Positions 1 to 64,000 of a DNA stretch of 64,000 nucleotides are shown piece by piece. This stretch comes from Octopus sinensis (lineage: Eukaryota). Where the stretch lies: contig NC_043009.1 in the NCBI RefSeq assembly GCF_006345805.1, forward strand, positions 41,540,001 to 41,604,000, read 5' to 3'. The translations under genes and the position numbers were made by a program. The stretch's first letter is position 1. Every line of letters starts with the position of its first letter. The notes beneath the pieces are model-generated. The model had not been told where the DNA came from. It did not search any database and saw nothing but the letters and a program-made list of their open reading frames with translations.

Positions 1-348
1 GAAAGAAAACCCTACGGAAAAGACCACGGTAACCTCGGTCAATAATGTCACATGTTAACACATTTATTTGCAAGTAAGTAACCCTCTGTTTTAAATTTTT
101 CCGGGTTCATAGGATCTTAGCTACATAGATAGCTAGACAGATAGGGTTGTGTGTGTATGGGTGTACACGTACAACACACACACATGTACACACAAATACA
201 CACTCACATTCACACACACATAGTATTTGTATAGAAAATAAAGGAAGACACGCAAGATTGTTTATAAGATATTTACGCACGTTTCAATAACATAAGGTGA
301 TAATTAATTGCATTACCTAAACTATACAATCTTCAGATGTTCAACATA

Positions 349-620
<272 letters not shown>

Positions 621-1512
621 TATACATACATGCATATATTTATGTATTGAGAAAGAAAAAGGGACAAAGAAGGATAGAGAAAAGTAGTAGATATGAGACA
701 AAGATAGAGAGAGAGAGAGAGAAAAAAATGGGAAAACGAAAGAAACAACAGAGATATATTATATCCCCAAAAAGATGGTTTTTCAATACTTAACAAGGCA
801 ATGCTACAGCATGGTCGTGACCCGTTGCCTAAAACCAGTTCAAGCTCAGAAGAATAAAATGAAAAACAAAAAAAAGTTAAACATAAATAATGTAATAAAA
901 ACTTAAAATTACAATGAACATTCAGTTGTTTGGGAATAAACGAACAGAAGCAAGACTGTAAGACTTTGTACACGTGACTTAAACTGGATGTAAGCATAAC
1001 GATATCAATAACAGGGGGCGCTGAGAGCATTTGTTTGTCTACTTGAGTTTGAGCGCTCTATCTCTTCTCTCCGCCCTCCATTTTCTTTCTCTCTCTCTCT
1101 CTGTGCTTGCCTTACTATTTTAGTCTATTTTGGTCTCCTCCCCACCGCTCTCTCTCTCTGTATTTGTCTCTAGTTTGATGTCAGCCTATATCTGCATCTC
1201 TCTCTCTTTCTCTCTTTTGGTGCAAAAGAAAATAGTTTTAAACAATGACACCAGTGATTTGAATAATTGAAATTGTAGTGTAGTTTGGAACAGTAGCTTT
1301 GTGTAATAAACATTTGCTGTTTCCAATTTCATTGTCTCTCAACGGTTGCAGGTTTTATTTTCGTACAAAGTTTGATAAGAGCTCCATTAAAACTTTCTAT
1401 GCGCTACTAAGGAAGATGCAGATTTAGTTTCCTTACGAACAAAGTTGAATGCAGAAAGAAAAAGAAATTGAGATTGAGATTTAGTCCGTATTTCCATCAG
1501 TATATGGATAGA

Positions 1513-1890
1513 AGCACTCCGTCGGTTACGACGACGAGGGTTCCGGTTGATCCGATCAACGGTACATCCTGCTCGTGAAATTAACGTGTAAGTGGCTGAG
1601 CCTTCCACAGACACGTGTACCCTCAACGTAGTTCTCGGGGATATCCAGCGTGACACAGAGAGTGACAATGCCGGCCCTTTGAAATACAGGTACAACAGAA
1701 ACAGGAAGTAAGAGTGAGAGAAAGTTGTAGTGAAAGAGTACAGCAGGGATCACCACCATCCCTGCCGGAGCCTCGTGGAGCTTTAGGTGTTTTCGCTCAA
1801 TAAACACTCACAACGCCCGGTCTGGGAATCGAAACCGCGATCCTACGACCGCGAGTCCGCTGCCCTAACCACTGGGCCATTGCGCTTCCA
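1513..1890 (-). mobile_element. tRNA-derived SINE, family C, full length
   Basis: The minus strand starts GCGCAATGGCCCAGTGGTTAGGGCAGCGG...GGTTTCGATTCC (Pol III box A and box B). It ends ...CCTCGTCGTCGTAACCGACGGAGTGCT, and the same tail recurs at 4214-4398. Confidence 0.85.
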
Positions 1891-1897
1891 CATCAGT

Positions 1898-2195
1898 ATA
1901 ATTTAGGTAACTTAGATAGGATTTTGGATATTATTGGTTCAAGCCGTATCTAACTTAGATGCACTATTTGGTGGGGTAAACTTTTAGATAATATTTTTGG
2001 ACAACACAGTCCACTCACGTAAGGTGTTGATGTTTACTGAGATGTGTCCATTTGTCGGTGGCTTGTCTGGTATTTCTTAGAGGAATTTGTCCAGGTAACG
2101 TTTGAATGTTGTGTTTTGTTTTTTACTTCTTTGATATGCAGGGCCAGCTGAGGTAAAAAAATAAGTGTCGCAAGGTTTTTAGGGCATGTGAGCTG
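1898..2195 (-). mobile_element. CR1/L2-group LINE, 3' end remnant
   Basis: The minus strand translates to ...TSAGP...FKRYLDKFL*EIPDKPP..., matching the FKRxLDxFLxxIPDxP C-terminal motif. It has a TATCTAAG-type tail and is homologous to 55160-55638. Confidence 0.75.
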
Positions 2196-3203
2196 TTATT
2201 TATTTTAACATTTTTCCAATTGATTCCTCAAATATGAATGGCAAATCTTATTCCATGCTAAATTTCAAGAAGAGATAAAATAAATTCCGTAATGGATTGA
2301 ATCAAATTAACAATATATTTGCTTATCAAACCAATATTCAGATGTCACGTGTGAAAATCGAAATAATGATGTACTTATTAATTTGTAATGCATTCTGGTA
2401 GATTCGAATGTGAAGATGCGAATCTCTGCTGTATTTTCTCTACGGAGAAATAATTATTCCGGACAATCTATGATTGAAACGTACTTGATTAATTGAGATA
2501 AGGGGACTTTAAAGTACTAAGAAGTTTCAAACAGATTGCATTTCTTCAGTCAGAACTACCTCCAGATCAACGAACTATGCATGTTGTAAACACTCATTGT
2601 CAAATACAACAGTGATTAGTAGATTTACGTTCCAATCTGCAGAAATACATCGTTGCTGTGAAATTAGCAAATTCTCTGATATATTACTAATTACCTGGCA
2701 TTGTTTAAGTCATTAATTCACTGCGAAAAGTCTACGCAGTAAAGACACATACACAAAACAGGTCTAATACATGTACTTTATTATAAGTAACGCGAAGAAA
2801 AGTCAGCGTGAGAGAACTGTTATCCGTCTCATTCTGAAAGAAAGGTACAAAAAGCGATCTAATTAAAATGGTACAACCAGGGATCGAAATCGCTTTTGCT
2901 AACACCACTTTTCACGGAGATACTATCACAAACACCATCTGTGCTCGATAATGCCAGTACAGCAGTTGTCTTCAGTAATCCAGTAAAAATCGACTTCAAA
3001 ACGTTGAGTGTTATAACTTAACACTGTCATTGTGCTAGTGACAATTGCGACAGAATCCGACACTGAATGAAGAAAGATAATTTCAAGAATCAAGACTTCT
3101 CCGGAATTGACATGTTATTATGTTGTCTTCTTTAGCGAAGACAACAAAAGAGTCGTGGACACGTGCTACTACTTCAATTGATAATGTCGCTAAAGTTGTT
3201 TAA

Positions 3204-3291
<88 letters not shown>

Positions 3292-3696
3292 GATCTATCT
3301 ATCTATCTATCAATTCACACACACACACACTTATGCATATACGTATATATTTCTTATTTCATGCCACCTTATTTCCTCTTACACTCCATACAACAGGTTC
3401 CTTCTCATAAAGAACTGCGTCTGAAACGTTAAGACTCTTTTTGTTCCTTACTTTTAAGCGTTAAAGCAATGCAATAGTTATTTTAAGTTCTATCCCACGT
3501 GTCTTGTCATCTTTCATCTCATCATCATCATCATCATCATCATCATCACCTCAATCATCATCTAATAAATAAAATAATATATAAAAATAAAAATATACAT
3601 ACATACATATATCTATATATATATTTGTATATATATATAAAATTTATAAGTTTAAATTATTTAAATATTTTTTTATTTCTAACTTTTATATTTTAA

Positions 3697-3875
3697 AATT
3701 AATTTTATGTATTGGCTTATGTTTTTCACTGTTTGATTTGCCTAATAGTGGTTTTATCTCTAATATATATAATATAATATAATATAATATAATATATTTA
3801 TACTATAAAATTGGATTTAATCCTAAATCTAATTTTTCCCTGTAAGTTTGGATTTATTCCCTAAAATTATTATTA
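3697..3875 (+). mobile_element. AT-rich 3' fragment of the hammerhead-bearing Penelope-like family seen at 36.1 kb
   Basis: Near-identical to 36260-36437 and 24250-24380 (ttttatgtattggcttatgtttttc...gatttattccctaa). Flanked by (TA)n. Confidence 0.7.
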
Positions 3876-3902
3876 TATATATATATATATAATTTTACTA
3901 AA

Positions 3903-4020
3903 CCGGTTAGCGAAATGTTTAGCGGTATTTTGTCTGCAGTTACGTTCTGAGTTCTGAGTTCAAATTCGGCCGAGGTTGACTTTGCCTTTTATCCTTTCGG
4001 AGTCGATAAATTAAGTACCT
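3903..4020 (+). mobile_element. SINE family A, partial
   Basis: gcggtattt..gttctgagttcaaattcggccgaggttgactttgcc...gataaattaagtacc matches the full copies at 23218 and 31262. Confidence 0.85.
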
Positions 4021-4058
4021 GGAGTACAAATTTGAGGCCTGGTGTCTTTAATAGAACG

Positions 4059-4105
<47 letters not shown>

Positions 4106-4156
4106 ATGTGTGTGTGTGTCGATTTGTGTATGTGCAATTATATTACCAGTTCAAAT

Positions 4157-4398
4157 ATGCTTGGCACTTTATCTCGCTCTGCTCCAGTCCACACAGCTGG
4201 CAAAAAATGAGTAGTATCTGTATTTCGAAGGGCCAGCCTTGTCACACTCTGTGTCACGCTGAATCTCCCTGAGAACTACGGTAAGGGTACTACACGTGTC
4301 TGAGGAGTGCTCGGCCATTTGCACGTTAATTTCACGAGCAAGCTGTTCCGTTGATCGTACCAGCTGGGATCCTCGTCGTCGTAACCGACGGAGTGCTC
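4157..4398 (+). mobile_element. 5'-truncated SINE with a family-D core and a family-C 3' tail
   Basis: gctccagtccacacagctgg resembles the core at 19858-19880. From 4214 onward it aligns to the 3' half of the 1513-1890 SINE. Confidence 0.75.
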
Positions 4399-4406
4399 CT
4401 ATATAA

Positions 4407-4450
<44 letters not shown>

Positions 4451-4462
4451 AACATATACATG

Positions 4463-4522
<60 letters not shown>

Positions 4523-5221
4523 TACATACATGCATACTTACATGTATGTATGTATATATATATATATATATATGTATGTATATGATAAAGAGTCTATTAG
4601 AAGCAGTGAGTGACTATTTTACTTTTTATTTTAGTGTTTAGAAAGACTAAAGTAAAATAACATAAATAATATGAAGCGGCAATCAGAGTTATTTAACAAT
4701 GTATTGTCCTCTCGATGTAAAAGAGGAAGATAAAAAAAAAACAGAACAGCCCACATCTACGCTATAATATTGTAATATTGTATTTATTTATTTCATCTGG
4801 CTTCCTTTAACAGCTGGCTTCGATTTAAGCAAGCGGGGAAAAGTATTTCAGTAACTTAAGCACTCTATCAAGTAATAACAACAAGTGCCGTTGTCAATAT
4901 ATGCCTATATGGATTGGTGTAAGTAAACAATGTTATGTGGAGATATACAGTGTTCTCAGATCCGTAAACAGACTAGAGGTTTAGTTACATACATCTATGA
5001 AAGTGTGGTATGTATGTAGACTTTTCATGAGTACGCGTGTGAGCGTGAGGATACATATGTTCATAGATGTATATATGTATGCACATATGTATGTTTGTAT
5101 GCATGTACTCACTCGCGTATGTGTTGTACTTCGTAGAAGTTTCAACTTGCTCGTGTGTTGTTAGCGTAAAAGCTATCGTACTTATGGCGTCGAGATAGTC
5201 ATGACTAGAGACAATGTGTAG

Positions 5222-5265
<44 letters not shown>

Positions 5266-5566
5266 CACTGTAAAAAGAAAGAATGAATAGACAAACAACT
5301 AATATCAGTTCAGAACATGGAATTTATATATGTAAACATAATTGCAGAGATGCTACGATAGATTTAATTTACGAGAATAAAATATATCGTAAGAAATAAG
5401 GAATTAAGGAGAGTGCAGGCAGAGTCTTGCGGTTCTTTCCAGAATAGACGGGCGTGTTGGTTTTCTCGGCGAACAAAGATGTGTTATCCATGTAGTAGGG
5501 GACTATTCCATCTTCAGAGAGAAAGAATATATACACACATATGTATACGTATGCACATACACACAC

Positions 5567-5631
<65 letters not shown>

Positions 5632-5791
5632 ATATATATATATACACAGAGTATTTGTAATCAGTAGAAGTTATATAGTGACTCAATGGCCGAGAAATTC
5701 CTGCATGGTACTTTCTAAAGTTTGGTAAGTGCCACGAAGGAAACTTTCAGCTTTTGAGTTTCTTTGTAACTATCACAAATTATACATATAA

Positions 5792-5860
<69 letters not shown>

Positions 5861-6035
5861 TATATAAATATAAACCATAACTTTAACCATACGTCTCGCT
5901 TGTTAGCGCTTTCTACTTGATGATATGTGCCATACTTTGAATAATTGCTTTATGTTCCTATGTAGCCGAGAGCAGACATCCAGAATGGGAAAACTTATGG
6001 AAGGGAGGTGTGCACCAGAAATCCACCGAAGCTCA

Positions 6036-6434
6036 TCTTTATATATAAAAGTAAGGTTGTGTGTCTGTCTCCTACGATTTAGATTCCTAACTACTCCCAC
6101 ATTTTGCGGTGCAGTTTAACCAAAACCGGGTATCTTATAGTCGTGATTCATATCGAGCCCTTCTGGGTATTAGCGCGCGTCTACGCTGAGTCTACGATTT
6201 AAAAAATAATTTACCATAATTTTTTTTCCATTTTAATGCATTTTTTCGCTATTATATAAGGGAAGTAACTCTCTAAAAATGTCTACGATGAGTCAACAAT
6301 TTAAAAAAAATTTACCATCATTTTTTTTTCCATTTTTAATGCATTTTTTTGCTATTTTTTGGCTATAACTCTCTAAAAATGCTTATATAGTTATTTCCCT
6401 TACAAACCCGAGCAACGCCGGGCGATACTGCTAG
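6036..6434 (+). mobile_element. Non-autonomous Helitron
   Basis: Sits between a host A and T. It starts TC(tttatatataaaag), has a sub-terminal hairpin cccgagcaacgccggg (6407-6422) and ends CTAG. It contains an internal tandem duplication of about 95 bp. Confidence 0.85.
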
Positions 6435-9171
6435 TTAACTATATAGCTTTGAGGAACGTGAATTATTGAAGTCCTCCCTTCAGAATACAACGTTCAGTGA
6501 TTAAACCTAAAAGTTTATATTCGTGTCACCAATACCCTAAACCATAGAATCACGTACAGCTACTGCAGAACTGTTATGACTAATGGGTAATTCTTATGCG
6601 GTGTTATTTGTTAGCGGTTTACTACCAGTCTTAACCGCAGAGCTGTGATTGGTGTCTGGTCGGAGAAATTGGATTTGAATATTATTTGGATTATGAAATT
6701 TTGGAGAAATTTTCAGAGTGGTGTCCGCCCCCAAAATAATCATTAGTTGCATAAAAATAAAAGCCCGTATCTTTTGTTCAGCGATTTTGGCAGCTATTTC
6801 AAGAGCTTAAGTTTCTCAGGTAAATATAATTAACATTTCCTAACCCAGTTAAATTATGGGGTTGGAATGCTCTATCCATGATTTTTCAAATTATTGGAAC
6901 ACTTTCATTTTCGCTATCATTTAATTTTTAAACATACTGTAATAAAGGGTACAATTCTTTCCGTTCTTCTTTTCTGAATGAGTTTATAAGTTGGTTGTAT
7001 CTGTTCTTAAATATATTTGTTGTGAGTTTGGTATAACTCATTGTGATTCTGTATTCATGTCGTATGCTTGCTCTATAGTACGAATACAAAAACAAATTAC
7101 GAAAATGACGACGGTTCTCATACAACCAATTATGAAAAAGAAACAGGAAAGTTAACAAAGGCTACGAAATGTATGAATAGAGAGTGAATAGCCACTTATC
7201 TACCAAAGAAGTCGGCAAATCCAAGATTCCTTCTTTACATGCTACTCATAAAGATGCCTGCGAGCATGGATATTTATACCAAGAGCCGAATATTCAGGAT
7301 TTGTCTTGGTATCCTGTTGCATTCTGCTAGTCTGCTAGTCTGTTGCTCTCTCGAGCTGCCCATTAAAACAAAGGGCCCATTTACGGTCTAGAACCGGTTC
7401 GCGTGACATAAAGATCAGTCCACGATGAGGAGACAGGCCTGTGTTACATATGTCTTGCTTCCCTTGAGTTCTGTATGTCTTAGTCATAGAAAAATATTTT
7501 GCTGTTTGACTTGTAACTGGGGCTTTCACGAGTAGTATCATCTCTGACTAAAGCAGACTTAGGAATAACTGTGACTCCCCCAAACTCATACTTCCGAGCT
7601 GGAACCTCATTACCAAGTTGCTAACCCAGGATTACCCTGAATAATAAGGGCTCTCTCCTAGCTACAGTCTCCGATCTACAGCTACAGGCTGAATCTAAGC
7701 TTATCAAACCGAGCCATTGTTATTTAGTGCGGCACCATAAAAGCACAACACACGCGCGCGCCGCGAGCAAAATCATATCTGAAGGTGAAAGACTTTTGAT
7801 ATTCTTTTCCTTATGACGATGGAACTAATTTAATTGTTCTAAGCATAGTATAAATCTAAAATCAAATTTTATTTCAGCATAAAACAGAAAAATACACGAA
7901 GTTCTAACCGTGACCATCACGTGCTGTTTCAAAACTCATAATCTATTTTTGAAAGTCTGTCTGCTAGTCTTGTTTAAAGATAGCTGAATGTGAATTGAGG
8001 AAGAAGTAGCTGCTACATCCAGCAATTCGAGTGTACTCAGAGAGGTTCGTCTTCGTGATTGGTATGTTGATGCAGATGATTCAATTTAATCGAAACAGTC
8101 GATGCCTTTCTATATTATTGATGTCGGTGTTATACAATTTCTGCTCCATCTTCCAACCATTGATGCACACAACCATCCTTTATGTCACCACTACACCTTT
8201 TATTCCCATCCTGAGCAGCATTTGTTAAAGTTAAAGTTTCTTTGGCTGTTAAATATGGAGTTCAAAACAAAGATGACTTTTAAATATTTCCCATTTCACA
8301 AGCCCTATTCTTTATCGTCTCTCTTTTGCGACAAGAACAAACCAATTTTCTAAAATTTCTTTCATTCCATATATTAATTTGACGGGATTTCAATTGGAAA
8401 TATTTCTTACAATGTTTAGAAGTTGTGTCGTCGTCTCATGATTATGTCTAACATTTAAATATCTGGAATATATGCTCTTTTTAATTGTGACTGCTCCCCG
8501 CTTTACTAGACAGCATAATTCCAGGTTATTCGTAAAGGTATTATGGTTACCCGAAATAGCTCTAAGCTATGAGACGTGCATTGAAGAATATCCGCCATAC
8601 AGACTAATACGTGTAATATAACTTTATTCCTTCAATTTTATTTTCATATCGATTAGAGGTGTTCGACAATGGGACAGGGACTGAATAAGACGCGTAAATC
8701 GATTTGTTTCTTTGAACAAGAAGCAACTTTTATCTCTTTTAATTAGAAACTGCCAAGAATGTCTTGTATTAGTGGCGCTTTTTGAGTAATAAGGTTTTAG
8801 TAATTTTAAAATTACGTTTAATTCTGCCTTGCTATTAAGAGAAAATCTAAATTGTTAAACTCTATGATTAAATATTCGTATGACACCCATATTCCTTTCT
8901 CTACTTCTCCTTCATTATAAGAATTGGATCCGGGCCAAGCTCCAAGATATTACTTTACAAGAACTTTTGATGTGCTTCGTTAATTCTATTCTCACTCGCC
9001 TGTTAGTGGACACCGGCGGAAAGTGTTTCTAAATAGAAACACGATGCCATGAATTCAACAGAATGGGTCTGAATTTATTAAGCATGGAGCCCGCACAACC
9101 ACCTTGGACATGGTTTTATAACAATTCGCTTCCCTTAATCATCCCATCAGTTTCGTAACTCTAGCGTATTT

Positions 9172-9458
9172 CCTCACTTTCTTTCTTTCCTTCCTTCCTT
9201 TCTTTCCTTCCTTCCTTTCTTTCCTTCCTTCTTTCCTTTCTTTCCTTCCTTTCTTTCCTTTCTTTCCTTCCTTTCTTTCCTTCCTTCCTTCTTTCCTTTC
9301 TTTCCTTTCTTTCCTTCCTTCTTTCATTCCTTCTTTCCTTCCTTCCTTCTTTCTTTCTTTCTTTCTTTCTTTCTTTTTCTTTCTTCCTTCCTTCCTTCCT
9401 TCCTTCTTCCTTCCTTCCTTCTTTCTTGCTTTCTTTCTTTCTTTCGATTCTTTCTTCA
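9172..9458. repeat. (TTCC/TTTC)n polypyrimidine tract
   Basis: About 285 bp that is almost entirely C/T. Confidence 0.95.
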
Positions 9459-9584
9459 AAACTAAGGCTTAAACTCCTGTCAAACCGTGTCTATGACATA
9501 CATACATATATACATACATGCATACATACATACATACATGCATGCATACATACATAACACACACACACACGTACGCACACACAT

Positions 9585-10516
9585 AGGTGCAGACGCAACT
9601 GTGTAATAAGACGTCTTCTTCTCAACCATATGGTTCAGAGTTCAGTCCCACTGCGAGGAACCTTAGGCAAGTGTCTTCTACTAAAGTCTCGGGCCATGAA
9701 TGGATTTGGTCGATAGAAACTGAAAGAAGCCCATGTGTATATATCTATGTGTGTCTGTGTGCGTGTGTGTGTGTCCTTGTGTCTGTGTTTGTCCCCCATC
9801 ACCGCTTGACACCCGCTGCTGGTGTGTTAACTTCCCGTAACTGTAGGCAGGAGTGGCTGTGTGAGTAGGCGCAGGAGTGGCTGTGTGAGTAGGCGCAGGT
9901 GTGGCTGTGTGGTACGTGGCTTGCTGACCAACCACATAGTTCTGGGTTCAGTCCCACTGTGTGGCACCTTGGGCTATTGTCTTCCACTATGGCCTCGGGC
10001 CGACCAAAACCTCGTGAGTGGATTTGGTAGACGGAAACTGAAAGAAGCCCATCGTATATATAGATATATGTATATATATGTATGTGCATATGTTTGTGTG
10101 TGTGTTTGTCCCCCCACCGATGCTGGTGTGTTTACGTCCGTAACTGTAGGCAGGAGTGGCTGTGTGAGTAGGCGCAGGTGTGGCTGTGTGGTACGTGGCT
10201 TGCTGACCAACCACATAGTTCTGGGTTCAGTCCCACTGTGTGGCACCTTGGGCTATTGTCTTCCACTATGGCCTCGGGCCGACCAAAACCTCGTGAGTGG
10301 ATTTGGTAGACGGAAACTGAAAGAAGCCCATCGTATATATAGATATATGTATATATATGTGCATATGTTTGTGTGTGTGTTTGTCCCCCCACCGATGCTG
10401 GTGTGTTTACGTCCCGTAACTTAGAGGTTCGGCAAAGAGTGACCGATAGAATAAGTACTAGGCTTACAAAGAATAAGTCCCGGGGTCGATTTGCTCGACT
10501 AAATGTGGTGCTCTAG
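9585..10516 (+). mobile_element. Nested and tandem SINE family B complex
   Basis: An older copy (9585-9841) resumes at about 10421 after two near-identical inner copies (9843-10143 and 10144-10420). Features include box A tggctgtgtgg, box B ggttcagtccc and a MIR/CORE-like ggcaccttgggc segment. Confidence 0.9.
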
Positions 10517-10691
10517 TATGTATGTATGTATGTATGTATGTATTATGTATGTGTGCATGCATGTATGTATGGATGAATGTATTTATGTATGTGTGTGTGT
10601 GTAGTATTCTATGTTAGGCACAAGATAACCACTAAACTAAGAATCAAAGTCCTGTTTAAACGAGGTCGTAATATGCTTTCAATACCCCGTT

Positions 10692-11172
10692 AAGAGGAGT
10701 GACTGTGTGGTAAGTATAAGCGAATGGCTGTGTGGTAAGCATAGGCGCAGTAGTGGCTGTGTGGTAAGTATAGGCGCAGGAGTGGCTGTGTGGTAAGTAG
10801 CTTGGTTACCAACCACATGGTTCCAGGTTCATTCCCTCTGCGTGGCACTTTGGGCAAGTGTCTTCTACTATATCCCCGGGCCGACCAAAGCCTCGTGAGT
10901 GGATTTAATAGACGGAAACTGAAAAGAAGCCCGTCGTTATATATATGTATATATATATATATGTACGTGTGTGTATATGTTTGTGTGTCTGTGTTTGTTC
11001 CTCGCTTGACAACCGATGGTGGCGTGTTTACGTCCCCGTAACTTAGCGGTTCGGCAAAAGAGACAGATAGAATAAGTACTAGGCTTCCAGAGAATAAGTC
11101 CTGGGGTCGATTTGCTCGACTAAAGGCCGCAGTCAAATGACTGAAACAAGTAAAAGAGAGTAAAAGAATAAA
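10692..11172 (+). mobile_element. SINE family B, full length, with four tandem head units
   Basis: Four copies of ..tggctgtgtggtaag.., then the body, an internal (TA/GT)n, and the tail gactgaaacaagtaaaagag. Confidence 0.9.
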
Positions 11173-12087
11173 TGGCATTACACTTCTTTACACCACACAA
11201 ACTACTGAAAGAAAACACAAGCCCGAAGTACATAATCCAGAAAATCTTACCTTCTCTAAGGTCAACGGAACTAATACCCAATTGATGGATACCACTGATG
11301 ATGGAAGGTCATATCACTGACCTGTTTATCGTACTGGTGTTTGTAACGTACATATTTATTTTCATAATCATCACTTTCAAAAGGTTAGAGGGTTTACAAT
11401 GTATATCTCTGCCTAAAAAACGACTGCTTTCTTTACCTCGAAAATCACTAAATTTTCTGTTGAAAAACATTATATTCGAAGTTTCGTGTAATGTTTGTCA
11501 GTGGAAATGAAAGAAGTGGCAGGGACAATTCTTGAAGGTGAATAATCGGTTAAATTGACCATATGTTATTTTTGCTTTATAGGAAATAAATAAATACATT
11601 AGTTGGTTTGTGTAAACGATATCCAACAATAAGAACGAAGAAGAAATATGTGCTTGTTGGTACCCAGGTCTTCAGCATCACAGGACAAAAATATATAATC
11701 TGGAAGAATCAGGTGCCACCAAATGTTTTCCTTTTACTTTCTTGAGAGAGAAAGAAAGAAAGAAAGAGATAGAGATAAAGAAAGATGAGGAGTGAGAGAG
11801 AGGGAGTCGGGTCACCGGAAATGAACTAGAGAAAAAAAACCCGCCAAAACATAATAACAACAAAAACAAGCAAAAATATATGTAACGTAAAGAAATAGCT
11901 CCCGTGTCCTGTTTGTTTCAGACAAGAGTGAAGAATTACAGGAAATGAAAATGCACTTTTCTAGACAGGACAGCCATACTAGTCTGGATTGACTGCGCAT
12001 CTGCACATTTTTGTAAATTTCTTCACTTGCTTTCGACAGGGTTCAGCGGCTTCGAAGTAAAGAGTAAAAGAATAATGTCTGACATAC

Positions 12088-12156
<69 letters not shown>

Positions 12157-12195
12157 TAATATATATATATAGTATATATATATATATATATATAG

Positions 12196-12228
<33 letters not shown>

Positions 12229-12245
12229 TATATAAACATATACAT

Positions 12246-12278
<33 letters not shown>

Positions 12279-13227
12279 CATATGTATATATACATACATA
12301 TATATATACATACATATATATATGCATACATATATATATACATATATATATATACACACACACACACCATATATATATATACATATATGCGTGTATACGT
12401 GGATGGTTGTATACATACAAACATGTATATATAAATATATATATATATATGTGTATGTGTATGTATACACATACACATATATTTATATATATATGCATGT
12501 GTATATATATGTACATATGTATGTTTGTCTGAAACTGTGTGTGTGTGTGTATTTGCTGTTTTTATTAACTGTCAGAATAATTCTCTTTTAATTTATTATT
12601 ATATATTTTGTTCTAAGATAAAAGTTTACTTCTTTTTCTTTTCTCTAGAGGAAGTATCCTAGTTTACTAGCTGCAAACGAACACAGAATCATGAAGTCGT
12701 TATAGAAATTTAATTATCGACAAGCGCTTTCGAATCTCAGTAATTCTCCCAGAAGTCGCTATTCACATATGGTATACAACATTCAGTACAAACAAAGAAA
12801 AGAAAAGAAACATGCTTTCGCTCTGTTGTATTCATAAGAGTTGTTCTCCAAATTAATCCAGCGAGTTTATCTGATGAGTGTAATATTAAAGTATAGATAT
12901 GTGTACAAACACGTGCGAAAGATACTCATGAAATACATACGACAAATAATTCTCTCACCCCTTGTACCTTCTATAAAACTATATGTGTTTGTGTGTGCAT
13001 GTGCACACATTGTCATTTCTATTTTTAAATCCGTGAAACACAGCTACTTTCTCTTCATGGACTTTATTTTAAAAACTTTCTCCTCGTGAAATATTAATGT
13101 CCGAAACGTTAAAACTTTTTTCTCTCTCCGTTAAAGCATTTAAACTAAAACATTCCGTGTTATCTTTTATCGTTCAATGCATTTACAAAATATACATACA
13201 CACACGAACACATGCACACACACGCAC

Positions 13228-13470
13228 ACCTACGTACGTACCTACGTACGTACGTACATACGTACCTACCTACCTACCTACCTACCTACCTACCTACCTA
13301 CCTACCTACCTACATACCTACCTACCTACTACCTACCTACCTACCTACCTACCTACCTAACTACCTACATACATACATACATACATACATACCTACCTAC
13401 CTACCTACCTACCTACCTACCTACATACATACCTACCTACCTACCTACATACATACATACTACATACGTA
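13228..13470. repeat. (TACC)n/(TACA)n microsatellite
   Basis: Read directly. Confidence 0.97.
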
Positions 13471-14022
13471 CATACTTACATACGGATATACATATACAGG
13501 TTAATTTATATCCTATATATAGGCGTGTGTATATGTATGTATATAAATATATATTTTTATACATATATATATATGTATATATATGTATGTATATATGTAT
13601 GTATACATGTATATATATGCATATATGTTTTTATATATGTATATACATATATACGTATATATATACACGTGCATATACAAACAAATGCATAATAAAAAAT
13701 ATTACTGCAAGCCTTTAAACGGTTTGTGTTGTTGAATTGGATTAACTAATTACAAAAATACTACCTAATGGACGAAAACGCTAATGAAGGCTTCACAGTT
13801 AAATCTAATTAAAAATAATAATTACTGACATATTGTGATTTTCGTACCGCAATGAATTATTTATTAATTGATAAATGGTACAAGATATTTAGTACTTAAT
13901 TTAAAATAACAATTAATTGCTTATTTTTGCGATTTGATAATAGTAAGTATAGAAACGGTGGTTTTTGCTATTTGCTAGATATGTAAAGTTGTTGTGCCTG
14001 TTGGGACTATAATAGTTTCCAA

Positions 14023-14228
14023 TTTTGGCTCAGGGCCAGAAATTTCGCGGGTAGGGTAAGTCGCTAACATCCACACCAGTGATCCACTGCTACTTATTTT
14101 ATCGTACTCGAAAGGCTGAAAGGCAAAGTCGACCCCGGCGGAATTCGAATTCAGAACGTAGAGACGGTTCGAGACGCTTTTTAGCGTTTTGCTTGGCTTA
14201 GTAACGATTCTGGTAGCACGCCGCCTCC
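14023..14228 (-). mobile_element. SINE family A, older copy with the tail-2 type
   Basis: aaaggcaaagtcgaccccggcggaattcgaattcagaacg core; head ends gccgcct. Confidence 0.8.
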
Positions 14229-14244
14229 ACTGCTGGGACAATAA

Positions 14245-14655
14245 CTATTTTATTTGTACTCAAGGCACAAAGCCTTGAAAATTTTGGGAGAAGGGGGCTA
14301 GTCGATTATATCGACTCCAGTGCGTAACTGGTACTTATTTAATCGACCCCGAAAGGATGAAAGGCAAAGTTGACCTCGGCGGAATTTGAACTCAGAACTT
14401 AGCGGCAGACGAAATACCTATTTCTTTACTACCCACAAGGGGCTAAACACAGAGAAGACAAACAAGGACAGACAAACAGATTAAGTCGATTATATCGACC
14501 CCAGTGCGTAACTGGTACTTATTTAATCGACTCCGAAAGGATGAAAGGAAAAGTCGACCTCGGCGGAATTTGAACTCAGAACGCAGCGGCAGACGAAATA
14601 CCGCTAAGCATTTAGCCCGGCGTGCTATCGATTCTGCCAGCTCGCCACCTTCGGT
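14245..14655 (-). mobile_element. Dimeric SINE A (monomer plus headless monomer) with target-site duplication (TSD)
   Basis: Two bodies joined at aaagaaata|ggtatttc. Flanked by tgggacaataa at 14234-14244 and 14656-14666. Confidence 0.9.
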
Positions 14656-15201
14656 TGGGACAATAATAACAATGAAAATGGAACAAGATGGTAAGTGACA
14701 ACAACAACGTTTGAGAATCGGTCTTGTTCAACGATCAGCCATCGAATATTCTGATTGAATTTCTGTAATGGTTGTCTGGTCGACAAGCAACCATACCCGC
14801 GCCGTATGGAAATTTCGAGAATGAATCAATGACACTAGGTCGTATTTTATAAGAAAATGATCAGACGTTGTTGTGGACATGGCAATGGTCCAGATGTTTC
14901 GGGCATTCATTATATACTTTATTAACTGCAAGTGTAACTGATAGACTTGCTCAACATTACGAATCTATGTTGTATTGTATTTTCGATTAAAAGAAATTCT
15001 TACAACTCATTTGTTTCATTCGGATCATGCTTCAATGACCTTCACGAAGTAAGAGTTAAAATTATTCTTGGGAACTTTTCTGAAATAATTGCTATCGGAA
15101 AAATGGATTGCAAAATTGATATATTATCGATAGGCACATTAGAACTTCTCTCCAATGTTGTCGATAAAGGCTTATGTAGTAGTGGCATACACACACACGC
15201 G

Positions 15202-15268
<67 letters not shown>

Positions 15269-15691
15269 TCACGCTTATATCGATGAATATGAAGCCCACT
15301 GTGTGTTTATAGATATGGATGGTAGGAGTTCGATAACGTACTTGCAATATATACAGGGTGAGTCCGCACCTATAATCAGCTGGCGGAAGATCTGCCCGGG
15401 GTTAAATTTACACACACACATATATTATATATATATATATTATATATATATATATATATATTTCGTTTTGGGATTTGTTGCAAGATTCTTTATATGAGTT
15501 CGTGTGCTGAAGCATATTCTGTTGTGTCTGGGGAGAGTCATTTCCTTTTTGTGCCTTATAATGTAACACACTCACCGTAAAATTTCCACTTATTTCTTAA
15601 TTTTTCTTATTTTTTATTTTCTATTTTTTTCTTTCTATTTTCCTTTTCCTAAAATTTTCGTTGCTTCTTGCAACCTTTTCAATAGTCTTGA

Positions 15692-15739
<48 letters not shown>

Positions 15740-15858
15740 CGGCAGTATTTATATTTGCTGCCGATAAGTTTGGCGCGAATGCGTTGGTCTTGAAAATTTT
15801 AAGACAGATATTCCCAGGCATTGATACAGTCGCCTCGTGTATATCCGTCTCTCCCATT

Positions 15859-15956
15859 TCTTTTACCATGAAGTGTGACTATGGTACTAGCTTTAATTTA
15901 AATTTAATTAAGCTGGCTATCATTAAAGACACTGACACGATCCATCGTATAAAAGA
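15859..15956 (+). ncRNA. Type-I hammerhead ribozyme, copy 1 (core degenerate in this sequence)
   Basis: TCTTTTA-ccatga-AGTGT...ACACT-gaca-CGATcCATCG-TA-TAAAAGA. The helices are intact, but the core reads CCATGA and GACA. Confidence 0.55.
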
Positions 15957-16316
15957 TGATTGGGTACCCGTTTTTAAATTTTCACCTTATTTCCGAATTT
16001 CCTACTCTTCTGGCGGTTCGAGTTCTGGCTGCTCTTTCTGGTGGACGAATGGCTGTTTAGGCATCCTAATTGTTATATTTATAGATAATTTAGTCTTTGA
16101 CTTTTTCTCTTTTCCACTAGGCCTCTGGTAGCGATAAATTTTTATGAATTTTTTGCTACCCTAATTGATTAATATAATTTTCTGACTAATTCTGAGATTG
16201 AATCGGCAGTTTATATTTGCTGCGATAAGTTTGGCGCGAATTCGTTGGTTGAAAATTTTAAGACAGATATCCCCGAGGCATTGATCAGTCGCCTCGGTAT
16301 ATCCGTCTCTCCCAGG

Positions 16317-16416
16317 TTTTTTACTGATGAAGTGGGTGACCTATGGTAGACTAGCTTAATTAATTTAATAAAGCGGCTACATTAAAGACACTGAAACGAT
16401 GCAATCGTATAAAAGA
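16317..16416 (+). ncRNA. Type-I hammerhead ribozyme, copy 2
   Basis: TTTTTTA-CTGATGA(16324-30)-AGTG...CACT-GAAA(16393-96)-CGAT gca ATCG-TA(16408-09)-TAAAAGA. All core nucleotides and three helices are present. Confidence 0.85.
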
Positions 16417-16782
16417 TGATTAGGGTAAACGTTTTTAAATTTTCACCTTATTTCCGAATTGCAACTACTTGGCGTTCGAGTTCTGGCTGCTTCTTCTGGT
16501 GGACGATTGGCCTGTTTAGCCATTCCTAAATTGTTATATTTATATATATTTAGTCTTGACTATTTTCTCTTTCCACAGGCCGCTGGTAGCGATAAATTTT
16601 TACTGAATTTTTTGCTACCCTAATTGATTAATTGATAATTTTCTGACTATTCTGAGATTGAATCGGCAGTTTATATTGCTGCCGATAAGTTTGTCGTCGA
16701 ATGCGTTGGTCTTGAAAATTTTAAGACGATATTCCCGAGGCATTGATCAGTCGCCTCGTGTATAATCCGTCTCTCCCAGGTT

Positions 16783-16880
16783 TCTTTACTGATGAAGTGT
16801 GACCTATGGTAAACTAGCTTATTTAATTTAATTAAGCTGGTCTATCATTAAGACACTGAAACGATGCATCGTATAAAAGA
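16783..16880 (+). ncRNA. Type-I hammerhead ribozyme, copy 3
   Basis: TCTTTA-CTGATGA(16789-95)-AGTGT...ACACT-GAAA(16858-61)-CGATGCATCG-TA(16872-73)-TAAAAGA. Helix III is the palindrome ACGATGCATCGT. Confidence 0.88.
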
Positions 16881-17002
16881 TGAATTAGGGTACACGTTTT
16901 AATTTTCACTTATTTCCGAATTGCCTACTTGGCGGTTCGAGATTCTAGCTGCTCTTCTTTCTGGTGGACGAATGGCCTGTTTAGGCCATTCCTAAATTGT
17001 TA

Positions 17003-17052
<50 letters not shown>

Positions 17053-17338
17053 ATGTTTGTATGAATGTATATTTGTGTATTTATATATCTCTCATCTCCC
17101 ACTATCTTACTCTTTACAAAATCTTAATACATTTCCATAATATATTTCCATCTCTTACCCTCTCTCTCCTTCCTCCCTCTCTTTGCTTTATTATTCGTCT
17201 TGGTTGTTTCATTCTCCGTTTTGGTGTTTATGCCGTTTTTAGTAGGTTGATCAACCATGTAGAAAAATCTACAGAAAAAAAAAGCCCCCTCCAAAATACG
17301 TTCCGGCTGGGACCCTCTTCATCTTGTATTTAGATACC

Positions 17339-17567
17339 TATTTCTTTACTACCCACAAGGGGCTAAACACATAGAAGACAAACAAGGACAGACAAAGGGA
17401 TTAAGTCGATTATATCGACCCCAGTGCGTAACTAGTACTTATTTAATCGACCCCGAAAGGATGAAAGGCAAAGTCGACCTCGGCGAAATTTGAACTCAGA
17501 ACGTAGCGGCAGACGAAATACCGCTAAGCACTTCGCCCGTCGTGCTAACGTTTCTGCCAGCTCACCG
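17339..17567 (-). mobile_element. SINE family A monomer (tail 1)
   Basis: Matches 23218-23450 in reverse orientation. Confidence 0.9.
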
Positions 17568-17970
17568 TGTTTCTGTCACATTAAACTCGGATAAATCTCC
17601 TTCCCTATAAATTCAAGCGGGCCTCGAGCCTTGAGGGCGAAATTGCGCTGAGAGAAACTATACAGAAGCCCATCAGATAAAATGTACCAGTAATTCAAAG
17701 GTACAGAGTTGTTATATATTGTGCTAGATTGATTCTGCCTTATAATTACATTAAAATGTTGATACAACAGCTGAATACTCGCCGTCGAAACCGACGGAGG
17801 ATGCATTGTATCTTAATTTTATGTGAGCATACGTATATGTATGTTTGTGTGTGTGTGTGCTTGAGTATCTGTGTATGTGCATGCGTATATGTGTGTGTGT
17901 GAGTGCATATGTATATATATATTTGCGTGCGTATATGAGTGTGTGCGTGTTTACACTCGTTTATGGCTTA

Positions 17971-18007
<37 letters not shown>

Positions 18008-19409
18008 CCAATCTGTTTAATCTACATAAAGATACAAGACACATTTATTCCTCGATTAAAACAAAATTCCTTGTTGTAATTTCTATAAAGGACGAAAAAT
18101 GCAGAATACCGAACAAGCGAATTATTCTAGTGTAGAATAAATACCCAGTCACTTCAATTGCTGTTCTTAAGAACATTTCTCTGCGGATCTCATGAAAATG
18201 GGTCTATGAGGAATCGACAGACAAATCTGTGATAATTGAATCTCAAGATAATGTAATAGCATTTTTAATTGCTCTGTTTCAAGCGATTAATACGAAGCGA
18301 GAATATTTTGCAAACCGCATCACGCGTTATACTCGTGTTCCGAAAACAAACAAAAAAAAAAGATGTTTTATCATTTCTAAATTACTTCTCCTATTGAACG
18401 TTATGTGTGTATTTATCATATGCACACATATGACTGTCGTTGGTGTTCGGGATAAAATTATAAAAGTTTTGTTGTTAATATGGTTTGCTTTGAGAGAAAG
18501 AAATTGGATCACTCTCATGAGACAGAGACAGAAAGAGTTTCGGAATAGGGGAAATTTAAATACGGCAAGTAGAGAGAGATATGAGAAGTCAAAGGACTTT
18601 CAGCACCTTGATAAGTTAACAAACAGTTTATGATAATAGAGATAGATAATCGGTGCAACTAGAATAGAAATATTACACCATCCCCTGCGATAAATATAAC
18701 AATTGTTGTGGACAATTGATACATCTAACTTAGGGTATCTTCTCCATAATATGACATTAACTCCACCCAACAATAACAGCAACAACAAAATTCCCATCAA
18801 ACAAAAAATTGGGTTATTAACTTACGGAAGGTGAATGCTTGCAGAGGGAAACAGAAACCTCTTTATTAACAGTAATGTACAGGACAGGATTCCATAAACA
18901 AATCATCGGGAACTTTGTTAATGATAACGATTGGTAACATAATTATAGAAGATTTGAAGGAGATATTAGTTTATTAAACCGTCTCCACTACATGACTGGT
19001 GTTTTACTTTTTTGACTCAGGAAGGATGGAAATCAAAGCTGCTAGAGCAGGATTTGAACTCAGAACGTAAAAGAGACTGAACTATTGGCACCAGCCACTT
19101 TGTCCTACGCTCGAGGAATGTAGATGTTTACATCAATCTTGTGATAGATTGGTTCTCTGTTTTATCGACCCAGCAAAAATGGAAGTCAAGGTTGACCTCG
19201 GTAAAATTTGAGCTCAGGATAAAAAGAGTCGGAATAAATACTGCAATGCATTTTGCTTGTCGTTCGATGAGCTTAGCTGTTGATTGTATTGTTCAGTACT
19301 TGACTGGTTCCTTATTTTATCGACCAAGGAAGAGCCCGAGGACACACAGGCCCGGTTACCTGGTTTTCATGACGTATGAGTGATCAGGGATAAAACATTC
19401 TCTTCGAAC

Positions 19410-19560
19410 GGGATGTCAATCCATCGTGAGTGAAACAAAGTGTTTTGCTCAAGAACGAAGCATTTCACCCAATCCGGAAGTCGAAACCCCGATCCGGGAG
19501 TCGAAACCACGATCTCGCAATCATGAGTGCAACACACTAAGCACTAGGCCACGCGCCTTT
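19410..19560 (-). mobile_element. tRNA-derived SINE family D, 5' part
   Basis: The minus strand reads ggcgcgtggcctagtgcttag...gtggtttcgactcc...ttcttgagcaaaacac. Confidence 0.75.
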
Positions 19561-19751
19561 CACTATAAAAGACAAAAGGCAAAGCTGATATTAGTGGGAT
19601 TCGAACTCAGAATGTGAAAAACCTTAAAAAATTCAGAAAAGCATTTTGTCAATCCGCAGTTTATGTATCACATGGAATTTCAACAAGAAAGTCACTTGTG
19701 ATGGCGCAATGTCAAAGTCAGATATTCTGATGAAATTATATCGACCACAGA

Positions 19752-19920
19752 CGCGTAACTTATGGTTAGGGTGTTGTACTCATGATTGCAAGATCGCGGT
19801 ATCGATACCCTAAGAGAGCGGTGTGCTGTTCTTGGTGAAAACACTTCATTCTACGTTGCTCCAGTTCATTCAGCTGTCAATATATAACCCTACGTCGGAC
19901 TAACGTCCTGTCCAGGGGTG
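19752..19920 (+). mobile_element. tRNA-derived SINE family D
   Basis: ggttagggtgttgtactcatgattgcaagatcgcggtatcgat...aaaacacttcattctacgttgctccagttcattcagctg...gtcctgtccagggg. Confidence 0.75.
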
Positions 19921-20160
19921 GCCCTATTAATCCATAGGACAAAAGACAGTAATGTCCAGCTACGTATTTTATCGAACCTGAAAAAATGAAAAAGAAACTG
20001 ATTTCTGTGGTATTTGAACACTCCATATGAAGCGGTGAAACTAAAATATGTAAGACATTTGATGACTTTTGCTGAATGTACTAAAGCGATTTCAACAAAC
20101 TTTGAATTCAGATATCAGATAACCGGAAGTAATACCACAAAACATTCTGCTTGGCGCATG

Positions 20161-20231
<71 letters not shown>

Positions 20232-20328
20232 GACTGTCTGTCTATGCATGTATGTATCTCTGTCTACGTGCCTGTGTACTCGTCTTACTTCCTTGTAAGG
20301 ACTTTCAAACTTTTACCGGGTGCCATCT

Positions 20329-20563
20329 TATTTCTTTACTGCCCTCAAGGGGCTACACACAGAGAGGACAAACAAGGACAGACAAACAGTTTAAATCGAT
20401 TATATCGACCCCCCAGTGCGTAAATGGTACTTATTTAATCGACCCCGAAAGGAGGAAAGGCAAAGTCGACCTCGGCAGAATTTGAACTCAGAACGTAACG
20501 GCAGACGAAATACCGCTAAGCTTACCGCCCGGCTTGCTAACGTTTTTGCCAGCTCGCCGCCTT
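20329..20563 (-). mobile_element. SINE family A monomer with TSD
   Basis: Full head to tail 1. TSD tgccatctt / tgctatctt. Confidence 0.9.
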
Positions 20564-21067
20564 CTTGCTATCTTGACAGTCGGCTTGCTTTTAATATATG
20601 TAGACGAGGATAAGAATTGATATCGCTATAAAAGTGAGACACTACCAGAAAGAATGAAGTGCAAACTTAACTTTGGAGGGAATTTAAGTCGGAAGATCTT
20701 GCCTGAAGATCGCTGTGGCGTGAACCTCGATTCACGAGATAAAACAAAAAATCCAGTTCAAATAACTCTACTCTGCAACATGTATTGAAAATTCCTATTT
20801 TATTTATTTGATGCAATTCAGTGTTCGTGAAGAAATTTGTGTGTGTGTGTAAGTGTGTGTGTGTGTAAGTGTGTGTGTGTGTAAGTGTGTGTGTGTGTAT
20901 AAGAATATTTGTATATCTGAATGCATATCTTACGTGGTTATAGCTGATTTCTGTCATAAGAAAATGCTGTTGGCAATGCCTTAACACATACATACATACA
21001 TACGTTACATATAAAACATACATGCATATATACTTATATAATATATACATATATATATATATATATA

Positions 21068-21118
<51 letters not shown>

Positions 21119-21195
21119 GTATGTTCATATATACATATATGTATATATATATATATACATATGTATGTCAACATTCATCTGTGGTGTGTGTGTAT

Positions 21196-21227
<32 letters not shown>

Positions 21228-21856
21228 GCATTTATGTATATTTCTTTTACCAAATATTCCAAATATTTATACATTCGAGAAGATACATAAAAAATATAGA
21301 GAGAGACACACAAGTTACATTGCCAACAATTTCACTATTATTTCATTACTAACAATCATTATTCAAAAACTTTACGTAAACATTTAGACATAAAAAAATA
21401 TGCATTAATGTGTGTATGTATGTATGTGTGAATGTATATGGTTATGTATGAGTGTATGAAAATAAAGATATATATATGTATGGACGTATCCATGAAAGTA
21501 TGCATATATGTATGTATGTGCATATGTATGCCATTATGTATGAGTGAATATATGTATGGATGTATATATGCATACATGTGTGTTTATATATACATATATA
21601 TGAGTATGTATGTATATATATGTTTGCCTGAATGATTATATGAATGTATGTTCAGTACGTTTGTGTGTATGCCTCATACGTTGTTGTAAGCAAAACAACA
21701 CGATGACAGTTAAAGAAGTCTCGGGACTTCAATGGTGAAGATTTTTAAATAACCATTTCCCGTAATTGAATCCTGTCAGTATATATTAGATTACATTTTC
21801 AGTTTTTACTCTTTTATCAAACTCTTTCTTCGTGACTGTCTAAGTTAATTAAAAAA

Positions 21857-21901
<45 letters not shown>

Positions 21902-22793
21902 ATATATATATAATATATATATATAATATATATGTATATATACAAATATATATATGTATATGCACAAATATATATAAATATATATACATATATATATAAA
22001 AATATACTATATACATATATATATGTATATATATATGTATTTAAATATATATATTATATATATATATATATGTAAATATATACACGTATATATATAATAT
22101 ACGTATATAAATATCTATCTATATATACACATATATATATACATATATATATATATACACATATATATACACACATACATATACATATATATACATATAC
22201 ATATATATACACATGCATACATATATATACACATACATATACATACATATATATATGTATATATATATATACACAATACACATTTCTCATGCAAGTATTC
22301 ACTGGAACCAGAAATATTGAAGAAAATAAAGAATAAAGAAAAGGAAGAATTGAAAAAAAAAATAATAAGAAGAAAAAGATATCGTTACCATTTTAGCTTT
22401 CTTTCTGATATATAAAGTAAAAATGTGTTGTTGATAATTTATTTTAAACAATTTTTTTCCTTCTTATAAATGTTATCTATCTCGGCAGCACTCTCATCCA
22501 TTTAGCTATAGAAATGCACGTAGCGTGTTCGTGAGAAACTAACTATTGTCCGACCATACCGTAGGAGTTCGATTTTAATATAACGTCTGTGTCTTGTTAG
22601 GTTACTGTTGTTGTTCATAATGTTCTTGTTGCTACTGTTGATGTTGCAGCTGTTGTTGTTGCTGCTGTTGTTGTTGATGTTGTTGTTACAGTCGTTGTTG
22701 TTTTGGTATTTTTGTGTACCAAATTATGCCATGATATTAGTGGTATGTGGCGGTGGAGTGTTTGAATATCTGGTGGTTTTTGCCTATTTCAAG

Positions 22794-23168
22794 ATTGTAC
22801 AAGGAGTGAAATATCGTTGCTTAATTCCTAAGATCAAAAAGATAATTGCAAAATCATCACAGCAAACCTTCGGAATGTACAATAGTGAAATAGACTTTCA
22901 GATAGAATCTACATACAATCAAAGACAGCAATCGTCCATCCAGCATCTACGGCGAGTTTTATAAAGTGTGCCCTCTTGTTCTAGGTCCTAGGTATGAGAA
23001 GATCAAAAAGAAAATTGCAAAATCACCACAGCAAACCTTCGAAATGTACAATAGTGAAATAGACTTGCAGATAGAATCTACATACAGTCAAGGACGGCGA
23101 TAATCCATCAGCATCTACAGCGAATTTTATAAAGTGTGCCCTCTTGTTCTAGGTCCCAGGTATGAGAA
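22794..23168 (+). other. Exon-like segment with a 169-bp partial tandem duplication; third paralogue at 27982-28118
   Basis: Acceptor-like tttcaag|ATTGT and donors AG|GTATGA at 22992 and 23160. Consensus frame IVQGVKYRCLIP...MYNSEIDLQIESTYNQ...SEFYKVCPLVLGP, disrupted in every copy. Confidence 0.35.
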
Positions 23169-23217
23169 GAGAATACAAATAGAGTCAGTACTTATAATAT
23201 ATACAGTACAGTATCAA

Positions 23218-23450
23218 AAGGCGGCGAGCTGGCAGAAACGTTAGCGCGTCGGGCGAAATGCTTAGCGGTATTTCGCCTGTCGTTACGTTCTGAGTTCAAA
23301 TTCCGCCGAGGTCGACTTTGCCTTTCATCCTTTCGCGGTCGATAAATAAAGTACCAGTTTCGCACTGGGGTCGATGTAATCGACTTAATCCCTTTGTCTG
23401 TCCTTGTTTGTCCTCTCTATATTTAGCCCCTTGTAGGCAGTAAAGAAATA
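23218..23450 (+). mobile_element. SINE family A monomer, full length, with TSD
   Basis: aaggcggcgagctggcagaa...gagttcaaattcc...gtaaagaaata. TSD atatatac(a/t)gtacagtat. Confidence 0.93.
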
Positions 23451-23974
23451 TATACTGTACAGTATTTCAGTTGAGGATGATTCGATGTTCTGATATTGCA
23501 AAACCGTCATTGGTCAAACAACATAAGCAATTATTCATTAACATTTACTGAGCCTAAAGCTAAATTTAAAATAAAAGTATTTGTTACAAGAATGTTTCTT
23601 TGTTGTTTTTCTTTAAGTCGTTAGAAATTCTGCGTTTTTAGTCAATTAAAAGTATTGTCCAAATTGTTTAAAATTTGTCGAGCGCCTACAAATTTTAACG
23701 TGCTTAATAGTCACTGGATTTGCCTAGGGCGCATCACAAAGCTCTGCTTATAAAATAGATGGGGGTGAGATAAAGATTATGAATTACCCTGCGGCTTCGC
23801 TTATATCTAGATGGAACTGAATAAAGAATATCAAGTATCTTGGCGGAAATCGACTTCAAAGTGAAAGAGAATTTGAAAAAGTCGTTCCTTCAAACCTCAA
23901 AAGGATGTCTCTCACCGATGTCTCAGTAGAAAGACTGAGGACCAAAATTTTCATCGCAATGTATTTTTGATTAC

Positions 23975-24199
23975 TCTCTTTACTCTTTTAATCTTTTACT
24001 TGTTTCAGTCATTTGACTGCGGCCATGCTGGAGTACCGCCTTTAATCGAGCAACTCGACCCCGGAACTTATTCTTTGTAAGCCCAGTACTTATTCTATCG
24101 GTCACTTTTGCCGAACCGCTAGGTGACGGGGACATAAACACACCAGCATCAGTTGTCAAGCAATGCTAGGGGGAGGACAAACACAGACGCACAAACACA

Positions 24200-24249
<50 letters not shown>

Positions 24250-24570
24250 ATCTTTTATTAAACTATTAATACTTTTGATATATATTTAAAATAATATAAA
24301 TTAATTAATTTTATGTATTGGCTTAAGTTTTTCATTGTTTGATTTGCCTAATAGTGGTTTTATCTCTAATTTAATATAATATATATATATATATATATAT
24401 ATAGATACATATATACGACGGGCTTCTTTCAGTTTCCGTCTACCAAATCCACTCACAAGGCTTTGGTCGGCCCGAGGCTATAGTAGAAGACACTTGCCCA
24501 AGGTGCCACGCAGTGGGACTGAACCCGGAACCATGTGGTTGGTAAACAAGCTACTTACCACACTCCTGCT
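23975..24570 (-). mobile_element. SINE family B interrupted by a Penelope-like AT-rich fragment (24250-24380)
   Basis: Both SINE halves are present. The insert lies in the SINE's internal (TA)n. Confidence 0.88.
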
Positions 24571-24851
24571 AACATCTCCTTCAAAGAAGGTTGACTAAGG
24601 GAGCAAATAAAGAGGTGGTGGTGGTTGTGGTGGTGGTAGTTGTGATGAGTAAATTATCTCAATATTTCTATATTCATCTTATACCTGTCCTCCTCTTTTC
24701 TGATAGTGTCTCATTTTTATTCTAAAGGTACAAATATTAACGAGTGCGCACATATACAGATGCACACCTATACCTGCAAACACACACACTCACACAAACT
24801 CATACATGCATGTACGCATGCATACAGATGTACAATATATGTGTATACAAT

Positions 24852-25304
24852 ATAGGCGTAGGAGTGGCTGTGTGGTAAGTAGCTTGCTTACCAACCACAT
24901 GGTTCCAGGTTCAGTCCAACTGCGTGGCACCTTGGGAAAGAGTCTTCTACTATAGCATTGGGCCTACCAAAGCCTTGTGAGTGGATTTGGTAGACGGAAA
25001 CTGATAGAAACCCATCGTATATATGTATATATATATATATATATATGTGTGTGCGTGTGTGTATGTATGTGTGTGTGTGTGCGTGTATGTGTATGTGTTT
25101 GTGTGTATGTGTGTGTTTGTGTGCCTGTATTTGTCCCCCAACATCACTTGACAACCGTTACGTCCCCGTAACTTAGCGGTTCGGCAAAAGAGACCGATAG
25201 AATAAGTACTGGGCTTACAATGAATAAGTCCTGGGGTCGATTTGCTCGACTAAAGGCGGTGCTCCAGCATGGCCACAGTCAAATGACTGAAACAAGTAAA
25301 AGAG
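24852..25304 (+). mobile_element. SINE family B, full length
   Basis: Head taggcgtaggagtggctgtgtggtaag through tail gactgaaacaagtaaaagag. Confidence 0.92.
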
Positions 25305-26045
25305 TATACATTTATAAGTATGTATGTATGTATCTCTCTCTTTCTCTCTCTATTTATGCATATATGGTGTATCTATCTATTTATCTACCTATCTATATAC
25401 GTTTGTGTGAATGCGTGAGTGTCTGTGCGCATGAGTGTGTGTGCGTGCGCGCGTGTATGTGTGTGTGTATGCGTGTGCACTGAGTTCATTTATTTTTACA
25501 TTCAGCTTGTCAAGCCATTAGCTCTAAAATATATTGTGTTTTTTAATAATACATCATCAAAAGTTTTCTTTTTAGTCCGGACGGAAAACTGCAGTATTAT
25601 CTTTATTATTGAACTGCTTCTATTGCATAATTCGAACTTATTCTCCTGATGCGATACCACTGCAAATCAGCTGATATTTTTTATGCATTATCTTATATAC
25701 TTTAGACAAACACTTTCAGTTTCGTTTCAGGAGTAACACGAGTACGTAACATTGATAAGCCACAACTACAGTGCAATGCGGTATCCTCCTCTTTTGTGAT
25801 CACATCTGGAGCGACTTCGTTTCGTCTAGTTCTGAAGTATATTGTGTTTTTTTTAACACTATACACTTAACGCTTTAACGCTCTTCTTTCCTGTCGCGAA
25901 AAATCGCAGCTTTTGGCATTTAAACAATACCCAGATGTTAAGTATGTGGGTATATGTATGTATATGTATATATATATATATGTATATATATATGCACACA
26001 CATATGAGTATATCACTTGACAACCGTTACGTCACACGCACGCAC

Positions 26046-26107
<62 letters not shown>

Positions 26108-28127
26108 GTATATATGTATATATATATTTATATATAAACGCATATGCATATATACATGTGCGTTCATAAGCGTAATGAGAAAGAACATGGAAAGGGCATC
26201 AGGTTAGCACTATGCCGTATATGCTGTATAATTTCATTTCATCATTTAATCATAGAATGTATTTACTATCTGTAGAATGGCTGTTGATTAATATTGGTTT
26301 ATTCCCCACCTTGCTATATGAAACCCAACTTCACACTTTCAACGTCCAGGGATATTTACGTAAATAAAGTAAAGGTAAAAGCCACAGGTATATTTATCAT
26401 TTGAGCATTTGAGAGATTTCTGACAAAATAGCGTAAAAATATGATTTGAAAATTAAAATGAATAAATTAAAAGGTTAAATATTAAATAAATAAAAACCCT
26501 TAATAATTTAACGTAATATCAAATTGAGATTGCCATGAGTATGGAATAGCTCCACTAATGAGACTAGACAAATTTGATGTAACCGCAGAAGAATAAAAAA
26601 AATCATATAAATGATTTATCAACAGTTAATGCTGATACTCGTTGAACTCAAAATGGATTTTCAAATTAGCGCCATTTTGTTTTTCGCCAAGCTAAACGGA
26701 CGTCCATGTTTTCATGAAATATTAATTTATCGCTTCCTGCTACGAATCTGATGAACAACCACTGGAAGTAAGCACGAAAGTCAGCAGATTAAAATAAATT
26801 TGTTAAACGTTATAAGAGGATTAAAAATGGCAATATGTGATTCAGTCACTGCAAATTTAATTCACTTTTTTTTTTATATTTTAAATTTCGTTTTATTTCT
26901 ATTAAAAATGGATTTTGAAGTTCACTCGACCTAGCTGTGATAGTTTATCAACTCACTTATAACATTGTTACTACTTAATCTTGCTAATTTTCAAGTCTGA
27001 CTTTTAGAAAGGTTAGATTTCTGAAGAGATTTTCATCAATGCTTTACACACCACTCAACAATACATAAATTATTAGCGACCTTAATATAGCATTCGAGGC
27101 AGAAAATGCTCGTAATATTAGGTTAATACCCATGAATGCACATATTTATAGATTGAAATATGTATCAATGAGAACGCCATTTTTTTTTATGAATTGCCTT
27201 CAAATGTTGTTTTATTTCATGGTATTCATTTATAATGTTCTTGACGTTGTTGTTGTTGTTGTTTTGCCCGAGATCAAGTAGAAATATAATAAAAGGCGTT
27301 CGAATTGCAATTGTCCTATTTTGTACTTTTATTTAGGACTTCGTCATCGATAGTGTGCTTCCCTGTTTCTTAAAGGAATAGGCAGTGCTTCCTTGTTTAA
27401 CAAAGCGGTATAAAACCATTTTCGGGTCCCGGGATGGTGTGAAGACACCTGCTCCCACACTATACCAGGACTTCCCTTAAATGATCAAGTGATAAATAGA
27501 TCTATGACGAAACTCAAGAGTGTTTCAATTTTCTTTTTTTATTGTTGGAGTGGGGCTTATCAGATATTCATGAGCCCTACCATGGCTCTTCAGTCCCCAG
27601 ACCGATGTACCGAGTGATCTCTTGATAGGCTCTATGATAGAATCTTATCTGAGTCCTATTTTTAGCAGGTCATGCAGTTACGTAGCGTATTCCTCGTTGA
27701 TTCGCTATTTACAACGTAGGTGTAATATGAAAAATTAATTGAACAAGAAAGTGGCATGCTATGATGTTCATGCTACCGTCAAGAAGATCAAACGAGTAAA
27801 CAAAAAGATATGACACCACCCTGAAATCGAAATTGCGTCACGCCAATGGAGTAACGTGTAATGTGCGGGATAGTGCAGACGGCACAGCACGGCCATTTAA
27901 TATGTGTGAATTTCATGTAGTGGTAGATATGTTACGTTTAAGATAGGAGTCAGCTAATTTGGTGGTTTTATCCATTTCAAGATTGTGCAAGAAAAGAAGT
28001 ACTTTTTTCTAATTCCAAGAGCAAAAGAAAAATTGAAAAACCACTACGGTAATCTTTCCAAATGTACAATAACGAGATGGACTTGCAGATAGAATCTATA
28101 TACAATCAAGGACAGTGATAGTGTATT

Positions 28128-28198
28128 TAGTGCTCTCGGCACACGGTGATCAAAAGCCACACTACGCCACTGTGACTCCCATGCCTCATCAGGAGCGC
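28128..28198 (-). ncRNA. Degenerate hammerhead-like motif
   Basis: The minus strand reads CTGATGA-GGCAT..38 nt..GTGCC-GAGA-GCAC-TA. GAAA is changed to GAGA and the 3' strand of helix I is missing. Confidence 0.4.
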
Positions 28199-28285
28199 TA
28201 GCAGATGCATCTGTCGGTAAATTCTGATGGCATTTATAGTCGATGGATGAAACGTACTTTACGTCATACAAAAACCCAACGACCA

Positions 28286-28490
28286 TCTCTTATATAAAAT
28301 CCGTTCTGTCTGTCTGTGTGTGTGTGGCTTCTAGGATCTCGGGCATCCTCCATCCGATTGCGCTCAAATTTGTTATGTAGATACCGACGGTATCAGGGCG
28401 TGTATAAGTCTTGAAAGTATTACAAAAATCGATTCCAGGTGAGAATGCGATCGATAAAGCCGTGGGAAATCGTTTTTCTTTGGAATAGAA
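28286..28490 (+). mobile_element. Helitron-like 5' fragment
   Basis: A|TCtcttatataaaa followed by gtctgtctgtgtg, resembling the start at 6036. No CTAG 3' end was found. Confidence 0.5.
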
Positions 28491-29041
28491 AAAAGTCTAT
28501 CTTTATTTCTTCTTTTGCTGGTGTCTCAAATTTAGCTTAGATCAGTGTTTCTCAAAGGAGAGGCCTATGAGACAGTCGGACAAGTTGTTTTGAGAAAATT
28601 TGGTTTAAATGTTTGACAACTCAGCACCGTCCATTGGACGGAGTGGGGGGCGTTTTGCTCGTTCTATAAAAGATTAGTATATTGATGGGATTTATGCGAT
28701 TTAGGACATATACTAGGAAAATTAATGCTGCAGCTCAACCTCAACACCAGCAATAGTCAAGATTATATTTGTAGCATGTGCCCATTTCTTTTTTAGTTTA
28801 GACCATTATTCCTTTCCTTTTCTGTTTTTGGTTTACCCCTATTTTTACCACTAAGTTACAGTCATACTTGGCTGAAAGAATCAGGCATAATCATGACGTT
28901 AATTAACAATTTTCTCGAACTGGTTTGCAAAATCTTTACTCCGTTTTAAATACAAAATATTAGGTGAAATAGATTTGCAATCGTCCATGTTACGTTAGAT
29001 TATATACGGTTCGTTACTTGTAAATTGAACGCTGATTATAT

Positions 29042-29208
29042 ATAGGCGCAGACATGATTGTGTGGTTTAGAAGCATATTCTGCAAGCAAGAAGTTTCGTG
29101 TTCTGCTCCACTGCCTGCCATGTTAGGCAAATATCTTCGTCTATAGTTCCGGCCTGATCAATTCATTGTTAGTAAATTTAATAGGCAGAAACTGGGGAAG
29201 CCCGTCTC

Positions 29209-29245
<37 letters not shown>

Positions 29246-29272
29246 ATATGTGGTGTGTGTGTGTGTGTGTGG

Positions 29273-29349
<77 letters not shown>

Positions 29350-29566
29350 ATGTGTGCATGGTGTATGTGTGTGTGTGTATGTGCGCGCGTTTGTGTATGT
29401 AGTCTTTGTGTTTGTGTTCGTCTCCACACGCCGCTCGACAACCGGTGTTGGTTTGCTTGCGCCCTCGTGACTTAGCGGTTTGTACTGGAATCGATTTGTT
29501 CTACTGAAACGCGCTTCAAGACGTTGCACCAACATGTCCGCAGCCCAATGACTGAAACATGTTCAA
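29042..29566 (+). mobile_element. SINE family B, diverged
   Basis: taggcgcagacatgattgtgtgg head, body, (GT)n and gactgaaac tail. Confidence 0.8.
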
Positions 29567-30069
29567 GGTAAATGGTAACTAAACCTATAACCAGTCGATA
29601 AAAGAATAGATAACGTACAATATGATGAAATTACAAGCTGGGTTCTGGGATTTTTTTTCCATAATTTATACGAAAATTTTAGCAAACGAAAGCGAATGAT
29701 AAAACGAGAGGCAGCTGATTTATTCAACAACAGTGAAGTAAGAGAGGACCATAAATTTTCTTCCTACCGCTGTTAGAATAACAATGGAATAATGCCAGAT
29801 TTTTAAAAAGAGTATGGCAAGGACAATTGCTCATCGTAATTGACCAATCAATCGAGATATCATTTCAATGTGATTTGTAAAAGCATGTTTTAACAGTGAG
29901 CAAACATTTAGGTTCAGAGAATACTTGTCGTCGCTAAGTGTACAGTATTTTTCGATACCTGAAAACAGTTTTTCCAATACAAGATATCTTACATTTAAAC
30001 ATGATTTCCCAAAATTCTTTCAGGGTAAGAAGTGGCATGTAAAATAATTCTTTTGGATATAACTGTCTT

Positions 30070-30344
30070 ATCTTTTATCTTTTACTTGTTTCAGTCATTT
30101 GACTGTAGCCATGCTGAAGTACCTCCTCGAAGAATTGTAGTCGAACCATTCGACCCCAGTACATTTGTAACCCTGGTATTTATTTTGTCAGTCTCTTTTG
30201 CCGAACCGCTAAATTGTAGGGACATAGACACTGACGAGGTTGTTAATTGCTGGCGGGGGAAAACACAGACAAAGAGATGCACACACGGAAAATCACACAC
30301 ATACACGCACAAACACACACACGCACACACACAAATACGCACAC

Positions 30345-30435
<91 letters not shown>

Positions 30436-30598
30436 CGACGAGCTTGTTTCAGTTTCCGTCCACCAAATCCACTCACAAGGTTTCAGTCGGCCCGAAGCTA
30501 TAATAGAAGACACTTGCCTAAGGTGTCACGCAGTGGGATTGAAGCCAGAACCAAGTGGTTGGGAAGCAATTTTCTTACCACACAGCCGCACTTGTGCC
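30070..30598 (-). mobile_element. SINE family B
   Basis: ttttacttgtttcagtcatttgactg ... agaagacacttgcc ... accacacagccgc. Confidence 0.85.
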
Positions 30599-30844
30599 AA
30601 TGCTTATTATTATTTCACTGTCTGTAAATGGATCAAACTACAACTAAAACATAAGCTTCCATGAAAAAATTGTGCCATATTGGATAAATTAAAGGAGGAA
30701 CAACAGAAAGAGAATCATCGGTGAATAAACCATCTATCCATATCAACTTACTGGGTGTTGACAGTTTGAAGTGTGCGTTGTATCCAGTATTAACAATATA
30801 TACTTTTAAAGGACAGAATATCTTCTCAAAGTGAAACCAACATC

Positions 30845-31527
30845 CAACCATTACTGGATAAAACAGACGACTCTAAGTTATCCGACTTAATTCCTGTTTA
30901 AAGTGATCAAAAGCAAAATTTTCCTTCCAAATTTCAGGTTGATTTATGTCTCAAAGATTAGCTTAAACTTGACACCTATTTTACTAAATTCCTCGTTATT
31001 TTCCAAAATTAATTGAAACAAAGGCAGAATATTTCAATAAAAAATGGTAACAAAAGGGTGAAATCCTTTCGATACCAAACCATCTGAGACCAGCCGTAGT
31101 TCAATATTGTAACTTTTTGTATTAAAAGTGATCTAAATTAGAATCTTCCATCAATATTTCATGCCAATTTATATTTCAAATTCTAGCTTAAGGCTGACAA
31201 AGTTATTTTATTGAATTCTTCAATATTTTCAAAGTTAATTGAACAATATAGAAGTGTGTTTAAGGCGGCGAGCTGGCAGGATCGATAGCACGCCGGGCGA
31301 AATGCGTAGCCGTATTTCGTCTGAGTTCAAATTCCGCTGAGGTCGACTTTGCCTTTCATCCTTTCGGGGTCGATAAATTAAGTACCAGTTACGCACTGGA
31401 GTCGATATAATCGATTAATCCGTTTATCTGTCCTTGTTTGTCTTCTATGTGTTTAGCCCCTTGTGGGTAGTAAAGAAATATATATATAGAAGTGTATTTC
31501 TAAAGACATATATTAACAAAAGGTTTA
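30845..31527. mobile_element. Two tandem piggyBac-like MITEs, the second interrupted by SINE A
   Basis: Degenerate (ttaa)ccctttcgatacc ... acaaaagggt(taa) termini at about 31061 and 31527. The internal sequences of the two units are similar. Confidence 0.5.
31262..31480 (+). mobile_element. SINE family A monomer with TSD
   Basis: TSD tatagaagtgt(g/a)ttt. Confidence 0.92.
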
Positions 31528-31685
31528 GATATAAAGATAAAAATATTATTTGTTGGCGTTTATCTATGATTTTCTCAGGTCGGTAGATTTTAATATTGTA
31601 GCACTTCAACAAGAAGTGTTAGTTAACTGGTTAAGAAGGGGAAATAAAATCGGTGAAACACTGAAAATATTTCAATCTTTTTCAG

Positions 31686-31721
31686 ATACCTGCTGAGGAA
31701 ACATTGTATATTTTATGATTG
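31686..31721 (+). other. Candidate 36-nt micro-exon (YLLRKHCIFYDW frame)
   Basis: Acceptor tctttttcag| and donor TG|gtaatt; one open frame, phase 2-2. Could arise by chance. Confidence 0.2.
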
Positions 31722-32147
31722 GTAATTAAAACAGACTATATACTGCCGAGAAAGCATTTAGTAGCCGTAGCTGAAAAAAGATAATCTTGAGAATGGTAGA
31801 AAGTCTCTTGAACAGAGGTCTAAACTTGATAGACTGAAGTAGAGCCGCCTGGATGAGGAAAGTACGTTGTGAGAGCCGAAACATTCATTGACCACGGATG
31901 CAACAGCTGATGATGTGCCTATGTATTGTATCTGTAGATGAATGATTGAACTCAAATTTATCATTTATATCTTTAAAGAATAAGAATTATTTAACCGCCT
32001 AACGGAAAACACAACCAAACTGAAATCAGGCAGCAAAAGCCAGCATAGTTGTATATTCCGTCTTCATTAACATAATATTTTGGTGATAAAATATTACGTT
32101 AATTAAGATGGAAGATGCAGACGACTGTAGCTTAGCTAATTATACAG

Positions 32148-32300
32148 GATCTTCTTCTTCTTCTTCTTCTTCTTCTTCTTCTTCTTCTTCTTCTCTTCTT
32201 CTTCTTCTTCTTCTTCTTCTTCTTCTTCTTCTTCTTCTTCTTCTCTTCTTCTTCTTCTCTTCTTCTTCTTCTTGCCGTTGTCTTGATTGCTGTTGTAGTT

Positions 32301-32338
<38 letters not shown>

Positions 32339-32366
32339 GTTATTATTATTATTGGCAGTAGTAGAT

Positions 32367-32405
<39 letters not shown>

Positions 32406-32410
32406 AGTAG

Positions 32411-32442
<32 letters not shown>

Positions 32443-33067
32443 GATGATGATGTTCTTGTTACTCTTGTAGATTTCTTTTTCCTTATCCGGATTGGGTTTC
32501 GAAACAACTGAAGCGAAAATAATTTCAGACATGTTTTGAGATATCAAGAAATAATGGTAAGGAATGGCATCTATTCTTGGAGCAGTTTCTGTTATTGTTT
32601 GCTTATCAGTATCTTTGTCAGCCAGTAAACACGCTGCTATCGTTCTAATCTTGGTTAGTGACTCTACTAATATGTTTACTTGTACTTGCTAGTAGAACAG
32701 GATGTGTCTATTTTCATGGGAATCCGATTGGCAACAAATAAAAACCACGATGAAGACGACGACGACGACGACGATGATGATGTTGAGGATGATGATGGTG
32801 ATGATGATGATAACGATGGTAATGACGATGATGGCGATGGCGATGGTGATGACGACAACGACGAAGATGATGATCATGATGATGATGACAACGACAATGA
32901 TGATGATGATGATGATGATGATGACCACAGTGATGATGAAACAATGAGGGTGATGATAATAATGAAGAGGATGTTGAGGAAAACGATGATGAGGAAAACG
33001 ATGATGGTGACGATGAGGATGATGATGATGAAGATGATGATGAAGATGATGATGATGACGATGATGG

Positions 33068-33131
<64 letters not shown>

Positions 33132-33545
33132 GATGATGACGATGATATAGATGATGATGATGATGATGATGATGATAAAGTCGATGATGATGACGATGAG
33201 GATGATGATGAAAACGATGATGATGACGATGACGATGAGGATGACGATGATGATAATGATGGTGAAGATGACGATGACGACGACAACGACGACAAAGAGG
33301 ATGATGAAGGTGATGATGGTTATGATGACGACTACGAAGACGACGATGACGATGGTGATGAAAATGACGACGACGACGACGGTGATGATGATGGCGGCGA
33401 CGATGACAACGATGTTGAAATGATGATGATGGTGTTAGTAGTGTTGGATATCAGTGGTGGTGCAGGTGGTGGGATCTTGGTGAAGGTAGTTGAGGCAGTG
33501 GCGGCGGCGGCGGCTGCAGATGCGGACGTGGTGGTAATGATGGCG
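32148..33545. repeat. Compound trinucleotide region: (TTC)n, (ATT)n, (GTA)n, (GTT)n and ~700 bp of (GAT/GAC)n
   Basis: Read directly. Confidence 0.97.
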
Positions 33546-33576
33546 GTGATTTTAATGAATATTTATTTCTGTTATT

Positions 33577-33967
33577 TCATTTACTTGTTTCAGTCATTTG
33601 ACTGCGGCCAAGGTGGAGCACCGCCTTTAGTCGAGCAAATCGACACCGGGACTTATTCTTTGTAAGCCCAGTACTTATTCTATCAGTCTCTTTTTACCGA
33701 ACCGCTAAGTGACGGGAACGTAAACACACCAGCATCGGTTGTCAAGCAATGCTAGGGGACAAACACAGACACACAAATACACACACATACATATATATAT
33801 ACGACGGGCATCTTTCAGTTTCCGTCTGCCAAATCCACTCACAAGGCATTGGTCGGCCCGGTGCTATAGTAGAAGACACTTGCCCAAGATGCCACGCAGT
33901 GGGACTGAACCCGGAACCATGTGGTTGGTTTGCAAGCTACTTACCACACAGCCACTCCTGCGCCTAT
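33577..33967 (-). mobile_element. SINE family B, full length
   Basis: Reverse of 24852-25304. Confidence 0.92.
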
Positions 33968-34496
33968 ATGATGATGATGATGATGAGGGTACTGATAAAG
34001 GTGATAAAGAACATGTTGATGATGATAATAATAATAATAATGATAATAATAATAATAATAACAATAATAATAATAATAATAATAATAATGATAATAATAA
34101 TAATAATAATGATAATAATAATAATAATAATGATAATAATAATAATAATAATAATAATAATATCAACACCAAGCTTCAACAAAAAGCAAGCACGCAAAAT
34201 AAAAAAAATAATAAAATGCAACAAGGGAGATATAAACTCTCTCCTGAAGACAATACAAAATGTTAAGAGAAACATCAAAATAAAAGTTAAAAAAAAGACG
34301 GATAAAATAATAGCTTTTGTGTGTGTTTGTGTGTGTGTGTGTGCGCGTGTGTGTGTGTGCGTGTGTAAGTGCGTGCATGTATGTGTGTGTGTGTATGTAT
34401 ATGTGTGTATGTGTTTAGACATATGCATATGTGTTATACCTCTCTTTCCCCCGTCTGTCTGAATGCTTGTGAGTGTGTGTAAACACACACACATAC

Positions 34497-34533
<37 letters not shown>

Positions 34534-34983
34534 AATATATGTACCTGCATATTAGATAAATATGTATGTTACACATGTAGACAAAGCTAACTTACGCCCA
34601 CATATATATACCATACACATGCACATCGTTTGTTCACCGGCACAGACAGACAGACAGACACATACACACATGTACACACACCACGTGAAAAAAGCACACC
34701 TCAACTACTACACACAAGACACACACACACACACACATTGCAGACGCACGGACTTATACACGCACAAATTCACACACGTCAGAATCTCTAGCCCCTATAC
34801 ACACACGCACTTACACATTTACACATGCGATTCTCACAAACAGACACACGCACGCACACCTTCATTTGGGATCACCTTTTCTTTCAACCTCTTCTTTCAA
34901 AGTTTTTTCTAATTCTTTGCCATGCTTGACCGCTAAATTTACAAGTTTGCTTTCATTCTCTCTCAGTCTATTTTCTCTTATTC

Positions 34984-35019
34984 CTTTCTGTTGAAGGACG
35001 TTGGATCGAAACGTAAAAG
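34984..35019 (+). ncRNA. Minimal hammerhead-like motif (CUGUUGA variant) in a Penelope-like 3' fragment (~34940-35110)
   Basis: CTTT-CTGTTGA-aGGACgttgGATC-GAAA-CG-TA-AAAG. Helix III is the ACGT palindrome and helix II has one mismatch. Confidence 0.45.
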
Positions 35020-35166
35020 TCACTTTCATTTTCCTGAGCGTCAAACTAATATACCTACTTGTTGTTCATACACCTGTGATCATCTTTTGTTTCTCTATAA
35101 ATTTGAACTATATATATATGTGTGTGTGTGTAAAAAGCTACTGTTTGGTGATGTTCCGTACTTAAT

Positions 35167-36121
35167 GTGTATTTAATAAATAAAACATATGCATATATAC
35201 ATACATATATGTACATACCTACATCTACATGTATATATATACATGCATATATGGGTACAAGACACCAAAAAACGTCGAACACAATGAGAAACGAAAACAT
35301 AAACACAAAACCAAGGAACTGGGCATTTTTCTTAAACAACGAAAAAATAGAATACAGGACAAATAACACAAGGAAAATTCCCCTTCTTCAGTCGCCATGG
35401 TTTCATCTACTCCGCGTTTCGAAGGTGAAGGCGAGACGCGACTTCGACTGAAACATTCCTTCCCGCGAAAAGCAAATTAAATAAAATTTGAGATTTTTTT
35501 GCGGAGGGGTAAAAATGGTAACAAAAACAGGACAGTAACGACAGTACAAAATATAAACAGTAAAAGACAGGACAAGGAGAATAACAGTAACACAGACAAG
35601 AAGCGCTGTTAAGCCGAACGAGATAAAAAATTACGAACGCTATTTTTGAGAACGCCGAAGGAGCCACAGAAAATGCCGTCTACACTCAGGTGAAGCAAGG
35701 TCAGAAAAGACAGTAGTTTCCTCATCGCTGACCAGCGACGGGACAGGGGAGGAGGAGTAAGAGAAAGGGAAGGGGAGAGAAAAAAGAGGAATGCTTGTAG
35801 AGAAAACCAGAAAGAATGAAGAATGAGAGAGAGGGAGGGAGAGACAGTAAGGTAGAAGAGAAGGAAGGCTGAGAAAGGGAGGGGGGAAGAAAGGTTAAGA
35901 GTGCGCATCAGTATTAATATTAAGAACAAACTTACTTAGAAATGGATGCGTGCGTTCTGTCGTGTAATAACAAATTAATAAATAAAACATATACATATAT
36001 ACATACATATATGAACGTACCTACATCTACATGTATACATACATGCATATATGGGTACAAGACACAAAAAAAAACGTCGAACACAATGAGAAACGAAAAC
36101 ATAAACACAAAACCAAGGAAC
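35167..36121 (-). mobile_element. ~800-bp element with ~150-bp terminal direct repeats (pseudo-LTR-like)
   Basis: 35167-35319 is close to identical to 35975-36121 (ataaataaaacatat...cacaaaaccaaggaac). No ORF was recognised, and the strand is tentative. Confidence 0.55.
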
Positions 36122-36437
36122 ATTTCAATTAACCTGAAGATTGACTGTAACAATAACTCGAATTATTACGAATTGTACAGCCATGAAACGATCGTAGTGT
36201 TTTACTCTTTATCTTTTATTAAACTTTTAATACTTTTGATATATATTTAAAATAATATAAATTAATTAATTTTATGTATTGGCTTATGTTTTTCATTGTT
36301 TGATTTGCCTAATAGTGGTTTTATCTCTAATTTAATATAATATAATATAATATATTTTACTATAAAATTGGATTTAATCCTAAATCTGATTTTTCCCTGT
36401 AAGTTTGGATTTATTCCCTAATATTTTATTATTATTA
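36122..36437 (+). mobile_element. Penelope-like terminal fragment (hammerhead plus AT-rich 3' region)
   Basis: The 3' part recurs at 3697-3875 and 24250-24380 and ends in (TA)n. Confidence 0.7.
36131..36200 (+). ncRNA. Type-I hammerhead-like ribozyme, second family
   Basis: CTGAAGA(36134-40), helix II of ~12 bp tgactgt(a)acaat/attgtacagcca, GAAA(36185-88), palindromic helix III ACGATCGT, GUA triplet. Helix I is weak. Confidence 0.65.
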
Positions 36438-36522
36438 TATATATATATATTCGTTCGGGTTTGCACGAAACTCGGGGTCACTCTGTTACTTCTACTAAAT
36501 ATTAATAAAAAATACATATATT

Positions 36523-36625
<103 letters not shown>

Positions 36626-36627
36626 AC

Positions 36628-36661
<34 letters not shown>

Positions 36662-37215
36662 CTGTGTGTGTATGTTTTCATGCACGTTTATATATGCATG
36701 TATGTATGGGTGTATGCGTATGAATTAATTTCAGGCTTACATATAAAATTGTGCGTGCGTGTGTGTGTGAGAATCCCTCTCTTCTTTCTGTGATAACACG
36801 TGCCTTCTCTGTGTCAGAATGTCAGATAATAGGGCCAGAAATCACATAACAGAGACGTTTGGTCACGCTTCAACTTTTGCACGGCTCAGATAAAAGCTGA
36901 TAACTGTTGGTTATTTAAGGGATATTTTGACAACCAGACAAACCGTAAATACTAATATGGTACCACGCAATCACAACGGGAGACAACTCTGCCGAACCTA
37001 CCAGAAAGCCAGTGCATACTCAACGGTGTTCCTAAAAGCAGCAGTTGAAATCCTTTCAAATCGTAGTCTGCCGTATTGAAAACGAGACATAAAATGTATT
37101 AAAAGAGAATACTAGAAACACAAAATGGCTATTACTGGAGTGTTGTTTGACTCATAGATTCAAGTTCCAGATCGATCAGAGTTGACCTAGTACTAAGTAA
37201 TGATAATAATAATAA

Positions 37216-37251
<36 letters not shown>

Positions 37252-37253
<2 letters not shown>

Positions 37254-38304
37254 GGCGTTTGATAGCATCCCCCACACATGGATCCTCGAAACACTAGCCA
37301 TTAACAAAGTAGCACCAACAATTTTAGAATACATAGGACACTCTATGAATAAATGGCAAACAGTGCTACAGCTCCAAACAAAAGAGGGACTCGTGAAAAC
37401 CAAAGCCATCCCCATTAGAAGAGGAATATTCCAGGGAGACACGCTCTCTCCACTTCTTTTCTGCTTGGCACTGCCACCTCTATCTGATATGCTAAATAGG
37501 ACTGGATGCGGATATAAATGTTACGAAAAAACGATCAGCCACCTTTTATATATGGATGACCTAAAACTATACGCTACAAATGACAAACAGCTGGAAACAC
37601 TACTAAAGACAGTTCATGGATTTACCAAAGAAATAGATATGAAATTTGGGTTAGAAAAATGCGCCAAAGTAACCCTGAAAAGAGGAAAACTAGCTAAGAG
37701 TAGCAACATCACACTAGATAAAGCCAATGAAATAAGAAAATTAGACCAAAGCCAAACTTACAAATATTTAGGAATCCATGAACTAGATAAGACACAACAC
37801 ACACAAATGAAAGAGAAAATAAATAAATAAAACTATAGACGAGTTAGATCAATACTAAAAACAGAGCTCAAAGCTAAAAACAAGATAATAGGTATTAACA
37901 CTTTAGCCGTCCCAGTTATAAGTTACAGCTACAATATCTTTAACTGGACGCTAAATGAACTAACCAAAATAGATAGGAAAACAAGAAAAATAATGACAGG
38001 ATCTAGGATGCATCACCCAAGATCTGACGTAGAAAGGCTATATATACAACGTATAGAAGGTGGTAGAGGCCTTATAAAGCTGGAAAACTACTATAAAATA
38101 ACCACCATAGGACTGCAAAAATACCTACTTCAGAAGCAAGGAAAACTGATACAAATAGCGGCAAAACACGAGCAAAACAAAAAATTGTTCTCAGTATCTA
38201 AGGAAGCTGACAAATACAAACAAGAAATCATACCACCTAACAAATATGAAGAAGAAGAAGAAAGAAGAAAGAAGAAGAAGAAGAAAGAAGAAGAAGAAGA
38301 AGAA

Positions 38305-38335
<31 letters not shown>

Positions 38336-38871
38336 AAGAAGAAGAAGAAGAAAAGAAGAAGAAGAGAAGAAGAAGAAGAAAACACAACAAAAGCTATAAA
38401 GCAAATGAAATCAAAACTAAAACTAGAACAGCAACGGACCATGATAAAACGATGGCAAGGAAAGCCCCTTCATGGAAAGTACTGGACTAAACTAAATGCA
38501 AAAGAAATAGACAAAGAAAAATCCGAGCAGTGGTTGAGAAGCTCAGGACTCAAAGCAGAGACAGAGGGATTTTTAATTGCAGCACAAGACCAAAGCCTCC
38601 CCACCAGAAATTACCAAAAACATGTAATGAAAAGAAATATAACAAGTAACTGCAGAATATGTGGAGATGGACAAGAAACAATAAATCATATTAACTCTGG
38701 CTGACCAGGCCTGGCTAAGAAGGAATATATTGACAGATACGACAGAGTTGGAACCTACATACACTGGAAGCTATGCCAATATAATGGAATAACATCAGAA
38801 AAAAGATGGTTTAGACACACACCAGAAAAGGTCACAGAAAACGAGAAAGCAACCATACTCTGGGATATGCC
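37252..38871 (+). mobile_element. Dong/R4-clade non-LTR retrotransposon, 5'-truncated RT-CCHC pseudo-ORF
   Basis: KAFDSIPH...GIFQGDTLSPLLF...HLLYMDDLKL...KYLG...GGRGL...CRICGDGQETINH. There is a stop at 37828, a frameshift in the GAA tract and a stop at 38702. It begins directly after (TAA)n. Confidence 0.92.
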
Positions 38872-40450
38872 AAAAATTTTCATAAATGTTTTCGATAACT
38901 TCATTGAAAATTTGCATCAAAATTTTGAAAAGTTTTTTAAAAATTTTCATGAAAATTTTTGAAAATATTTCTGAAGATTTTCATCCAAACATTTTGAAAA
39001 TTTTCATAAAAATTTTTGAAATATTTTTTTGGAAATTTTCATCAAAATTTTTCAAAAAGTTTTTGGGAAATTTTGATCAAAATTTTTCAAAAGCTTTTTA
39101 AAAACGAAAGCAATGGAAAATAATTTAAACAATTAACAAAAAAATAATTCTATAATTTTATACACACGCTTTCCGTACATATATTTGAAAAATTTGTTGA
39201 AAATTTTCCTCGAAAATTTTTGAAATTTTTCCCCAAAAATTTTCTTCAAAAATTTTTGAAAATTTTCCCCAAAAATTTTTGAAAATATAGCCCAGAAGTT
39301 TGTGAAAATTTTCCTCAAAAATTTTTGAAAATTAAAAAAAAATTTTTGGAAATTTTTCCTCATAAATTTTTGAAAATTTTCCCAAAAAAGTTTTGAAAAT
39401 TAAAAAAAAATTTTTCTCAAATATTCTTGAAAATTTTCCCCAAAAATTTTTGAAAAATTTTTTGAAAATTTTGCTCAAAAATTTTTGAAAATTTTCTCTG
39501 AAAATTTTTGAAAATTCTCCCCAAAAATTTTTGAACATTTTCCCCATAAATGTTTGAAAATTTTCCTCAAAAATTTTTGAAAATTTTCCCCAAAAATTTT
39601 TGAAATTTTTTCCCAAAAACTTTTTTTGAAAAATTTTTGCAAAATTTTCCTCTAAAAATTTTTAAAGAATTATTTGAAAATTTTCTTCAAAAATTATTGA
39701 AAATTTTCCCCAATAAGTACAGGAAAATTTTTTGAAATTTTTCCCCAAAAATTTTTGAAAATATTCCCTAAAAGTTTTCTTCAAAAACTTTTAGGGAAAA
39801 TTTGAAAAATTTTTGGAAATTTTTCCCCAAAAATTAAAAAAAAATTTTCAAAAATTTTCTTCTAAAAATTTTTGAAGAATTATTTGAAAATTTTCTTCAA
39901 AAATTTTTGAAAATTTTCCCCAATACGTAATGGAAAATTTTTTGAAATTTTTCCCCAAAAATTTACGAAAATTTTCCCTAAAAGTTTTCTTCAAAAACTT
40001 TTAGGGAAAATTTGAAAAATTTTTGGAAATTTTTCCTCATAAATTTTTGAAAATTTTCCCCCAAAAGTTTTGAAAATTTAAAAAAATTTTTCTCAAATAT
40101 TTTTGAAAATTTTCCCCAAAAATTTTTGAAAAACTTTTTGAAAATTTTGCTCAAAAATTTTTTAAATTTTTCTGCAAAAATTAAAAAAAATTTTTTGAAA
40201 ATTTTTCTCGAAAATTTTTGAAAATTTTCCCCAAAAATTTTTGAAAATTTTCTCGAAAAATTTTTGCAAAATTTTCCTCTAAAATTTTTGAAATTTTTCC
40301 CCAAAGTTTTTGAAAAATATTTAGAAAATTTTCCTCAAAAATTTTTGAAAGTTTTCTCGAAAAATTTTTGAAAAAGTTTTGCAAAATTTTCCTCAAAAAT
40401 TTTTGAAATTTTTCCCCAAAGCTTTTGAAAAATATTTAGAAAATTTTCCT
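38872..40450. repeat. AnTn-phased minisatellite (~23-bp unit aaaattttcc(c/t)caaaaatttttg) with higher-order duplications
   Basis: Read directly. There is a unique spacer at about 39100-39185. Confidence 0.85.
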
Positions 40451-41077
40451 ATAAAAAGCAGTGGTCCCAAGACAGTGCCCTGTGGAACACCGCTCACTAT
40501 TTGTGTGTTCATAGAGGTGGCTCCATTAACCACTACTGCCTGACTCCTATCTTTCAGGAAGTCATGCAACCACACTCCAAGTTTTCCAGCTATGCCGAGG
40601 TCACGCAGTTTGTGGCATATCATACCATGATCCACCTTGTCAAAAGCTTTTGCAAAATCAAGGTAGATTACGTCCACATTTGATTTGTTGAGTAACTGCC
40701 TCAACACCCAGTCATAATGCTGTAAGAGCTGGGTCAGGCAGCTCCTACCTGGTCGAAAACCATGCTGGGCATCAATCAGCAAGTTGTTTTCCTCAAGGAA
40801 TGCGAAGTTTCTTTCTGACTATCCGTTCGATGACTTTGCTGATGTGTGAAGTCAGAGAGATAGGCCTATAGTTTTTGGCACCTGCTCTACTTTCCCCTTT
40901 ATGTATTGGGCATATTATTCCCTCCTGCAGCTTGCTTGGCAGTTTGCCATTCGCAAGAAAGCTCTGGAAGAGAATCTTGAGGGGTTTTGCCAAAGCATGC
41001 TTACACGCTTTGAGGATGATGGCTGGGAAACCATCTGGACCAGCAGCTGAGTTTGTGTCCACTTCATCTATGGCTAG
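40451..41077 (-). mobile_element. CR1/L2-group LINE reverse transcriptase fragment
   Basis: AAGPDG...IICPIHK...NYRPISLTS...QHGFRPGRSC...YLDFAKAFDKV...SGVPQGTVLGPLLF. It has one frameshift and is cut off before the YxDD motif. Confidence 0.93.
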
Positions 41078-41078
41078 T

Positions 41079-41237
41079 AGAAAATTGCACTACTAGGCAC
41101 TGCACACATCCTACGCAGAACACTTTCAATACAGTAACCATAAGAGCATCACAACAAATCACAGCACATACCCAAGGCACACAGAGCTGCGCTCGGTAGT
41201 GAAGTGAAAGCACGTTATAAAAATAAAATTACTGAAT
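41079..41237 (+). mobile_element. Dong/R4 3' end, ~160-bp truncated copy followed by (TAA)n
   Basis: KIALLGTAHILRRTLSIQ* plus a 3' UTR nearly identical to 41846-42002. Confidence 0.9.
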
Positions 41238-41238
41238 G

Positions 41239-41287
<49 letters not shown>

Positions 41288-41339
41288 GAATAATAATAAA
41301 GAAGAAGAAGAAGAAGAAGAAGAAGAAGAAGAAGAAGAA

Positions 41340-41996
41340 GAATATGTGGAGATGGACAAGAAACAATAAATCATATTATCTCTAGCTGCCCAGTCCTTGC
41401 TAAGAAGGAATATATTCACAGACATGACAGAGTTGGAACCTACATACATTGGAAGCTATGCCAACATTATGGAATAACAACAGAAAAAAGATGGTATAGG
41501 CACACACCAGAAAAGGTCACAGAAAACGAGAAAGCAACCATACTCTGGGATATGCCGATACACACAGATAGAGAAATAAGGCCAACAGACCAGATATAGT
41601 TGTCAGAGATCATGAAGAAAAAATGCTTTCTAATTGATGTATCAATACCGGCAGATGACAACGTGTCTCTAAAAGAAATGGAGAAACTCTCAAAATACAA
41701 AGACCTGGAAATAGAGGTAACTAGAATGTGGAATCTGAAAACAGAAACAATTCCTATCATAGTAGGTGCATTAGGCATGATAAAAAAATATTCAGACAAA
41801 TGCATAACAAAAACACCAGGACTTACAAACACATATAACATACAGAAAATTGCACTACTAGGCACTGCACACATCCTACACAGAACACTTTCCATACAAT
41901 AACCAACAGAGCATCACAACAAATCACAGCACATACCCAAGGCACACAGAGCTGCGCTCGGTAGTGAAGTGAAAGCACGCTATAAAAATAAAACTA

Positions 41997-42002
<6 letters not shown>
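41340..42002 (+). mobile_element. Dong/R4 copy: CCHC, restriction-like endonuclease and 3' UTR, followed by (TAA)n
   Basis: ICGDGQETINHIISSCP...RHDRV...NRPDIVV...CFLIDVSIP...EKLSKYKDL...IIVGALG...LLGTAHIL. Two 1-nt deletions fall in A runs. Confidence 0.92.
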
Positions 42003-42056
<54 letters not shown>

Positions 42057-42127
42057 CCTTTTAACTAAAGGCGCACGCCTGAAATTTTGGGGGAAGGGAC
42101 TAGTCGATTACATCAACCCCAATAATA

Positions 42128-42159
<32 letters not shown>

Positions 42160-42183
42160 AATAATAATAATAATAATAATAAT

Positions 42184-42790
42184 AAAAGCGTTACTCATAT
42201 AGTAAGTGAATGTAGCATGCTGATACAGAAAGAATACAAGACATGACAATCTAGGGAGAGCAATCGACTGGGAGGTTTGTAGAAACTAGGATTTGAACAT
42301 ACTGATACGTGGTATGAGCATGAACCTAGTAAAGTACTAGAAAGTAAGATGTACAAGATGTTGTGGGACTTTCAGACATTCAGACTGACAGAGTAATAGG
42401 AGCTAGAAGGCCTGTTTTGCTAGTAGTATATAAAGAGAATAGAAAATGCCAGACAATTGACTTTACTGTACGAAATGATGAAAAAATTAATATGAGAAGT
42501 ATAGAAAAAATAGCAAAGTACCAGGACCTAGCTATTGAAATACAGTGACTACGGATAGTGCGGGTAAAATGTATCCCAATAGTTATAGATGCATTGGGAA
42601 CTATCCCTAAAGATCTGAACCGATGGATAGAGGAAATAGGCATAAAACCCAGTTTAGTACAGCACCAGAAAACAGTGTTATTAGGGACAGCTAGGATACT
42701 TAAGGAGGGTTCTTAGCATCTAAGGTTACTTGCTGTAACCCGATAGGAGGGTTCTTAACATCTGAGGCAACTTGTAACCCGATGTTAGTA
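42184..42790 (+). mobile_element. Second, older Dong/R4 family, C-terminal fragment
   Basis: THIVSECSML..RHDNLG..WYEHEP..LWDF..IQTDRVIGARRP..EKIAKYQDLAIE..LLGTARIL. Preceded by (TAA/TGA)n. Confidence 0.8.
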
Positions 42791-43382
42791 TTATTTTCTT
42801 TTCCAAGAGTCGAATCTGTTGAGTGTGTACGAATAATAATAAAAGCACAACAACAACAACAACAACGGGTATTTCAGTTATCACATTTCGCTCAATGGAT
42901 ATTAACAAAACCATATTTATAAATATTTATCTTAGATTGCTTGTGGTACAATGTAATGTTCACACGATCTTTGTCATTAAGAACTGGAAGCCAGCGATAA
43001 TAGAAACAAGAACACCATTTACCAGTCGCTGCTGTTTAGTTTCGACTCAGAATAGCTCTGATTAAACTGACTTCTGCCCAGTTATTCCATGCCATAACAA
43101 TCCTGTTTCTATTCTTTTTCTTCGAAAATGGAAAAGCATATCTTGGAGCATTATTATTCAATGTATTCTTTTTTATTGGAAGATTATAGTGTAGTCTTTG
43201 AGGGACACTGGATGAACGACCGCATGAGAGAAAGAGAAGAACTATAGTTATTTTGGTATCGTCAAAAATGGCGTCACTTTGACATGACATTGACATTTCA
43301 TGCCAATTGCCTTCTCCAGGAGCATTATTTTCTTTTTTCTTGAATAAGGATGTGCACGACCAGGGACTGACTAGGGTTATCT

Positions 43383-43514
43383 AACAAGAACAACAACAAC
43401 AATAAAAACAACAACAGCAACAACAGCAACAACAACGACGACGACAGCGACAGAGGGAACAACTACTGCTACTATTACTGATACCATTACTGCTCCTGCT
43501 GCTGCTACAACTAT

Positions 43515-43555
<41 letters not shown>

Positions 43556-43656
43556 ATACTACTACTACTACTGCTGCTGCTGCTGACGCTACCACTGCTA
43601 CTGCTGCTGCTGCTCCCCTGCTTCCCTGCTCCCCTACTCCCCTCCTCCTCCTCCTA

Positions 43657-43687
<31 letters not shown>

Positions 43688-43728
43688 GCCTGCTGCGCCT
43701 GCTGCTGCTGCTGCTGTTGTTGTTGCTG
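43383..43728. repeat. Compound trinucleotide mosaic (CAA)-(ACT)-(GCT)-(CCT)-(ACT)-(GCT)
   Basis: Read directly. Confidence 0.95.
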
Positions 43729-43976
43729 AATACAGACTATTTCAAAATACGGTTGCGTAAACAAACGTAAACGTACGCACACAAATTAGGGTATATAAGA
43801 CTGATAACTACACTTACACATATACACAAAGCACATCATACACAGAGGCATACAGACACGTAGATATAAGGTTATACGTAAAAGATAAGAGAGATAACAA
43901 TAAGGCGAATGTGAAATTAATAGAAATTAAAAGCAGCATACAGAAGAGTGCATGCTACACACACACACCACACACA

Positions 43977-44032
<56 letters not shown>

Positions 44033-44125
44033 GCATATATACACATATACGAATAGGGAAAGAAAGATACAGAGAGTCAAAGACGGGAGAGAGATAAAAG
44101 TAATTAGAGAGACAGGGGTAATAAT

Positions 44126-44527
44126 CCTTTCTACTATAGGCACAAGGCCTGAAATTTGGGGGAGGGGGATAGTCGATTACATCGACTCCAGTGCGTAACT
44201 GGTACTTAATTTATCGACCCTGAAAAGATGAAAAGTAAGTCGACTTCGGCGGAATTTGAACTCAGAAGGTAGCGGCAGACGAAATACCTATTTCTATTTC
44301 TTTACGACCCACAAGGGGCAAAACACAGAGAGGACAAACAAAGACAGCTAAACGGATTAAGTCGATTATATCGACCCCAGTGCGTAACTGGTACTTAATT
44401 TATTGACCCCGAAAGGATGGAAGGCAAAGTCGACCTCGGCGGAATTTGAACTCAGAACGTAGCGGCAGACGAAATACTGCTAAGTATTTCGCCCGGCGTG
44501 CTAACTATTCTACCAGCTCACTGCCGT
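44126..44527 (-). mobile_element. Dimeric SINE A with TSD
   Basis: Same junction as the copy at 14245. TSD agacag(g/a)ggtaataat at 44110-44125 and 44528-44543. Confidence 0.9.
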
Positions 44528-44571
44528 AGACAGAGGTAATAATAGACATCAAGATATAACAAAATCCTCTT

Positions 44572-45260
44572 TTAACTCGTATCTTCTGCTTGTTTCAGTC
44601 ATTGGACTGCGGCCATGGCAGTGTTGGAGTCGATTATTCCTTGAAGGAACAAACCGACCCCAACACTTACATTTTTGTTTTAATTTTTTAAATTTATTCT
44701 ATCGGTTTCTTACGCCGAACCGCTAGGGCAGTGTTTCTCAAACATGTTTTGCCTATGGAACCCTTTTGATTCCTATTTTGCTTTGAGGATGGGCCCTATT
44801 TGCCATTTGATGTCTGAAAACTCCTGTTTACATTTTTATAGTCAAATATTTTTAGGAATTGCATTAGAATATATTTAAATATTTTGTGTACTGTAGAAAC
44901 ATAACAAAATTATTGCACATAAAGTTTTACAAACAAAATCTTATATGGGACCCCTAAAGACCATATGTACCCTGGTTGAGGACACCTGCGCTAGACAAAC
45001 CGACTACTATTGTCAAGCAGAGAGAGGGAGTGACAAATGCAAATACAAACACTCTCTCACACACTTACACATGCACACACACACTTATACACACACATGC
45101 CCGACGGGCTTCCACTCAGTTTCGGTATACCATATTAACTCACATGACATTAGTCGGTCCAGGGCTATAGTAGAAGATATTTGCTCAAGGTGCCATATAG
45201 TGGGATTGAACCAGAAAGTACGTGGCCGGAAAGCGAGCCACTCAACCACAAAGACTTGTG
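44572..45260 (-). mobile_element. SINE family B interrupted by a MITE
   Basis: Tail at 44572-44728; remainder at 44989-45260. Confidence 0.75.
44729..44988. mobile_element. hAT (Charlie-like) MITE
   Basis: Terminal inverted repeats cagtgtttctcaa / ttgaggacacctg. Approximate 8-bp TSD cgctaggg / cgctagac. Confidence 0.7.
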
Positions 45261-45490
45261 TTAAATGAAAACTAGTTATAGGTGCAGTCATGGCTGTATG
45301 GTTAAGAAGCTTGCTTTGCTACCACGTACTAATGAAGTGTGTCTGCAATCTGGTACTGATTTATGTCTACAGATACTTTTGCTTCAATGAAAACGATGAA
45401 CATCCCAAAAATCTACTTCCCTAAAGAAAATAGCTCGTTGACGCATAAAAAAATATCATGTTCTTGTTTTAAATCAAACATTTCTTTTTC

Positions 45491-45888
45491 TGTGAGGTAT
45501 ACTTGCCATCTCAATATAGCTAACCGCTAAGGGTGGGTGTTACTGTAGCTTGTAGTCCCAAGAGAACATCGTCTCCAGCTGGCTTTAGGCACACTTTCTG
45601 TGCTCTTATGGTATTTGCAAAGGGAGGTCATCCCTCCCTCGTCAACCTAAGTGATACGCACGGACTGCAGTTTCTAGGTATTGACCTGTCATCAGCGTAC
45701 GACAATCACTGCAGTCCGTGTGTATCACTTAGGCTGACGAGGGAAGGATGACCTCCCTTTGCAAATACCATAAGGGCACATAAAGTGTGCCTAAAGCCAG
45801 CTGGAGACGATGATCTCCTGGGGCTTCAAGCTACAGTAACACCCACCCTTAGTGGTTAGCCATATTGAGATGGCAAATATACCTCGCA
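45491..45888. mobile_element. Fold-back MITE: two 181-bp inverted arms with a 36-bp spacer
   Basis: 45491-45671 is the reverse complement of 45708-45888, with roughly a dozen differences. Confidence 0.9.
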
Positions 45889-46424
45889 TTGTCGTGCAGT
45901 TACTGTTTATACCTCGTTCAGAGGTTTATTATTATTATTTTTTTCAATATTCGTAAATCCTTGAGTAATTCATTTAATAAATGAAGAATTTAATTTTGGT
46001 TAACTAACAAAAGAAAATGAGAAAAAAAAGAGACAAACTGCATGTCGTTCTCACTGGCTTTGAAATAGAAATGAAACTGTTTAAAGTTAGAGAACGTAAC
46101 ATATATGCATATCTGTTCATCTGGAGTTCATTTCTGTTTTATGCCACACATTTATTTCTACCAACATCTATCACCCAGCATTTGTCACCTGTCATTTATC
46201 CTCTATCAACAGTCATCTATGATTATCTATGGTTACAGTTTCCAATGTATTTCTTACAATGCATTTAATGAAATTTAATTATAATACTTCCTACAAAACT
46301 GACTGCAATTAAGTAAAGCTGGATGCAACAGAAGATAATATGCATATGTGTGTGTGTGTATGTATATATGTATGTGTATATACATATATGTATATATATA
46401 CGTATATATATACATATATATATA

Positions 46425-46467
<43 letters not shown>

Positions 46468-46515
46468 TATATATGTATATATATATATACGTATGTATGT
46501 ATGTATGTATGTATG

Positions 46516-46571
<56 letters not shown>

Positions 46572-46925
46572 CACCACCCACGCACCCATATATGAATATA
46601 TATGTGTGTGTGTGTTACAGGATATGAATAAGACAAGTTTGGGTTTTAATTGCATAAATTATTTTTTTATAGTTTTCATTAATCTGCGTGAGAAAAACAT
46701 CAAAATTCACAGATAATAACGGCGAAGCGTTTTAAAGTTTCACAATATCACCACAAATAAATAAACAAATAGATGAATAAATAAATAAATAAATAAAAGA
46801 AAAGAAAATATATAAAGTAAATAAATCCTCCAGGTTCTCGTTAAGAAGTATGATTGAACTTATTGAGTCAGCTCTCTCTTTCTTTCTCTCTCTCTCACTT
46901 TCTCTCTATATATACACAAACACAA

Positions 46926-46960
<35 letters not shown>

Positions 46961-47075
46961 CACATATATGCATATATATATATATACATATATACATATG
47001 TATATGTAAATATACACATACATATACATACATATACATACATATATATATATGTATATATACGTACATACATAC

Positions 47076-47128
<53 letters not shown>

Positions 47129-47279
47129 TATACTTACATATATATACATATACATACATATATATATATATACACACACATACATATATATATACATATA
47201 TATATAATATATATATATATACATACATATATACATACATATTTATATACATACATATATACATACAAATACATATACT

Positions 47280-47333
<54 letters not shown>

Positions 47334-48348
47334 TGAGTGATCAAACCTCTACTTCTGATAATACTCCTATTAGTCGCAAAGCAATAAATATACAATATAA
47401 AACATGCCCACTAGCTGTCACTATGAAAATTTCCCATATACTCTCTTCAAATATGTTTTAATAAACTTTTACAGTGACACAGTGTGAAGACAGATAGCCT
47501 TTATCTTATTCTTGAATTTCATTTTAAAGTTTTTTTTTCCAAAAACACCTTCAAGTAATCTAAGATGAAAGGCCAACGATTCTCTTTGTTCCATTCTGAG
47601 GATTTTATTATATATATTTTTCTCTCAATTTGAGAATTATTTGCAGATTATGAATTTATGTATTTGTATTGTTTATATGCTTTATATCCATCTTAAGATG
47701 AAGGAAAAATTATTGTAAAAAGATTCAAATGATTTTATGAATTTGTAAACTGTTTTTTTTTTTGACTTTTAAGATATAAAACTATTTTAAATAATATAAA
47801 TATATACACAATTTTGTCAAGACATTTTATATTTTATTGTTTTATTTTTGTTTTTAGTGCTGTTCTTGAAGAAATACGTTTATTTATGATAATATAATAC
47901 ATCATAATATTACAGTGTATGATATGTTATGCTATGTTATATTATATTATATTGTATTATATTATACTATTTATTGTATTATATCTTGTTACATTATATT
48001 ATACAATATTAAATTATATTATATTGTATTATATTATATTATAGCGCATTATATTTTCGAATTGCTTATCTCATTTCCAACAACATCATTATAATGTAAT
48101 ACTTCTCACCTCATTCTGTTATCTAGCTTTCTCTATCCATGCTGCCATCCTTCAATTTCTCTGAGTATATGCAAACAAATGTATGTATGTATGTATGTAT
48201 GTATGTATGTATGTAGTATGTATGTATGTATGTATGTATGTATGTATGTATATATACATATATACATACGCACACATATATATATACATGTATATATGTT
48301 TATACACATATACATCCCCCTTCCTCATATATATATTTACGTATATAT

Positions 48349-48406
<58 letters not shown>

Positions 48407-48511
48407 AAGCAAAGTAAAGTTGTAAGGTACCGCACGAGCGGAAATATATATGAAAGGTTTGAAAATGCAATTTTAAAATACCCATACTTCCATCCAGCTA
48501 CCCTTCCAAAC

Positions 48512-48700
<189 letters not shown>

Positions 48701-48758
48701 CATCTATTTATCTATGGACCTAAGTTTATTTCTCCATGTCTGTCTCTTATCATTCATC

Positions 48759-48843
<85 letters not shown>

Positions 48844-50583
48844 TATATATATATACTCACAGACACAGATCAATGTATTTTAACAGACTGTTCCATGAAG
48901 AAGATCACGACGCACGATCTCGGCTACGCTGATACGTGTGTGGGGGGAGGGGGTATGGGACTGGGGTGGCTTGTGAAGGTTAACTAGAAAGAGATTTAAA
49001 ATGGTGATAATATTTCATATTCATTGAAGATGTAGGGCAGATCGTTACTCCAAACTTTTGCAAGGTGAAAATTCTTCAGTTGGAAAAATCTGGAATAATA
49101 GTTTTTCACGTAGGGTCTGAGTGAGGGATCAATAAGGGTATATTTCACTGATACCAGTTTACCACTAACATCACCATCATTACTACCACCCATGACACCC
49201 CCAACATCGCCAACAGCATCACAAAGTCACCACCGTCATCACCACTACCACCACCATCACCACCATCATTATTACCAACGCTACCACATCGCCATCACTA
49301 CATATCTTTCACCACTACTACTACCACCACCGTTACTACCACAAACTCTGCGACCATTACACCATCACCATCATACCATCATCACCACAGCTAGAACACC
49401 AGTACTATCATCAGTATCGCCACCATCACAACACTATCGCCAGTGGCACCATCGCCACCATCACCTCCATCATCACTATCATCACCATGACGCCATCACC
49501 TGAGTACCGCTACCGACGCTCATATGATTCTACTAATCTTCCTATTTTTTTTTCTGTTTCTAATTTAGACAAAAGCAAGCGATTTTGAAAGGAGGGTGTC
49601 ATTCAACCGATCCTAGTACTTTACTGGTATTCTATTTTAACGAGTATAGAAAGATGATGAGCGAAGTTGACTTCGGCAGCATTCGAAGTCAGAAATAAAG
49701 AACTGGATCAAAATATCGCAAAGGATTTTTCCGGCGCTCTAACGATTCTGCCAGCTCGAAACTCTAAGTTAAGAGCCGTACTGCAAGAGATTTTCTACAA
49801 CGCTCTGGCGTTTCTTCAAATTCACGGCCATTTTAAGTAAGGTAATCACGAGAAAACATTTATCAAATATGTCTCTGTAGTAGAAGTTAGACATTTGCAT
49901 TACTACAGGACTTGTTAAAACATCGGTCATTCCAATTTTATCAAGAAATGGTTCATCGAAGTCGTACGTATCATTGTAGATTCATTCATTAAAATGAAAT
50001 GTGAGATTCGAAACTGCAACTGTGAAAATTGAAACTGATTTGAATTCCTTATATTTTGCATCCCTTTTTTTTTTTTGGTCTTAAAATAAAAATGTAAATA
50101 AAAGAGGGGAGAGAAAAGAAGAGAGAAAGAGAGAAACGAAGAGTGTTACAAAGAGAGAAAAAGAATGTGAGAGAGGGAGGGAGAGAGAGAAATGCTAGTA
50201 GGAAGAAACGAGAAAAACCTAAAGTAAACGATTTTATCAAGTTTTTGACATTTTAAATAAAAAAAATTGTTATATACACTCTATTCACGCGCGCGCGCAC
50301 ACACAAACACACACATGCACACAAATATATACACACACAGCCATATAATACATATACATACATATGCATATATATACGTATGTATATATATGTATATGTA
50401 TGTATATGTATTATATGGATGTGTGTATGTGTGTGTGTGTCTATGCATTCATATATTTGGTATATACATATACATATGTACATATATGTTTATATAAATG
50501 TACATACATGTGTGCGTGTGAAATATATATATTTGCATATATATATAAATATATATGCATACATACATACATACATACATACA

Positions 50584-50619
<36 letters not shown>

Positions 50620-50738
50620 TATATATCATTGAAAATTGATGGAGTTTGTTCTTGTTAGCAATGACACTGACAATATTTATATTGGATATAAGAACAGTTT
50701 CCTTTTCACGATAATGTTTCAAATTCCTTAATTTCTAG

Positions 50739-50925
50739 CAAATGCCAAAGTTCAAAGTCGAATGTGCACATTAGCGCCTCTTAGACGCTCCAAATACTAA
50801 ACTCTCAGTCACTGATTACGTCAACAGCCGTGTCCTCGAAATATATGGAGACGGCCAGCCAGTCAGCCAGTGTCATAGAAGGCCAGTCTCTCAGCAAAGA
50901 TCACACAGCCTAGAACAGTTGAATG
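50739..50925 (+). other. Candidate exon, open except for one in-frame TAG; alternative start at 50785
   Basis: Acceptor ccttaatttctag| and donor G|gtacgt. Frame QMPKFKVECAH*RLLDAPNTKLSVTDYVNSRVLEIYGDGQPVSQCHRRPVSQQRSHSLEQLN. Confidence 0.3.
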
Positions 50926-51083
50926 GTACGTATTGTATAAATTACTTTTATGCTGTTAAGATTTCGTTTCAACGTGCATAGGTTAACACATTTGATTATC
51001 TATCAAGCAGACCATATGTTGGGTTACTTAAACATAAACTCTATGTGGTAAAAATGCGTAAATAAGCGTTTACAAAACCTCAC

Positions 51084-51167
<84 letters not shown>

Positions 51168-51401
51168 GTCTGTCTGTCTGTCTGTCTGTATGTCTGTCTG
51201 TCTATCTATTTCTACTTTCTATCTCTCTTCATGTATGTATGTATGTATGTATGTATGTATCTATCTATTTAACTTTCTATCTATCTATCTATGAACACGC
51301 GCAGACACATTTATGCATGTATGCATGTATGTGTGTATATATATATATATATATATGTATGTATCTCTCTCTTCATATATATATATGTATACACACATAA
51401 T

Positions 51402-51466
<65 letters not shown>

Positions 51467-51483
51467 ACACACACACACACACA

Positions 51484-51579
<96 letters not shown>

Positions 51580-51824
51580 TGTATATACATATCTGTTTGT
51601 GTTATATATATATATATGCAAGGGTTGTAAAGCATATTGAAATATATTTTAGATACAGCAGACATTATCTGATAAGGAACTCTGCATACTTGGTAGAGTG
51701 GATAGATATATTCATTATATCAAAAATTGGACGTCTACTCTGAATTTTGCCCCTGGCGAAAATCATAAGCATCACAGCCTGAGACAGAACACCGAGTGAA
51801 GTGTCAACTTTTGATATTATAAAC

Positions 51825-51864
<40 letters not shown>

Positions 51865-52082
51865 TGCACTCATGCATACAGTTATGCATACGCAAATGCG
51901 TGTTTAGGCGGGTGATTGGGTGTGTAAAATATATCATGGGCTCTCCGGTCAAATCTAATAAATATGCACACGCACACACACTCACTCACACACACAGACT
52001 TGCAGACACACGCACACATGCACACACCTCTATAACTTTACCTATCCATCCATCCATCCATCCATCCATCCATCCTCCATCC

Positions 52083-52154
<72 letters not shown>

Positions 52155-52194
52155 GTCTGTCTGTCTGTCTGTCTATCCATCTATCGATCGATCG

Positions 52195-52425
52195 ATCTAA
52201 TTGTTTCAAATTTTTATACTGGGCCACCACATTTTGATGGTATGTGGTAAGTCGATTTTAATCAGACCCAGTAGTTGACTACTACTGACTTTATCGAACC
52301 CGGAAGTAAAGAAGGAGTGAAGGAAGGGAAAGTCGACACCGGTGGTATTTGAAGTCAGAACGTAAAGACGGTTGAAGTGCCGCTTAACATTTTGTCCGGC
52401 GTGCTAACGATCCAACTAGCCCTTG

Positions 52426-52477
<52 letters not shown>

Positions 52478-52848
52478 TCACATAAAGGTAGGTATAATGT
52501 ATGTGTTCAAATTGATCCAAATGTACAAATACAGTATTAATAATAAACGGTACTTAATAACCGAATCTCGTATCAAACCACTTCTATTGAGGTTGAATGC
52601 GACTTTCATGTTCTTCCGGTTAATCTTTCCATTTGGTTTCAAATTTTGGCACAAGGCCAACAATTTGGGGTGGAAGTGTAAGTCGATTTCATTGAACCCA
52701 GTGCTCGATCGGTACTTATTCTATCGAACCCGAAAGGATCAAAGGCAGAGTCGACCCCGGAGGAATTTGAAATCAGAACGTGAAGACGGACGAAATGCCG
52801 CGAAGCTTTTTGTCCGGCATGCTATAGATTCTGCCAGCTTGCCGCCTT
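52195..52848 (-). mobile_element. Two diverged SINE A copies (52195-52420 and 52640-52848)
   Basis: gcagagtcgaccccggaggaatttgaaatcagaacg cores with tail 2. Confidence 0.8.
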
Positions 52849-53030
52849 ATCTTGTCATATAGCTATAAGAGTTCTATTGCATTTCCAGTTCTTATCTAAT
52901 TTTCACTGCTAAGGGCGCTCTTTCGAAACTACAATCTTACAAACATGAGTGCAACACCCTAACCTCGAACACATGCACCTTTCTTTCTTTCTCTCCGTCA
53001 TCGTCTCTTTCTCTCTCTCCACACACGCAT

Positions 53031-53077
<47 letters not shown>

Positions 53078-54109
53078 TACACACACACATATATATATAT
53101 ACGTGTGAAGAATTTTATGCAATGAAGTATATAGGTGTAGAAACAGTAAACGTTTTCTTGAGGAGGCGAATGACTCCCTAAGACAGAGTAGAATGTCTTA
53201 AAAAATAATGTGTTAAAGACAGAAATAAACTATGAAGGAAAATATAAAACAAAACAAAATAAAGTAAAAAAAAATATCAACAATCGAAAATACAGTGTTT
53301 TGTTCAGTGGATTATTTGTTATTTCCAGCGAGAGATGCCAGCAAATGCTGCTAGCGACAGATCCAAGCAACATATGTTGTCCCAAAGGAACAGTCCGCTT
53401 TAGTACTAAATACACATTTTGTATTGATGTAGCTCCTACTACAGGAGTAGCTGTTATGACATCAGACGTGTATACAATATTTCGACAAAGACTTGATTTA
53501 TTTGTTTAACAAGCCTTTACACGTTGTAGCGTATGTATTGCTGAAGTATGTCTGTGCATGTGTGTGTCTGTATTTCTGTGTGTCTGTGATGGCAGACTAA
53601 TGGAGCTCTGTTAGTCACATATCACATACATCATGTCCCGTAAAGTCGAAACCAGCGGTTTGTTATTTAATCTGATTCTTGCCGGTTTTGTTAAATGCAT
53701 AGGGGATATGTTTTGGGTATTTTAGATTCAAGAGATTTCCTTTGGGTCATTTGAAGGCTAATATTCCCAAGATAGATAAGGACACCAGATATAGATATAA
53801 AAAAAAACCTATAAAACGGTTAATGCTTTCTGAATAACCACCTATTTAAATATTACTTCAGATTTTTGGTTATTAAATTTAGTTATCCAATGGAAGGAAT
53901 TCTTAGAATGCATTTTGGTTCCAACTAAAATTTGAAGGAACCTGAAGGAATGCCATTTGACGTTTTGATCCTTTGTCTTAGGGCGACCAATCATCGATGA
54001 AATCCGGTCATTAATGTCTTTGAAAATTATGGAAATACATTCGACCATGTTACTTTCCTCCCTTTGCTTTCTTCTGTTATCTTTTATGTGATTCCTTCGT
54101 TGGACAGCG

Positions 54110-54478
54110 ACCATGCTGGGGCACCGCCTTGATGGGTTTTAGTCGAACAGATCGACCTCAGTACTTATCTTTTGTAAAAGTCTGCTACTTATTCGATCTG
54201 TCTCTTTTACCCAACGACTAATGTTACGGGGATGTAAACAAACCAACACCAGTTGTGAAGCAGTGGGAAGTCAAACACAAAGACACTTCCATACATGCGT
54301 ATGTATGCATGCATATACAATGGGCTTCTACAAATTTCCGTATCCCAAATTCACTCACGCGGGCGTTGTCGGACCGAGACTAGAGTAGAAGACACTTGCC
54401 GAAGGTGCCACGCAATAGGACTGAACCGGAAGCCTGTGGCTGCAAAGCAATGTCCTTAATCACACAGCCACGCCTGCG
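54110..54478 (-). mobile_element. SINE family B, diverged
   Basis: gaccatgctggggcaccgcc...agaagacacttgcc...acacagccacgcct. Confidence 0.8.
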
Positions 54479-55159
54479 TTTCATAAATATACAGAGTCAA
54501 ATTGCAGGGCCTCCGTCGTTCAATGAACATCGTGGATCTGTACACGTATGTATTAGCCAGGACAAAAGCTTTCTTCTTTGAGGAAGTCTAGCAGTCGCCC
54601 ATACTGGACGTTTCCCCTCTCAACACCACCGATGTTGGGCCGATAGTGACTTGGTACCAATGTTGTCGTAGATTTTGCTGTCAGAAAGCCAAGAACCAGA
54701 ACAGATACTGCAAAATATCTTTCTTGACCCTCTAGCAGTTTCGCCAAGTCACCGCTTTGGATCCGGAAGGATAAAAGGCAAAGTTGACTTCGGCGTGATT
54801 TGAACTCAGAGCACAGCGAATTGAAACAAATATTGCTTAAGATTCTTTCTCTCCGACGTTCTAACAACTCTACTAATTGGTCGCTGATTAGATAATCACT
54901 ATCTAAATATAGTTACTCTTTCAATTCAGACTGCTCCTTCGGGTCTATAATCCGTCAAAATGTCGGGAAAAAATACTCTGCGGCATTTGTTTCGGTTCTT
55001 TACATTTTGATTTGAAATTCCACTGAGATCAACTCTTCTCTTTCATACTCATGAGAGAAATAAACAAAGTACGTCCAAGAATTGCTGATATATCTGACCT
55101 AGTTCCTGTATTAGAAACAAACGCTTTTACTCCCTCCAACGCCGCTGTGAGCTTTATAT

Positions 55160-55638
55160 CACATGTATGATGTGGAAAATATTCCATCAGCATTGCTCAA
55201 ACGATATAGGTATCATCTTTAAAATTCCTCCGTGGTTTGGCCCCTGTGCCTTCGGTCCACTACATAAATCATGTTCGCATCGTATCACAACACTACGACA
55301 GAACTATTTCACCTCAACTGGCCCTGCTCACTTCAAAATCGTGCCATAAAAGAGGAAAGTGATTTCACGGCATTCAAACGGTCCCTAGATGATTACCTAT
55401 TTCTTTACTACCCACAAGGGGCTAAACACAGAGAGGACAAACAAGGTCCCTAGATGATTACCTCCAATAAATACCAGACAAACCACCCTCACCCTGATAT
55501 GTCCCTGAAAACAATAACTCTCTGCTCGAATGGGCTATGGTGCCCAAGAGCTGATAGCGTATCTCTTCCAGGTGGTGTTTTTAAATTAGACATGGCCTAA
55601 GCCAACTTTGGCCGAAGCTTATCTAAGTAATCTAAGTA
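55160..55638 (+). mobile_element. CR1/L2-group LINE 3' end, interrupted by a 46-bp SINE stub
   Basis: MWKIF...TTLRQNYFTSTGP...FKRSLDDYL[insert]Q*IPDKPP...NNSLLEW. Tail (TAATCTAAG)n. Confidence 0.82.
55399..55444 (-). mobile_element. Extremely 5'-truncated SINE A (tail 1 only) with a 19-bp perfect TSD
   Basis: ggtccctagatgattacct at 55380-55398 and 55445-55463. Confidence 0.92.
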
Positions 55639-57436
55639 AATTTTTTTAATTATCTATATATTTTTCTCTCTTTTTTTACGACAAACTTACTGTCAAGTGC
55701 AACATTTTCCATCAAACATTTGATTACAAAAATAGAGTCCTGAAAAAGTTTCGTAAGTTTTAGATGAAATTTTCTGATATCAGTTTTTAGCTGTAAGGTG
55801 ATGGTTTTGACCTTATAAAGTTATATGAATGAAATCAGTTGTAATTAAACTGTTGCTAACCTTGAGTAAAAAATTTAATCAATGCCTGGGTTTAAAGCCA
55901 ACAGCAAACCCTTAGATAAAGTTATCAATGTCCAAACTGTTGCAAGCTTTCGAACAAATTTGCGGTTCGCGGGTAATCCATGAATCGAAGCTTCCTCCAT
56001 ATTTCCGTCACGTTGCCCTCGAGTATTTTTAGAAGTACACTTTCAGATTCGACGACTCGGGCCGTTTTACGGCTTGAAGATAAATTCATCCCACCAGTCT
56101 TACGCCATGTACTCTCCATGAGATGAGGACCTGCTGTGACCCTCGGGTCAAGGGATGACGACGGTTCAGCAGAAGACAACGGAAAAAATAATAAGGGGGC
56201 AGTTAGTCGATACCTCGACATCAGTACTTGATTGGTACTTTCGTTTATCAAACCCGGAGGGATGAAAGGTAAAGTTGCCCTCTGAATAATTTATTATTCA
56301 CTGTTGACCTTGTCGGGCGTGTTTTTGACTCACTCATCGAAGTAAAGAATATTCTACTTTGCGGGGCAGTGTTTTATTGAATTGAAATCATACACATACA
56401 GGGCGAAAAATTCTGGGATCTACTCATACGAAGTTTAGATAAAGAAAAATAAGTTTTAATCTTGTTCGTTACACACATTTTATTTCTATTTCACGTTGTC
56501 TACTTAGAGAAAATTACTTCAAAAATTCGTGCCACGCCTTCGGAAGAAAACAATGCAGAACCAAGCCTGTCTTGTACAGAGAACACACAAGAAAGAACAA
56601 GAAAACATTGTACATTAAGACACACACGTTATAAAAGAAAGAAAGAATTTTAATGACAATTCCATTTAGGACCCCATTAGCATGAACAATGCTGGCGTCT
56701 CTTCTGTCAACAGTAACATTCACATACACGCACGTGTGCAGTGCCAAACCAAAACATTAAGAACATTACAGATGGTGTCTGTTATGTTTTTTCCGCGTGA
56801 GAAGCCAAGAGAAGACCCTGAACAAGGAAAATAACCTCGAAAATGGTGTCATTTGGGAACACAATGTCATGCAAGGAAGAATTTCGAAGAATATATTAAC
56901 GACAGAAATAAGAAAGCCCGAAGAATATATAAAAAACAGAAATATGAAAGCCTGAAGAAAATATAAAAAGACAGAAATAAGTTAGCTTCTATAAACTGAA
57001 CTAATTTATTTGTGCCGTTTAAGAGTCTGGGTTTTCAGTCGTTCTCGTAAGTGCCACTGGAAGAAGCCTTCCACTAAATGTCGGATGAAATTCTCTCGAT
57101 TGAGCGTGAGAAAGCTTATAGAACTGTATGCTATATTTTCAGGACTAAGGACTCAGCTTGACATCTTTACATGGCAGTATGATCAGATGGTCAGTGTAGA
57201 TGAGATGAAAGGTGATATGTAATTGGGAGGAGTTAAGATAGATCTACAAGTCTTAATGGCCTTCAAAAGCCTCAAAGTTAATCTGGAACTGTGCTTAGCT
57301 GAATGCGGTGCAGGATAAAAGGCCAAGTTATCCCTGCAGCCCAAAAAATAGTTGAAAGTCATTTGCCATGAAGTATTGCAAAAGGTAGAAAAGCAAAAAG
57401 GTGGAATGCAGCAATAATCAGTCACACTCAAGAAGA

Positions 57437-57526
<90 letters not shown>

Positions 57527-57572
57527 AAAGAAGATAATCTCGTGTCGATCCTGGAAACAAATACCTAGGTAT

Positions 57573-57757
57573 ACTAATTTTTTATTACCCACAAGGGGCT
57601 AAACATAAGTGGTACTTAATTTATCGACCCTGAAAGGATGAAAGGCAAAGTCGACCTCGGCGCAATTTGAACTCAGAACGTAACGGCAGATGAAATACCG
57701 ATAAGCATTTCGCCCGGCGTGCTAACGATTCTACCAGCTAGTAGGTATACCGCCTAG
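57573..57757 (-). mobile_element. SINE family A with an internal deletion
   Basis: Family A core. The motif (cc)taggtatac flanks both sides. Confidence 0.85.
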
Positions 57758-59024
57758 GTATACCGTCTCCTTGCCTTGCGAATCGTCAACGCCCCCTCTA
57801 TCATATTGTAACGAACGGAAGAAAGAACACGGTTAAGAAGGAAAAACCTTCAGCTGACACTACATGTAAAATAGAAGGGAGACTTAAAAAATTAATATCC
57901 GCACCCACCAAAGAACAAAAAAAAAATGGTGACGAAATGTGTATGAGAAAACTCACAATCCTTAAAAAATGTCATGCTATCCATAGTTGCATGACTGGAT
58001 AGTACAGAGGTAATGGAAACATATCGCAGTGTGACCTACAAGTTTGTCAGCGAAATATATTCGCAGAAGAGTCTTAAAAATCGAGAATTATAAACACGAA
58101 GAAGATAGAATATTAATAAAGTACTCGTCAGCATTTGTATACTTGAAAGAAAACAATTCCATGCATGTTGAGGTTTTCTTAAATTTGTTAAAGGGTACCT
58201 TTGAGAGTACCAGGATCCAATACGAGGAATAGCAAAAAAGCAGAATCAAGAGCTGCTTTAGCCCAGCCCTGGTAGAGGGTTTTCACTCATGTATGGATGG
58301 TAACATTAAATGTTTTCTATGTTTTCTTCTACTTTAAATTGCATTTTATTTTTGATTTTTGTTTGTTTTTATATCATTTTATAGTTTTTCCTATTTATTA
58401 ATTTTAAAATCTGTTTGTTATATAATATCTTAAGCTCTTCTCTTACCTTTTTTGGCAGTTTTTTTTCCTCAACCCCAGACTTATTGTAACCTCAATGAGC
58501 GAGAATGAAGGTAACATACCTCTATAAATAAAAAGCATGAAGCGGAGGAATTTTCTTTATGCTCTTGATGTAGGAGTTGGAAGAAACCTTGAATAATGTG
58601 TGGCGGGATTTGTGCCCTGGATCGGAGCAAGGCATGTGAAAGCATGAGGCTGGTTTTGAAGACCAACAATAAAGCGGAGTGCACTATCCACCTATCTACC
58701 TTACACGAGTAACAGAAATATAACGGTATTGACCAAAGATGGTGAATATCCTAATGGATGCTGACTCATGGTTTGCTGCCACTTTTGTGCAGTGGGGCAT
58801 CTGAACGGTTTGAGATTAAACTGCAACATGTCTGAGGTGTGTGATCTGCAAGATTCTTTGAGTTTAATGCCGTAGAACCTTCAAAGCTATGACAGGGCTC
58901 TACTGCATTTAAAGAGCTGAGAGGAGATCAATAAGTTTGGTTGTGCATAGAAGAAAGCCCAGGTGATATTCGTGTAGTAGTAAAGGTCACACGAGGCATA
59001 TACTGTCCAGAGGAAATGCAAAGG

Positions 59025-59328
59025 ACTTATTCTTTGTAAGCCTAGTACTTATTCTATCGGGCTCTTTAGCCGAACCGCTAAGTTACGGGGACGTAAACAC
59101 ACTAGCATCGGTGGTCAAGCTATGTTGAGGGGGGAAGCAAACAGACATACAAACAAACACACACACACACATATTTACATGTATGCGACGGGCTTCTTTC
59201 AGTTTCCGTCTCACAAGGATTTGGTCGACGCGAGGCTATAGTAGAAGACATTTGTCCAAGGTGCCACGCAGTAGGACTGAACCCGGAACCTTGTGGTTGG
59301 TAAGCAAGCTACTTACCACACAGCCACT
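59025..59328 (-). mobile_element. SINE family B, 3'-truncated
   Basis: Matches family B body and head. Confidence 0.88.
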
Positions 59329-59345
59329 CGAAAGAAAGAAGGAAT

Positions 59346-59377
<32 letters not shown>

Positions 59378-59966
59378 GAAGGAAGGAAGAAAGGAAATAA
59401 AGGGCAAATAAAGCCCTTAGCAAAGGGACCACATAATTCACTCACTTGTCTGGTATTTACAGCTTTCCGAATCACCAATGAGACCAGATGATTCAACTAA
59501 ACCGCAATAAAAAACAACAACAACAAAAAAGCAGTTGTGGTTGAGGAGATTGATGGTTCGAATTCACATAAGGCTTAAATAAGTAACTGTTTGTAAAAGG
59601 AAAAAAAAAAGAAATAAACAAGAAGAGAAAAAACAACACCTGTAATTTTAATCTATAATAAACAGTTAAATATCAGCTGGTAAAGAAATTTAATAGTTTT
59701 CTTGTGTTGGTCAATGCTAATGTTGATCAAGAGTACGTTCAGAAGTAACAGGTAGCATAGCTCGAATAAAATATAGGCGAGGGCCTTGAGAAGCCCTGAT
59801 CCCAGGTAGCAGCTTTGTGGATATGTGGATAGGTTGTTTTCTTTATTAATACTGTGTTTAACGCACGACCTAATATATGAACGTGTATATATATATATAT
59901 AACCTTATATGTATCTATTTATATATATATATTTGTGTATATATATATATATTATATATGTATGTA

Positions 59967-60017
<51 letters not shown>

Positions 60018-60040
60018 ATCTATCTATCTATCTATCTATC

Positions 60041-60077
<37 letters not shown>

Positions 60078-60489
60078 TATATATATATATTATATATATA
60101 TATATATAATATATATATATATATATGCATACACATACATGCACATACTATTTAAGCATATACATAAATTCAATAGAAATAATATATATATATATATATA
60201 TATGTAAATACACATACATACATACATATATATATATATGTATTATAAAGTGGACTGCAGTACAATATATTAAATACACACGTGTGCATGGTGTGTGTGT
60301 GTGTGTACGTGTATGTGTGTGTGTGTGCGTACCATGCTCGTATAGGTTTCCATATGCTTTGGAAGTCTCTAGTATGACGTTTAACATTGTACGAATGAGC
60401 TCATACGGCTAATAAAAGAAAAGCTTATTATTATAATTAATCAGCAACATCACGAACATCATCATCGTTATCCTCCTCCTCCTCATCAC

Positions 60490-60550
<61 letters not shown>

Positions 60551-61354
60551 AACAACATCAACAACAATAATAAAAACACTACATCCTATAGGAGACAATA
60601 TTTATCGTCCAGTGTTGCAATGTTAGAAGTAATTATCCAGAAATATCTATATCAATGAACAATAGAAGTTGATCCATGTATTTGTTGAAATTGTATGTGT
60701 ATGTGTGTGTTATTTGGTTATTGATTACTAACGAATAACTTGCCTTGTTTGTCACTAAATACAGAAGTAGCCAAATCACTTTGAAGTCCATAGAATGCTG
60801 GGTAATACCTCAGTGATTTAGTGTGAAGTCGGAGACTATAACATTCCAGTCTGGAATAATAGCGACCTATTTTCGGAACTCTGCACAGCCTATTACAGGC
60901 TGAATATTGCTCTGTCAAGAACAGGATGACGGAAGCAGCCTTCCTATCGCTGCTGCTTCTAAAAAGAAAGACTAAAACCGTATAGAATATTATTACCACG
61001 CTAATTACATTTGACGTTGTTACACAAGAACGGAAACAATTTTTGCGATTCATTCTCGATTTCTATGTTCTCTGATTCTATGGTTTTAGCTCAGTTACAC
61101 ATCGTTGCTACTGTCTTTCACAGAATTGATTAATATATAACGCTACCTAGTTAAAGTTCTGCTCAGTACAATATTAAGCAAACCTATGTATGAGGTAAAT
61201 ACATATAAAGACAAAATTCATTTGTTTCATTCGGTGAGGTGGGCCCACTGTATGAAGCAATATTGACATTTCAAAAACGTGTTCGACTAAGGATCAAAGT
61301 TTATATCAAATAAAGGTACTATGTGTTATTTCATCTTTTCTTTTTTTTTTTTTT

Positions 61355-61590
61355 TTACTTTTTTCTTGTTTCAAGACTTGCGGCCATGCTGGGGCACCGC
61401 CTCGAAGGGTTCTAATAGAACTAATCGACGCCAGAACTTATTTTTCTTTAAACCTGGTACTTATTCTGTCAGACTCTTATTCCGAACTGTTAAGTGACTG
61501 GGACGTAAACAATCCAACGAGCAGCGGTGGAGGACAAGCACAGGCACGCATAGATATATATTGACACACACACACGCACACACACACACA

Positions 61591-61649
<59 letters not shown>

Positions 61650-61856
61650 CACACACACACAGAGCACATACACGCATACATATACACACGAAGGGCTTCT
61701 TTCACTTTTCGTCTACCAAATTCACTCGTAAGGCTTTGAAAAGGCTTTGGTCATCCCGAGGTTATAGTAGAAAACGATTGCCCAAGGAGGCTCGCAATAG
61801 TACAACCCAGATTCTTGGGTTTAGGAAGTAAAATTCTTTTCATACAGCCACACCTG
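61355..61856 (-). mobile_element. SINE family B, diverged
   Basis: Matches family B tail, (CA)n and body. Confidence 0.8.
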
Positions 61857-61869
61857 CGTCTTTCTCTGT

Positions 61870-62608
61870 TCACTTACACAGGCCAACAAAAGTATTTTTT
61901 CTCTGTTGTCAAAACATTTGGGCTTGAATTAGCGTTTTTTTTCTGACACAGAGTCCAAGAATGACATCCATTTATTACCATCGCGTGAAAAGTTTGTAAT
62001 ACTGGATCCATAGAATTTCATTGTTTTTTCAATAAAACAGCTTATGAGGAACAAGGTATAACATACAAACATACATAGAAAGTTGTTTTTTCTTCAAAAC
62101 CAGAATGTTTTCTTAGAATTCTATTCAAAAATTAGTAAAAATCTTCAAATTTCTACAGACAAATTTCATTATTGTTTACGCCTAATTTCCCGTGAATTTG
62201 CGCATGGAGGATGTTCTTGCGAGCTGAATCTCAGGAAGATTACGAGCCAAATTCCAGCAATAGTCCGCCACCATATGCAAGTGCCATCTGTTTGGATACC
62301 TTTGTTCCATTGATCTTATATGTTGATGGAAGCGTTCTTCCTGCTCGTCACTTGTGTTATCAAGATTTTCCAGGAATTTATCAAGGTGGTTATGGAGATA
62401 GCGCTCATATTTATCCCTAATTTTTGAAAGTTCCTCAGCATGTTTCTACTATATCAGCATAATTGGTTGCTTTCATATTGTCCAGATAGTCATTTACAAC
62501 TATTGCAAATAAATTTCATGCTGCTGTTTCAATGCAATTCACTGAATTTACAAAATTCCCATCTTTCATAAATTTTCTGACCAGAGTCTCGTCAAATACT
62601 CCGGTTTT
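61870..62608 (-). mobile_element. Chapaev3-type (CMC) DNA transposase C-terminal remnant plus 3' flank
   Basis: The minus strand at 62608-62180 gives KTGVFDETLVRKFMKD...IETAA*..VVNDYLDNMKATNYADIVE/MLRNFQKLGINMS/YLHNHLDKFLENLDNTSDEQEERFHQHIRSMEQRYPNRW..MVADYCW. This matches the family motif SDEQGERFHQDI..RYQG.W...MADYCW. Confidence 0.75.
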
Positions 62609-63103
62609 TATCTACTCACTGCTATGACCGGAAAATGACCCCCTCTCCCAAAACTTTCGGGCCTTGTGCCTAGATAGAAAAGAATATCTATCTGTTTACA
62701 AGATTCAGTCACTAGTCTTGGATAATGGCACGGCAGTGTCTTCTGGCATAAAATTGATTACATTTATCTTAATATATATTTTATTGCCCCATTCCTAACC
62801 AGATGGTCAAAAAGAGAAGTAGACCTGAGTTGGATTAGAACTCACGACTCAAACACAACCGAATATGTGAAGGGTTTACCGAAACATTTAACCACCTGCG
62901 CACTTTCCTGAAACATAAATCTGTTGTTTTAGTCAACAAAATTTTAGTGCGATATTAAACAAAAATAAAAGAAATACAATTTAATGTCAAAAGGCAATTA
63001 TTTTGAGAAAATTCATTTAAAACGATTCTTTAAAAGAGAACTCGGTAAATAAATAGAATTGATACAGCTAAAAGGATAAACAGGTATCTAGTTAAGAGAT
63101 ATG

Positions 63104-63176
<73 letters not shown>

Positions 63177-64000
63177 GAAGGGAGAGAGAAAGAGAAAGAG
63201 AGAGAGATACAGAGACTCTATGTGTGTGAGAGAGGGAGATCAAGAAAGAAGGTGGACCGTTCACAGATTTCAAATAATATTATTTAAATAAAATAAAATA
63301 TTAAACAAATTACTGAATATAATGCAACAAATTATTTTTATTCGGAAGAATACCAGATTATATTAGACTTTGAAAAGCTAAATTTTTTTTGAGAAGCTAA
63401 GATATATATATATGTTTGTGTATGTGTGCGTGTGGCAAATGCCCGAAACCATGAGAGAAGAATTTTAAAAATGGTACGACGTGAAAGAATAGTCGCCTGG
63501 GAATGCACAGATGGTATATATATAGATTTTTGTTTATAGAAATTAAAAAGGAAACAACAAAAACAAAATGCAGAAACAATCAAACAAAAAAATTGATTTA
63601 TGATAATATAAATGATAAGCTGGTTACTTGTAAAATTCTTGAACACTTGGCACCTGCAACAAGACAAGAAAGTAAATGCTCACATAATGAACGTGTTTTG
63701 TCCCCACAGGTGTGATATAATAATACAATGACAGGTAAACTTGTCAAAATGTAATAAACGTTTTTCGATTGTAATAAACTAGATAGTAATGGAAACAGGG
63801 ATTTAACGATTGGCTGTGTTAGTTGTAATAGTTGTTGTTGTTACTTAGCTGTGTCCTCAACCACCCCGGTTCGCCCTGATCTTTAAGGTTAAAGATCAAA
63901 GTCATTCCACCTATATGAGTGCAGACAAGGCCTGTGTGGTTAAGAATCTCGGTTTGCGATCGCGTGGTTTCTGTGGTTTCCGGGACAGTCTCATGACGAG

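What the first reader, a model, noticed from the sequence alone, without database searches (positions are those of the whole stretch)
15740..17007. Tandem hammerhead-ribozyme array: candidate cephalopod retrozyme producing ~462-nt self-cleaved or circular RNA
Seen: about 2.75 head-to-tail units inserted in (TA)n. Each has helix I (TCTTTTA/TAAAAGA), CUGAUGA, helix II (AGUGU/ACACU), GAAA, a palindromic helix III (ACGAUGCAUCGU) and a GUA triplet. Predicted cleavage falls after 15949, 16409 and 16873, releasing monomers of 460 and 464 nt. Cores are intact in copies 2 and 3, and no RT or endonuclease ORF is present. Established: type-I hammerheads with palindromic helix III typify Penelope-like elements. 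Metazoan non-LTR retrozymes are tandem hammerhead repeats whose transcripts self-cleave into monomers that circularise. Inference: this is a non-autonomous retrozyme-like family with a comparatively long monomer, plausibly mobilised by a Penelope RT. I do not know of one described from octopus and cannot check here.
Basis: partly seen in the sequence, partly recalled or inferred. Interest (0 to 1): 0.93.

Follow-up and report, generated by a model that had tools for sequence, protein, structure and literature searches.

The report
Decayed octopus hammerhead retrozyme insertion
This is an old, partly broken insertion of an abundant non-coding mobile element whose ~474-base repeat carries a self-cutting hammerhead RNA motif and whose insertion scars point to Penelope-like retrotransposon enzymes, making it a new cephalopod member of the known animal "retrozyme" class rather than a new kind of element.

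Summary
Window 15738-17018 is 2.8 head-to-tail units (460-464 nt) set in (TA)n. Each unit has a type-I hammerhead layout, and the predicted cleavage sites (after 15949, 16409, 16873) are correct.

It is a decayed copy of family A (474-nt unit, at least 513 intact cores genome-wide). Sister family B (492 nt, at least 1217 cores) is 72% identical. Comparing A with B shows compensatory changes in helices I and II, and the only core difference is at the free position N7.

Rfam models miss the motif, probably because of a ~60-nt insert in helix II and an A at position 10.1.

The insertion scars indicate retrotransposition of the Penelope type:
- 59 of 62 3' ends abut (TA)n.
- There are two fixed 3' termini, each preceded by a conserved hairpin.
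- 5' ends are scattered and arrays span 0.2-6.2 units.
- About 80% of arrays have an inverted head-to-head partner, and 19 of 21 pairs use one terminus of each kind.

Intact Neptune-like Penelope elements that also end in (TA)n exist in this genome, but no specific partner was identified.

Self-cleavage, transcription and circular RNA remain untested. This scan has already found sister families elsewhere in this genome. Verdict: a new member of a known kind (metazoan non-LTR retrozymes).

The parts
15713..15739 (.). (TA)13.5 microsatellite at the 5' side of the insertion (target DNA), preceded by (CT)n
   Evidence: TRF; sequence. 9 of 12 solo arrays genome-wide have (TA)n at the 5' side.
15738..15949 (+). 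5'-truncated first unit (family unit positions ~259-474). The insertion starts here with no inverted partner.
   Evidence: BLAST against a family-typical unit, 92.7% identity; array map.
15859..15956 (+). Hammerhead copy 1, inactivated: CC-AUGA instead of CUGAUGA, GACA instead of GAAA, and a C in the helix III loop. Helix I is intact.
   Evidence: Sequence; alignment; covariance model 45.3 bits.
15950..16409 (+). Full unit, 460 nt from cleavage site to cleavage site, 90.7% identical to a family-typical unit
16317..16416 (+). Hammerhead copy 2: core boxes intact, helix I UUUUUUA/UAAAAGA, small insertions in helix II and in the helix III loop, distal helix II damaged. Predicted cut after 16409.
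   Evidence: Sequence; alignment; covariance model 46.6 bits.
16410..16873 (+). Full unit, 464 nt, 95.2% identical to a family-typical unit
16782..16880 (+). Hammerhead copy 3, the best preserved: UUCUUUA-CUGAUGA-AGUGU...(52-nt distal hairpin and internal loop)...ACACU-GAAA-CGAUGCAUCG-UA|UAAAAGA. Predicted cut after 16873.
   Evidence: Sequence; fold; covariance model 63.5 bits, E 7e-13.
16874..17018 (+). Terminal partial unit (unit positions 1-145) ending at family terminus 1
   Evidence: About 23 A-family arrays end at the same position.
16970..17007 (+). 3'-end module: hairpin GAAUGGCC/GGCCAUUC followed by the tail CCUAAAUUGUUAUAU that merges into (TA)n
   Evidence: Sequence; conserved hairpin at columns 99-120 of the A+B consensus fold; 3'-end table.
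16586..16640 (+). Second 3'-end module, internal and unused at this locus: hairpin GGUAGC...GCUACC plus tail CCUAAUUGAUUAAU. A second copy lies at about 16128-16175.
   Evidence: Sequence; hairpin at columns 186-227 with an A-U to G-C compensatory change. About 21 A-family arrays end here.
17001..17049 (.). (TA)24.5 microsatellite at the 3' side of the insertion (target DNA)
   Evidence: TRF. 59 of 62 distinct family 3' ends abut (TA)n.

Best explanation
The array is one old insertion of a non-coding, non-autonomous retroelement of the metazoan non-LTR retrozyme kind. I call it family A: unit 474 nt, 36% GC.

Each unit encodes a type-I hammerhead with a 7-bp helix I, a helix II of 5 bp extended by a ~60-nt hairpin, and a helix III that is a 12-nt palindrome. 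Helix III can form a 4-bp hairpin or a 12-bp duplex between two ribozymes.

Inferred life cycle:
1. Arrays are transcribed.
2. [quoted passage not shown]
3. A host ligase may circularise that RNA.
4. The RT-endonuclease of a Penelope-like element nicks a (TA)n microsatellite and primes cDNA synthesis at one of two internal hairpin-plus-tail modules of the RNA.
5. Synthesis runs around the template more than once and stops at random.
6. Usually the other side of the break primes a second cDNA at the other module, which gives two head-to-head arrays.

Shown here: the motif, its conservation and covariation, the copy number, and the insertion anatomy. Inferred: cleavage, circles, and the identity of the RT. 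The window copy itself is decayed and probably inert.
For: - Motif and tandem array in the window.
- Family A has at least 513 exact core words and family B at least 1217, with reversed controls at 0. Copies lie on many chromosomes.
- Sampled genomic units differ from their family majority by only 0.6-0.8%.
- Core boxes are kept in 31 of 36 (A) and 41 of 51 (B) distinct contexts.
- A versus B: helix I UCUUUUA/UAAAAGA becomes UUUCUUA/UAAGAAA, helix II AGUGU/ACACU becomes AUCUG/CAGAU, helix III changes A-U to G-U, and the only core change is at N7.
- Formal pair count: 97.5% of cells paired against 29-51% when partners are slid; 11 pairs changed on both sides against 1-4; 0 of 500 shuffles reach the observed values.
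- The hammerhead fold lies within 1.0-1.8 kcal/mol of the MFE. The dimer MFE is the double hammerhead with 12 of 12 helix III nucleotides paired between copies.
- The whole monomer is strongly structured, z = -9.0, with 9 compensatory pairs among 106.
- It is non-coding: the longest stop-free frame is 89 aa and there is no Pfam match.
- Retro-insertion scars: 3' ends are bimodal at two fixed positions, 5' ends are scattered, and arrays span 0.2-6.2 units.
- 59 of 62 3' ends abut (TA)n, against a 3.7% background.
- 29 of 34 (A) and 26 of 33 (B) 5' junctions have an inverted partner, with a gap or overlap of a few nt.
- Units of one array and of both arms share private variants: 0.2-0.6% against 1.2-1.3% between loci.
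- 19 of 21 pairs use one terminus of each kind, p about 1e-4.
- Penelope-like elements with intact RT plus C-terminal GIY-YIG ORFs are abundant: 5029 GIY-YIG candidates. Two independent copies of one such family end on (TA)n at the same terminus, and the ORFs carry the C-x4-C-x2-C linker.
- Literature: tandem and inverted, 5'-truncated, one-sided-tail insertions and a (TA)n bias are Penelope-like hallmarks (PMC8557442). The model of target-primed copying of a retrozyme circRNA into tandem cDNA is in PMC7229834. Retrozymes as Penelope-like derivatives is argued in 10.64898/2026.07.22.740005.
Against: - No Rfam hammerhead model matches the window, even at E<=10.
- Position 10.1 is A (A-U, or A.C in 15 of 51 distinct rows), where the Rfam consensus and other hammerheads in this genome have G-C. 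Catalysis could therefore be weak or absent.
- The loop-loop tertiary contacts typical of fast type-I hammerheads were not identified.
- No RNA evidence: the runs that hold the sequence are assembled contigs whose RNA status is only guessed, with no read ends.
- Covariation rests on essentially two lineages and on a structure-fitted alignment.
- The three Penelope-like copies examined share no extended sequence or 3' terminus with the unit, so the partner is unidentified.
- 5' ends show no pile-up at the cleavage site, so the scars give no direct trace of cleavage in vivo.
Confidence: 0.85

Rival explanations
1. Nested alternative on the template only. The reverse-transcribed RNA is an uncleaved linear multimer read from an existing array, not a circular monomer. 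The hammerhead would then be mostly inactive on the molecules that get copied.
For: Arrays longer than one unit and scattered 5' ends fit a long linear template as well as a circle. The A10.1 and A.C variants could mean weak cleavage. No circle was observed.
Against: A multimer carries many copies of both priming modules, so the two arms should pick termini independently. Instead, 19 of 21 pairs use one of each. No 3' flank transduction was seen in 62 distinct 3' ends, which stop exactly at one of two positions. The hammerhead is conserved with covariation, which is hard to explain if it were never used.
Confidence: 0.3
2. A SINE-like element mobilised by a LINE reverse transcriptase rather than by a Penelope-like element. 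In this reading, the microsatellite at the 3' end and the inverted arms come from LINE-type target-primed reverse transcription and twin priming.
For: 5' truncation, a fixed 3' end and microsatellite-associated 3' ends also occur with some LINE/SINE pairs (own knowledge). LINE-type RT fragments are present, for example window 37216-37827, RVT_1 E 5e-19.
Against: Both outer ends of the inverted pairs are true 3' termini, and the pairs occur at about 80% of junctions. LINE twin priming inverts an internal 5' segment and is a minority outcome (own knowledge). Tandem multimers, hammerheads, the (TA)n bias and a one-sided extension are described for Penelope-like elements (PMC8557442). Penelope-like copies in this genome end on (TA)n themselves.
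Confidence: 0.08
3. Ordinary satellite or minisatellite DNA spread by unequal crossing-over and segmental duplication. The hammerhead-like motif would be a non-functional relic.
For: The arrangement is tandem and some arrays exceed 10 units. Local duplications of whole array blocks exist, for example C5:61.685-61.690 Mb and L002.
Against: There are hundreds of dispersed loci on most chromosomes with the same two exact 3' ends, variable 5' ends and a (TA)n target. Compensatory changes keep three helices between subfamilies that are 72% identical. The only core difference is at the free position N7.
Confidence: 0.04
4. The arrays are merely pseudo-LTR fragments of a full-length autonomous Penelope-like element, not an independent non-autonomous family.
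For: Penelope-like elements carry hammerheads in their pseudo-LTRs and leave many 5'-truncated copies (PMC8557442; 10.64898/2026.07.22.740005).
Against: In 60 loci the arrays consist only of the 474- or 492-nt unit repeated up to 6 or more times. No Penelope-like coding sequence adjoins them; tblastn finds only one unrelated GIY-YIG fragment about 900 nt from an array. The three Penelope-like copies examined share no sequence with the unit.
Confidence: 0.03

Closest known systems
Metazoan non-LTR retrozymes (Cervera and de la Pena 2020, PMC7229834: coral, mussel, axolotl)
   Same: Type-I hammerhead in every unit of a short, AT-rich, non-coding tandem repeat. Dispersed multi-copy families without LTR, PBS or PPT. 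Highly self-paired monomer. Co-occurrence with Penelope-like elements.
   Different: The monomer is 474-492 nt, against the reported ~170-400 nt. Helix II carries a ~60-nt insert and starts with A10.1-U11.1. Expression as linear or circular RNA is not shown here. The precise (TA)n target, the dual 3' termini and the head-to-head pairs are documented here but not in that paper (word search).
Penelope-like elements and their pseudo-LTR hammerheads (Craig et al. 2021, PMC8557442; Cervera and de la Pena 2014, as cited there)
   Same: 5' truncation, partial tandems, an adjacent inverted 5'-truncated copy, an extension at one end only, (TA)n insertion bias, and type-I hammerheads with a palindromic helix III.
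   Different: There is no RT or GIY-YIG ORF. The unit is a few hundred nt repeated many times. The one-sided extension is 84-106 nt (the distance between the two termini) rather than 30-40 bp. No sequence is shared with the three Penelope-like copies examined.
Classical hammerhead satellites: newt satellite 2 (~330 bp), the cave-cricket pDo500 satellite (~500 bp), and Schistosoma Sm-alpha (own knowledge; newt satellite also in PMC7229834)
   Same: Repeats of a few hundred bp, each with a type-I hammerhead. Dimeric (double-hammerhead) cleavage through a weak or palindromic helix III is described for the amphibian repeats.
   Different: Here helix III can form a 4-bp hairpin on its own. The copies are dispersed short insertions in (TA)n rather than long satellite blocks.
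Plant LTR retrozymes (Cervera et al. 2016, PMC4918200)
   Same: A non-autonomous retroelement whose transcript is thought to be cut by hammerheads and circularised.
   Different: Plant retrozymes have type-III hammerheads inside LTRs, a PBS and PPT, 4-bp target duplications and Gypsy-type mobilisation. None of these applies here.
Sister families in the same genome noted earlier by this scan (491-, 505-, 484- and ~350-nt units)
   Same: The same kind of element and the same reading. My family B (492 nt) is evidently the 491-nt family of those notes.
   Different: The window carries the 474-nt family A, which is 72% identical to B, and as a decayed copy.

Membership tests
Hammerhead ribozyme, type I | Conserved core CUGANGA ... 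GAAA ... UH with the cleavage site 3' of H17 | tested here: met
   Window copies 2 and 3 and the family majority keep every core position. Copy 1 is broken. A and B differ in the core only at N7.
Hammerhead ribozyme, type I | Three helices around the core with helix I open (type-I topology), supported by covariation | tested here: met
   97.5% of cells paired against 29-51% in slid controls; 11 pairs changed on both sides; 0 of 500 shuffles reach this. Caveat: effectively two lineages and a model-fitted alignment.
Hammerhead ribozyme, type I | Score at or above the gathering threshold of an Rfam hammerhead model (RF00163 and clan) | tested here: not met
   No hit in the window at gathering scores or at E<=10, although RF00163 finds canonical hammerheads elsewhere in the genome. 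The likely cause is the ~60-nt helix II insert and A10.1 measured against a 45-position model. That cause is inference.
Hammerhead ribozyme, type I | G10.1-C11.1 pair at the base of helix II, and loop-loop tertiary contacts | tested here: not met
   The 10.1-11.1 pair is A-U in 36 and A.C in 15 of 51 distinct rows. Tertiary contacts were not identifiable from sequence.
Hammerhead ribozyme, type I | [quoted passage not shown] | not testable with these tools
   Only thermodynamics is available: the active fold lies 1.0-1.8 kcal/mol above the MFE, and the dimer MFE is a double hammerhead.
Metazoan non-LTR retrozyme | Short AT-rich tandem repeats, each unit with a type-I hammerhead, non-coding, without LTR, PBS or PPT | tested here: met
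   GC is 36% and the longest stop-free frame is 89 aa. No Pfam match.
Metazoan non-LTR retrozyme | Dispersed multi-copy family with signs of retrotransposition | tested here: met
Metazoan non-LTR retrozyme | Monomer of about 170-400 nt (descriptive range in PMC7229834) | tested here: not met
   474 nt (A) and 492 nt (B). This is a size range, not a mechanism.
Metazoan non-LTR retrozyme | [quoted passage not shown] | tested here: inconclusive
   The runs holding the sequence are contigs with only guessed RNA status. No read ends and no RNA-Seq-labelled run were listed.
Penelope-like-element-dependent (non-autonomous) element | Penelope-type insertion anatomy: 5' truncation, tandems, adjacent inverted truncated copy, one-sided extension, microsatellite target | tested here: met
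   compared with the description in PMC8557442.
Penelope-like-element-dependent (non-autonomous) element | Sequence shared with the terminal or pseudo-LTR region of an autonomous Penelope-like element of the same genome | tested here: not met
   No similarity beyond (TA)n to three intact copies (two families).
Penelope-like-element-dependent (non-autonomous) element | Potentially active autonomous Penelope-like elements with the same target preference in the genome | tested here: met
   Intact 775-883-aa RT plus C-terminal GIY-YIG ORFs. L068 and L069 end at the same terminus on (TA)n. The C-x4-C-x2-C linker is present.

The most novel reading that the evidence does not exclude
Each retrozyme RNA carries two copies of a priming module: a conserved hairpin followed by a CCUAAAUUG-type tail. 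The two sides of one (TA)n break use these modules at the same time on a single template molecule, most simply a monomeric circle engaged by a dimeric Penelope-like RT-endonuclease.

This would explain four observations:
- Head-to-head pairs almost always combine terminus 1 with terminus 2.
- Both arms share private variants.
- Arrays exceed one unit.
- The duplicated module is kept in families A, B and C.

If true, these scars would be the first genomic footprint of symmetric, rolling-circle, target-primed reverse transcription of a ribozyme circRNA. They would also explain the enigmatic one-sided 'tail' of Penelope-like insertions.
Probability: 0.3. Interest if true: 0.7.

Novelty: new member of a known kind. 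Interest (0 to 1): 0.45.

Why it matters
Animal retrozymes and their suspected dependence on Penelope-like elements are published. The link, however, rests mostly on co-occurrence and, in frogs, on similarity to pseudo-LTRs.

These octopus families are young, abundant and inserted at a recognisable target. Their scars can therefore be read directly: fixed dual 3' ends behind conserved hairpins, random 5' ends, arrays longer than the template unit, and paired inverted arms that use one terminus of each kind. That makes the proposed step of target-primed copying of a ribozyme RNA into tandem DNA concretely testable, with defined RNA modules and a defined DNA target.

It also shows that Rfam-based screens miss a whole group of hammerheads with long helix II inserts. 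The window locus itself is an ordinary decayed copy.

Tried and rejected
- Rfam cmscan of the whole window at gathering scores, and of 15600-17100 at E<=10: no hammerhead, only chance hits in (TA)n.
- A first pattern search failed on syntax and was not repeated.
- MAFFT alignment of A and B hammerheads misregisters the 5' strand of helix II. I therefore parsed the segments directly and used a covariance-model alignment.
- RNA evidence gave no verdict. The first run search listed only contig-level runs with guessed RNA status. The second, restricted to RNA-Seq libraries, listed none.
- Laying four runs showed contigs on both arrays and none on the unique flank, in every run including the probable DNA run. 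This shows presence in three or more coded organisms but not transcription, ends or circles. A higher B-to-A depth ratio in one guessed-RNA run is not usable, by the tool's own warning.
- Partner search: three intact Penelope-like copies share nothing with the unit except (TA)n. tblastn of Penelope-like ORFs against all held loci found only one unrelated fragment.
- Families C and D show no BLAST similarity to A, so they could not be added to the formal covariation count.
- The idea that cDNA 5' ends would mark the cleavage site was tested and not supported: 5' ends are scattered.
- A quick regex scan missed the A copies because of lazy matching. This was irrelevant to the result.
- Earlier-notes look-ups for a named partner or for RNA evidence returned nothing.
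Full report
**The observation**

The sequence at 15738-17015 is a head-to-tail array of 2.8 units, period 459-461, 88% matches. It lies between (TA)13.5 and (TA)24.5. The GUA triplets end at 15949, 16409 and 16873, so the predicted 460- and 464-nt monomers are correct.

Copy 3 (16782-16880) is the best preserved. Copy 2 keeps both core boxes but has small insertions. Copy 1 has lost CUGAUGA and GAAA. The only open frame touching the array has no Pfam match.

The same type-I model does find canonical short hammerheads elsewhere in this genome.

**The family**

The genome has 2.72 Gb.

A search of the genome with one window unit gives 1555 first-look candidates on most chromosomes. Their units are 474 nt. 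I call this family A.

One locus also carried an array only about 72% identical. This is family B: unit 492 nt, copies 97-99% alike, at least 799 candidates, arrays of up to more than 10 units.

Exact core-plus-helix-II words occur 513 times (A) and 1217 times (B), evenly on both strands, against 0 for reversed controls.

Sampled genomic units differ from their family's column majority by only 0.6-0.8%. The two full window units differ by 3.7-5.1% plus 15-29 indel columns. The window therefore holds an old, decayed insertion of a family that was active recently. It is the only copy in the window.

**Is the hammerhead real?**

Within each family the motif is nearly invariant. Both core boxes are kept in 31 of 36 (A) and 41 of 51 (B) distinct contexts.

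Between families the helices change but stay paired:

| Element | Family A | Family B |
|---|---|---|
| Helix I | UCUUUUA/UAAAAGA | UUUCUUA/UAAGAAA |
| Helix II | AGUGU/ACACU | AUCUG/CAGAU |
| Helix III | contains an A-U pair | that pair becomes G-U |
| Core | CUGAUGA | CUGAAGA (differs only at N7, the free position) |

I built a covariance model from B with the hammerhead structure given explicitly. It recovers all A and B units and the three window copies at 63.5, 46.6 and 45.3 bits. On its alignment:
- 97.5% of cells pair, against 29-51% when partners are slid.
- 11 pairs change on both sides, against 1-4 in the slid controls.
- No shuffle out of 500 reaches the observed values.

The caveat is that this is effectively a two-lineage contrast on a structure-fitted alignment.

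Three further lineages with the same architecture occur in the fetched loci: a long helix II insert of 42-48 nt and a palindromic helix III. They are too different to align.

Thermodynamically, the active fold lies 1.0-1.8 kcal/mol above the monomer MFE. The dimer MFE is a domain-swapped double hammerhead in which all 12 helix III nucleotides pair between molecules, about 14 kcal/mol better than two monomers.

Unusual features:
- The ~60-nt helix II insert.
- A at position 10.1, paired with U, or mispaired with C in 15 of 51 distinct rows, in both families.

These features probably explain the Rfam miss. They leave catalytic efficiency open.

**The rest of the unit**

The 474-nt monomer is very strongly structured (MFE -150.7 kcal/mol, z = -9.0). 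A consensus fold of A and B units gives 106 pairs with 9 compensatory changes. GC is 36%, and four tandem units contain no stop-free frame longer than 89 aa.

**Insertion anatomy**

I mapped arrays in 60 loci with a multimer query.
- **3' ends are bimodal.** About 23 A arrays end near unit position 145 and about 21 near 228. About 17 B arrays end near 131 and about 16 near 237.
- **Each terminus follows a conserved hairpin.** The hairpin is followed by a shared tail, CCUAAAUUGUUAUAU or CCUAAAUUGAUUAAU, with B and C equivalents.
- **The target is (TA)n.** 59 of 62 distinct 3' ends abut (TA)n, while only 3.7% of the window lies in such tracts. 9 of 12 solo arrays also have (TA)n at the 5' side.
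- **5' ends are scattered** around the whole unit, with no pile-up at the cleavage site. Complete arrays measure 0.2-6.2 units.
- **Most arrays have an inverted partner.** At 29 of 34 (A) and 26 of 33 (B) 5' junctions a second, inverted array lies head-to-head, with a gap or overlap of a few nucleotides.
- **Each insertion looks like a single event.** Units of one array, and of the two arms of one locus, differ by a median of 0.2-0.6%, against 1.2-1.3% between loci.
- **The two arms use different termini.** In 19 of 21 complete pairs, one arm ends at terminus 1 and the other at terminus 2 (binomial p about 1e-4). Family C in L068 shows the same.

The window array is one of the minority without an inverted arm. 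It starts at unit position about 259 directly on (TA)n and ends at terminus 1.

**What this implies**

A hammerhead-cleaved linear monomer cannot be the template. It would give inserts of at most one unit that end at the cleavage site. The template is either a circle or an uncleaved multimer, primed internally at one of two modules by a nicked (TA)n end.

The rule of one terminus of each kind per pair is most simply explained if both sides of the break prime on one molecule that carries a single copy of each module, that is, a monomeric circle. This step is inference.

My odds, given a retrozyme: circle about 0.45, linear multimer about 0.3, undecided otherwise.

**Who moves it?**

Craig et al. 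2021 (PMC8557442) describe these as hallmarks of Penelope-like elements: 5' truncation, partial tandems, an adjacent inverted truncated copy, an extension at one end only, and a (TA)n bias.

GIY-YIG domains are very abundant in this genome: 5029 candidates, many in intact frames of 775-883 aa. Three fetched copies encode RT plus a C-terminal GIY-YIG. They carry a C-x4-C-x2-C linker of the Neptune/Nematis type. Two independent copies of one family end at the same terminus directly on (TA)n.

So Penelope-type mobilisation is well supported by the scars, but the partner is not identified.

**Expression**

No run on record as RNA was listed. Contigs from four runs of three or more coded organisms lie on both arrays and not on the unique flank. 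This is equally expected for low-coverage DNA, and contigs show no molecule ends. Transcription, cleavage in vivo and circles therefore remain untested.

**Comparison and novelty**

The element matches the published class of metazoan non-LTR retrozymes (PMC7229834). It also matches the recent proposal that these derive from Penelope-like elements (10.64898/2026.07.22.740005). No cephalopod case appears in the held literature.

Differences from the published class are the larger monomer, the long helix II, A10.1, and the clearly readable (TA)n-targeted dual-terminus anatomy.

This scan has already described sister families on other DNA of this genome and read them the same way. I treated those notes as leads only, and my tests agree with them.

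Verdict: a real feature and a new member of a known kind. The locus itself is an ordinary decayed copy. The family is a good system for testing how retrozyme RNA is copied into DNA.

Column majorities were used only inside scripts to measure divergence.

Noticed in passing
L068:5770-6860 (G000:C6, about 12.735 Mb): A third hammerhead family (C) with the same layout: head-to-head inverted arms in (TA)n, one arm ending at each of two TA-rich termini, and a hammerhead GUUUUGG-CUGACGA-GCUA..43 nt..UAGC-GAAA-CAAUUG-UC|CCAAAAU. It has no BLAST similarity to A apart from short boxes.
   Followed up: partly
L068:5372-5650: A solo fragment between two (TA)n tracts with another hammerhead-like motif (GCGG-CUGACGA-A GGCU..AGCC A-GAAA-CAUAUG-UA|CCGC). 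It has an A.A mismatch at 10.1-11.1. The same microsatellite cluster also holds a full Penelope-like element and family C, so (TA)n tracts act as nested insertion hotspots.
   Followed up: no
Unit A position ~287, unit B ~297, family C ~301; in the window 15767-15780 and 16228-16240 (mutated in copy 3 near 16689): The GC-rich box (A/G)TTTGGCGC(G/C) is conserved in families A, B and C, which are otherwise unalignable. From my own knowledge it matches the E2F-site consensus TTTSGCGC. Whether it is a promoter element, a protein-binding site or a structural element is unknown.
   Followed up: partly
Families A and B, position 11.1 of the hammerhead (for example L012:461-578, L057:2170-2291): Both families carry a parallel U/C polymorphism at 11.1, giving A-U or A.C at the base of helix II (15 of 51 distinct rows have A.C). 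The site sits in a CpG/TpG context, so it may be deamination decay or a functional attenuation switch.
   Followed up: partly
L011:1940-2030: At one head-to-head junction the strand switch is centred exactly on the helix III palindrome: ...CATCTTTTA-TACGATGCATCGTA-TAAAAGATG.... This looks like a template switch or snap-back at the palindrome.
   Followed up: no
L066:1337-2219 (G000:C16, about 25.146 Mb): Two Rfam-positive canonical type-I hammerheads lie 431 nt apart in a duplicated unit that includes (TC)n and (TA)n. This is another hammerhead repeat family with a short helix II.
   Followed up: partly
L063:2011-2125: A 5S rRNA-like sequence (46.1 bits, above gathering) lies about 500 nt downstream of a canonical type-I hammerhead on the same strand.
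   Followed up: no
L068:840-5040, L069, L070: [quoted passage not shown] L068 and L069 (92% identical) both end ...TTTTTTACAAA directly on (TA)n. A GAAAC-AUGU element lies about 70 nt before that end. Earlier notes (s1-115871, s1-117321) describe variant hammerheads at Neptune-like 3' ends.
   Followed up: partly
window:37216-38701: Reverse-transcriptase fragments in several frames. 37216-37827 matches RVT_1 at E 5e-19, much stronger than the Penelope-like RTs, so this is probably a LINE remnant unrelated to the array.
   Followed up: partly
window:12871: A weak hammerhead-like string (UUUAU-CUGAUGA-GUGU..31..GUGC, helix III of only 2 bp). It is probably chance.
   Followed up: no
L026:167-427: A GIY-YIG endonuclease fragment, about 32% identical to the Penelope-like ORF2s, lies about 900 nt from a family A array. 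It is not contiguous with the array.
   Followed up: no
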